Shown here: one piece after another, positions 1-64,000 of the stretch
How the letters are laid out: each line of letters starts with the position of its first letter
Numbering within the stretch: the first letter of the stretch is position 1
DNA from: Octopus vulgaris
Lineage: Eukaryota
NCBI GenBank assembly: GCA_951406725.2
Contig: OX597816.1
Location: 123,752,001-123,816,000 of the forward strand
Reading direction: 5' to 3'
Length of the DNA: 64,000 nt
Made by a program: the position numbers and the translations under genes
Notes under the pieces: model-generated
Told to the model about the DNA's origin: nothing
What the model saw: the letters and a program-made list of their open reading frames with translations, nothing else
Database searches by the model: none

Positions 1-386
1 ACAAGTCATAAAATCCTTTAGAGTTACTTGGCTAACTCAGTGTAAAAAGTACAGTAGAATTATCTGAAACTGTTTATCTTTGATGATAAAATATTTATCA
101 TTTTACAATGGGAAACCATGTTACCAAATAGTCTACATGATTCATGATCATTGCTACCAAAAGAGACACATCATGAACGAAAATACTCTCCACTTGGTTT
201 TCTAAATCTGCTGCACTATGTTCATAATTCAAAATCTGAATTACTAGTGGAACTCAGAGAACTTCTTGAGGCTTATTCCAATTACACTCATGGTGTGGAG
301 ACTGCAGGTTCCTAAAGAGATTATATTCCTCCAGACATGATAACCATCAAATAATGCCAATTATTCGCAATATTTATTGAGTAGAA

Positions 387-823
387 GATGGTGAGCTAAT
401 AGAATCATTGGCACACTAGGCAAAATGCTTAGCTGCATTTCGTCTGTCCTTACAGTCTGAGTTCAAATTCCACTGAGGCCAACTTTGCATTTCATCCTTT
501 CCAGGGTCAATAAAAATGAGTACCAGTTGAACACCGGGGTTGATGTAATCAACTTTCCCCTCCCCTGAACTTGCCAGCTTTGTGCAAAAATTTGAAAGTA
601 ATAAATTCAAGGTTGTGAACTGGCAGAATCATTATCGTGTGGGGCAAAATGCTTAGTGGCATTTTGTCCAACTTCACATTCTCAGTTCATATTCCACCGA
701 GATCGACTTTGCCTGTCATCTCTTTCAGGGTCAATAAAATAAATAGTTGTTGAATACAGGTCAATGTAACCAACTTGCCCCACCTCCCCTTAACTTGTTG
801 ACCTTATGCCAAAATTTGAGAGT
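387..823 (+). mobile_element. Tandem dimer of tRNA-derived SINE (Meta-domain-like family)
   Basis: Two ~210-bp head-to-tail copies (~387-598, ~609-820), each with a GAGTTCAAATTCC-like B box and a TTTCATCCTTT..GGGTCAATAAAAT core. Flanked by 18-bp direct repeat AATATTTATT(G/C)AGTAGAA at 369-386 and 824-841. Confidence 0.85.
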
Positions 824-1010
824 AATATTTATTCAGTAGAAAGTGAGGCAGTTAAAAAGGCAGCTGTGTTTAAAAACAAAAATTTGCAAAATAGAACATA
901 GCTGAGTGAATTTAACTTTTTGATTACCAGTATACCCCTTGTTTTCTTATATAAACTTCTTATTTGAAAGTGACCTAAATGAACTTTCCATCACAATCTC
1001 ATATTAATTT

Positions 1011-1019
1011 CATCATCAT

Positions 1020-1051
<32 letters not shown>

Positions 1052-1412
1052 TTGAATGTCTATTTTCCATACTGGCATGAGTTAGGTGTTTGACTGGAAC
1101 AGTTAAGCCAGAGAGCTGCACAGGGCTCCAGTCTGTTTTGAATGGTTTCTGCAGTTGGATGCCCTTCCTAATACCAACCACATTACAGAGTGTACTGGGT
1201 GTCTTTTACATGTCACTGGCATGGGCTTCTTTCATGTGTCACCTGCATGAGTGCTGTTTACATGTCACCGGTACTGGTCATGGCCATAGCTTCACTGATC
1301 TTGATATGACTTCTCAAGCACAGCAATTCACCTAAAATCTCAGTCACCTGTTATCACCTCCGTGAGCCTTGACAGCTGAAGATCATATTTCACCATATTA
1401 TACCATGTCTTC
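1011..1412 (-). mobile_element. 5'-truncated RTE-clade LINE 3' end with (ATG)n tail
   Basis: (CAT)n run followed by the TGGATGCCCTTCCTAA..CCAACCAC motif shared with 8340-9345 and 54510-55505; decayed KTW..VKYDL..LTE at the distal end. Confidence 0.7.
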
Positions 1413-1479
1413 AACAAGAATTCATAAATTCTAGTTTCACCAAACTAATTCTAATTTCTTGATTACTTGTCAGTTAGGG

Positions 1480-1809
1480 TATAGGCCCTCTTTAGACAGG
1501 AATGAGCAAAGAACTGCATTTCCCATCTGAAGCACAAGTCCAGGCAATGTTGTTTATGGAAGACCAGCAATCGCCCATGCATACCAGCTTCTGTTCTCCA
1601 TGCCACCGATGTAATCCAAGGGAAAGGAAAAGGCCGATGCAGCTTGACCCCAGTGATGTCACAACTCATTTCTACAGCTGAGTGAACTGGAACAATGTGA
1701 AATAAAGTGTCTTGCTCAAGAACACAACACACAGCTTTGTTCAGGAATTGAACTCACTACCTCATGATTATGAGCCCAACACTCTAACCATTAAGCCATG
1801 CACCTTCAC
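1480..1809 (-). mobile_element. tRNA-derived SINE (family B)
   Basis: Reverse complement begins GTGAAGGTGCATGGCTTAATGGTTAGAG (A box) with GAGTTCAATTCC (B box); homologous to 17131-17455. Confidence 0.8.
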
Positions 1810-2146
1810 TAGTTGCCAAATACCACTTTTACAATCAGTAAATGTCATGAACTTAAACATTGAAATGCTTAATATTTTGTTTAGAGTTAAAATAAATACA
1901 TCTAATATGTTAAAGTAGTTGATAAATAGTAATAAAGAATGTATTCATCATCCTTTAATGTCCCTTTTTTCCAATGTTTTCATGGGTCAGGTGTAATTTG
2001 TTGAGGCAGATTTGCTATAACCAATGCCCTCTCCTGTCACCAATCCTTGCTTTGTTTCCAAGCAAGATAGTATTTCCTCTGGCTAAACAACATCACTTGT
2101 ATGGTGGTGACCCTCACTTACAACACATGTGAAGCCAAAGGTACAT

Positions 2147-2183
<37 letters not shown>

Positions 2184-2184
2184 C

Positions 2185-2580
2185 TCATGGTGTGATTGTG
2201 TGGTAAAAAGTTTGCTTCCCAACCACATAGTTCTGGGTTCAGTTCCACTGTATGTAACCTTGGGAAAATGTCTTCTACTATAGCCTTGGATTGACCAAAG
2301 CCTTGTGAGTAGATGTAGTGACAGAAACTGAAAGAAGCCTGTCAGATATATATGTATGTATCTATGTGTGTGTCTCTTTGCGTATGTATTTGTAACCTCT
2401 GACTGCTTGACAACTGGCGTTGGCCTGTTTACATCCTTATAATTTAGCAGCTCGGCAAAATAGGCTGATGGAATAAATATCAGGCTTTAAAAAAATAGGT
2501 ACTGGGGATCAATTTCTTCAAGGTGATGTCACGGCTTGGCCACAGTCTGATGACTGAAACAAGTAAAAAGATAAAAGAAT
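2185..2580 (+). mobile_element. CORE-like tRNA SINE (octopus OR-type)
   Basis: GGTTCAGTTCC B box, ACCTTGGGAAAATGTCTTCTACTATAGCC core, internal TA/TG microsatellite, 3' end ATGACTGAAACAAGTAAAA. Confidence 0.8.
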
Positions 2581-2890
2581 ATATATGTAAAAGCTCCCAG
2601 CACACTCTGTAAAGTGGTTGTTGTTCGGGAGGGTATCCAGCCATAAAAACCATGACAAATCAGACTGGAGTCTGGTTCAGTATGCCAGTATGGGCCAAAC
2701 CGTCCAACCCATGCAGCATAGATAATGGACGTTAAATGATGATGATGAGGTTGATGATATATATGTACAGTAGGTTTCTTCCAATTTTTATCAACAAAAT
2801 CTACTCACAAGACTTTGGTCAGCCCCAAAGCTATAGCAGAAGATGTGGTGCAAAAGAGTTTATTAAAGAACAGGTGTTAGAACCGTTTAA

Positions 2891-3102
2891 CTACTCTTTT
2901 ACATGTTTCAGTCATTTGACTGCAGCCATGCTGGAGCACCGCCTTTAGTCGAACAAATCGACCCCAAGACTTATTCTTTGCAAGCCTAGTACTTATACTA
3001 TCGGTCTCTTTTGCCGAACTGCTAAGTTACGGGGACATAAACACACCAGCATCGGTTGTCAAGTGATGTTGGGAGGACAAACACAGACACACAAACATGT
3101 AC

Positions 3103-3155
<53 letters not shown>

Positions 3156-3322
3156 TACGATGGGCTTCTTTCAGTTTCCCTCTACCAAATCCACTCACAA
3201 GGCTTTGGTCGGCCCAAGGCTACAGTAAAAGACACTTACACAAGGTGTCACACAGTGGGACTGAATCTGGAGCCATGTGGTTGGTAAGCAAGCTACTCAC
3301 CACACAGCCACTCCTGCGCCCA
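2891..3322 (-). mobile_element. CORE-like tRNA SINE, full length
   Basis: Reverse complement aligns end to end with 40720-41115; internal (TA)n. Confidence 0.85.
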
Positions 3323-4292
3323 AAATATTATGTACCTTTCATTTTCTGGTAGTACTGCAGCTTACTTTATATGACTCTTAAATTGATTAAAGGCTACTTT
3401 CTAGAACTTTTCTTATTACAACTTACAATAACATCAAGAGAAACTGCAACTTTGGTGACTCATAAACTGGAGAAAAACAAACATAATACAAACCTTTAAA
3501 AAAAAAAAAGAGCTAGACATAAAGAAATAAAATTGTGATTGACAGCAGTTAAAACCAGAGTTAATAGCAACAGTTTTAATCTACTTGTTTGGCCAAATAG
3601 TTTTTAAGCTTTCCATATAGTTTATGACACTGAATTATTGGAAAGAAAATTGGTTTCTTGTTAATTTAATTCACCTAATATTTGTTACAATAATCTTCTT
3701 AAAAAGCTTTTAAAAGGATTAGTGTAACAATTACTGGACTAATTAATAAAAAAAGAAAGCAAATATTACTGTTTTAGTGAGTAGAGAAATACGATTGTTG
3801 AAATAAGCTGATATAGCTAAATTTTGCTTATATTCTATTGATGAAAAATCAATTTGACTGCTGAACAGTGGTAGTGGCTGACAGCCTCTCTTGTGTTATC
3901 TACTAAAGATTGTTCTCTTTAATTTGTTTCTGTGTAGTATCTTCTGGAAACATATGACTGATTATTGTATTATATAGAACTCTACCCCTCTTCCAGCGAT
4001 TAGCAAAACTTGAAATGTATCATCATCTGATAACTATAGCAAGTCTTGTAAAATATAATGCAGTATATTTATCTAAAGAGTTTTCTAAATAACACTGAAG
4101 GTTTTTAACTCTTTTGTTGCCATAATTCTGTTGAATGCATAGCCTTTGTTTCAATTAGACTTTAAAGTAATGAAAAATTTAGGAAAATTACTTTGTCACT
4201 ATTAATCTAGTGTTTAGAATATAAATTAACATTAAATTTTGATGGAAGGTTTTAATTTCGATCATTTTAAAACAAGTTTATATCAGAACAAG

Positions 4293-4932
4293 TGTGAAGG
4301 TGCATGGCATAATGGTTAGAGTATTCAGCTCACAATGATAAGGTTGTGAGTTCAATTCCCAGTAGCATGCGTTCTTTAAAGTTCTTGAACAAGGCACTTT
4401 ATTTAATGTTGCTCCAGTTCACTAAACTGGCAAAAATAAGTAGTACCTGTATTTCAAAGGACTAGCCTTGTCACACACTGTGTTATGCTGAATCTCCCTG
4501 AGAAATACATTAAATGGCACTTGTGCTGGTGGCATGTGAAACATTCGAGCGAGGACGTCACCAGTGCCGCTGGACTGGCTCCTGTGCAGGTGGCACGTAA
4601 AAGCACCATTTGGATGTGGCCGTTGCCAGTACCACCAAACTGGCCCTTGTGCCAGTGGCATGTAAAAGCACCCACTACACTTTCGGAGTGGTTGGCGTTA
4701 GGAAGGGCATCCAGCTGTAGAAACTCTGCCAGATCAGATTGGAGTCTGGTTTGCCAGACATCAGTCAAATCGTCCAACCCATGCTAGCATGGAAAGCGGA
4801 CGTTAAATGATGATGATAATGATGATGATGTGTCTGTGGAGTGCCCAGCCACATACATGTTAATTTCACAAGCAGGTTTTCCGTTGATCGGATCAACTGG
4901 AACCCCTGTTGTTGTAAGAGGAGGGGTGCCAC
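4293..4932 (+). mobile_element. tRNA-derived SINE (family C) interrupted by an RTE 3'-tail insertion
   Basis: Head GTGAAGGTGCATGGCATAATGGTTAG..GAGTTCAATTCC; body resumes at ~4830 (TGTCTGTGGAGTGC..GATCGGATCAACTGGAACCC); uninterrupted homologs at 12590-12900 and 16417-16727. Confidence 0.8.
4514..4829 (+). mobile_element. RTE LINE 3' UTR fragment ending in (GAT)n
   Basis: GTGGCATGTAAAAGCACCC modules, GGTTGGCGTTAGGAAGGGCATCCAGC, GGACGTTAAATGATGATGAT. Confidence 0.8.
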
Positions 4933-4992
4933 TATATCAGAACAAGTGGCAAGCTGTTATCAAAATGGTTAAATTCACTCAGTTACACTCAC

Positions 4993-5165
4993 CATTGGAG
5001 TCTACTGTGCATTGTTTAACAGTGTCTGTGGCTTCCATGACACCAATAGCTCTGAGACACAACTTTCTAGACTTTGTCTTCATCCATCATATATCTAAGA
5101 TAAGTTGGCTTTAAGAAATCTATTCTTTTTACTAGCACTATTCATGGTGGAATATGAACATAGCA
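4993..5165 (-). other. Candidate exon (UTR-like; short open frame MKTKSRKLCLRAIGVMEATDTVKQCTVDSN at its 3' end)
   Basis: On the - strand: acceptor TTTGCTAATTTGCAG, donor ATG|GTGAGT, preceded by a 76-nt GTAAGT...AG intron (5166-5241). Lies in non-repetitive sequence. Confidence 0.45.
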
Positions 5166-5849
5166 CTGCAAATTAGCAAAACACTTATACAAATACATCT
5201 GCTGCTTACAGCAGAAAGTTATGTATACACATGGGACTTACAGCTTCATTGCCTTGGCCATTTGTTAACTATTGGTCATGGACACAAATAAGTTCTACGG
5301 TGGGATGGAAAATAAATTGTTTATCTATCATTTTTCCAACATCCTATTGACTCAGCCAGCTGTAACTTTCAATCTGGTCTAATGAGCAGATGCAAATATT
5401 TACATAAAAAAACCCCCTTTGCTAGCTATTTCTGCCTGCTAAATATGAACTATCACTGCCAGCTTCTAAATTAGGTTTGTCTGTTTATGGTGACTGTGAA
5501 ATAACAATTTTTAGCGAAGCAGTCAGTAAAGTAAATTGAATAAGTAAAATCAGCGGCAATGCTAAATTCTACTGATTAGATAGTGTTTGGTGAAAAAGCT
5601 AGAGTATGTGGCTTATTTTCAGATCTGTAAAATGGTTTCTTAAAAGATAACCTTAATACCCTCAAAATTCAGTTGTATTCATAATTGAGATGACAGCTGT
5701 TGTCAAATTCAATTTTGTACAGTTTACTTTTTAACATATATAATTCTAGCTTGAGTATTTGCATAAATTTGTTTAGTTTTATTAAGTAAAATTTGTTTTG
5801 AAGCATAAAGAGAAAGAATATTCGTAATTTCCTTATATGCCTTATATTA

Positions 5850-6265
5850 GCAAGCAGGTATACACATATTCATAAACAATAATTCTACATATATGTGAGT
5901 ACATAAATGTATATATACATATATGTATGTATGTTTGTATGTATATATATATATTTATATAAATATATATACAGATACATATATACATGTATGTTTGTAT
6001 GTATACATATATATATATATATACAAACATACATGTATATATGTATCTGTATGTTTGTATGTATGTATATATATGCATATACATATATACATATGTGTGT
6101 ATACACACACACATCTAAATATATATACCTGTATACACATTAATATATGCAAATATATGTACATATATATATCTGTACACACACACACACATATATATAT
6201 AGGTGAGCAAAAGTATAGATATATATGCATACACACACACACGCACACACATGCATACGAAGTAT
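5850..6265. repeat. Compound TA/TG/CA microsatellite field
   Basis: Directly visible low-complexity ATAT/GTAT/ACAC array; source of spurious ORFs. Confidence 0.9.
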
Positions 6266-6769
6266 ATAAATAATAAATTTATAATTGATAGCTTATTATT
6301 GAAATTGCTGTTTCTAATTATTTTTTGGAATAGGAAGAAAATATTCCTAACAGGAATATCTGCAAAAGGAATATATACATACATGTCAAAAGCAATTCAT
6401 TTCGCTACTTGCAATCAGCTTATGAATATGCTATTGAAGATGACAATTTGGAATTACTGGTAATGCATATTCTTTTACCGGTTTCATTTATTGGATTGTG
6501 GCCATACTGCAGCTCCACTTTCAAAGGCTTCTATCAAATTATATTGCCTCCCCAACTCCTGACACTTTGTCATCTATCTATTGTACGGATATGTAACGAG
6601 AACAGAGGTTGAATTCTGTAGGGATTAAAGAAGGCAACTAAGACAGAGATATACTCTTTAACTAGTTTTAGGTTGGAAGCTGCAGCCATGCTGGGGCACC
6701 TCCATTATGCTGGGGTTATATATGCCACAGATATATCTTTGCTTGACATGTTGACACTTTGCCATCAGG

Positions 6770-6927
6770 CATAGGTGTGACTGTGTGGTAAGAAGCTTGC
6801 TTCCCAAACACATGGTTCTGGGTTCAGTCCCACTGCAAGACACCTTGGGCAAGTGTCTTCTTCTATAGCCTCAGGCCAGCCAAAACCTTGTGAGTGGATT
6901 TGGTTCATGGAAACTGAAAAAGCCTGT

Positions 6928-6967
<40 letters not shown>

Positions 6968-7590
6968 CACACACACACACACACATATATACACACATAT
7001 AGTGGGTGTGTGGTAAGTAGCTTGCTTACCAACCACATGGTTCTGGGTTCAGTCCCACTGCATGGCACTTTGGGCAAGTGTCTTCTACTGTAGCCTCGGG
7101 CTGACCAAAGCCTTGTGAGGGAATTTGGTAGACAGAAACTGAAAGAAGCCTGTCGTATATGTGCATATATATATATATGTGTGTGTCCATATGTTTGTGT
7201 GTCTGTGTTTGTCCCCCTAACATCGCTTGACAACCGATGCTGGTGTGTTTATGTCCCCGTAACTTAGTGGCTCAGCAAAAGAGACCGATAGAATAAGAAC
7301 TAAGCATACAAAGAATAAGTCCTGGGGTCAATTTGCTCAACTAAAGGCGGTGCTCCAGCATGGCTGCAATCGAATGACTAAAACAAGTAAAAGAGTAAAG
7401 AGTATATATGTAAATATCTGTGTGTTTGTGTCTTTGTATCACTCTGTTTGTCCCCCATCACTGCTTGACGTATGGTGTTGATGTGTTTACATTCCCATAA
7501 CTTAAGTCCTAGGGTTGGTTTGTTCAACTAAAATCCCTCAAGGCAGTGCTCCCACATGGCTACAACTAAATGACTGAAACAAATAAAAGA
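6770..7590 (+). mobile_element. Cluster of CORE-like SINEs (partial 6770-6935, full 7000-7400, 3' part 7420-7590)
   Basis: Repeated TGTGTGGTAAG.AGCTTGCTT.CCAA heads and ATGACT.AAACAA tails. Confidence 0.8.
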
Positions 7591-7971
7591 AAATGCTGAT
7601 TGTTTTCTTTAAAACTGTTTCTTGCAATATAGCATATTATTTTCCATCCATGTCCACCATCTCCTGCCTTCTAAGGGTACTTTTCTGTAACTAGATGACA
7701 TGACATGTGATAGTCCCCACAAACCAAAGGGTCTTGGGGACCCTGAGAGTGTGAGAAAGAGGTTTACTGAAGAATCAACCTTAATATTTGACAGGTACTT
7801 TAGTATATCAACCTCAGATAGATGAAAACCAAATTGACCTCAACAGGATTTGAAATAAGGACCAAAGAGCTAGAACAGTTACTACAAGGCATATGTCAGA
7901 CTAACAATTCTGCCAATTATTTGGCTTATACATGTATGTATGCATGCACATATATATGTATATATCATTAT

Positions 7972-8306
7972 CATCATCATCATCCAGTGTTTTAAATCAG
8001 GGTTTTGTCCTCCTTAACGGGGGTAGCTGGATCTACCTCAATGTAATAGCAACTGAGGTAGGCAGGTGCAGCTCACCCCAACATTTTGGCTGCCAGATAC
8101 CCATTCTCTTTTGCTATCATGAGCTTTATTTGGAGCTAGATTTTCTATGGGGAGCATGCCCTTGCTTGCCCCCCAACTTCAGTTTCTAGACATAAGTGGT
8201 TCTGAGACCGAGGCCTCTACCATGATTTTTAAAAAATGTGGTGGAAGACTAGCTCAGGAAGGCAGATATGCTACTCTCTGAAACCCCTTTCAGGGCTCCC
8301 CACCTC
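7972..8306 (-). mobile_element. Interspersed repeat with (ATG)n tail (probable LINE 3' end)
   Basis: CATCCAGTGTTTTAAATC..GGATCTACCTCAA..ATAGCAACTG recurs at ~15955-16255 and ~42566-42642. Confidence 0.65.
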
Positions 8307-8339
8307 ATATATGTGTGTGTGTGTGTATATATATATATG

Positions 8340-9344
8340 CTCAGAGTGTTACCACTAGAATAAGAATGGCCTAGGCAAAGTTCAGAAAACTTCTACCCCT
8401 ACTGATGACAAAGGGCCTCTCACTCAGAGTGAAAGGTAGATTGTATGATGCATGTGTGTGAACTGCTAGGCTTCATGGCAGTGAAACATGGGCTGTGGCT
8501 GCTGAAGACATGTGTAGGCTTGAAAGTAAGGAAGCTAGCATGATCCACTTGATGTGTAATGTCAGTGTGCACTCACGACAGAGTGTAAGCGCCTTGAGAG
8601 AAATGTTAGACATAAGAAGCATCGGATGTGGTGTGCAAAAGAGACGTTTGCGTTAGTATGGTCATGTACTATGGATGGATGAGGAGAGCTGTGTGAAGAA
8701 ATGCCACTCCCAAACAGTGGAAGGAATCTGGGGGTAGAGGGAGACCCAGGAAGACAAGGGGTGAGGTGGTCAAGCATGACCTTCAAACACTGAGCCTCAC
8801 AGAGGCAATGACAAAAGACCAAGACCTCTGGAGGTATGCTGTTACTGAGAAGACTTGGCAAATGATGTGAGTCCACAGCTGTAACCTACACCAGTGTTGC
8901 ATAACCAGCCCACTCAAAAGTACCTTGTTGTAGGGCATCCTGCTGTACTTGAGGAGACCTATTGAGTCAAGTACATCAACATCAGCAATATCAAAATCAA
9001 ATGTTATGGAAATTGTAGTTGTGAGCCCCATGCCAGTAGCATGTAAAAAGCCCCATCTGAACGTGGCTAATGCCAGTGCCGCCTTCACTGGCTTCTGTGC
9101 CAGTGGCACATAAAAAGCACCATCTGATCATGGTCAATGCCAGCTCCTCTGGCTCCTGTGCTGGTGGCCTGTAAAAAGCACCCACTACACTCTCGGAGTG
9201 GTTGGCAGGGGGAAGGGCATGCAGCTGTAGAAACACTGCCAGATCAGATTGGGGCCTGGTGCAGCTTCCTGGTGTCCCAGACCCCAGTCAAACCATCCAA
9301 CTCATGCCAGCATGGAAAATGAACATTAAACGATGATGATGATG

Positions 9345-9345
<1 letters not shown>
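8340..9345 (+). mobile_element. RTE-clade LINE, 5'-truncated and decayed
   Basis: Translates to KGLSLRVKGRLYDACV..LHGSETWAV..YGHVL.MDEESCVKK, followed by a 3' UTR and (GAT)n tail. Confidence 0.9.
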
Positions 9346-9375
<30 letters not shown>

Positions 9376-9482
9376 TCAGTAACAATATAGGGTGAATAGA
9401 AAGAATAGCTATAACTCTTTGACTGCTATTTCTAAATTCGGTGTGTGGTGAGGCAATTCGTTGCTAAACCCTTAATTGCTTA

Positions 9483-9525
<43 letters not shown>

Positions 9526-9528
<3 letters not shown>

Positions 9529-9906
9529 TGTATCCCAAAAGTCACTGATAGACTTCAATTTTTAATAACTTCCTTCGCTTTACAAATAAATGCATGAAAT
9601 TTTGATGCAATATAAAAGACATAATGGAAATTAATATGCACAAGTCAAATTTTGCAACACCACTACATCACATGTGAAAAATGACATCCCTTTAATGACA
9701 TCCATTTCCAGCTTCGCATTCCTATGCTTTTCCAAAGCTTTCACCATAACATCCTGAAGAGTTTCAGAGCCCACTTCTCTGATTTCTCTATTGATGTCCT
9801 CCTTCAGTTGTACCAGAGTCTATGGATTTTTGACATAAGCCATCTCTTTCAGGTATCCCCACAAGAAAAAATCCGGGCTAGTCAAGTCTGGAGAACGTGA
9901 AGACCA
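9526..9906 (-). mobile_element. Tc1/mariner superfamily transposase C-terminal relic with terminal repeat
   Basis: - strand WSSRSPDLTSPDFFLWGYLKE..KEDINREI; terminus CAGTGTATCCCAAAAGTC. Confidence 0.8.
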
Positions 9907-9926
9907 TTCAAAATAAGCCTCACACA

Positions 9927-10073
9927 TGGTTCCAGCAAGATGGGCACAACTGCTCATACTACAAGATAAACAATGTAGTTGCTATGGCAATGCTTTGGAG
10001 AGAGAATATGCCCCCACTATGGCAATGTCAAATGGCCTTCACATTCCCCAGACGTCACTAGCCCATATTTTTT
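9927..10073 (+). mobile_element. Tc1/mariner transposase catalytic fragment
   Basis: WFQQDG..TAHT...FGERI....VKWPSHSPDVTSPYFF. Confidence 0.75.
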
Positions 10074-11094
10074 CACACACTCAAACACATATACACACAT
10101 GCACGCACTTATATGCACATGCACACACAAGCAATGCATGCACACCACACACACACACACACACACACATACACACACTCACTCTCGTCTCGCACATAGA
10201 TGATCTGATTTTTGTGACTGAATCTGGAAGACAGAAAGGGAAAAGAAGCATTTATTGCAAACAAACATCATCTTCAAACACATGATCTGCAGTGAAAACA
10301 TCTGGACTGGATAAAAATATTACTTTGTTAGGAAAGAAGTGAGAGTTGGCAACAGGAAGAGCATCAAGCTGTAGAAAATCTGCTTTGTATTTAACTCATG
10401 AAAGCATGGAAAAGTAGATGTTTAAAATGATGATGATGATAGTGGTGGTGTGATATCTATTAAGAAAGTTTTATTTTTTCTTTCTAATACTGGCTTCAAT
10501 GCAACTAGTCATCATGATATTCAATTTTTATCTTTTAAACTTTATTCTCTCTGAAGTTATTTTTATAATACCTTTTAAAAAAAGCTATATAAATGTACAT
10601 TTTTAATTAATTGCACTTAAGAAATTATATATAACTTTAGAATCAATATTTTTCTTTACTAACAAACAGTGTAATTTAGGTATATATTATCAATTTCTGA
10701 GTGTAAAATTATTTATAAAATTATATAAAATAGTTTTTATTTTCTAAATGAATTTCAAGAGGGAGGTTAACATATGCCTACCTATTCACTGCAAGCCAAT
10801 ATAGGAACCTTTACATATTTGCTTGATCTGCTAGAATAGCAACCAAATCTTCAAATGACATACTTGTGTTTTAATCCTTTAGCATTCAGATTACTCTTAA
10901 TGACCTGTAGGGACATGATATTTTGTTATGCAACCATGATATAGTATAAAGTATATTAAACATTTTTATAAGTCAACACCATGTTCTACTGTGTTAGCAG
11001 TGCTAATACATCAGTTCTTAAATTTATCTCTACAGTATTCTATAGAAATTATTGCCACCACTGATTTTGTTAGAATGAGATTGAAAATGAGTAA

Positions 11095-11144
11095 TGGGCA
11101 TATATAACATTTTTCAGGAGAGTTTACTCCTTCTTCAGTACCTA
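11095..11144 (-). ncRNA. Minimal type I hammerhead ribozyme-like motif (degenerate)
   Basis: - strand UAGGUA-CUGAAGA-AGGAG uaaacu CUCCU-GAAA-AAUGUUAUA-UA-UGCCCA: catalytic boxes with stems I and II intact and stem III weakened. Confidence 0.6.
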
Positions 11145-11436
11145 TTTAACTCCTTAATTATCCTCTGACACATTGCTTAAATAGCCACTATAAACAGTGG
11201 TGTACCGTTATTGGATATACCAATTTTACATATTAAACACATTCCTGACAGCTGGTACATGAATAATAATGAGCTGTAGGGACACAGTATTTATAATGCA
11301 ACCATAATATACTACAAAATATATCAAACATCTTCATAAGTCAACTGTGTTAGCAGTGCTATTACATCACTCGTTAAAGTTAGCTCTACAGCCTCCAAGA
11401 ATGTATTTAATATGTAAAATTGGGATATACAATAAT

Positions 11437-11643
11437 CTTTTCTACTCTAGGCACAGGGCCTGAAGTTTCGAGGGAGGAGGGCAGTTGATTAGATCGACAC
11501 CAGTATGTAACTGGTACTTAAGTTATTGCCCCCGAAAGGATGAAAGTCAACCTCAGCGGAATTTGAACTCAGAATGTAAAGACAGATGAAATACTGCTAA
11601 GCTTTTTGCCTGTCATGCTAACGTTTCTGCCAGCTTGCCACCT
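11437..11643 (-). mobile_element. Meta-like tRNA SINE with 17-bp TSD
   Basis: TSD TTGGGATATACAATAAT at 11420-11436 and 11644-11660; GGAATTTGAACTC (B box, reverse complement). Confidence 0.9.
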
Positions 11644-11723
11644 TTGGGATATACAATAATGCTACATTGCTATATTTAGTGGCTATTTAAGCAATGAGCT
11701 CATGGATGGTTAATGGTTTGGAT

Positions 11724-11772
11724 GAGTGCTGATGAAGGAACAAAAACCCAGAAATATGGCATATATATGCTC
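11724..11772 (+). ncRNA. Minimal type I hammerhead ribozyme-like motif (degenerate)
   Basis: GAGUG-CUGAUGA-aggaacaaaaaccca-GAAA-UAU ggcau AUA-UA-UGCUC; stem II decayed; homologous to the 11095-11144 motif on the opposite strand. Confidence 0.55.
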
Positions 11773-12589
11773 ACTACCAATTTTTCATCTTTGATCTCAT
11801 GGTTTGTTTACATCTGGTTTCTTGGATATAAAACGTCATAACAAAATCAGTGCTGGCTATAATTTCTTTAGAGAATCTGTAGAGATAACCATAATGAGTC
11901 AGATTGCTTTCTCTCAAAAAATGTAATGCTTTGTTTTTCACATTGTTTTGAATCAGTCATGCATATTCTTGTGGCTTTGAGATTTTGATAATACGATTGT
12001 TTATTTCAAGAATGACATTGTAGGTTAGTTGTTAGATCTGGTCAATTTTAACATAAAACAGATAGAACACTTGAGCCAGATATGCCTGGTTTAAATGCCT
12101 AAGAGTTGAATAAGGAAAGCCACATTAGGTAATGTAGGCCTGAAAGCTTGTAAAATTGTGTTACACAGTGTTATTGATAAGATGAAAGTAATAATTTTGC
12201 ATTAATCCAATAACAGTGAAAACTGGAAATTTCTCAGTTAATTAATATAATTTGTTTTAACAATCACTTGTAAGAGTCAGAGAGCATTCGTTGAAGAAGA
12301 TGTTTTACAGCTGGACACCCTTCCTCTAGCTAGCCTCCACTTATTTTCAAACAAGATAATATATTTCCCTATGGCTGGACATGTTTGCGTTCATTATCAC
12401 CATTGTCAGCGACGGTGGTGGCGTTGGCGTCGGCGTTGGCATCGGCATTGCCATCATCATTATCATTGATTTTGTCATCATTGTCATTTAACCTCTGTTC
12501 TCCGTGCTGGCATGGGTTGGGTGGTTTGATGGGAACTGACCAGCTGAAGGGCTGTTCAGGTTCCCTGTCTGTTTGTAAGCTAAAACCAA

Positions 12590-13247
12590 GGCTTAGTGTT
12601 TAGGGTGTTCGGCTCATGAATGTAAGGTCATGAATTCAGTTTCCAGCTGTGCATTGTGGCCTTGAGCAAGAACTTTATTTCACATTGCTCCAGTATACTC
12701 AGCAGGCAAAAATGAGTAGTACCTGTATTTCAAAGGTCCAGTCTTGTCACATTCTGTTCATGCTAAATCTACATGGGTACTATATTAAGGGTACACATGT
12801 CTGTTGAGTGCTCCACTACTTGCATGTTAATTTCACAAGCAGGCTGTTCCATTGATCAGATCAGATGGCACCCTCAATGTTGTAACTGACAGACTGCCAA
12901 TTTTTAATTTGAAGACAAGCAGAAACAACACACACACACACATACATACAACAACAACAACACACACATAAAATAATGAAGGTGGCTAGATGCAATTCAA
13001 AACCAAAAAGGAAATAATTCACAGTCACTGAAATGTGATAAAGGGTACAGGGAGCACCAGCATTGCTAGAAATAAGAATCAAAGAACCCTTTAGACACCA
13101 AAGCACATTTTCTATTTGTTGACAAGAGAGAAAACTCCCCCTATAATTGAGGTGGAGAGGTTATCTCCCCTCACAGTAAATAGAAAATGTGCTTTTGTGG
13201 CTAAATAGTTCTTTGACTCTTATTTCTAGCAATGCTAGTGCTTCCTG
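12590..13247 (+). repeat. Copy 1 of ~660-bp local duplication (family C SINE + spacer + fold-back)
   Basis: Near-identical, colinear with 16417-17073. Confidence 0.9.
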
Positions 13248-13351
13248 TGTCAGTAGCAGTAGCAGCAGTCACAGTGGTGGTGGCAACAATGTTGTCCCTG
13301 TTGGCAGAGCTGTTATTGTTGACGGCAGCGGTGACTACAACAGTGCCATTG

Positions 13352-13396
<45 letters not shown>

Positions 13397-13562
13397 CTAT
13401 CATCATTATTATTTAACATCTATTTGCCCATTTTCCATGCTGGTACGTGCTAGACAGTTTGACAAGGTTTGACAAACTGCACAGCTGTGACCGACCCCAC
13501 TACTCATTCATTACTATTCCCTGATGTCTTCACAAGATAATACAAACACATACACAGATGCA

Positions 13563-13603
<41 letters not shown>

Positions 13604-13903
13604 CTATCTATATATCTATCTATTTACCTATCTACCTATCTATCTATACATATATGTGTATGTGAGTGTGTGTATGTGTATACACACACACATGTATATA
13701 CATATACATATATATATATATATAAATGCATATATATGCAGGTATATATATGTATATATGTATTTATATCTGTCTATTTACCCATCTCTCTCTCTCTATA
13801 TATATATATATAAATCTATCTATATATATATATATACACACACACATACACACATACATATACACACACATATGCATACATATACACGCACATGCATGCA
13901 CAC

Positions 13904-13934
<31 letters not shown>

Positions 13935-14026
13935 TGTAGACAAGCTTCTTTCAATTTTCAAACAACTTCATATCTGCTAGTTTAGTATCCCTGGTATCTA
14001 ACGTTGAAATCTGGACAGTCACTAAG

Positions 14027-14057
<31 letters not shown>

Positions 14058-14619
14058 TCTTGATGTATTTTTGACCTTGAGATGGATTTTACTTCAGTGA
14101 TATTTCAAGTAGAATTGGAAATACCAAAGTCTACTTACTAACCATTGTTTATTTTGGACAATTTCGGTCCAACTACAATACAGTAAAATGAAAGTAAATA
14201 GCTATCTAGAAAGGTTAGACAACAGTGTTAGTAATGCTTTATTGTACTGGAAATACTGGACAGCTTTCAGCTAAAATCAATTGGAATCAGTGGGAATCTA
14301 AAATAGAACCTCAAACACTGTCATTTGAAAAAAATAAATAAAAAAATAAATGAATAAAATCAATTATTTCATTGTTACTTATTTTGTTCAGTTCATTTAA
14401 CTTTTGATCAAAATAGTAAATTGCATTGAGTATGCACATATATCTACATACACAGTTTTTACATGTGATCTTAGTATTATCTGTTTCTTCATGTCCAAAT
14501 ATATTAACAACTTTTCCTATTCATCTGACCCATTTAAGCACACATTCTCTGCTTTTATATCTTTCAAACATAACCATTATATTGTTTGCTTGCCTAACCT
14601 ATAGTAGTACTTGAGAAGC

Positions 14620-15110
<491 letters not shown>

Positions 15111-15326
15111 TCTTTGAATTTCTGTCATCACAGACAGAGTTCCATGATCAAGAAGTTCACCCTCACAACCACCTCATCCCATGACTCATCTCACTGCACA
15201 AAATAGCTTGAACAAATGTCCTCTACTGTAGCCTTGGGTTGACCAGTGCTTGTGTGTTTCTGTGTGGGGCATATCTAATTGTATGTATGGACATCAAAAC
15301 AATGATGACAAAAGTATACATGTGGG

Positions 15327-15370
<44 letters not shown>

Positions 15371-15599
15371 CACATCATCATCATTGTTTTAACATCCATT
15401 TTTCCATGCTTGTATGACTACATATATATCTATATATCTATATCTATATATATACATACACACATACACAGGTGAACATATAAGTGCAAAACAAGGTGGA
15501 AAAATACTGAAGGTAGAGTAATATGCTTTTATTAAAGCTGTAAAATTCTTTTCTACTCTAGGCACAGTATTTTTTTAACATGTAGTTACATGCCTAGAC

Positions 15600-15885
15600 A
15601 TGTGCATATATACGTAAATGATAAACTTCTGGAAAGTCTTACAAATTTTTACAGTTCAAGTGATGGCTTGGATCTATAGTCTTCGAATCAACTTTCTCCT
15701 TTCTGACTTTGAGAAGCCTACTTTCTCAAGATTGGTACTTAGTCTGTTAAATATTCCATTGCCCCAATAATTACAGGTATAAGCCTGAACTTGTAGTCTA
15801 GGGTAGAATAATTGTAGATTTCTCAATAGTTCAGTGTAGGTAATTTCCTTTACACTGATCTTTAGCCTTATGTTAACATCCACTT
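15600..15885 (-). mobile_element. R4/Dong-like (RLE) non-LTR retrotransposon 3' fragment
   Basis: ORF DVNIRLKISVKEITYTELLRNLQ...NLEKVGFSKSERRKLIRRL, related to the C-terminus of the element at 35880-37960. Confidence 0.65.
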
Positions 15886-16416
15886 GATGTATGTATCATC
15901 ATCATCATCTTTTAACGTCTGTTTTCCATGCTGGCATGTATATATGTATGCATGTCATCATCATCCAGTGTTTTAAATCCTTTTTTTCCCACATTAATGA
16001 GGTTGGCCAGATCTACCTCAAAGCCATAGCAACTGATGTAGGCAGGTACAACCCACCCCAACCTTTGCTATCATGAGGCTTTTTTGAAGCTGGGTTTTTT
16101 ATGGGGAGCATGCCCTTGCTTTACCCAAGCATAGTTTCTACACATGAGTGGTCCTGAGATCAAGGCCTCTACAACGATTTTTAAGAAATGTGGTGGAAAA
16201 ATAGCTCAGGAAGGCAGGGACATTACTCCCTGAGACTCTTTTTGGAGCCCCCTACCTATTATGTCTTGCAGTTGATACAATCATTACAATCCCTTACTCA
16301 GTTTTAGGGACAATAATTTGATTCATCTCCTCTCACACCCAACTGTCAAACTACATTTTATTTCCCTGTAGGATATAAAGAATGGCTGCCCAAGCTACGT
16401 TAACGTAAAAATACCT

Positions 16417-17107
16417 GGCTTAGTGTTTAGGGTGTTCAGCTCATGAATGTAAGGTCATGAATTCGGTTTCCAGCTGTGCATCAAGGCCTTGAGCAAGACA
16501 CTTTATTTCACATTGCGCCAGTATACACAGCAGGCAAAAATGAGTGGTACTTGTATTTCAAAGAGCCAGTCTTATCACATTCTGTTTATGCTAAATCTAC
16601 ATGGGTACTATATTAAGGGTACACATGTCTGTTGAATGCTCCACTACTTGCATGTTAATTTCACAAGCAGGCTGTTCCATTGATCAGATCAGCTGGCACC
16701 ATCAATGTTGTAACTGATAGACTGCCAATTTTTAATTTGAAGACAAGCAGAAAAAACACACACACATACATGCAACAACAACAACACAAACATAAAATAA
16801 TGAAGGTGGCTATATGCAATTCAAAACCAAAAAAGGAAATAATTCACAGTCACTAAAATGTGATAAAAGGTGCAGGGAGCACCAGAATTGCTAGAAATAA
16901 GAATCAAAGAACTCTTTAGACACCAAAGCACATTTTCTATTTGCTGACAAGAGAGAAAACTGCCCCCTATAATTGAGGTGGAGAGGTTATCTCCCCTCTC
17001 AGTAAATAGAAAATGTGCTTTTGTGGCTAAAACGTTCCTTGGCTCTTATTTCTAGCAATGCTGGTGCTTCCTGCACCCTTCATCAAGTTTTAGTGACAGT
17101 GAATTAT
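16417..17107 (+). repeat. Copy 2 of local duplication, including a complete ~270-bp fold-back (16839-17107)
   Basis: Arms ATAATTCACAGTCACTAAAA ... TTTTAGTGACAGTGAATTAT pair almost to the centre (~16970). Confidence 0.9.
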
Positions 17108-17130
17108 ATATATATAGATATATAAAGCAA

Positions 17131-17455
17131 GTGAAGGCTCATGACTCAGTGGTTAGAGCTTTAAGGTTGTGAGTTCAAATCCCAGACCGGGCTGCGTGTT
17201 GTGTTCTTGAACAAGACACTTTATTTCACGTTGTTCCAGTTCACTCAGCTGTAGAAATAAGTTGCGACATCACAGGTGCCAAGCTGTTTTGGCCTTTGCC
17301 TTTCCCTCAGATAACAGTGGTGGAGTGGAGAGAGAAGGCCGGTATGCATGGGCGACTGCTGGTCTTCCATAAACAACCTTGCCCAGACTTGTGCCTGAGA
17401 GGGTAACTTCCTAGGTGCAATCCCATGGTCAATCATGAGTAAAGGGAGTCTCAGC
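17131..17455 (+). mobile_element. tRNA-derived SINE (family B) with TSD
   Basis: GTGAAGGCTCATGACTCAGTGGTTAG A box, GAGTTCAAATCC B box; TSD ATATAAAGCAA at 17120-17130 and 17456-17466. Confidence 0.9.
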
Positions 17456-17635
17456 ATATAAAGCAAATAAGTAACAAGGATGTCTAGATATCCTGGGCCT
17501 CTTTGTTACTTATTTGCTTTTTGTTCACCTTACTCCAAGGTGTGTGGATAATACCGAACTAATTTGGTACTTCAACTTAAGTACCTAATTCAACTGAATC
17601 TTAATTAAATATATATACACACACACACACACATA

Positions 17636-17997
17636 CAGAGGCATGCAGGAAGTAAATAGACACCTTTAATTTTCAAAATCTTCTATTTAATACGCAAAGC
17701 AAACAACTGAAATGTATGCAGGACTACATACTTTAGTATTTAGTTGACATTCCCTTTGCAGTTTTTAATTCAGAAACTCTTTTTGGCATTAAACTGATGA
17801 GCTTTGTGATTGTCTCTTGTGGAATTTCTGCCCACTTTTCATGCAACAATCGAAACAATTCATCTTTAGATTTAGGTTTCTGTCAAGTTTTTTGTATAGC
17901 TCTATCTAGTATGCTCCAAAGATTTTCAATTGGGTTCATGTCAGGAGACTGGCTTGGTCAAGGAAGCTTTTTGATCCCATTTTCAGTCAGCCATTGT
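17636..17997 (-). mobile_element. Tc1-like (DD34E) transposon 3' end
   Basis: - strand PSQSPDMNPIENLWSILDRAI...SLMPKRV...KGMSTKY*; TA|CAG terminus. Confidence 0.85.
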
Positions 17998-18019
17998 TAA
18001 TTCCTTGTTGCTGTGTGGT

Positions 18020-18255
18020 ATGGAGCCCCATTCATTATAGTCCACCAAGCAGTAACTGAGGAATTCAAGACAGGCTGCTCCTGGGAGCTCCTCTGTGCTG
18101 ATGACCTCGCTCTAATAGCTGAGTCACTGCCAGAACTAGAGACGAAGTTTAGGGTGTGGAAGTAAGGTCTAGAAAGGAGGGTCTTTGGGGTTAACGTAGC
18201 AAAAACCAAAGTCTTAGTAAGTAGGAAGGTTGTCAAATCACAAACCCTTTCACTC
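18020..18255 (+). mobile_element. RTE LINE reverse-transcriptase fragment
   Basis: QAVTEEFKTGCSWELLCADDLALIAES (YADD box). Confidence 0.85.
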
Positions 18256-18519
18256 TGTTACTTCTATTAAATATTACTAAAAACATACATATACTTGTAC
18301 TTTGAGTTCTATTTTTCTTGTTTGCACCAACAGGCCAATGTATATATATGTGTAAAATGGAGTAGGTGTAACATATTTTACCATTACTATTATTGCTTAA
18401 AGTTTCATAGACTTCTTACTGAAACCTATCTCATTCAGTGTTATTCTAACTAAATTTGGTTAACAGACCCTGAATGAGCTATGTTTCTATAAGAAGCCTA
18501 TAAATCAAGCAGTTCCAAA

Positions 18520-19070
18520 TAATAATAATAATAATAATAAATATAATATGCAGTACCAGGCAGTGGCTCTCATGGCTTTTGATCTTAACTGATTGGAAGT
18601 GTTATATACATTGTTTTGCCTTGATATAAAAGATGGGCTACAGCAAATATTCTGCTCAATACCACAGATTTGCTTGTCAGTTGTTTGACCTTAACTCATG
18701 GTGACTGATAATATGTGCATCTCTGATCATGAGCAGAAGTAGAGGAATTCTTTGGAGTTTGAATAATTCACCCCTGGAAGCACTGGTGTTTCATTCAACA
18801 TCCTTAAACGACCCTTATTCAGCAACCTTTTGAGTAGGATAGGCTACTTGACCCGAGGAAAATTCTAACTGGGCCCCAAATGCAAGGTCATGTGCTGTTT
18901 ATCTAGATATGAGATCACTATGTTGTGCACATATGACTGTGATGCATGTGCCTGGTGTACCTTATCAGGTGGGTAGTCATGATGGGTATACTGTGTTTCA
19001 TATATTTTACCCCAGTGTCACTTTGAAGTCATGCACTGCTCTCTCACTCAGTGATAGCAATAATAATAAG
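18520..19070. repeat. Interspersed repeat bounded by (AAT)n runs
   Basis: Higher-complexity block between AAT arrays; single copy in this window, family not identified. Confidence 0.4.
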
Positions 19071-19459
19071 AATTCATGGAATATAGAATATATGCAAACA
19101 TATACATACACAAGCATACATAAACACAAAGAAATTTACATAGTTGTAGTAATAGTTGTGTAAAATTTAGACAAAGAGAGTGTTTGATACCAAGGTAAAA
19201 GAATGTAAACAGTTTCAACTTAAAATACACGCATTTGTAAATATTCACATATCATTATATTGAATAACTCTTCTATAAATTCCATGGTTTTCTTTCAAGT
19301 ATAGAATATTGGTGTCTCCAACAAGATTAACATGTAGTCATATAGCAGTAGGAAAGCTTTTGAACAGATCTAGTCGCTGCTATTAATGTATATATATATA
19401 TATATATATATAAGGATATTATTGTATTATTGTTTACAATAATATCAAGTATATATATG

Positions 19460-19509
<50 letters not shown>

Positions 19510-19512
<3 letters not shown>

Positions 19513-19741
19513 TTTATCTTCCATCTTTTATCTTTCACTTGTTTCAGCCATTAGATTATAACCATGCTGGGACACTTCCTTGAAGAACTTTAGTCAGACG
19601 AATTGACCTCAGAATTTATTTTATTCTAAGACTAGTACTTACTCTATTGGTCTCTTTTACCAAAACACTAAGTTACATGGTCCTAAACACACCAACACCA
19701 TTTGTCCAGCAGTGGTGGAGGACAATCACAAGACACAATCA

Positions 19742-19835
<94 letters not shown>
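19510..19835 (-). mobile_element. CORE-like SINE 3' half plus long (CA)n
   Basis: CTTGTTTCAGCCATT..CCATGCTGG tail (reverse complement) followed by a ~90-bp (CA)n run. Confidence 0.75.
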
Positions 19836-19836
<1 letters not shown>

Positions 19837-20282
19837 CTTCCTGCCTCTGTGTATGTATATTTCTCTGGGAGTGAATCATAAATTTTGATGTACTTGATAT
19901 GTGTGAATACATGTTTGTATGCATTTTATATAGACATATATACACACATATGTGTCTATAACAAGAAAAATGTTCTGTCTCATTTTTAATCCTTTATCTC
20001 CTGGAATAATGCCTCACCACTCTCCTTGAGGTTCATAGTTCGCAAGTGCAGCCACCTGGCTTGCCAGTCCTCAGTAAAAACCGTCCAACCCATGCCAGCA
20101 TGGAAAGTGGACGTTAAATGATGATGATGATGATATATAGATAGATAGATAAATAGATATGTGTGTGTGTGTGTGTGTGTGTACATATGTATATCATATA
20201 TAATATACATTTCATATATATATCATCAACATCATCATCCTTTAATGTGTTTTTCATACTGGCATGGGTTGGGTATACACAT

Positions 20283-20450
20283 ATGTGTGTATGTGTGTGC
20301 GTGTGTGTGTGTGTGTTTTTACTATACATACATAGATGCATATTTACTCACGGTGATGATGATGATGTATGTGTGCGTGTGTGTGTGTGTTTTTACTATA
20401 CATACATAGATGCATATTTACTCACGATGATGATGATGATGTATGTGTGT
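20283..20450. repeat. Two-copy ~78-bp tandem duplication
   Basis: TTTTTACTATACATACATAGATGCATATTTACTCACG occurs twice in tandem. Confidence 0.85.
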
Positions 20451-20459
20451 GGGAGGTGG

Positions 20460-22560
20460 GACTGCTTCCATAGCTTCACAACCCCAACTTCTATTGCCTG
20501 TTATTCTCTGACTCTACAGCCAACCAACAAAGTCTCATGTGTTCTACTTCCCACCAACTCATTTCTTCCTCTTTCTTCCTCACCCATCATCAATTTTCAT
20601 GCCCCTGTCAAATATTTCTTTATCAAAATACACAAACCTGACAACCCAGACTCTCCATTGTCTTAGTCTTCCATAACCCAACCAAACTCATCAAAAAGCC
20701 TTGACTTCATCCTGTCACCTCTCTGCTTCTCCAAACAATGCGTCCTGACTCTAATTCACCTTACCTATAAACTCCCTTCTATAGACTGTCATTTCTCACA
20801 ATGACAACTTTCTTACTTTACAACATTTTCTCAACTAATTTAATGCACTTCATTCTATTGCTTCCATTCTCTTCTGTTCAGCCAAGCATGTACTCATTTT
20901 TAACTGCTTATCATCTGCTGTAGACCTATACCAACTTGAGTGCCTACTGGTGCTATAATGGACCTCACTCATGACAGTCTATTTCATTGCATGTGCTTGT
21001 TGAGGCCCAGATTTTTTTTCTCACAGATCACCAACCCCAACCCATAACAGAGGTAGCAGTTACATAAACGTCTGTATTGAGACCACTTTCCTACTTCACA
21101 TCTCAGCTTCATTACTTTCTTCAACTCATTTCACACCTCCTTAGAATTCTCTTCCACACCATAGTTAACTTTCTTGACATCTCTATTACAATCCATCTCT
21201 CCTCTCTCTTCCCCAGTATTTCCAGCTTTAATAAACCTATTGATTTTCATTGGTTCTTCTTCTCCAACATATCACGCGCACACGCATGCACACACACACA
21301 CACCAAACATTCCATAACCCTGTTCCCATTCTAATTTCTTTTCCTTCACCATTTCTGTAGCTGTGGCTTTGATTTTGATTTTGAGAGACAATTCATGATT
21401 TTGAGAGAAATATCTTCACAAAATGCAGGTATCTTTCACTTTGCTTCCAGTGGTCCTCACTTGCATCTGTAAAATCACCTGCATCTCCAGTCTCTTCTCT
21501 CATGCCAATTCTGTCTACAACTTGTTTTTTTCTCACCTAGTGTTGGACCCTCTTGTTGGTTTCTATGTATGAGCATCCAGTTATTTGATAAAGTGGATAA
21601 CCTACTCAATAAAGGTAAGGAGTGGTTAATACTCCAAAGACATGTATACCCACAAACTAATTTCCAGGTAGAATCAGTGGGATATCCCTGAGGTAAGGCT
21701 AGACCTTTTAATCACAGGTACAATGTACAATTGAGCCAACACTTTTCCTCTACCATAATTCTCTCACAAGATCATGGTAAATGCATTTGCCCAAGATGTC
21801 ACATTGTAGGACTGAACTAAGGATCTCATGATTGTGAATCCCCTTGCATCCACTCCTACATACTACACCCCCAGTGCTCTATCATACAAGCAGTCCAAAT
21901 CATCTAATCTAACCCCATTACTTTCCACTTCTTCCTCAATCTATCTCACCTTCATTAAGTGTGCCTTTTATCAATGTGAGCTACTTGTAATGTGGTAAGC
22001 TGGCAGAAACGTTAGCTTGCCGGGCGAAATGCTTAGCAGTATTTCGTATGTCTTTACGTTCTGAGTTCAAATTCTGCCAAAGTTGACTTTGCCTTTCATC
22101 CTTTCAGGGTCGATAAATTAAGTACCAGTTGTGTACTGAGGTCGATCTAATCGACTGGCATCCTTCCCAAAATTTTCGGGCCTTGTGCCTAGAGTAGAAA
22201 AGAATGTGAGCTACTTGCCCATAGTTTCATCTCTATTTTCCATACCCTTTCTAAAAATCACCTTTTCTCTTTTTAACACCACAGTTAACCATTATCATCA
22301 ATCAGCCCTTCCTCACTCTCAGAGCTCATATTCTGACTGCCCTTTCTGCTGCAGTGCTACCCTCTGCACCAGACCTACTTACTACTCTTCCCTTTTAATC
22401 GATTCCATTATCTTCATCTCTCTCAGGAACTCATTTCTATTCCTCGTAGACACAGCCACATCACAGTATAGTTTTAACACACACTACAACCTCTTTCACT
22501 CCCACAAAACCTCCATAAATGCATCAATCACAACAGCCTTAAGCCAATCACAATACGCAA
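20460..22560 (+). mobile_element. Decayed Penelope-like element (reverse transcriptase region)
   Basis: Ordered relic motifs KIHKPDNP (cf. PKIHKP.NPGRPIVS), VNFLDISITI, KP.D.H, and SIP.S.F....CS-like; many frameshifts and insertions. Confidence 0.7.
21988..22202 (+). mobile_element. Meta-like tRNA SINE with 15-bp TSD
   Basis: TSD AATGTGAGCTACTTG at 21973-21987 and 22203-22217; well-preserved, CpG-retaining copy. Confidence 0.92.
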
Positions 22561-23154
22561 GTACATGGCAAACACATGCATGTACACTCAAATATGTGTT
22601 TATGTCTATGTGTGTGTGAGCATTTGCGTATGCATTTATGTGCGCACATTTTGAAAATAACATGCAAATAAAACACTTTACAAACAATACACACACATTT
22701 ACACATACATTTGTCACGATTAAAAACCCATAGCAGTGAGTCCATATACATAGTGGATTTTCACTTGCACTTAAGTAAAATTATTTATGCACATGCTCAT
22801 ACACATAATTTCTATGCTGTTACCTCCCTTGTTGCTTTTTTGTGAATGGAAACTCATTCCTTCTAACATACATCTAATCATTTGAACTCACTCCATCATT
22901 TCCAACAAAACTTGATAAAGAATGTAAAGTTTTTTGTTACTTCTATATCTTTTCCATATTCCATACTTCTTCCTTTTCTTCACCACCTAATTATCTAAAA
23001 CACGTCTACTTTCTTAATATGTCATTAAGTGTTAATATTACAATTACACTTGTTTTTACTTTGTTTTCTGTGTTATTATTTTAGCAATTAATTTTGCAAA
23101 AAATTATCTAGCTATCTGTCTGAGTGTCTGTCTGTCTCCCTCTCTCTCTCTTTC

Positions 23155-23201
<47 letters not shown>

Positions 23202-23211
23202 AGATATATAT

Positions 23212-23454
23212 ATTCTTTTACTTGTTTCAGCCATTTGACTGTGGGCATGCTGGAGCACTGCCTTTAGTCAAACAAATTGACCCCAGAACTTATTCTTTGT
23301 TAGCCTAGTACTTATTCTATCAGACTCTATTGCTGAACCGCTAAGTTACAGGGACGTAAACACACCAACATTGGGTATCAAGCGATGGTGGGGGGACAAA
23401 CACATGCACACAAATACATACATACACACATACACATATACACACACACACATC

Positions 23455-23489
<35 letters not shown>

Positions 23490-23645
23490 GCAATGGGCTT
23501 CTTTCAGTTTCCATCTACCAAATCCACTCACACAACCTGGGGCTACAGTAGAAGACTCTTGCCCAAGATACTATGCAGTGCGACTGAACCCGAACTCATG
23601 TGGTTGGGAAGCAAGCTTCTTACCACGCAGCCACTCCTGCACCTA
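23212..23645 (-). mobile_element. CORE-like SINE, full length
   Basis: Reverse complement homologous to 40720-41115, with internal CA/TA microsatellite. Confidence 0.85.
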
Positions 23646-23650
23646 TATAT

Positions 23651-23705
<55 letters not shown>

Positions 23706-24025
23706 TTTTACTTGTTTCAGTCCTAAACAAGTCAAATGCAAGGAAGCAAGTTCCTAACCACACATCGATGTCTGCACCCAAATATATATATATATCATAT
23801 CTATAAAAGGGAGGATGTGTATGTGTGTGTAGGTGATTGTAATTTATGCACGTCCACAAATTAGCATGCATGTCGCTCAAATTTTAGGAGGACATTTGTC
23901 AGCATCCTATCTGGGTTCTTTCAACTTATTTTTACCCCCCGAGGTACCCGTGGGTAGCGTAAATATCTATTTTCAGACAAAGCTTTTAGCCACGAAAAAT
24001 ATTAGCCTCGGCTTTTTTGATGACA

Positions 24026-24610
24026 TCTAACAAAAAAAAAAAAAGATAAAGAAAAGTGGAAGAAGGAGGCAGAGAGTTTCACGGGAAAGACAAAGTGAGA
24101 GAGGGAGACAGAGATTAAATGGCAACGTTCATTAACAGCCTTACCTTGCCAGCGTCTAACAAAAAATTAAGATAAAGAAAAGTGGAAGAAGGAAGCAGAG
24201 AGTTTCACGGGAAAGACAAAGTGAGAGAGGGAGAGACAGAGATCAAATGGCAACGTTCATTAACAGCCTTCTTTTTTGCCAGTGTCTAACAAAAAAAATT
24301 AAGATAAAGAAAAGTGGAAGAAGGAAGCAGAGAGTTTCACGGGAAAGACAAAGTGAGAGAGGGAGAGACAGAGATTAAATGGCAACGTTCATTAACAGCC
24401 TTACCTTTTTTGCCAGTGTCTAACAAAAAAATTAAGATAAAGAAAAGTGGAAGAAGGAAGCAGAGAGTTTCACGGGAAAGACAAAGTGAGAGAGGGAGAG
24501 AGAGAGGGAGAGAGAGAGGGAGAGAGAGAGGGAGAGAGAGAGAGAGGGAGAGAGAGAGGGAGAGAGAGAGGGAGAGAGAGAGAGAGAGACAGAGTAAGTT
24601 ATGACGTTCA
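24026..24610 (+). repeat. ~130-bp tandem array (4 units) inside the Helitron
   Basis: Units start at 24026, 24155, 24285 and 24419 (TCTAACAAAAA..GATAAAGAAAAGTGGAAGAAGG..); unit 4 has an expanded GA tract. Confidence 0.95.
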
Positions 24611-24985
24611 TCTTTATATATAAAAGTGAGGTTGTGTGCTGTCTGTCTCCTACAATTTGGATTTCTAACTACTCCCACATTTTGCGGGTATCTTATAGTT
24701 GTGATTCATATCGAGCCCTTCTGGGTATTAGCGCGTGTCTACGATGAGTCTACGATTTAAAAAAAATTTACCATCAATTTTTCCCATTTTTAATGCATTT
24801 TGGCATATATAAGGGAAGTAACTCTCTAAAAATTTATTATTAAATCTCAGAACGTAAAAAGCTACAGTAACATCCCTCCCTTTGTGGTTAGCCATATTGA
24901 GATGGCTATTATACTTTACATCTCTAAAAATGCTTATATAGTTATTTCCCTTACAAACCTGAGCAATGCCGGGCAATACTGCTAG
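24611..24985 (+). mobile_element. Non-autonomous Helitron (inner, nested)
   Basis: A|TCTTTATATATAAAAG ... CCTGAGCAATGCCGGG-CAATACTG-CTAG|T; inserted at an AT dinucleotide with no TSD. Confidence 0.85.
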
Positions 24986-25485
24986 TAAAAAATAAAATGT
25001 AAAATGTTTTGTTTTTTTGTTTTTGAAAGACACTATATTTTATAATCATAGTATAATATACTTTAGTGAAAATTGTGCGAGTGTTAATCTACAAATTTAA
25101 CTACATTTTTTCCATTCATTTCTGTTTATGAACATGTATGCGTGCATAAAACGTGCAATAGGTGTACATACGTATGTGTATGTGTGTTCGTGTCTGTTGC
25201 CTATATATATTTATATTATATTATTATTTTTTTTTTTCTAGTTTCAGCTCAGAGCTGCGGCCATGCTGATATATAAATATAATATATATAATATATATAA
25301 TATATATATATAACTAATTTCAATGGATTTTGCCCAAATTTGATGTCTATATTACTTAGTTTGGTTTGAAATAAAGAACTTGATTAGCTTAATAATCATA
25401 ACTTAATCCCAAGCAAGGCCGGGTTATACTGCTAGTATATATATAAAATATATATATAAATACAAATATAAATAAATGTCTCTAA

Positions 25486-25492
<7 letters not shown>

Positions 25493-25576
<84 letters not shown>
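25493..25576. repeat. (TA)n microsatellite
   Basis: ~84 bp perfect TA run. Confidence 0.95.
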
Positions 25577-25577
<1 letters not shown>

Positions 25578-25799
25578 GGTAAACTTAAGTAATACTTTAT
25601 AATTAGGGTTCAGCAAAGATTTGCTTTACCACATACCGAAGTTTAGAAATAGCAGCCAAAAAACCTTAGCTATTTCTTCTACTTTAAAAAGGGACTCCCA
25701 GAAAGACCAAAATACTTGAAAACAATCCATGCAGGCAGAGAGGAAAAATAACCTTTGTTATTATTGATATATATATATATATATATATATATAAACAAT

Positions 25800-28280
25800 T
25801 GCAGTGTGAAACTTTTCTTTAGGAATATAATTAGTTCCCTTGATAGCTTGTTTCATGACCTTCAGAGTATGCGAAGCCAGAGATATTGTCTTGTACTTTA
25901 CTTTAACACCTGCTCTTTTTCTTCCTGTATGAACAGCTTACAAGAGAGCTTTGGAAAAGCAGCTGAAATGATTTATCTAAAGTCTTATTGCATATTTGAA
26001 AGAAAATTTTTGAGAAACCATCAAGCTCTACTGATTTTATCACATTTTAATATTAGTTTCTTTTATGTCCATATAATAATAGCTGCAACTTCTATTAGAA
26101 ACAATGTAGCATTGAAAACTGTTGGCCCAGCTATTTATTTGTATACCAGCTGGATGGTGAAATATTGTGAAAAGTTACTTGTGTATTTCACTTATTTTGA
26201 GAGATTCTACAAGAAGTGATATGCTTCCTTCAAACAATGGTCCCATTTTGGAGCGCACAGTGGGTCTTCTCCATTCGTTTGTGAAACTAGCAAACTGCAG
26301 AGCTAGTTTGATTTTTATAGCCTAGGTTACTTTGAATGTTCCCTTACATTTCAGTCTCATTTCATTTTTTATTTCGATGTCTATGAGGTCGATTTGTAAC
26401 TGATTATTATTTTTATTTTATCTATTTATTGATTTTTATGATTTATGTAATCTTTGTTCTTAGTCTCATGACAAATTTCATGTCTCTGGAGATGATATTT
26501 TTGTAAGCATTATCAGCTTTGCTAGTCGGGACATCTTAAATGTACATAGCTTGCATTATTGATATAAATTACTTAAGTGCTATTTTGTTGTCTTGCATAC
26601 AGGGGATTTGGGGCGTGTTTTATTCACAAATTTTTCTCAGCTGATCATTACAGAGCCTTGTGGGAATTAAATTTGGGCTGGATTGGTTTACTTTGTTAGG
26701 CTACTGTGTTACTCATTCCTTTGTGACCACACATTATTAATTTTTGAATGTTATGGTCAAGTAAAAGAATAGGAATCACATTTACCTTGTGGGTGATTTC
26801 TCCATTATTTATAATGTAGAGATTCGAATGTGTTGCTGTCTCTAGTGCACTAGCTTAGCTAGAGTGTGTGCTGTCCAGGGTGGCTCTTCCATTTACCACT
26901 CCTTGACCCCACAAAAAATACGTATTGCCAACAGCAATAGCCTACAACTGGATGAAAAGTGCCGCCTAAGGCAGACCGTCCCTACTATGCCCCATAGCTA
27001 TGCTAGTGCTCTGGTGGGGCAGCAGACTATTTGTTCCCCAAACTCCATACTAGCCAAGGAAAACTGAGACACTCTTGTCTTCAATCATAGTGAGAGAAAA
27101 TGGCTCCCTAACAGTTTTAAATTGGGATCAGTGAAGTCATCCAATAATAGTACATTAGTATTCTTGTCTACATTGTTTAATAGTTCTGTTGTGCAGTTTT
27201 ATTTCAAATTTTCTTTTACCATAATTTAATTTATCAATAGATATGTTCAAAACTATGCTGAAATGCTTTACATATGCTATTAATGCTACAAACAATTTGA
27301 GCCTGACAGCAGCACTGATCATGTTATGACTTTGTAGATACAAATCTCATCTCATTCGTGGCTTCTTTCTATCTTATAACAAAAGAGAACATACTCTGAT
27401 AAGTGAAATTCTGCTTTAATATATCTGCTGTCAGTTCTATGCATATAACCTGAATACATATGATGGGGTCATTAGGTAGGGAATTTTACTGCTGTTATTA
27501 GTCATAAGAAACTTTTGTAATTTACTAGTATAATTTATTTTACATGTTAGGTGATGTACAGGATGGACATCCAAGATTTATTATGTGAAAGGGCTTTATA
27601 CAATGATTGTTGCTGTTATATCCAGATCAGCTGCCACACTGTATTCTGGCAGTGAAAAATGTTGTTCGATTGCCATGATCTATGGTTTTCTCTTGCCATC
27701 TTGTCTAGTAGTATGTATACGTGTGCTTCTGTGTGTATGTGTGTGTGTGTGCGTGTGTGTTTGTGTGTATGCGTTTGTTTATGTGTGGTTGATTATGTGT
27801 GTTTGTATATGTAAGTTTATATGTGGTGCATGAGGAGAATGCATGCTAGCTGTGCTGTCACTTTTTTTGTAGATGTATTGAAATCGGTCATTTGATTCAT
27901 TGTTCAGTAACACATTCAATTTCTCATGTCTGTCTGCCACAAGATGAACATTTCTTACATCCTTGTGGAAAATGGTGGCAACAACCATCTCATTTAATAC
28001 ATCTTTGGTGGTCTGTGACATTTTTCTGTATTTGCAGATACCTCTCAAGTGTATGTTCAGGACTGGAGTCTTTGTCCATTTTTCTCCAGTTTAATATAAA
28101 GGCTTTTAGGCAGTAGCTTATCTTTATTATTATTTATTTTTTTATAACAAATTTTTATGTTTTTTATGTTTTGTTTACTTTTAATGGATTTTTCAAATTC
28201 TCATGTGTCATCTTTCTTTATTGATATTCCTGTTCTGCTGATTGAGGACTTGTATTGCTTCTGTCAATGTTTTTAATATT
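25800..28280 (-). mobile_element. Very old LINE relic (possible APE endonuclease region and Cys-rich ORF1)
   Basis: Weak - strand motifs: LLDHNI (cf. SDH), DLDITAT, and RGICKY / GCKKCSSC CCCH-like remnants at ~27900-28050; interrupted by a MITE and microsatellite. Confidence 0.3.
26848..27008. mobile_element. Small GC-rich MITE (hAT-like termini)
   Basis: Inverted ends CACTAGCTTAGCTAG ... ATAGCTATGCTAGTG with subterminal GCCGCC/GCTGTCC motifs. Confidence 0.6.
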
Positions 28281-28464
28281 TGGTTTAGATTCCTCTACAC
28301 CACTTTCTAACACACACACACAGAGGATATGTGTATATATATATGTGTGTGTGTGTGTATGTATGTAATGTATGTATGTATACCACTATATATATTCATA
28401 CACACACATGCACAAAACACACACACACACACACACAGATATACATATATATATATATATAAGT

Positions 28465-28627
28465 AGGTGCACGAGTGGCTGTGTGATAAGAAGCTTGCTT
28501 CCCAGCCCCATAAGTCTGGGTTCAGTTCCACAGTGTGGAACCTTAGGCACATGGCTTCTACTATAGCCTTGGGCCAACCAAAACCCTGTAAGTGGATTTG
28601 GTCGACAGAAACTGAAGGAAGCCCATC

Positions 28628-28663
<36 letters not shown>

Positions 28664-28855
28664 CTGTGTTTGTTCTCCCTCCATTGCTTGACAACTGGTG
28701 TTGGTGTGTTTATGTCCCTGTAACTTAGTGGGATGGCAATAGAGACCAATAGAATAAGTACTAGGCTTACAAATAATAAGCCCTGGGGTTGATTTCTTGA
28801 CTAAAATCCTTTAAGGTGAGCTCCAGCATGGCTGTAGTCAAATTACTGAAAAGAA
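28465..28855 (+). mobile_element. CORE-like SINE, full length
   Basis: AGGTGCACGAGTGGCTGTGTG head, GGTTCAGTTCC B box, internal (TG)n. Confidence 0.85.
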
Positions 28856-29655
28856 TAAAAAACTAGAATATATCGCTAGTGGTAGGTTCTAAGCAGGGAG
28901 TTTTGATGGATACAAACAAGACAAGTAAGGTTTTTTTTCCTCTCAATTGGAGCTGCCATCAAATTCTGGAAACCATAGCTTTCAGAGCATTTCTTATTGT
29001 TCTTGTCATTGGAATTCTCTTCAAGATCCTATGCCTGAAGGAACAGATGAACATTTTTTTTTTATTTGCAAGTTTGTTTTGTTATTTTGTTTCATTTTCA
29101 TTTTATTTTTTTCCTGTTTTAATTTAAGTCATAATATACATAGAAAAGGTAAGATATAAAGTTACATAAATATAATCAGAAAAAGGAAACTCTAGGTTTA
29201 TTGGAGAATCGAAAATAATACTTCGCTGGTTATTGATTAACTAGACTGTATGATATTTATATTAGCTGTTTACTACCTATCTTATAAACATTTTGCTATA
29301 ATTTAGAAGTATACCAAACTTTTGAAGAATATATAATTTTACTTTTATGGTAAGCTGAAAGAAAATATCAAATGCTAAAACTGAAAAGGACTTCCCATAA
29401 TTTATTGGATAAGATGATGAGTGAAAGGCTGTTATTGTGATGACAGGAAGACGTATGTGACGAATGCCTATTGGTGAGAAAAATTTGAGACAAGAGTTGA
29501 AAGTTTTATTAGATAATGAGAGGTTTTGATGGAGAGTATGGATATATACAAAATAGTAAATATAGAAATAAATATAGGAAGGAATGATTTATTTTATCCG
29601 TTTCTTTATAGAGATTACATAAATGAGGGAGTATTTGTAAATATTCAAATCTTAC

Positions 29656-29725
29656 CTTTCTGTTACATTTAACACACCAAAAAGTCGCTTGTATTTCTAC
29701 TAGAACTTTGTATTGCATGTAACAT
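29656..29725 (-). other. Candidate 70-nt exon
   Basis: AAATTTTTAG acceptor, AAG|GTAAGA donor; open in the phase left by the 33-nt exon (CYMQYKVLVEIQATFWCVKCNRK). Confidence 0.35.
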
Positions 29726-30975
29726 CTAAAAATTTACATGATTTTGTTCATGCTCCCACTGGTAGCAAGAGACTAAAAGGATAAACAGCAAAGGAGTGAG
29801 TGGTAGTAAAATAAACTAAATACAGGCGAGGCAAAATGAATGAATTATAATTAGAGTTAGACTCTAGTGAGAGGTTTTGTTGCAGTTGGGGTCGCAGTTA
29901 TTTTGATTAAAATGCAATTACAAATTTTTGCCATAAATTTTGTGAGAAATATATTTTCACTCAATATTACTGTTTATATTAAAAAAAGAAACAAGGAAGG
30001 AAAAATTGAAAACAAAGCATGCTGGGAAAAATACACACAGTGCAAATATTATGTAAATATTCTGATATAGAACTCATTACAATGGGTTGAATGGATATAT
30101 CATTATCATCATCATCATCTTCATCATCATCATCATTGTTTAGTGTCTGTTTCCATGCTGACACAGGCTGGACAGTTTAATATGGAACTGGCCAACTAGG
30201 ACTTGTCCAGACTCCAATTGTCTGTTGTAGCATGGCTTCTATGGCTGAATGCCCTTCCTAATGCCAACCACCTAACAAAATGTGTTGGATGCTTTCTATG
30301 TACCACTGACATGGGAGCATTTATGCAGTACAAGCACATTCAAATACTGACATTCTACTCTGAGTTTTGCTCAGGACTGGGTTGGTCTCTTCACACTGCT
30401 AACTTTTAATATTGTAAATACTCATGCATGTTTTTCAAATTAAATATCATATCTTTTACAGTTCCTAACCACATAGTTTTCAACTCAGCCTCACTGTGTA
30501 GCACTTTGTCTAGGTGTTTTGTACCCTTATTTGGATCAACCAAAGTTTGAGAGAGGATTTAGTAGAGGGAAGCTGAAATGATACACGTCATTTTGTGTGT
30601 GTGTGTGTGTGTGTGTGCATCTGCATGTGTGCATGTACGTTTGTGTGTGTGTGTGTGTGCATATGTGTGTCTGTACACGTGTGTGTGTGCATGCATGTTT
30701 ACATCTGTTAGAAAGTTACTTAGTTACTGGTGGTTAAATTTGATGTCATTTTCTCTGTTAATGAATCAACCTGGATAAACAGTCTCACGTAATCTCATGT
30801 ATTCTCATCCAAAATGGAGATGAGTAGCGATACTTCCATGTGGCATGCTTGAACAAATGTAAAGGTCTCTTCACATGAGGCCATTAGTTGCCTTGTTAAC
30901 CCACAAATGTGTGTGTGTAAGTAATTATGTATTTTATTTTACTTTATTTTTAGTTATTTTCATTTTGTTACTTAC

Positions 30976-31008
30976 CTTAGTACATTTCTAAAATGGGCAT
31001 TTCCATAC
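30976..31008 (-). other. Candidate 33-nt microexon
   Basis: TACTAAC branch point ~40 nt upstream, CCCCTTTTAG acceptor, AAG|GTAAGT donor; one open frame (YGNAHFRNVL). Confidence 0.6.
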
Positions 31009-31465
31009 CTAAAAGGGGTGCACCATTAACAAATACATCGCTTGTCAGTTAGTATGTAATGAGTAAATCAAGCTTACATTAGCGGAACTAAATATTTAAT
31101 ACCTCTGAAATATTCTGATGCAAGAATCTCATTCATTATGTTACAGCACAGCAATATCTGTACATCTATTTGCTATCTTTATATGTGTGTAGTGTGCTTT
31201 AGCATCAATGACATAATTGGATACAAATTACAAAGCAGCTGTAAACATATCGAATAAATATTTTTATCTCTCACTTCTATTGAATTTGATTAATGATTAA
31301 ATACTTTCCACCATTGTGATTCCTGAATTTCCAGAAGGATGTTAGCATTAATGTTATACCTTAAACTCAACGAGAATCTACTTGATAACTTTACACCCAG
31401 TGGATAGCTCAGAGTGAGTACTGTTTGATTCCTTAAATCCCTATCTCTAGATGTGTATGTGTTTG

Positions 31466-31506
<41 letters not shown>

Positions 31507-31789
31507 ATAAAATGGAAGATGTGTGTATGTGTATGTACTGGCCTTTTCTTGATCCCCTTTAAAATCAATATTCTTCATCTGATTTCGTTCATACTGGAAA
31601 CATACATAACTTATGTTCCAGAGATGGTCATAGACTCTTCAGCTTTTCCACATAATGAGTAATGCCGCCCCTATGATTGTTGCTTTAAGGGACATTACTC
31701 TTGATGATATAGTTACGCTACTTTCACTTCATCTTCTATTACAGGTTTTACAACATTTTCTGGAGGTATGACAAGAAGCTGAATCCTGC

Positions 31790-32662
31790 TGCCACACAAT
31801 AGCCTCACAGCAGCAATTCTCACCAGCTAGGATTTGACCAGAGTCTCCAGCAGCTTCACATAGTCATCAAAATTGAGCTTAAGGCCTTGGTCATAGATGT
31901 AGAGCAACATGACATCACCTTCTCTAGAGACACATCCAAAGACCATCACAGCTGGTCTTTGGGTGTGTGTTTCATGACATGTGGGGCTTCACATGGATTG
32001 TAGACAAGCCACCTGTTGTTCTAGGTGTTATGCAATTAGTTCAGGCAGAGTTTCTTTGCATCTGAGAAGAACCAGATCATCCCCAGTTCAACAGGGTGCC
32101 TCGGCTTGTTCAGGAGTTCTTTTGCCTTTATTGAGCCTTACTCTTTGGCGTTGGCTGTTAGAATTTGTTCCTTGTGCCTCTTGTATGAGTAATAACAAGA
32201 CCCTCATTCTGAACCAGCTTCATGGTGGCGACTCCAACACCCATCTCTCTTGTCAAAGCGCAGATTCCCTTGCTCAGATCTTCTATCGCTTTGTCCTGCT
32301 GTTGTTGTATGAAGTCCAGCATGTGGATACAGTCAGAATGCCTACTGTCTCTGTCTTGTTGACCATAGCTTAATAGTCTCCAATGCAGCTTTCCATGTCC
32401 CATCATACAGCCTTTACAGTGTTCACAAACCTTTCAACAGCAGTCATTACGTCAGCATTTTGATATTAGTATGAGTCATCATGACACAAGAAATTCTTTT
32501 CTAATATTCAGATGGTCTCCAATCCTCCATATCCGCTAAATTTTTCTCAAATACAAATTTAACCTTTAAACTCACCATCATTGTTGACAGTTCACCAATA
32601 CATCAAACTGTTCCTGAGAAAAGAAGACACAAAATGTCCTCAAATTTATCCTGACCACTCTG
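31790..32662 (-). mobile_element. Tc1/mariner superfamily (DD37D/maT-like) transposon relic
   Basis: - strand EDLSKGICALTREMGVG (HTH) and VMVFGCVSREGDVM..IYDQGLKLNFDDYVKLLETLVK; terminus CAGAGTGGTCAGGATAAATT. Confidence 0.8.
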
Positions 32663-32932
32663 TGTATATACAAAGTGTTTGGGCTAAATTTGACAATTTA
32701 TATTACATACTCATGAATTACTATTAAAAGCTTTATTATGAAAAGTTTCATAGACATAAAAAGTATTATCACATCTATAAATTATTGCAGTATTTGTCTG
32801 TCAAATAAAAAGGCAATCTTTAGGTAAGAAATCTATTTGTGCCTTCCACTATTTTTAATAAATATGCCTTTTACTATCATTAATAAACAATGGTCATTTT
32901 TAACAACATGATTATGTTAATCTGTATATAAA

Positions 32933-32994
<62 letters not shown>

Positions 32995-33329
32995 TGCCTA
33001 AAAGGAATGGAAGTAGAGCTCATCATATCCAAGGTAAATCAATAGATTGTACCCATAAAACTAGCAACCTTCACAGTTCAAACCAATTATTCTCACAGTT
33101 CAGAAACTTATTTGGAATAGATAGTTTTACATAATTCAAGAAGGTTTATTTTATTACAAGTGAAAACGGTTCTGTATGATAAATATATCAATCATAAAAT
33201 AGATAAGAAACAATATCTAATATTTTTACAAGTAAAACAATTTTAAAATGGTGTAAACATTTAATGAACTGATGTCATTTTCATTATATGGATCATTTTA
33301 AAGTATCTTGTTTGCAACTATATATTTGG

Positions 33330-35830
33330 CTATTTGATGAATAATTTTGAGCCTCATCTTTAAAAAGTGTATTTTTATTACTTTTTACAATGCAAATGTA
33401 TTGATAACATCAGGAAATTTTGGGGTTTTTAGTTTTCTAATGTTCAATGCTGACAGCCTTTCTTTGCTCATTGAAACTTTGAAATATGATAAGATCAGTT
33501 TCAACTAGCTGAAATATCGCTTACAGCTAGCAGTTGAAATTGCAGTAGAGAATGTTATCAGAATAGCCAATCACAAATCTGGATAAAAATAAAAACTCAT
33601 CTTTTTGCTGAATAATATATTTGAGGAGTTCTTCAGTCATGAAATACAAATGTCTGGGTGACTTTTTAGAGAAATCTAAATTTTGAACTGAAATTGTAGT
33701 GATGGGCAAATCTTCCATCTATTGCATTATGGAGATGATCAATAGTGTTTATCATTATTCACAACTTTTGAGTTTTCTTTTTATTTTGGCAACTGGCATT
33801 TTTTTTTTCTTTTTTGGACACTTTCCTTCTTGAATATCCCACTTATCATTCAGTTCTTGCCCAGCTTCAAGTGACACACTGCCTAATGATTCTGGACTGC
33901 TTAAATGATAACATAGAAGGTCCTTTAAATCCTACTTGGCATTATAAAACTTTTTGTTATGATCTTTGAGTTGGGTTTTTTTTAGCAAAGACAATCAGAA
34001 TGAGAATTTTAGTTAAAAATCCAAGCAAAAACCAGGAAATTAAAAGACCAAATTAGATTCAGTACTTACATCACCTCTTGCATCAGAAGTTTGATTTTGT
34101 TCAACAACGCTGTCTTGTAAAAGATATCAGAGTAAATATGAACTGGATCAGGAGTTTCTATTTTTAAAATCCTTAGTGTTTCAGAATAGACAACCAGTAG
34201 TATAAAATCTTTCAGCTTTTGCCAACACAGTGTTGAATGGGAAAAAGAAATGCAAAAAGCAATTGAATTACAAATGATGCTACCATCAATACATTCTGGT
34301 TAGCAACACACACTCCAATCAAATTGGGAGACTGAATATCATAGTTTACAAAAACAGCTTTGCAATTTTTTCATTAGTTCTCTGTTGAACAGCACGTTTA
34401 TAATCAGTCATAACCATAGCATTGTCATAAAATTGAGATCAACAGTCTTCTAACGGCAGCATTTCCACTTTTACAAGATCCCAAATTACTTTCACCATGT
34501 TTTCAACATCCTTTCATTTTAATTGGATACATCCAAGAAAAGACTCTTTTGTAAAAATTGTTTTCTCCTCAAAATCAATACCAATATAACAAACTGTTTT
34601 TGCCAATTTCTCTCAATCTACTTGATCTTGAGTAGAGTCAATCATGAGGTCAAAGTATTCGGCCTTATAAATGCTCCAAAGCAATTCCAGTAAACAGTAA
34701 GAAGCCATCAGTTGAATACATTCATTCTGCACTAACGGAGAAAATATGATATTTTTCCAGGGCTCTTTTCTGTATTGCTGAAATGTTTTTCATGTCAGGA
34801 TCAAAGTTTGCCAACAATTTTAATTACCACAAAATTTCCAAAATTGCTTTCCTCTATGGAATTCCTTTTGGCCACACAATGCAATTTTAACAACCACAGA
34901 TTTCCAAAATTGTTCTCCTCAATGGAATTCTTTTTGACCACACAATACAAGATTCTGAGCTGCTAAAAATTTCACGAAATGGAAAATTTTATGGAGAAAA
35001 TCTCAGTGATTTTGTGTGTGAATTTCAGTTTGAAGCTTTATGTCAGTCATACCATATTTTTTTTATAAAGATTTTATTTTAAATTTCCTTTCATAGGGTT
35101 AAGAAATATCGATAACTTCGTCTTGTTTTTTCATGGGTTGTAAACTTTTCTGGTGCTTTCCAGTGATCAAATCCATTTCCTCGTTCCAGTGAAGACTGAC
35201 TGAAAATTCGTGAAAATTGCAAAGTGCTGCTTCTTTTCTAGAGAATAAACAAGCATGAACATCAAACTTATCCATATCCATTTTCCAACATTCTTTTCAG
35301 CTATTTTTCATTTATTGATCGATTTTGTGTGAGAACTAATGGCCTTTACTACTTTGAAAATTCTTCAAACCCAATGTAATTATTTATATTCGAAGAACAT
35401 CTGATAAAATTACATTTTTATGATATTTTACCAGACGCCAAGAAACTTACAACATGATGCTAAATTGCACCTCAAATAGGCACTGCTGTGTTTTTTACTG
35501 TTTGTCAATATTCAAAGTTTTAGTATTTTATTCCGCTTTGGAAAATGCTCTGGTTCTTGAAAGACATTTAATTCTTTTTCTCAAACACTGGCAAGTTGTT
35601 CTACACTCATTTTTGATTCTGTTAAAGCTGCTAAAATACCAGGTTGTTCAAGAAATTACATGATAAAACTACTTGATATTTTAGCTTCAGCTTCTCGTAT
35701 TTTTCATATCATTCTGTCTTCAGTCATTCAAGTTAAGTTTCTATTTTGCAATGTTCACTTCATGGTCAAACAGGCAGGCATGTATGTTCTTTTCTGTTTT
35801 TGATTATTTAAATTCTTCCTCTGAGGAAGG
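33330..35830 (-). mobile_element. hAT transposase relic (ZMYM1/TTF-type)
   Basis: C-terminal dimerisation motif STASCKRYFS*LKLILSYFKVSMSKERLSAL; upstream KAEYFDLMIDST and KFLAAQNL.L.G motifs. Confidence 0.8.
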
Positions 35831-35879
35831 AGATGATTTCTAAAAAAGATATAAAGCTCCATTGTTGGAATGTAGATAA

Positions 35880-37960
35880 TGATAACAAGGTAACATTTTA
35901 AACTTGTGAAAATTCTTGCGTATTTTTACTGTTCCAGTTTTGGATTGTATTCGTAATGTGCAAGTTAGCTGGTTGATTTCTTTTCTGCAAATTCAAGCTT
36001 ATTCAGACTCTCAATTAGGCGTTTACTCACAAGACTAAGTGTACCGATTATTATCTGTATAAATGTAAACTAGTAGTCCAGATATAGAAGATAGAGGTTT
36101 CGAAGAGATATTCACATCAGCAGGACAGCTGACCTCTATGATGATACATAATTTTTCTTGTTTGTCCTGAACAACAACTTCTAGCCTATTATGCTTACAT
36201 ATGACAAATTTGGCACAAGTATTCCTTGTATTGATGTTTACATACATATTCAATAACAGGGGAATTCTCTATATCTGTTCCAGGATCATCTGTTTTCAGG
36301 ATGGCATTGTATATTTCTCTTGTAACAACATCATGTCACATAGGTAGGGAGTATCTTGATGACATTTTTGTGCCACTGCTAATCATATGTGGGATGTCTT
36401 CCACAGAAAAATAATGTAATCTACATATTTGCTTGCATCTTGGAACTCTAAGGGTTTCTTTGTCTCTTTTGTCGATTAAGTACTTAGAAGCAATCTCTCA
36501 TTCTTGGATTGCAAATGCATAACCTTTGAAGTGTGATGTAGCAGTCAGAAATCCAAGAGAGAGAGTTGACTTCATGTAAATATTACTGTCTACTCTAAGT
36601 CATCTGGAAACATACACATGCATGGTCTTCTTTTTGGTATGCTGAGTGTTACACATCCAAATCTTCTTTAAAATATGTTAGTCCATCTGTTTTGAGGCTG
36701 TATGAGAAGTCATCAGGAAGAGAGTGCTTGTTGCTGACATGTAGGATATTGTTCTTCTCACTTTTCAACACTGAGTTAATGTATTTATTTTTACTGTTAT
36801 TTAGCATGTGCTGTCTGAGAGAGACTTTATAACATTCGAGGGTAGTCTGCACTGACTTCAAGCCCTTACCTCTTTTATCTCTTCTAAGGTTGAACCTGTT
36901 GATATCACTATTCCTGTGAAGATTTCCAGTTGAAGTCAAAGCCTTGTGGGTTTTAACGTCTATGGAGTGCATTTCTTCTACAGATCAGAATCCCAAATGT
37001 TGGAATTAGCACTAGTACTGAAAATGCATTGTAGGATATTGTCTTGTTGTAAGAAGAAAATTCCAACTGTCATAATATTCTTAGGTCACTCTATCTTTAT
37101 TCACAGAACCTTCCGATGATACATCTTCATCAATGCTGACATGCATGTAGCATTCTTTGTGTGGAACAGGAGAAATACTGAAACCATTGATGCGCAGGTT
37201 TTGAGCCTGGAGTTCTGATTCTTCCCATTCAACAATCAAATATGAACATTTCTTTTGACCAAATTCCATTCCTATGTCAGCTGAAAATGATGTTATTAAT
37301 TCTGGCTGATTTTTGGTATTGTTAACATTTTTAGCATAAATCTCAAGGTCATCCACCAAGAAATTATGGGTTATATAAATATCTCTAGCAGTTTTAGACC
37401 CTAGCATGCAGCCATGTGATTTTTGTAATAAGAAAGAGAATAGATTTAACTCTAAATTAAACAAAATTACAGAGAGACAGACTATCTCCTTGGAATATTT
37501 CTTTTGAAATATTTATAATGTTGGAGACGCTTGTTCTGTTCCCAATTCTAAGTATAAGAATTATTGTCCTGGTCTTTGTGAGCCTCTCAACAGCAGCAAT
37601 TAAGGTAGCAGGCACTTTTGCCAAGTGGGGACACTTCAGCACCCATGAGGGGAGAATAAGAGTCAGATGCCCTCCTATAATCAAGTCATATTACTGTAAA
37701 GCTCCTATGATGCTTTTTTTTTATACTTCAGATAGTATAGCTTTGTTAATCAAAAGTTGTTTGGTATATCTCCACACTTCCTTCTTTCCACCAGCTAGAT
37801 TATCAGTCACTATGTTGTTAGACTCGCAATAACTGTGGGGAACTTTGTTAAAGTGGCTTGTTGGTGCATTATGTTTAGGTAAGCAATGGGTCAGTAGTGT
37901 TCAGCCACCTCAGTGGTTTCATTCTTAGCTACAACATTTGTTGATGTTATAGCAAACCAA
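35880..37960 (-). mobile_element. R4/Dong-like non-LTR retrotransposon (RT + restriction-like endonuclease), decayed
   Basis: IFQGDSLS, ITHNFLVDDLEIYA, FSADIGMEFGQKKC, IDVKTHKALTSTGNLHRNSDINR, KHNRLEVVVQDK..IIIEVSCPADVNI. Confidence 0.9.
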
Positions 37961-38055
37961 TTTGAGATGTCAATCTGACTTTAGATAATGCTTCTGAATA
38001 TACATATTAGTGGTTTCCCATAAAATGTTAGCCTCTTGTACCAGTACCCAACTAC

Positions 38056-38260
38056 TATGTATGTATGTATGTATGTATGTATGTATGTATGTATGTATGT
38101 ATGTATGTATGTATGTATGTATGTATGTATGTATGTATGTGTGTATGTATGTATGTATGCATATATGTATGTGCATACACGCATGCTTGGATTTGTGAGT
38201 GCACGCATACATGTGAGTGCACACACACAGGTGTGTGTGTGTGTATGGTGTGTTTGGTGT
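38056..38260. repeat. (TATG)n / (TG)n microsatellite
   Basis: Directly visible. Confidence 0.95.
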
Positions 38261-38599
38261 GTGTAATGAAGTGTGGATCACCGAGGAAGCTCTTTTATTG
38301 GTAACTTCCCTGAGAGCTGCCCAAGCATCAGTACATTTGTTTTGATTCTGGAGTATGTAGACCCCTTTCATCTACTTCACTTCCAATCAAAATAATATTC
38401 ACCTACCTCAGAATTACAAAAGAATTACTCCCTCACCTCTAGAATCAAAAACCTACAATTCTATGCTCCTTCATACAACTTTCCCTTATATTAATACCAT
38501 TCGATGACAGAAATAAAAAGGCTTCCACAAACACCATAAGAACCTTACCATAAGAAGAATCATAGAAGTGCTCAAATCACCATGTAAAAGGCCTGAATT

Positions 38600-39370
38600 A
38601 GATTTGTAGATTTCTTGAAGATGGTGTCAACTGAAGGCCCATGTTAGATATTCTGTTGAACTACTGTGTTGCAGATCGTCAAGGCCATCATCATCAAGCT
38701 TTTATGCAAAGTATAGGCAGTCCAACTAATGAGTTTCTCTTTGTAATTGTTGTGGCAACATCTTGTGGCATAGTCTTCACCCCATCCAGGACATGAGTCT
38801 CACAGTCAATTGAAGCAATCAAGACTGCAGTACAACCTGTTTACCTTAAACTTAGATAACATTGAGGATTATGTTCTTGCAGCTGATCAGCTACATAATA
38901 CAGTCAAAATTGTTGACATCTCTTCAGAATGCTTCAGGAAAAGTTGTGGCCATCTGTATTTCAGTGCCAACAAGACTAGCCTTTTCCAGGGTTTATCCAG
39001 AGAGCACTCTTTTCTATGGAATCAAAATCAGTAGTATAAAGAAGGAGCTTCAAGCTTCCCATAAGGATTTAAAACATTTCCTGGCATAAGTACATTACCA
39101 AGATAAAATTTATGAATACATTCGATCCATCCTTACTGCTGTTGTTCAATGCAGGTTAGGCATTGCTGGCTGCTGTTAACAGGTTAAAAAACAGGCCTTA
39201 TCATATTATATTATGGAAACTTCCGCACTCAAATAGAGAACAAAGGCTGCAAGTTACACTGATTTTATCAGTAGAAATGCACATGACATGAAAGACCTAT
39301 CAACGCTCACATGGAACAGAGATTTCCGGTACAATGTTGTAAAACACATTACCATTGTGGCTGCTTGAAG
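38600..39370 (+). mobile_element. Highly decayed RTE/BovB-like LINE 3' region
   Basis: Relic motifs KELQASH..YQDKI and HDMKDL in the expected order. Confidence 0.4.
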
Positions 39371-39889
39371 AAAGGAGTAACATTATAAAGGATAAAAGCT
39401 CAAAACCAAAAAAAAAAAATTATTCATAAATTTAAATAAAATTGAAGAGACGTGTATGAATCCAAACAAAATACAATATTTTTTGACAAACAACATAAAG
39501 GAAAAATACTTTCAATAAAAGAAATCCGCAACTTAATGAGATACTTTAAAAAATCTGGAATAAAACATGGCATGTATTGTCATTTGTTGTATCTGTAATA
39601 GCTCTTTTTTTTCTAATACTGGTTTGATACTGGTATTTCAATACTGGTCAAATCAGAAATAATAATGAACAAGAACATAATTAAATCTAGTGAGTGAGAG
39701 CATGATTAAATGGAGAACTGCTCTGTTTTCCAACAGTCAAAAGCTTGACAGTGTTGACATTAAGCACGACATATTTCAAGGTGTTTTTTTTCTCCTTTGT
39801 GCTTCCTTTTTGCTACGTTTTCTCTGAGCCTGGTGCTTCAGAAGACAGGGATGAGTTACCAATTAGAAAAATATAAATAAATATAATGG

Positions 39890-40200
39890 AACCAGACTTT
39901 AAACATCTGCTCTTTATGGATTTTGCAAGATCAGAAAAAGTGATCAACATCTTGGTGCAAATTGTTTATGTAGTGATTAAAGGCCTACACACAGAGCAGG
40001 GCATTACAAAGTGTGCAACCGTCACTAAGCACTGGATAAATCAGGAGAACAACCATGAAATAGTATTACCCAATGGGAAAATGATTGACAGACCCAGAGG
40101 AAACAGGTCTCAAGTACATAAGAATAATGGGGTCAGATGATAATGCTGTCTAGACAGATTAAGAAGCAAGTACTAAAGGCCTACTTTGATATACTGACTA
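39890..40200 (+). mobile_element. R4/Dong-like RT fragment
   Basis: KHLLFMDFARSEKVINILVQIV....EQGITKCA....IVLPNGKMI (cf. NHLLFMDDLKLFAKSE..SLVQTV..EFGI.KCA). Confidence 0.7.
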
Positions 40201-40719
40201 AGTTTCAGGAGGCTGCACCAGGCTCCAATCTGATCTGGCAAGGTTTCTACAGCTGGATGCCATTTCTCTGTATGTGTGTGCATGTGTGTGTGTGTGCATG
40301 TGTGTTGTGCTTGTTTTGTTGTCTAATTTTGTATCAGAAAGAGATTTGGTTCAATTGTTTGACGCTGGCTAAGGGATTTTCTCACATGGCTGGGTTTTCT
40401 AAAAAGAGTACACCAATACTGTGTAAGCATATTTGGAGTTTTTTATTGATTTGATTGTCATGTTCTTGACATAGCTGTTTGTATATATGAATATATGTAT
40501 TTATGCATAAATGCACAAACACAGACTAAAGAATTTTAATAAACACAAGAACTCTCTAAGAATCATACCAAAATCACTAAACCCTGAAACATCATTTGCA
40601 ATAAATATGTCCTTAATATATTTTGCTGTTAATCTCACTAACAATAAACATTTTAAAAAGTCCCCTATATTGACCTAGCTAGCAACATTAACAAATACAA
40701 TACCATAATAAGAAATCAT

Positions 40720-41115
40720 ATAGGCGCACGAGTGGCTGTGTGGTAAGTAGCTTGCTTACCAACCACATGGTTCCAGGTTCAGTCCCACTGGGTGGCGCCT
40801 TGGGCAAGTGTCTTCTACTATAGCCTCAGGTTGACCAAAGCCTTGTGAGTGGATTTGGTAGATGGAAACTGAAAGAAGCCTGTCGTATATATGTATATAT
40901 ATATGTGTGTGTGTGTGTGTGTCTGCGTTTGTCTCCCCAACATTGCTTGGCAACTGATGGTGGTGTGTTTACGTCCCCGTAACTTAGCGGTTCGGCAAAA
41001 GAAACCGATAGAATAAGTACTAGGCTTACAAAGAATAAGTCCTAGGTCAATTTGCTCGACTAAAGGCGGTGCTCCAGCATGGCCACAGTCAAATGACTGA
41101 AACAAGTAAAAGAGT
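40720..41115 (+). mobile_element. CORE-like SINE, best-preserved copy
   Basis: GGCGCACGAGTGGCTGTGTGGTAAG A box, GGTTCAGTCCC B box, CCTTGGGCAAGTGTCTTC core, ATGACTGAAACAAGTAAAAGAG tail. Confidence 0.92.
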
Positions 41116-42032
41116 TATATCTGGAAAATAAAAAAAAAAGAAAATAGACATAAGACATTTCCCACACTCATCAAAAAATAGCCAATGAAGAAAAATAACA
41201 GCTAAACAGTAAATACAAAATGCAAACTAATGAACAAACAATCATGTGATCATGCCCACACCAGCCAATACCACCATAACTAAGTTGTAGTAGTTCTTGC
41301 TTGAAGATTGCAGTAGTGTGAAACTCAAGTCTTGAGATAAAAATTCAGTTTCAATAAAAGATATTCTCTATTGCTTCTTTGTTTTTTTATCTTGAAAGAT
41401 CTTTACAAAGAGAATGAGAATATTATATAGTACATGAACAACAAAGGGATATACATGAACTAACAGACATCTCTACTACTTGTGTCAAAACCTGAAGGTC
41501 AAGAGAGATAGTTAAAAAGTTATGGTAGAACAATTAAAAACAGCCTTACCAATCAGCCAATGCAGAAATTTAACAGCAAGCTTCCACCACCTCCACAACA
41601 AAAGTATTCACTTTAAATAGAAAATGCAAAACTTAAGAATTATTTTAATCATCTAACTGGATGTATAGAATATTTCAAATAAACTGTTTTAGAGATGATA
41701 TATGAAGCACCGAGAGAAAATTTGAAAATTTGAACAGATTTGGAAGCCAAAATAATGCATTTAATGAAAACATTTATTTATATATTTTCTGAATTTTCAA
41801 TCAAAAGATCTTTTCAAAGAGAAGAAGAGGTAAACAGTATACGAACAACAAAGTGAAGTAGATGAACGGACAGACATCTTGACAACTCATATTGAGGCCC
41901 TGAGGCAGAATGAAATAGTTCAAAAGTCTTACATTCATTCCACACACACACACACACACATACATACATAAATGTAGGTAAGCATACGTGAGTGTGCATG
42001 TGTGTGTGTCTTTGTGTGTGCCTCTCTCTCTA

Positions 42033-42064
<32 letters not shown>

Positions 42065-43527
42065 CATATATATATATATATAAACAGAGTGAGAGGGGAG
42101 GAAAGGAAGAAGGAAAGAAAAGAAAAGAAACTTGTGCAAGGGAACCACACCTGTGATGAATTCTGTTCATACATCATTCCAACATAAAAAAACACAAATA
42201 CACACATAAAAAATTCACATAAACATACATATATAAATAACTAATGCACAATACACAGTATGTTTTCTAATAGAAAACACAAGGTAAATTTAAAGTAGTA
42301 AAAACTATGTTTGTTAAGCTTTTCACTGTGGAACTTTAAACAGAGGAACATACAGTTCTTATTTTCTTTGTTCAAAGAAAAATAATAGAGTTTGATCTAA
42401 ATATTTCACGGTTCATAAAGCATTCATCAGAGGACAAGTCTGATCTCATTCTTCTAACCACAAAGTGAACTTGTAGCAAATGACAATTGGAAACTGACAC
42501 AAACCAGAATTTATCTTAATGGTTAGATTAATTTGCATACTGTGTTTGCCAACTATTTTTTTGTACCATCCAGTGTTTTAAATCTGGGTTTTTTCCCCAT
42601 TAACAAGGGTGGCTGGATCTACCTCAATACCATAGCAACTGCCCTCACATGATCTTGTCTAGTTTTGGGTGTCCTATCGTAAAAGACCTTTTACGATAAC
42701 ATGGTGGACCAGGTCAGTTTGAGCTTCCCTACTACTATAATGTAAACTTTTTTGAACTCATAATATTCTGTGCGTGTATGTATATACAGATACAACACCA
42801 ATATTCCACTGAACTTTTTAATAATTCCTTCTGGCAACTATCTTTAACATTTTCTTGAGAATGTATATATATGTTGTAATCTTTTGTGCCCAATATTTTA
42901 ATGAACTTGTTAAACTTTTTTATGTTCTTAACATGTTCTTGTTACCAAAGAATGTATATATATATTGTAGCATTTTGTGACAACCAATAATTAACACAAC
43001 CAAACTCTTACATGATATTTTTGACAATCTTTTTCTAAAAAGTGAAACCGGTAAAGTAAATAAACATCTTTTAAAATTGCATTTTCAAACCTTCTTTCAT
43101 ATATAATTCCACTCTTGTGGTACCTTACAGCTCCATTTTGTTTTATATATATATATATATATCATTATCATTATCATCATCATTTAAACTCTGTCTTCCT
43201 TGCATGCATGGGTAGGACAGTTGAGAGGAGTCGGCTAGGGAGAAAGCTACTCTATGCTACTCTGTCTGGCAGGATTTTTATGGGCGAATGCCCATCCTAA
43301 CACCAACCACTCTGCAGAGTGAACTCAGTGCTTTTTATGTGACACATACACACACACTTCATATTATCTGGGTAATAACCTTATATTATGTTATCCATGG
43401 TTATCAGCTACCACATGCTATCATGCAGCAGAAATTCTGGTTACACATGTGGAGATCCATCAATGTCCACAAAATTCATACAAGAAAATTCTAATACAAG
43501 AAGGAATGAACAGACTTTAATCCAAAG

Positions 43528-43649
43528 CATTACAATTGTTTCCATGTATTAGTATTAACTGGTAATTACTGAGTATTTCAGATATTACACACATCTTTGC
43601 ATTAAATATGATTCAACAATAGCTATGTACCTGCATGTCTTCAGGTGAG
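43528..43649 (-). ncRNA. Hammerhead-like motif with long stem-II insertion
   Basis: - strand CAC-CUGAAGA-CAUG...(~90 nt)...CAUG-GAAA-CAAUUG-UA-AUG; palindromic loop III. Confidence 0.4.
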
Positions 43650-44441
43650 TGGGTTTGAGAACACTGCTGTATATGTGGGGGGTGTAAATATATTTATATA
43701 TTTTATTTGTATATACATGCATATATACTTATACATAGACAGACTGATACATACATAGAGAGATACATACACATGTTTATATATCTAGCAGTATGGCTGT
43801 ATGTGTACATGCACACATGTGTGTGTCACTTCCTTCTCTAATAGTCACACTGACCACAAAATATTCTCTCTTCTGAAATAAGTTAAGCCACAACCATCCT
43901 TAATTCAATTTGTTTCTTTGTACGTGACAACAACCAAACCACTTATCACATCTAAGACATTGAACCATCTTATCCCTCAAACATCTTCAATTATTCTTGA
44001 AGAATCCTTCCTCTTTCCAAACAACATTACCTCAGTAAAGAAAGCCTTAAAGTTTTACAATCTATGTAATCTTCATAACTCCACAAACTTTGTAGTTATT
44101 CAGAATATTCAATTTATTACTTCATCATTATAATTTTGTTTTACCTCTAAGGTAACTCTGTTTTATTATTTTCTTAGTCTGCATCCATCAATCATAGATA
44201 TCCCATAACTTCTAGGCCCTCCACCTCACTTCAGTATTTTTCCTATTTATAATGCCAGTCAGCTATTCATAGCATATTTCCTCCTTTTTTTATATACCTT
44301 CTATATAATACTCAAAGATTTTTCTTTTGACATCTGTATTGTAATACTTGTATTTGTTTCATTAACGATTACGATATCTGAAGAAGCATATTTTGGCTTT
44401 GCTCAGAACATTGAGGGAAATGGCTCCCAGAACATTGAGAG

Positions 44442-44725
44442 CAGTGGTTCTCAAACAATTTTTGCCTATGGACCCCCTTTGATTCTAATTTTACTCTACT
44501 TGACCTCCATAGCCATTCGATGTATATCAAAAGAAATCCTACTGTTCTCTTATAATTAAATATTATAAAGAATTATATAAAAAAAATTAAATATTTTGTG
44601 TATTGTAAAAGTAAAACCAATTTATTGCACATAAAGTTTAATAAGAACATTTTATATAGACCCCAAAGCCCATATAGACCCCACCCCAACCCAAAGACCA
44701 TATGGACCCCAGTTGAGAACCACTG
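44442..44725. mobile_element. hAT-Charlie (MER5-like) MITE
   Basis: Perfect 13-bp TIR CAGTGGTTCTCAA / TTGAGAACCACTG; internal ATGGACCCC repeats; right flank ATCTACAA resembles the NTCTAGAN target. Confidence 0.88.
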
Positions 44726-45617
44726 ATCTACAATATGCATCACTGAAGAATGCAAATCAGGTTAAAACTTTGTGTCCTGTGATCCAAAGGTGCTCTGAAC
44801 AAAGTCCTGCATGAAATTTTCTGAGAGAAAATATTACAGTTAGTACTGTTCCACATTTGTATACACATTGTTAATGTGTATATTTACTGGCATTTTAATC
44901 TAAGGATATTCCAAGTGCATAAATATATAACATGTAAATATATAAACACACACACATACATACATACTCTATATACATAAATGTTTATCACATAGTTTCA
45001 TGTGTCTGTGTTAAAACTAAGTGGAAAAGACGACAACGTTTATCATCTTTACCTTCAATAGAAAATTTCATTATATGTATGTGTGTGTGTTAGAAACTGG
45101 TTATTATGTAATTCTATATATGATGCTATGGACTATATATGTGTCTTGTAAATAAGTATATTTTAGTACACAAGAAATGTAATATGTTTTATATGAGAAC
45201 TTATTTGTATTAACCATACAAAATATATGCAGTGGAGGTATATTGAATAAAATTTGTATATTGCCATGTATGTCTGTTCGGTTGTAACAGCTTTATATAA
45301 AGGATATATCATAATGTTATTTATATGTTATGTGTGTGCATGTATGCTACATTGATTATTGACCAAATATAGAACTTTTAGTAAATTAATTTTAATCAAA
45401 ACCTAGCCTGGCAATATTTGTTGTGTTGTAACAAGCTTCCATCAAATATATAGATTGAATGTTATTTTGATGCATTTATTAAATACAAGTTTTGGTTTAT
45501 TTTCTTTTAAAACACTAGCCTTTTTTTTAGAAGCACATGCATACTAGTATGTATGTGTATGTGTATGCATGTATGCACATATGTGTGTGTGTGTGTGTGT
45601 GTGTGTATACATATGTG

Positions 45618-45830
45618 CTTTTATCTTTTACTTGTTTCAGTCACTAGATAGGGCACTGCCTCGAAGAATTTTTTGTTGAACAAATCAGCCCTAGTACCAT
45701 TTATATGCCTGATACTTATGCTGTTGGTCTCTTTACAAAATCACTAAGTTGTGGGGACATAAACACACCAAAATGAATTGTCAAGCAATAGTGGGGGCAA
45801 ACACAGACATAAAATCATACACACACACAC
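45618..45830 (-). mobile_element. CORE-like SINE 3' half
   Basis: TTTTACTTGTTTCAGTCA tail (reverse complement) and GGGGACATAAACACACC. Confidence 0.7.
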
Positions 45831-46129
45831 ATGTATAAAAGCACTGTAGCTCACTTGAAGCATTGTAACTTCAAAGAAAAGAGAAATGGAAAATTAGAAA
45901 GCTTCTAACAATGCGGAATGTTTCACAAATCTTTTATTTCAGGCACAAAGGCCCATCTTTAGAAGAAAAACGGTCTGGGAAATGTCTAGTTAACCTATTC
46001 AAATTCATCAACATTCTGTTAGTAGCAGTCACTCTCCAATTGCAACAATTACTACATTGGTTGCACAGTATGACCACTATGTCTGAATTAAGGAGTATCT
46101 CATAACCAATGCGTTTTCCTTCTGCAAAC

Positions 46130-47680
46130 ACCTGACCAGATGCAACTACACTACACCACCAAGGAGATAGATGCCTCTATACTGGCCTCGGGAAGGAACA
46201 CTGGTAATCTACATATAAAATAAGCTCTATTGGTCCACCGCCTCAACCTGAAAATTAGCAGTCAATCGGTGTTGAACTGTTGGCTTCTATGTAAACATGA
46301 TGGCAACTGCAACCAACACTATAATATACATCACCACTACCACCACCTCCACCGCCTGTGGTGTTTTGTGATTATGCCATCCAGGTATGTGTCCTTTTTG
46401 TTATATTTGACCAGTGTGGTCGTGTCTGTAGGGGCCTTATGTCTAAGGGGGTGGGGATCTTGATATTTTTGTGGGTGATGTGGTTCGTTTTTTTGTGGGT
46501 GTGTCGGGATGGGAGGGCGTGGGTGACACACTGTCTTTTACTTGGTTTCCTTTTCACCTCTTGAAATTCTTCCTCCCTTTTGGCAGCCTCCATGTTGTCT
46601 GCCAGAGGTGGTGTGGGGTCTTCTCTTATTTCCTTTTGCTTGTTTTTGGCTTTTTCCTTTGCTTCTTCTGTTTTTCCAGTTTCTTCTGTAGTCGAATGGG
46701 GGAGGGGGGCTCCTCGTTATTCTTCTTTTTTGAAGTGCCACACTCTGCTCTTATGTGGCCTTTTTTGCTACACATGTAGCAGCACGGCTTCTTCCCCTCG
46801 ACTTATATTTTTAGAATAGTTTCTTCCCCGGTTACTATTCAATCAGGAATTTCTTCAAGGTCCATCAGAGTGGCCTGAATCAGGATTTCTATGTTACGAC
46901 ACAGCCAATTTTTTGGGATGTGGTGGGGTTGAGCGTGTGATTTGCAGAATATTGATCTTATCGTCTCTGCCATAGCAGAGCACTGCAATAATCCAACGTA
47001 TGTCTACCTCTGGTGGCACTTCTTTGATTTTGATCTGGGACATTCTACCTCCCAGATACGATGGTAGTAATGCCACTTCTGTAGTTTTCAGTGTTGTCAC
47101 GGAATGTTTTTTTGCTGTTTTAGTGTCTTTAAAGCACACCTCTATAGAGGCAAGCCTTTTGCCTTGGGCCACATACGTAATATCATTCCAAAGTGGTCTG
47201 AAGCACTTTTCAATTTTTCCTTCTCCAAGATTACGATTTTTTTACCTCTAAGTCAAAGCATTTATAGAGTATGGTCCTATGGTCTCTTTGGTTGGTTACT
47301 TCACTTAGTGGGGAGATACGAACATCTTCCCCCTCCACTGTGAGCATACTGTAATATACCTGGTAATCTGTTCTGGTCATGTTAACATTTATGTACGCTA
47401 CATTGGTAACTTCTGCGTAATTCCTTTTCTCTTCATTGTTATTGACCTCCATGCTCACAACAATACAACAGTTCACAAAACAATAAAACATAATAGTAAT
47501 CTTTCCCCCCGTAGGGGAGGCAAACAATTTTTCATAAAAGTGTATAAATATCAGTTTTTCAAATTCAGCAACAAAGGTTCAATATTAACAATAATATGGC
47601 ACACAAAAAATCCACTGCAAACTCACCAGCCTGCTACCAAAACACAAAAAAGCTTATGGCACTCTTCTGATAGCTCCAGC
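46130..47680 (-). mobile_element. L1/Tx1-like ORF1 (gag-like) element with zinc knuckle, no ORF2 visible
   Basis: RNYAEV N-terminus, RRM-like IKIKEVPPEVD, VEGKKPC-CYMCSKKGHIRAEC (CX2CX4HX4C at 46740-46781), EEFQEVKRK; frameshifted. Confidence 0.7.
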
Positions 47681-48149
47681 ATGCATGTGTATTTATACAA
47701 AACACTTACACATGTATAGACAGAGTGGAGAAGGGTGTACATTAAATTCAAACCATAACTAATGGAAAACATTAACAAAAACATTATATAAAAAGAATTC
47801 TAGTTTCCAAAGTTTAACCTTCACAACGTAGGCTTCATTATTTGTTTCAGATTTCATTGCTAGATGTGAGATGCAGGTCTGAAAATCTGCACTAGAGACA
47901 GTGAATTGGCAGAATCAGTGAGAGTTGAAAAAAATGCTTAGACTATTAGGGTAGAGCCCTTTGCACTCTGAGATAAAATTCCTGATACAATCAATTTTGT
48001 CTTTCATCCTTCCAGGTTTGATAAAGTAATAGCCAGTCATGTACTGATGGTGGTTTCTGTAATGTATATGAAAATTTGAGATGAATTACAGTTGATTACC
48101 TCATTCACTGCTATGGTGTTTTTAAATGCTCCTCTAATTTCTGCAATAC

Positions 48150-49140
48150 TTTTATATAAATAACAGTTTAGATAACTTTTAGGGCAGCATTACAGAACAA
48201 CATGAGGATTGGACAGTGCAAAGTACAAGCTTTTTAGAAAATGTGGAAGAATTGTGTAGTGATTTTGATAAATGGATTTTGTACTATTATGAGTGCTATG
48301 ATCTTGTGCTTTGTTGCAGTGAAGCAAAATTCTTCTTGACAATTATTTTCATCATTTCTGTTGAATTTTCATCCTTCCATTGTTAATTGCTATTACATAA
48401 TGTTAGCCAGCCACAAGTTTGCCTGTATTGAGATATTCAATATGAATGACACCTTTACAATTGTCAAAAAAACCACATGCCATCTCTGATTCAAACTGAC
48501 TTTGTCATAATTGGTTCAAAGGGAAGTGGATAGCCTTTACTTGCTTGTTCAATTATTGTTGTTTGCTTGTTGGATCATACCCACAAACTCATACCTCATC
48601 ACCAATAGCAATTCATGTAAAAAAAACTCCTATTGAAGATCACTGTCAAAAATGTTAATGAAATTTTTGCACAACTCAGTTCTTTATTCTTTATCTTTTT
48701 ATATATTTATTTGCCAATGAATGCTTGTCAAAAGATGAGGAATCCAGCTTTGTATATATCCAGATGTTTATGAAATATTTACCGAACAAAACTTCTGCTT
48801 ATATTTTAACACAAATACGATGTTTCTAGTTGTCATCTTTAATTCTGCTTCATTTCGGTTTGTCACCAATTCAGTGTTGTCCTCAGATGTCAAAGTAGAA
48901 GGAGACCCACTAAAATCTCCATCTTACACACTGATTTCTACTTTCACTAGTGCGTTTCTTTTATTCCTGAAGAATTCTCGCAACCATTATTTTACTGCTA
49001 TAAACTTTCTGAAAACTCATAAAAATTTCATTTGCTAACTTATTCAGCTTATGAAATTTTGGCTATCTTCTTGCATTTTTTCCCCTTGAAGAGTATTATT
49101 GAGATATGAGTATAATTATATGACCTTTAAGTAATAATTC
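48150..49140 (-). mobile_element. Mariner (DD34D) transposase relic
   Basis: - strand IAIGDEV*VCGYDP (cf. IVTGDETWV..YDP) and DNCKGVIHIEYL. Confidence 0.6.
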
Positions 49141-49265
49141 TTTTTTTTATTTTTTTACGTTGTAGTCGACTTTATTATTTTTATCTTTGTACATTGTGCT
49201 AAAATTAATGTCTTTTTATTTACTGCACACAAACATTTATGGCATAAGCGTTTTGGGCCCCCTTC

Positions 49266-49316
<51 letters not shown>

Positions 49317-49373
49317 AGTATGTGTGTGTATGTGTGTGTGTGAATATATATACATATAGGCACATATATATGA

Positions 49374-49412
<39 letters not shown>

Positions 49413-50709
49413 CTTGTCTGTATATAGATACACAGTATAATTACAGGGCTGCATTCAAAAGAGTTTATAATTACAGAATAACTTTGCAAACCAAGTAGAG
49501 ATAACACAATAACTTCAATACTGTATGTGTATTAAGTTTGGACCTCAAATGGATAGGATAGGGGCTAGTTGAAAGAACTCCAGTGATTGGATGAAATGGC
49601 AACAATGGGACATCTTTTGCTGACTTTCATTAGGTTTCATCTGATTTGTCAGAAGCCTAACTTCAAGTGGAGCAAGAGAGGGGGAGAGGAGGAGAGGTGG
49701 TGGTGAGTGAAATGTGCAATTTCTTTTTTGAACTAAGTTTTTTTTTCTCTGTTACTTAACCCATCTGTAATGTTTTCATGTGATTAGTTGAAGGGAAAGG
49801 CAAAGAGTGACAGAAAAAGTGGGTAAGGTAAAGAGTGAAAGAGAAAGAGGGCGGGAGCTTTGCATTAAGTCTATATAATTGTGCATAAAGTATATAAAGG
49901 GTATATATAAAGTACATTAAGTAATCATTGTATTCCAATTTCCTTCACTTTTCAACGAGCGACTATCATTTGATACAGACACAACACAGGCTATGCTTTC
50001 AGGTTTTTTGGATAAAATTTTCAGAAATAACCCAATAGGTTTAGCATTAATTCCATGAAGAATTCATGAATCTTGCTAGTTTTAATTAAAGCTACAAGTA
50101 ACTGTGGAATTTCAATGGATATTTTGAAAACTATAACATTATGTAGAACCAAGAAATAGTATAATTTGTTTTGAGTTGTATTTTTTCTTAAGATATCGGT
50201 TCTTGAAATAGTATAAAGCTCACATAGTTAGCATTGAAGGTGTAATCTTTGGAAAATATACTTTTTGTTATACACAGTCATATCATCTATGAAGAGATTT
50301 GTTATCTTTGATTTTCATCTTTACATCAAGAAGTAAACAATCTTAATACTGAATAAACTCAAAGATATAATGTACCTCTAATATTATTCTGCTACTGTGT
50401 AAAATGTGGCTGAATACACCATTTGGACTCAGATATACAATGTGTCACTCCCTTCCTCATCATCTTTTGTTGTTTAATTCTCACTCTATCTTTATTTCTT
50501 TCTTTTTCTTTGTTTCCATATTGAAATATTTCTATGTGGGGTTTTCTTGATAATTTAATCTTTTATGCTTTTAATTTTTTTCTTTCTTTCAAGAAATTGT
50601 AGTAAGCTTCACATCATAGATGAAAGCATTATATGTGGCTGGACTTTAACCCACAGTTTCAATGAACAAAGTAAAGTAGTCATCTCATAAAACAGTGGAT
50701 TCTGCTTAA

Positions 50710-50784
50710 TATATATGTGTGTGTGTGTGTGTGTATGCGTATGTATGCATAAATACATTTACACACATACACACATATATATAC

Positions 50785-50824
<40 letters not shown>

Positions 50825-50859
50825 GCATATATATGTGTGTATATTTTCATAAAGCTTCC

Positions 50860-50896
<37 letters not shown>

Positions 50897-50921
50897 CATG
50901 TATGTATGTATATATATACAT

Positions 50922-51006
<85 letters not shown>
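50710..51006. repeat. Compound TA/TG/CA microsatellite
   Basis: Directly visible. Confidence 0.9.
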
Positions 51007-51009
<3 letters not shown>

Positions 51010-51717
51010 TACACTACACTTAAATTGAAGTTTTTATTCATCACTCAATTGTCTCATGAATAATATAAAGGTAGTCTACATAATGGATTGTGCAATCGAT
51101 TTTTTTTTTCTATAATTAACAAAATGTTTCTTTAAAGTGTTACATCTGCAGACAGAAGCAGAACAATTTGATAGTTTAAAATTTATCTTTGTTACCAAGG
51201 TTGCAGGAAAATTTCATCACACACAGACACAGAAGTCTGGTGCAGGCACCTGCCTGGCCAGCTCCTGTCAAACAGTCCAACCCATGCCGGCATAGAAGTT
51301 AGAAGTTAAATGATGATGATGATGACGATGACGACGACGACGACGATGATGATGATGATGATGATGATGATAAAACATTCATTATTGAAGGCTACGATGG
51401 ACTGGGAAATTTTAGAATTAACATGACTATATTTTTGTTACGATAAATAACTTGCTAAGGGTTTGGAAAGCATTCCTTTTGCTTGGCCATAGATGATTCA
51501 TGTAATAACCCTTAAAAGGTCTCATTCACATATTTGCATACGATTTAAGAGTATTTTCACTCTTGATAAAGAGAATGTACTTGGCTATAACCTTTGCATT
51601 ATGTCCATGACCAAAAGGACATGATCAAATATTTTTTAAGTTACATTGTCTATACTTATGGCTACTAAGAGTAAATTTGATATTTATATTAATATTTGTA
51701 TTCCTTCAGGTATTTTG

Positions 51718-51866
51718 TGGGCGCACACTCTCCTACCCTGATGTAATCTCCAGGGATACAGGCATCCAGCAACAGGACCTCCGTAACGCCATGATGGACC
51801 GTGAAGTCTGGCGTAGCATGGTAAATTCCATTGTCTCGACCACGGTCGAACAATGATGATGATGAT
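51718..51866 (+). mobile_element. Short, young 5'-truncated RTE-type 3' end
   Basis: LSYPDVISRDTGIQQQDLRNAMMDREVWRSMVNSIVSTTVEQ* directly followed by (GAT)n; CpG-rich. Confidence 0.7.
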
Positions 51867-52322
51867 GTGTATTCTTACATGACAATAATTTTGCATACTA
51901 ATACACTCTACTTCAAGTTGGATTATCTTATATTTCTACAACATAAAGATGTATTGAAAGATACATTTAGAAGTATTTGTATAGATTTACCACACCTGAT
52001 CAAACACTATAAGGTGTCTACAGCAGATTCATATTTATTGTTTGTAGATTCACACAACAATAACATTCTTGAAAAAGATTTCTTTTTTAGGAGATTAAAT
52101 CCTAAAAAGCAACAAAATTATACTCCAGCCCTTTCCTGATATGGAACTACTAAAATATATAAATATAGCATTTTTTTCTGACTGATGATTGTACAACACT
52201 CCATGAAACCCATTACCTTGAGTTTAAGGCCTAAAACAAATATTGCCTGATGAGTTTCTACATCAGAAAGTTATACTGAAATATATATTTTTATATTTTA
52301 GACATTAAAAAAAAAATGGGCA

Positions 52323-52555
52323 AAGACTCCCTTCATTCATGAATGGGATTGCACCTAAGAAGTTCCCCTCTGGAGCACAAGTTTGGGCAAGGTTGTTTAT
52401 GGAAGACTAGCTGTTGCCCATGCATATCAGCTTCCCCTCTCCGTGCCACTGATGTTATCCAAGAGAAAGGCAAAGGCTAATACAGCTTGACACCAGTGAC
52501 ATCAAACTCACTACCCCATGATTGTGAACCTAATGCTGTAACCTCTGAGCTATGC
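52323..52555 (-). mobile_element. Family B SINE, internally deleted
   Basis: Reverse complement matches the 3' half of 17131-17455, then jumps to the head. Confidence 0.7.
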
Positions 52556-52724
52556 TCCCATTTCACTATCATTTATAGTTTTATTCATCTCGAGATCCAC
52601 CTTTTCGAAAAAGAATTATTTCACATTCCCTTGAAGCTTAGAAATTCTTCAGACATCAACAGAATGCAATTCTCACTGGTAAGAATGAAGTTTCTAAAAT
52701 GGATAGAGAAATTTGAAGGATTAC

Positions 52725-52841
52725 CTTGATCCAATGGTAGGATACCTCTCATGCTTACAGAAGATGTGGTTTCAGACCCCATGTGTAGCCTTCAACATTT
52801 GCTATCCAAAGGGTTTCTAACCCAATTTTTACACACCATTC
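52725..52841 (-). other. Candidate 117-nt exon
   Basis: AATTCTTTTAG acceptor; donor AAG|GTAATC (alternative TCT|GTAAGC, exon end 52759). Confidence 0.3.
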
Positions 52842-53218
52842 CTAAAAGAATTATATATTTTTATATTGATTAATAGTTGTCCACTCATATATCAAAGGAG
52901 AAAATACTTGATGTTGACATATTTTCATTCTTTCTTCTGTTAATTTTGATGTTATACCTATGCTAATTAATTTATATCATGTTCTGTTATTTAAGGCAAT
53001 ACTGTAGATATATTGCTAGCATGTGGCCACAGGTGGTGCTTTTTTGACAAATACTACTTTATTGAACTTTGATGTCTAAAGTAGAGAAGTGAAACAATTC
53101 TGCTATATAAATGCTCAAATAAAATTTACTGGCAGTCATGTTTTACAGTTTTAACATGCACACAAACACACACATGCATGCACATATCTAATATTTAGAC
53201 ACATGTATATATTTGTGT

Positions 53219-53250
<32 letters not shown>

Positions 53251-53384
53251 TTGTGTATGTGTGTGTACATAGAATATAAAGAAAGTCAGGAGGTATGAAA
53301 TGAATATATTTATTCCACCAGTTGATATCCATAATATATATATATATACATATATATGTACAAATGTGTGTGTATGTATGTGTG

Positions 53385-53415
<31 letters not shown>

Positions 53416-53559
53416 CATCATCATCATCTTCATTTAACATCTGCTTTCTATGCTGGCATAGTTTCTATGGCTGGATGCCCTTCCTAATGCCAATTACTCC
53501 AAGAGTGCAATGGGTGCCTTTTACCAATAGCATATGGTGGTTGTTGTATTGGGTGTGCT

Positions 53560-54500
53560 GCCACACCCAATGCCATCACATTTCAAGCAGTGGTATAACA
53601 AAAGTCTTCCATCAAGATGCTTACACTCTGTCGTACATGCACACGGATAATGTACAACCAGCGAAGCATACTAGCTTCATTTTTCTCAAGCCCTCACATG
53701 TCCTCTGTGGTAGCATGACTGTTTGCACACAGGCATCATACGATCTGCCTTTCACTCTGAGAGAGAGGCCCTTATTTACCAACAAAGGTAGAAGCTCTCT
53801 GAACCTTGCCCAGCCTATTCTTATTTACACAGTTATGCTCTTGGAGCTTCCACCTCTGCTACTGACTTGGTCACCTAGATAACAGAAGCTATCTATTACT
53901 TCTAACTTTTACCCCTGGCATTTGATGGGTCTATTTTCTGTACATTTTTAGTGTTAATTGTACCTGTACATCTGCCACATACAAAGATCATTTTCTTTGT
54001 CAATCTTCCTCTGATATTGCTGCACCACTTATGCATCTATAGCTTGTACTGCATACATCCTCTTGTGGAGTTTCTAATTATGCCTTTTCTACAGATTGAG
54101 CAGGGCCATCTACCTGAAAGGATTTGTGATTTGTCTGCATTCCTACTTACTAAGACTTTGATTTTTGCTAAATTAACTCTAAGGCTCTTTGATTCTAGAC
54201 CTTACATCCACATGTGAAATTTCTTGTCTAGTGATTCAGCTATATGAACTAGGTGATCAGCATAGAGGAGCTCCTAGGGGCAGCCCGACTTAAATTCCTC
54301 TGTTATTGCCTGAGGGATTATGAGGTACAAGAGGGGGCTGAGGAATGATCCATGGTGAACCCTTACTTGTACCTTGAATTCATTGCTAAACTTGTTGCCA
54401 ACCCACACCTTACTGATAGCATCCCTGTACATGATTTGTACAGCTCTCACCAAACACTTATCTATCTCTAGTTTCTGCATTGGCCAGTAGATAAGGTGGT
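53560..54500 (-). mobile_element. RTE LINE RT/C-terminal fragment (older)
   Basis: LVRAVQIMYRDAISKV.VGN....VHHGSFLSPLL...QAITEEFKSGCP*ELLYADHLV. Confidence 0.88.
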
Positions 54501-54509
54501 CAATGTATA

Positions 54510-55505
54510 TCATCATCATCGTTTAACGTCTGCTTTCCATGCAAGCATGGGTTGGACGGTTCAACTGGGGTCTGGGAAGCCAGAAGGCTGCACCAGGCTC
54601 CAGTCTGATCTGGCAGTGTTTCTACAGTTGGATGCCCTTCCTAATGCCAACCACTTCGAGAGTGTAGTGGGTGCTTTTTATGTGCCACCTGCACAGGTGC
54701 CAGACAAGGCTGGCAAACGGCCACAATCGGATGGTGCTTTATATGTGCCACCGGCACGGAGGCCTGTCGGAGTGGCGCTGGCAATGGCCATGTTCGGACA
54801 GTTCTCTTACGTGCCACCGGCACTGGTATCTCAGCTACAATTTCCATTGATGTTGAGAGATTTCGATTTTGATTTTGATTTTCATTTTGATTTTCACTTG
54901 CCTCAACAGGTCTTTACAAGTAGGGTTTGTGTCACAAGAAGGAACGGTATGCATAAGTGGGCTGGCTACGTCCCAGGCAGTGGCCATGGGTATGGTCTCA
55001 CTTGTCCTGCCGGGTCTTCCCATGCACAGCATACTTCCAAAAGTCTCAGTCTCTGGTCATTTCCTCGGTGAGACCTAAAGTTCGAAGGTCGTTCTTCACC
55101 ACCTTGTTCCAGGTTTTCCTGGGTCTACCTCTTCCACAGGTTCCCTCAACCGCCAGGGTGTGGCACTTTTTCACACAACTATCTTCATCCATTCTCGCTA
55201 CATGACCATACCAGTGCAAACGTCTCTCTTGCACACCACAACTGATGCTTCTTAGGTCCAACTTTTCTCTCAGGGTACTTACACTCTGTCGAGTATGAAC
55301 ACTGACATTACACATCCATCGGAGCATACTGGCTTCATTTCTTGCGAGCTTACGCATATCCTCAGCAGTCACAGCCCATGTTTCACTGCCATGTAGCATG
55401 GCTGTTCATACACACGCATCATACAGTCTGCCTTTTACTCTCAGCGAGAGGCCTTTTGTCACCAGCAGAGGTAAGAGCTCTCTGAACTTTGCCCAGGCTA
55501 ATTAT
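54510..55505 (-). mobile_element. RTE LINE 3' end (younger), with 3' UTR and (ATG)n tail
   Basis: ORF MLHGSETWAVTAEDMRKLARNEASMLRWMCNV...RRLHWYGHVARMDEDSCVKKC...GRGRPRKTW. Confidence 0.93.
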
Positions 55506-56214
55506 TTGGACTATGAGTATTTCTCCTGTGACACCTGACAAGATGCAGCCTGCAAAGATGGCTGCAACACAATTAACTGTGCAGTATCCCATCTGTATGA
55601 GACAGATACAGGATGTGTCAAAATGATTGTTTTGTTGAATAAAGACTATTGCTGACTCCATTTCCATTTCCCTCGTTCACTACACACACACGCGCACATA
55701 CATAGACACATGACCCCCCCCCCCCCCAAACCTATGTGTATAAACATTAAAATATGCATGTATACTGAAATCAGCTCACTAATCTTGTTCCGAAACATCA
55801 TAATTCATTTGCTCTCAATGAGTGACCACCTTATTAATTTCCAGTCAAAACTTAGCTGCTACTAAGGTTGACTGGAAATACATAAGTCAAAAGTTAGTGA
55901 AAGGACAAAGTGTAAAATATGTAAAATTGCTACAAACAAGAAATCTAAAGCTTAGATCTCATTGTCTGATATGTCTTGCTTATTCTTAAAACAATTTTAA
56001 TAACATTATTTTGAAACCACTGTGCACCTATATATCGAGTTTAGTTTAGGATGACATCAATTTCCTATCTCAATTACCTAAAGCAACAGAACCAATTAGT
56101 TTTTGTTAATTTTGACATAGCAATTCTCTCCTCAAATATTCTTCATGATTTATGAATAACAGTAATCATATAATATGTTGAAAAACATACAGAGATTTCT
56201 CCAAACAGCTTTAC

Positions 56215-56288
56215 CATAGATTTTATATTTGATACAATCAGCCTTATTTAAGTCACTAGTACCTTCTTTCTCATTGGGAAAAAGCTGC
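56215..56288 (-). other. Candidate 74-nt exon
   Basis: CTTTTAATTTTTAG acceptor, ATG|GTAAAG donor; open frame QLFPNEKEGTSDLNKADCIKYKIY. Confidence 0.35.
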
Positions 56289-56353
56289 CTAAAAATTAAA
56301 AGTACAGCTGTATGAACAAAGTTTGCTTCAGTGTATTTAAAATCAGTAATGGA

Positions 56354-56702
56354 ATCATCATCATCATCATCATCATCATCATTTAGCATCCGCTTTCCAT
56401 GCTAGCATGGGTTGGACGGTTCAACTGGGGTCTGTGAAGCTGGAAGGCTTCATCAGGCTCAGTCAGATCTGGCAGTGTTTCTACGGCTAGATGCACTTCC
56501 TAACGCCAACCACTCCATGAGTGTAGTGGGTGCTTTTTACGTGCCACCCGCACAGGTGCCAGACAGAGCTGGCAAACGGCCACAAACGGATGGTGCTTTT
56601 ACGTGTCACCGGCACGGGGGCCAGACGAGGCTGGCAACGGACACGAACGGATGGTGCTTTTACGTGCCACCGACACGGGGCCAGACAGAGCTGGCAAACG
56701 GA
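56354..56702 (-). mobile_element. RTE 3' UTR fragment with tandem modules
   Basis: (CAT)n, then three GGTGCTTTT(T)ACGTG.CACC modules each followed by GCCAGAC..GCTGGCAA. Confidence 0.85.
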
Positions 56703-56930
56703 ATATTTGAAACAAAAAATTAAAAAAGAAACCTAACCAAAATGGAGGATAAAAACTATATTATTGATTTAAAAAACACATAGAGGACACTTTGAAAAGG
56801 TTTCTTGATAATATTGTGATAATATGAAAAAACATCTGTTGATATTTCAGATAAATTAAGCATTCTTCTGAATAATTTACATCAATTCCCTAAATTTAGA
56901 AATTTAGAAAGGAGACAAGAATCTTCACAT

Positions 56931-57146
56931 AATGGTTTCAAATTTTGGTACAAGGCCAGCAGTTTTGAAAAGGGGCTAAGTTGGTTACCTCAACACCAAT
57001 ATTCAACTGGTACTTATTTTATTGACCACTAAAGGATAAAAAACAAAGTCGACCTTGGTGGCAATTGAACTCAGAACATAAAGATGGACAAAATGCTGCT
57101 AAGCATTTTACCTGGTGTGCTAACGATTTTGCCAGCTTGCCACCAT
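56931..57146 (-). mobile_element. Meta-like tRNA SINE
   Basis: ACTGGTACTTATTTTATTGACC..AAAGGAT core and TTGAACTCAG B box (reverse complement). Confidence 0.8.
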
Positions 57147-57189
57147 GATGGGGATTAATAATGGTTTAAAATTTTGGTGCTGGATAAAA

Positions 57190-57430
57190 TCAGTTGTCAA
57201 GCAATGCTGGGGGTACAAACATGGAAACACAAACACACACATTACATAAATGCATATATATATATATTTATATACATGACAGGTTACTTTCAGTTTCTGT
57301 CTACTAAATCCACTCACAAGGCTTTGGTTGGCCCAAGGCTATATTAGAAGACACTTGCCCAAAGTGACATGCAGTGGGACTGAACCTGGAACCATGTGGT
57401 TGGTAAGCAAGCTACTTACCACACAGCCAC
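57190..57430 (-). mobile_element. CORE-like SINE 5' part
   Basis: GGGACTGAACC..TGGTAAGCAAGCTACTTACCACACAGCCAC. Confidence 0.8.
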
Positions 57431-58379
57431 TGTGTGTGTGTGTGTGTGTGTGTTTATCTTTTGGTTGTTGCCTTCTTTGGACTGCGGCCTTCCAGAGGGT
57501 ATTTACAGTAAATAAAAACAAAATGTATGTTTTGAAATCATTTAATACATATGTTTCACGTCTGTGTAATATATAGTAGGAAATTCATCCATTATATAAG
57601 ACCATCCTCGGTTAAAACATTACAAAAATCTTTCAAACATTTTAACTGAAGGTCTTATGTAATGAATGCATTCCCTGTTATACATTATGCAAACCTGAAT
57701 GTACATATCAAATGATTTCAAAATTTCACTATATGGTTTAATTCATTATTACAACTTATACAATCTGAAACCACTGCAGACTAGATGGTCCAGAATCTAC
57801 TTACACAGATAATCTGACAACGATTTGGAATAAATTTTTGTATTTGACTCAAGTCAAAAATTCTGGTAATGTGCACCACTTCTTAGCATAACATGATATA
57901 TCTTTGTATATTATGTTTTTATGATTGTGTATAGAAGAATATACTACTCAAAGGAATTCCAACTCTGTTTGTTTTTCATGTTTTATTTATAATCTTATGA
58001 TATTAATATAAGACATAAAATAATATAGTAAAATGAAATAAAATGAAGTATTAATTGTCTATTCTTATTGAACAAATGAAATATTAAATGTCCATTCTTA
58101 TTGAACTAGTATACTTTCTTGCATTTAAGCAATCTCCAGGTTCATATGGTGGTGGTGACAGTTGTGATCACTGGTTTCAACTGTGGTTGACTGGTTAAAT
58201 TTTGTTGTTTTATATACATTCATGTGGATAGAAGTAGCAGTTTCTTGGCTATTTTTAGAAATGATGCCATACCATTTTTCAGTGCTTATTTTTAGAAATG
58301 ATGACAGCAGTGCTTTTTAGAGATTTTTATTTTTTAGATATGGGGATAAGACTTTTAAACCTTAAATAAGATTATTTTT

Positions 58380-59465
58380 TATCATTGTTTATTAAACTTG
58401 GGTTTCAATTTATTAATAAATAAAGTCCTTTTCTCTCAGTTTTCTCTTGATTTAATTTGGATTGTATAGTTTATGAAATGGAAATATTATAAATATTTTC
58501 CGGCCACATGTTGCTAGATGGTTACTCAGTGGTATTTGACGGACTTCTGGATTATAACTTTGTTGTCAGTGCACATGTGAATGTTCTGATAGTGCATTGC
58601 CTGTCTGGCCAACATACAGTTCTTCACAATTTGGGCATTTGATGCAGTAGATTAAATTTCTGCTATTGCAGTTCATATTTGCGTTTGTGAATATTTTCCC
58701 CGTTTTTGTGTTCATATATGGGTCGATATGAATTAATAGGCTAGCATTGCATTTAGACACACTGAATGGTTGGTCTTTGTTGCTAAGGTCAAACCTTGTC
58801 TTTGTTAATAACTTTTCAAGCTTTTAGGCTGTCTTTTACTGGGAGTTATAGTTTGGTCTGTAATTCCTTACTATGAGCAATGATTGGTAGGTTTGCTTTA
58901 GCAATATTGAAGATGTTCTGGTGGCATGGATTATGCGTCACTATAAACAGTATGATTTGTTCTTGTTTTTCTCTTCTTTGTGTTGTCCTCAGTTGTTCTG
59001 TGGGTATTTTCATAGCCCACTGAATACCATTTTCTATAAGTAGTGATGGGTATTTTTGTTTGAGCAGAAATTCTTTCAGTTCCATCAGACGTTGATTCCT
59101 GATCTTCAAATCTTCTACAAGGGTAAAGATTCTTCTGGCTAAGCAGTATGGGATGTTACGTTTTTTATGCAGTAGATGGCACGATTTAAAATTCAGGTAT
59201 TGATGTGTATATAATATATATCTGTGATAATGGTGGTGTTCTTTTTAATTACCATTATATCTAGGAATGGTAATTTGGTACTACTCATCTCCTTTGTAAA
59301 TTGGATGGATTGCTATAGGTTGTTCAGGAGGATATTGTATTCTAGTGTTTTGAGATTTTGTTCAGATTATGAAGCAATCGTCAAGGTATCTCTTCCATGC
59401 ATTTTCAATATACTTCCTAAATTCAATGTTGTATCTCTCCATTTCCTGGTAGAGTTTTTGTTCTA
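58380..59465 (-). mobile_element. Penelope-like element (RT C-terminus + GIY-YIG endonuclease), 5'-truncated
   Basis: WKRYLDDCF, LPFLDIMV, QYLNFKSCH..H.KRNIPYCLARRIFT, NLIYCIKCPNCEELYVGQTG, RQIPLSNHLATC. Confidence 0.92.
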
Positions 59466-59615
59466 ATCTAAGAGTGGTTTATTCAACAGTTTTACTTATA
59501 ACACTGACAGAGAAAGTTAAGTTTGACCCTAGGAATTAAGAATCGCTGATGCAGATTAAGATGGTCTATATCAAAATCTAAAATCGCGATCGAACTATGT
59601 ATGCTGAAGACTTAC

Positions 59616-59725
59616 CTCCCTTCATCAGTCATTAAGACAGTGCATTTTGTGGCTTTTGAGTTGTGTTAGCTCTAATATTTAGCAAAAGTGGTGCTAGTCA
59701 ATACTCTCTGTCATTTTTGTGACCT
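59616..59725 (-). other. Candidate 5' exon ending in a consensus donor
   Basis: GAG|GTAAGT donor; ATG ACT GAT GAA GGG AG just upstream; 5' boundary uncertain. Confidence 0.3.
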
Positions 59726-60174
59726 CTATAGTATATATATATATATATATATATTTGAGTGTGTGTGTGTGAGTATGTGAAATTTGACTGGTGATGACTG
59801 CTGCTGTCATCTTGCAGTTGTTTTAGTGTAAGAGGCAAAGTAATAAAAATATATATGTTGCTTAACACTAAGAGGTAGTGCATGGTACCAGAATTTTTGA
59901 CTTGAATATAAAAATCTACTCCGAATTTTTGTTATTGTTTTCTTGTAAGCAGAGTCATGCCTGATTAGTTTGTAATTATGTAATAATGAAGTCAAGCGAA
60001 ATAGTGATACTCTGAAATCTTTTAATACAAACATTTCAGGTCTAAAACTTTCCTCATTTAAAAGGTTTGAAGATTTTTAGAAATGTTTTAAATGAGGAAG
60101 GTCTTATATATATGAAAAACATACAGACATGTACTCTAGGAACACATATACAGAGTATTGCTAAAAGCTTACTC

Positions 60175-60790
60175 ATTCATCATCATCACCAACTTTTCAT
60201 ATCCATTTACCTATGCTTCCATGGTTTGGATATGTCTTTACCAGTTCAGTGTTTCACTACTTGTTGCAATCTTTTGACGCCTCTTTCATGTTGTTCAGTA
60301 TCTTAACACCATTTTCACCAGTTTTTCCCATCTTCCTAAGTTTCCTTCTTCTGCAGTTTCTTCCCACTTAGATCATTTGACATTTCTTTACTGAAATGTC
60401 AGCCTCCATTTGCATCATATAACCATATAAGTTCAGTCTTTTTTCTTGCTCATTATGTCTGATTTCTCTTATACACAGTTTTTCTCTCAGCACATTTGTG
60501 CTTCATTACTTGTGCACACTAACATGACACATTCAATTGAACATGCATGCCCTATCTCATTACAGCTTTTGGACAGCTTCTGCATTTCTCGTGCTTTTCT
60601 ACTATGCAGCAATGCACTTCATTCATATAGGGAGAGAATTCATTGCTACCAGCAGAAGTAAAAGTTCCTTGAACAGTTTCCAAACTTTCTTACTCTGGTT
60701 ACTATGATTTTGGAATAACTTTCTCCACTGTTAGTGTTTTATCCTCAGGAATGTGGTCTGTTCTCTATTTCTAGGGATTCTTGCAGATAT
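60175..60790 (-). mobile_element. Very decayed RTE LINE 3' region
   Basis: (CAT)n tail, then weak similarity to the reverse-strand RTE at 54510-55505. Confidence 0.4.
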
Positions 60791-61046
60791 TTCCTCATTG
60801 TCATCATTGTTGTTGTTGACATCATTGTCATCGTCGTTATCATCATAATCCTTGCTTTGGCAAACTTTCTACTGATAGATGCCCTTCCTTTTGTCAGTCC
60901 TCACCTTTCCAAGTCAAGTAATATTCGCCATGACTAGACATGCTTGCATAGAAGATTAGAAATGAATGATATGGCTTGCATGACTGACACACCCATTTAA
61001 AACTATCACACTGTATCAAGGTAATGAGACTTTCTCACAGCATGTA

Positions 61047-61079
<33 letters not shown>

Positions 61080-61246
61080 TTATATTCATGTTTTTTAATA
61101 ACTGCTTGTATTCTTATCTATATACATTAAATAATATACTATATGTATGTTATTACGGTTGTCGTTTTGATAAATAAACAAGTCAACATTTTAATGTCCT
61201 GAAGTTGATGAACCAACTAATGTGCTTCTCCATATTTTTAATTTGC

Positions 61247-61278
<32 letters not shown>

Positions 61279-61789
61279 ATGGCATTCTTACAGCTTCTGT
61301 CTACCAAATCCCCTCTCAAGTTTGGTTGGGCTGAAGCTGCAATACAAAACATTTTCTCAAGGTGCTATCTAGTTGAACTAAACCTGAAATCATCTAGTTG
61401 TGAACTAAACATTTTACCACACAGCCATGCTTGCACCTATTTTTAATAACTGATTTCAGTCAGTTGCCTCTAATACATTGACTACAAACAAAATCCTTTT
61501 TCTCAGTCAGATTGCTTGTATTCCTACTGTATTCCTATGATGCATTCAAGGTTTACTGTAATCCTCCTGTGCATTACATTTGGTAACACCATATAGAATT
61601 CTTACCAATTCCTTTTATTCCTTTTCTATAAACTGAAAAAAAAAAATTTTAAAGGAAGAAATGTGGGGAAGTTGGGGAAGGGGTATGTAATGACTAGAAA
61701 ATAATAAAGAAGACTGTTACATTAACCGCTGTTTTAGAAAGAAAAAGAGCCCTAAAATGCCTGTTATTAGACTGTTGTCCATTTCTGCA

Positions 61790-62320
61790 TATCAGATTTC
61801 CAGAATGTCAGTATAAATTTGTCTTCTTTCCTGGTGACTAAAACTTTTGCCTCACAAAATTTAATTCAATGCCTCTCAATTTTTGGTTTTGCATAAATAT
61901 TTGGAGCTGCTTCTCTAATTCTTTAACAGATTCATTTGTGAGAACCAGGTCATTAGCATATAAAAGTCCCCATCTACAACCACTCTTTAACATTTCGCTC
62001 ATGGCCTGGAGAACTATTATAAACAGTAGGAGGTTAAGAGCCAAGCTCTGATAAATATCAGCTTGCCTCTAAATTCAATTCTAAGTTCAAAGCTAACTCT
62101 AAACCTGCTGACAGTATCTCTTTCAATGGTTTGTATGTCTTTCACAAGCAATTTTCTACATATAGTAACCACTAGATTAAATAACATGATAACATGATAC
62201 CTTGTCAAAAATCTATTCCATGTCAAAGAATGCTTGGTATAATAATTTGCTCTCTTCTAAGAACTCCTGTAGTTGCCTTACTAGGAAGTGGCAAGGATGT
62301 TTGTACAAGGATGAAGTACA
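61790..62320 (-). mobile_element. RTE LINE RT fragment
   Basis: LLFIIVLQAMSEMLKSGCRWGLLYANDLVL. Confidence 0.75.
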
Positions 62321-63129
62321 ATCTCATCTAAGTGAATTTTCTAGTTAATTAACTGTGCTAATTACATCATGCAAATATCTTTCAAAACTTTTACATATCT
62401 TCAGAGACCAATGAACTCTTACAATATATCTGTTTGTTTAGACCAACACATCATGATTTAAAGATATTTTTCAAATTATAAATCAAAGAAGGAGAGAAAA
62501 TTTAATTTTCTATGATTTCAAAAAAGCTAAAACTTATTTCTGATAGCTCTGAGCAAGATAAAATATTTTAGCATTACTGTGTATGTAGACAAGAGATACT
62601 TATTCAACCTGGTGTTGGTGTCACATATATGCTGCAATGTACTGGCTGTCATGCAATTAAGATCTTTCATGATGTAACCAGTTGTTTTTCTCATTTAAAC
62701 ACCCCATGTTAAAAATTAGACAGAAATTAAACAAAAATTTGATAAATTTTACTTTTATTTTTAAAAAAACGAGAATTTTATGAATATTTTACAAAATGGA
62801 AAAAAAAACACCACCATACAATCATGTGTTAATTTACAAATTTGTTTGAAATTAAATATCGTTATAAAATTTTTGCTTCTGAAAACTGCTGCGAATTTAA
62901 GTAAATTAAGTTAAATTGCAAAATGTCCAAATATAGCTTGAATGACAAAATTTTATTACACATTACTAGTGAGTATATCTGTGTGTATGTGCATGTATGT
63001 GATTAAATGACAAAGGAACAGGAAATCTTGCAATGAGTTAGAATAGCTTACAACTGTTTCCGTTATGGGATGTAGTGCACCCAGAGGAGAGTGCTTGTGC
63101 ACTTTATAGCTTCTTAAATATATATAGTG

Positions 63130-63285
63130 CAATCTGTGGAGTGGTTAGTGTTAGAAAGGGAATCCAGCCATAAAAACCATGCCAAACAGACATTGAAGCC
63201 TAGTGTAATCTTCTACCTGGCTAGCTCCTGTCAAACCACCCGACTCATACCAAAATGGAAGGTGGATATTAAACGATGATGATAA
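63130..63285 (+). mobile_element. RTE 3' tail fragment
   Basis: GGAGTGGTTAGTGTTAGAAAGGGAATCCAGCC ... ATTAAACGATGATGAT. Confidence 0.7.
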
Positions 63286-63288
63286 GGA

Positions 63289-63329
<41 letters not shown>

Positions 63330-64000
63330 CATATATATAAAATGGCGATTTGACGTCTATGTTTAGCATATAGGGTGTCCACTTTAGTGGTCATTCCTCT
63401 AAATTTTGTATGTAACACAATTTCTAATCTTTGGATTTTTTAAATATGCTAAGCCACTGGTTTTAATTGATTAGCATCAATTTCTACTCTTTTTATTTTA
63501 TTTTATATAATATATATATATATACGTGTACATCCATGGTTGCATATATATGTGCATCTCTTGGTGTATGTGTGGGTGCACATGTGTGTGTTTCATGCGA
63601 GTGTGAGTGAGCATATGCATATAGGCATATGTATGTGGGTGTGCGTGCGCACATGTGTATGTATGTACATGCATGCATACGCGATTGCTTTGAACATTTT
63701 AACTCCTTTACTTTTTACTTCCTCTCCTTCAGTTCTTTCTCTTATTTAACGGTCATTTTCATAGCATATTTTGATTACCTCAATAACTGAAGAAATGCCA
63801 GTGTGAGTTTCTGCCCCAACATCCAAAACTCGGAGTTTCATTATGTCAACCGAATAATTGTCACATATTATATTATATATATATATATATATATGCATGT
63901 ATGTATTTATGTATATATATATATATTTATATATATTCATGTATGTATATATATATAGTTAATCCAAGCAAGAAAACACAAAAAAACACAACAACGCGAG

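What the first reader, a model, noticed from the sequence alone, without database searches (positions are those of the whole stretch)
10898..11898. Non-coding insertion with two inverted hammerhead ribozyme cores (retrozyme / Penelope pLTR-like), in a three-level nest
Seen: architecture A-B'-A-B. A (~10901-11035 and ~11271-11391) is a direct repeat with CTGTAG...CTACAG inverted ends. B' (~11024-11243) is the reverse complement of B (~11399-11888, minus the SINE). Each B carries a full minimal hammerhead layout: stem I, CUGA(A/U)GA, stem II, GAAA, short stem III, UA cleavage site (11095-11144 on -, 11724-11772 on +). The unit has no ORF and sits in a TTAA-type MITE with an apparent 12-bp duplication. 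It was later hit by a SINE with a 17-bp TSD. Established: minimal type I hammerheads with short stem III mark Penelope-like pLTRs and non-autonomous retrozymes, and PLE insertions often have inverted/tandem pLTRs. Inference: a member of a possibly uncatalogued cephalopod ribozyme-bearing mobile RNA family with self-cleaving motifs in both polarities.
Basis: partly seen in the sequence, partly recalled or inferred. Interest (0 to 1): 0.72.

Follow-up and report, generated by a model that had tools for sequence, protein, structure and literature searches.

The report
Fossil hammerhead retrozyme, Penelope-style insertion
The two mirror-image hammerhead motifs (RNA shapes predicted to cut themselves) are the two arms of one old, decayed insertion of an abundant 415-base protein-free repeat in what is likely an octopus genome, and its insertion pattern suggests it was copied by a Penelope-type jumping-gene enzyme, a known kind of element.

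Summary
The unit is one 415-nt tandem monomer (B plus reverse-complement A), with a hammerhead on one strand only; the second polarity comes from an inverted arm. The family is dispersed (95 plus 38 loci examined; at least several hundred copies), old (about 84% identical to consensus) and has two subfamilies. Their differences preserve the predicted sense-strand fold (5 compensatory pairs, P=5e-5) but not the antisense fold. The ribozyme is canonical type I, not minimal; both window copies have damaged stems. Copies are 5'-truncated and end at two fixed 3' sites about 117 nt apart. They form head-to-head inversions (43, against 0 tail-to-tail), and half of the inverted ones have 8-14-bp duplications. 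This is the Penelope footprint, so this is likely a non-LTR retrozyme mobilised by a Penelope-type enzyme. No partner element, circular RNA or cleavage was shown. This scan reported the same kind of element and the same two-site reading before, on other octopus-type DNA. New member of a known kind.

The parts
10871..10897 (+). Left piece of the multi-copy host repeat (MITE-like by recall), ending in the left target copy 10886-10897
   Evidence: uninterrupted host copy in L010
10898..11035 (-).
   Evidence: 87.8% to consensus
11036..11266 (-).
   Evidence: 86.0% to consensus, subfamily 1
11076..11163 (-). Type I hammerhead, copy 1: core intact, stem II 5/5 pairs, A-A mismatch next to the core in stem III; predicted cut between 11101 and 11100
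   Evidence: sequence
11267..11391 (-).
   Evidence: 88.0%
11389..11898 (+).
   Evidence: 88.2%, subfamily 1
11420..11660 (.). Later SINE-like insertion 11437-11643 with an exact 17-bp duplication (11420-11436, 11644-11660); very high copy number
11704..11792 (+). Type I hammerhead, copy 2: core intact, stem II reduced to 2 pairs, extra TA in loop III; predicted cut after 11767
   Evidence: sequence
11899..12110 (+). Right target copy (11899-11910, 10 of 12 alike) and the rest of the host repeat (right end approximate)

Best explanation
This is one old insertion of a dispersed 415-nt non-coding tandem repeat that carries a hammerhead motif on one strand, likely a non-LTR retrozyme whose RNA was likely copied into the genome by a Penelope-type reverse transcriptase/endonuclease. 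Shown: the unit, the one-strand hammerhead, two fixed 3' ends, variable 5' ends, head-to-head inversion and target duplications. Inferred mechanism: a master tandem copy was transcribed; the RNA folded compactly and could cut itself into monomers and close into circles. A Penelope-type protein then made a staggered cut about 12 bp wide in the host repeat. Each freed DNA end primed reverse transcription inside the RNA: one at site B (unit 8-14), which ran 1.3 units, and one at site A (unit 300-309), which ran 0.7 unit. The two unfinished copies were joined at their 5' ends. A SINE inserted later. Both ribozymes here are predicted to be weak or dead.
For: Unit and tandem junction. Ends: 41 of 160 segments end at unit 293-316 and 74 of 160 at unit 413-34, against 9 and 14 expected; 27 head-to-head pairs, 0 tail-to-tail; 12 pairs join one A end with one B end, 0 join two B ends. 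Subfamily 2: 17 and 22 of 72 ends; 16 head-to-head, 0 tail-to-tail. Duplications scoring >=8 in 10 of 20 inverted insertions, against 1.8% in shuffled pairings. Both arms belong to the same subfamily in 35 of 35 classifiable pairs, of 43, and copies within a locus are closer than between loci (0.179 vs 0.211 and 0.164 vs 0.193; pairs not independent). RNA fold under selection: between the two subfamily consensuses 5 compensatory and 5 broken pairs among 23 changed, against 0.6 and 15.2 expected (P=5e-5 and <5e-5); the antisense fold is not preserved (10 of 18 broken, P=0.11). Circular consensus -125.1 kcal/mol against -82.1+/-5.2 (z=-8.3). The genome holds intact RT plus GIY-YIG elements. Internal priming at two sites on both strands is shown in vitro for an anole element (PMC11167929).
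Against: No autonomous partner found: no match of the unit in 30 GIY-YIG loci or 10 longer PLE loci, and no PLE protein remnant in 133 unit loci. The distance between the ends (about 117 nt) is much longer than the 30-40-nt tail described for PLEs. Only 6 of 71 direct insertions show a duplication. In subfamily 2 only 3 of 16 inverted pairs are A+B, 7 have neither canonical end, and a third cluster of ends lies at unit 271-280 (9 of 72). The queries bias the end counts (one search used the A part; 26 of 160 5' ends also fall in the B window); six B ends come from one composite repeat and two pairs from one local duplication. Copy-level covariation is weak: RNAalifold found 0 pairs, double changes were no more than shuffled (5 vs 6.7), and the one linked pair is no stronger than unpaired subfamily markers. 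The antisense strand also folds well (z=-7.2). Two of the compensatory changes sit at CpG sites. Cleavage and circles are untested.
Confidence: 0.8

Rival explanations
1. The unit is only the terminal repeat (pLTR) of an extinct Penelope-like element, an internally deleted derivative copied from linear tandem RNA; the hammerhead is a passenger and no circle was ever made.
For: Same insertion footprint. In the anole element the hammerhead is not needed for insertion in vitro (PMC11167929). 5' ends are not enriched at the cut site (5 of 160 and 2 of 72 in the matching 10-nt bin). The subfamily 1 consensus has a 71-codon frame starting at the AUG inside the core, as the anole ORF does. Xenopus retrozymes resemble pLTRs (bioRxiv 10.64898/2026.07.22.740005).
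Against: The junction between units is continuous and no PLE coding remnant was found in 133 loci. The 71-codon frame is not significant (P=0.084). The ribozyme is canonical, as in retrozymes, not the minimal pLTR type. Lack of 5' ends at the cut site also fits a circular template.
Confidence: 0.12
2. A LINE enzyme copied the RNA, and the inversion arose by L1-type twin priming.
For: 5' truncation, inversion and 8-14-bp duplications also follow LINE insertion (established knowledge); LINE-like RT fragments occur in the genome (L134 translation).
Against: No poly(A) or simple-repeat 3' end in the end contexts listed. Twin priming starts the second arm at variable internal sites, whereas here that end is fixed, and the same fixed end is used by direct copies.
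Confidence: 0.04
3. A DNA element (MITE or non-autonomous rolling-circle element) with palindromes; the hammerhead layout is chance and A is a MITE.
For: The unit is rich in inverted repeats and both strands fold; Rfam finds no hammerhead.
Against: All 11 core bases and three stems are in both consensuses. Changes between subfamilies keep the sense fold through G-U pairs but break the antisense fold. One end is fixed and the other ragged, and A continues into B in tandems.
Confidence: 0.04

Closest known systems
Metazoan non-LTR retrozymes (Cervera and de la Pena 2020, PMC7229834; coral, mussel, axolotl)
   Same: Short non-coding tandem unit with one type I hammerhead, low GC, compact predicted circular fold, duplications longer than 4 bp, co-existence with PLEs.
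   Different: 415 nt and mostly 0.5-2.4 units per locus, no long arrays seen; old and decayed; no expression as circles shown. The parts of that paper that I read do not describe inversions or fixed ends ('inverted' 0 hits).
Insertion architecture of endonuclease-bearing Penelope-like elements (Craig et al. 2021, bioRxiv 10.1101/2021.04.23.441226; Frangieh et al. 2024, PMC11167929)
   Same: Partial tandem, 5' truncation, inverted 5'-truncated copy, an extension on one end only, two internal 3' end sites downstream of a hammerhead.
   Different: No ORF; the extension is about 117 nt rather than 30-40 nt; no partner element identified.
[quoted passage not shown]
   Same: Type I topology, near-palindromic stem III that could dimerise, opposite-strand pairs a few hundred bp apart; subfamily 2 has an unpaired base at the foot of stem II.
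   Different: Stem I is 7 bp plus a bulge and a long extension, stem II 4-5 bp, stem III 3 bp beyond the core pair: the canonical layout, not the minimal one (stem I 4-5 bp, stem II 7-8 bp).
Vertebrate non-LTR retrozymes as PLE derivatives (Li et al. 2026, bioRxiv 10.64898/2026.07.22.740005)
   Same: Proposes PLE mobilisation of the same kind of element.
   Different: That work argues from co-occurrence and pLTR homology; its main text has no hit for 'tail', 'initiation' or 'mollus'. Here the support is the insertion footprint, and pLTR homology was not found.

Membership tests
Type I hammerhead ribozyme | Conserved core CUGANGA, GAAA, UH | tested here: met
   Both consensuses; 11 core positions 86-96% conserved, mean 0.91 vs 0.85 overall; intact in 42 of 96 copies, a count raised by the 19 loci picked by a core pattern
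Type I hammerhead ribozyme | Three stems with open stem I, supported by covariation | tested here: met
   84% of cells paired vs 34-53% when slid; compensatory change in stem II and distal stem I between subfamilies; copy-level covariation weak
Type I hammerhead ribozyme | Self-cleavage | not testable with these tools
   Needs in vitro transcription
Minimal PLE-type hammerhead | Stem I 4-5 bp, stem II 7-8 bp, little or no stem III | tested here: not met
   Stem I 7 bp plus extension, stem II 4-5 bp, stem III 3 bp (definition)
Non-LTR retrozyme | Non-coding tandem unit of a few hundred bp, one type I hammerhead per unit | tested here: met
   415 and 411 nt units in partial tandems up to about 2.4 units; longest ATG frame 71 codons, P=0.084
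Non-LTR retrozyme | Dispersed copies, duplications longer than 4 bp, no LTR structure | tested here: met
   Loci on many chromosome-scale contigs; 8-14-bp duplications in 10 of 20 inverted and 6 of 71 direct insertions
Non-LTR retrozyme | Highly self-paired predicted circle | tested here: met
   z=-8.3, 64% paired, on the consensus
Non-LTR retrozyme | Expressed as linear and circular unit-length RNA | tested here: inconclusive
   Only contigs of runs guessed to be RNA were available; the abundant ones trace to one copy read through with its inversion junction
Autonomous Penelope-like element | RT plus GIY-YIG ORF between the repeats | tested here: not met
   No ORF at the site; no tblastn hit of 4 PLE proteins in 133 loci at E 0.05
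PLE-mobilised non-autonomous element | Partial tandem, 5' truncation, inverted 5' copy, two 3' end sites | tested here: met
PLE-mobilised non-autonomous element | Shared sequence with an autonomous partner | tested here: inconclusive
   None in the 40 PLE loci examined, out of 6136 GIY-YIG candidates; older families not sampled

The most novel reading that the evidence does not exclude
The insertions record how animal retrozymes move: a Penelope-type enzyme primes both strands of one staggered cut on a single circular RNA, at two fixed stem-loops about 117 nt apart, so that each inverted insertion has one arm from each site. The whole 415-nt fold, not only the ribozyme, was kept under selection for this. 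A younger, unrelated 468-nt hammerhead family in the same genome shows the same two-end pattern and would be the testable substrate.
Probability: 0.4. Interest if true: 0.65.

Novelty: new member of a known kind. Interest (0 to 1): 0.4.

Why it matters
Which enzyme spreads animal retrozymes is still open: the 2020 paper names PLEs as a strong candidate, and the 2026 preprint argues from co-occurrence and homology. The end map here is footprint evidence for that link and names two start sites that can be tested in vitro. The locus itself is a decayed copy with no sign of function. Six paper searches listed no paper on cephalopod retrozymes; the giant squid paper only counts 235 hammerhead matches. 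Repbase and Dfam could not be searched, so the family may already carry a name there.

Tried and rejected
Rfam scan: no hammerhead family matched. RNAalifold on 38 copies gave no structure because the copies have decayed independently. Search for a partner PLE: nothing. Six loci with shared flanks proved to be one fragment inside a composite repeat with a 49-bp array, not an autonomous element; five of the six were dropped from the consensus and all six from the duplication count. 71-codon frame: not significant. Sequencing runs: no RNA holder listed, and all runs were contigs, so starts, ends, strand and circles could not be read. Young copies: none among the best-scoring matches (maximum 90.6% and 92.0% to consensus). 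One search picked the wrong repeat for the second family and one search stopped with a script error after its first part; both were redone. Whether the window lies in an intron was not determined.

Full report
Observation. The repeats are at the stated places. The SINE-like insert has an exact 17-bp duplication. The whole insertion interrupts a multi-copy host repeat with a 10/12 duplication, and an uninterrupted host copy exists in L010. Contigs of three public runs cover pieces of the locus, and single contigs cross the left, inversion and right junctions. The genome is 2.8 Gb in 227 contigs; 'octopus' is my inference from that size, from recalled repeat types and from earlier scan notes, not a tool result.

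The real unit. Searching the genome with B' gave 1337 candidates, 40 scored. In these loci B runs straight on into the reverse complement of A and then into B again, so the unit is one 415-nt monomer. Read on the minus strand, the window holds a 5'-truncated unit (A2), then a full unit (B' and A1); the plus-strand B is an inverted, 5'-truncated arm joined head-to-head to A2. The four pieces are 86-88% identical to the consensus. Further searches gave 109 loci, 95 non-overlapping, and 38 loci of a second subfamily, 89% identical to the first. Copies average 84-85% identity to their consensus, at most 92%. An exact 25-base core pattern occurs 19 times, 0 times reversed, which implies about 530 subfamily 1 copies as a rough lower bound.

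The ribozyme. Both consensuses have one hammerhead, on the sense strand only: a 7-bp stem I with a bulge and a long extension, CUGAUGA, a 4-5-bp stem II with a 6-nt A-rich loop, GAAA, a 3-bp stem III with a near-palindromic sequence, and an AUA site. By the definitions in PMC4209133 (part 1 of 4 read) this is the canonical type, not the minimal one. The core is intact in 42 of 96 copies, and core plus stems in 13. Both window copies have damaged stems. Rfam does not detect them.

Selection on RNA structure. Among single copies covariation is weak, as expected for dead copies that decayed separately. Between the subfamily consensuses it is clear: of 131 predicted pairs, 23 changed, 5 by compensatory double change and only 5 broken, against 0.6 and 15.2 when the 40 substitutions are placed at random (P=5e-5, P<5e-5). 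With the subfamily 2 fold the counts are 3 and 8 of 25 (P=0.03, P=0.003). The antisense fold keeps the same number of double changes but loses 10 of 18 and 13 of 19 changed pairs (P=0.11, P=0.38), as expected if G-U pairs on a sense RNA matter. The changes span stem II, distal stem I, a small hairpin and the long hairpin in A. The circular consensus folds at z=-8.3, the antisense at z=-7.2.

Insertion footprint. Of 160 segments, 41 end at unit 293-316 and 74 at unit 413-34 (9 and 14 expected); 5' ends are spread, though 26 fall in the second window. There are 27 head-to-head pairs and no tail-to-tail pair: 12 A+B, 0 B+B, 2 A+A (one duplicated locus) and 13 with one arm ending elsewhere, the window among them because of the SINE. 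Subfamily 2 repeats this less cleanly: 17 and 22 of 72 ends, 16 head-to-head and 0 tail-to-tail, 3 A+B, and a third cluster at unit 271-280. Duplications of 8-14 bp flank 10 of 20 inverted and 6 of 71 direct insertions, against 1.8% in shuffled pairings. Arms match in subfamily in all 35 classifiable pairs of 43 and are closer within than between loci. The queries bias these counts, and six B ends come from one composite repeat. An unrelated, younger 468-nt hammerhead family shows the same pattern: 17 and 17 of 40 ends at two sites, 12 head-to-head and 0 tail-to-tail, 5 of the 12 joining one end of each kind.

Mechanism. Partial tandems, an inverted 5'-truncated copy and an extension on one end are the described PLE architecture (bioRxiv 10.1101/2021.04.23.441226, 12 of 20 passages seen). 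An anole PLE protein cuts and extends both strands and starts at two internal RNA sites that bracket the tail (PMC11167929, parts 1-2 of 4 read). I infer the same here, with A as a longer tail. The genome has intact RT plus GIY-YIG elements, but none of the 40 loci examined shares sequence with the unit, and no PLE protein remnant lies in 133 unit loci. Whether the template was a circle or an uncut linear tandem is open: 5' ends are not enriched at the cut site, which fits both.

RNA. Contigs from four runs guessed to be RNA hold family copies. The most abundant letters match all 11 diagnostic positions of one copy, L154, and other contigs carry its inversion junction, so this looks like read-through of an old copy, not a retrozyme circle.

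Comparison. The element fits the non-LTR retrozymes of PMC7229834 (parts 2-4 of 6 and passages read) on unit, ribozyme, fold and duplications; expression as circles is untested. The 2026 preprint (parts 1-3 of 5 and passages read; supplements not seen) proposes a PLE origin. Six searches listed no paper on cephalopod retrozymes; PMC6962438 (two passages seen) counts hammerhead matches in giant squid. Earlier notes of this scan, read after I had reached this view, report the same kind of element and the two-site reading for units of other lengths; none matched this sequence or place.

Verdict. A real but decayed copy of a family that I did not find described, belonging to a known class. Interest 0.4.

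Noticed in passing
L154:1024-1780 (G000:C4, about 145752080-145752830); gene at L194:4822-6453 (+): A subfamily 2 copy with an intact-looking hammerhead (core complete, stem I 7/7, -35.8 kcal/mol local fold) lies in sense about 2.6 kb behind a single-exon cryptochrome/photolyase-family ORF (Pfam PF00875 and PF03441). Abundant contigs from runs guessed to be RNA match it and run across the predicted cut site, so it may sit in the 3' UTR, mostly uncut.
   Followed up: partly
L140:5657-5758 (-); L196-L220: A second, younger hammerhead family (468-nt unit, about 95% identity between copies, 2756 candidates, AUA site) with two fixed 3' ends about 86 nt apart and head-to-head inversions; one copy abuts the tail of a PLE across a TA tract.
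   Followed up: partly
L212:2270-3241: A third tandem unit of 492 nt, 99% identical between its two copies, with a hammerhead-like layout (long stem II, GUA site; read by eye) and an inverted arm.
   Followed up: no
L141-L143 (for example L143:268-3971 +): A young PLE family with an upstream 479-aa ORF (no Pfam match) overlapping a 781-aa RT plus GIY-YIG ORF; its terminal repeat carries a hammerhead-like motif with the U3-A8 core variant (L143 about 4850-4895, read by eye).
   Followed up: partly
L144:1321-2086 and 3718-4483: A second PLE family with a 766-bp inverted repeat at 100% identity, so a very recent inverted insertion.
   Followed up: no
L112, L120, L126, L127, L131, L138: A fragment of the unit (about 271-432) captured in a composite repeat next to a 49-bp tandem array and spread with it.
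   Followed up: partly
L221-L240: U2 snRNA genes share an upstream motif starting 57-61 nt before the start in 18 of 20 loci, a likely proximal promoter element.
   Followed up: partly
window 13047-13248: An 89-nt inverted repeat, 84% complementary, with a 24-nt spacer; probably a MITE.
   Followed up: no
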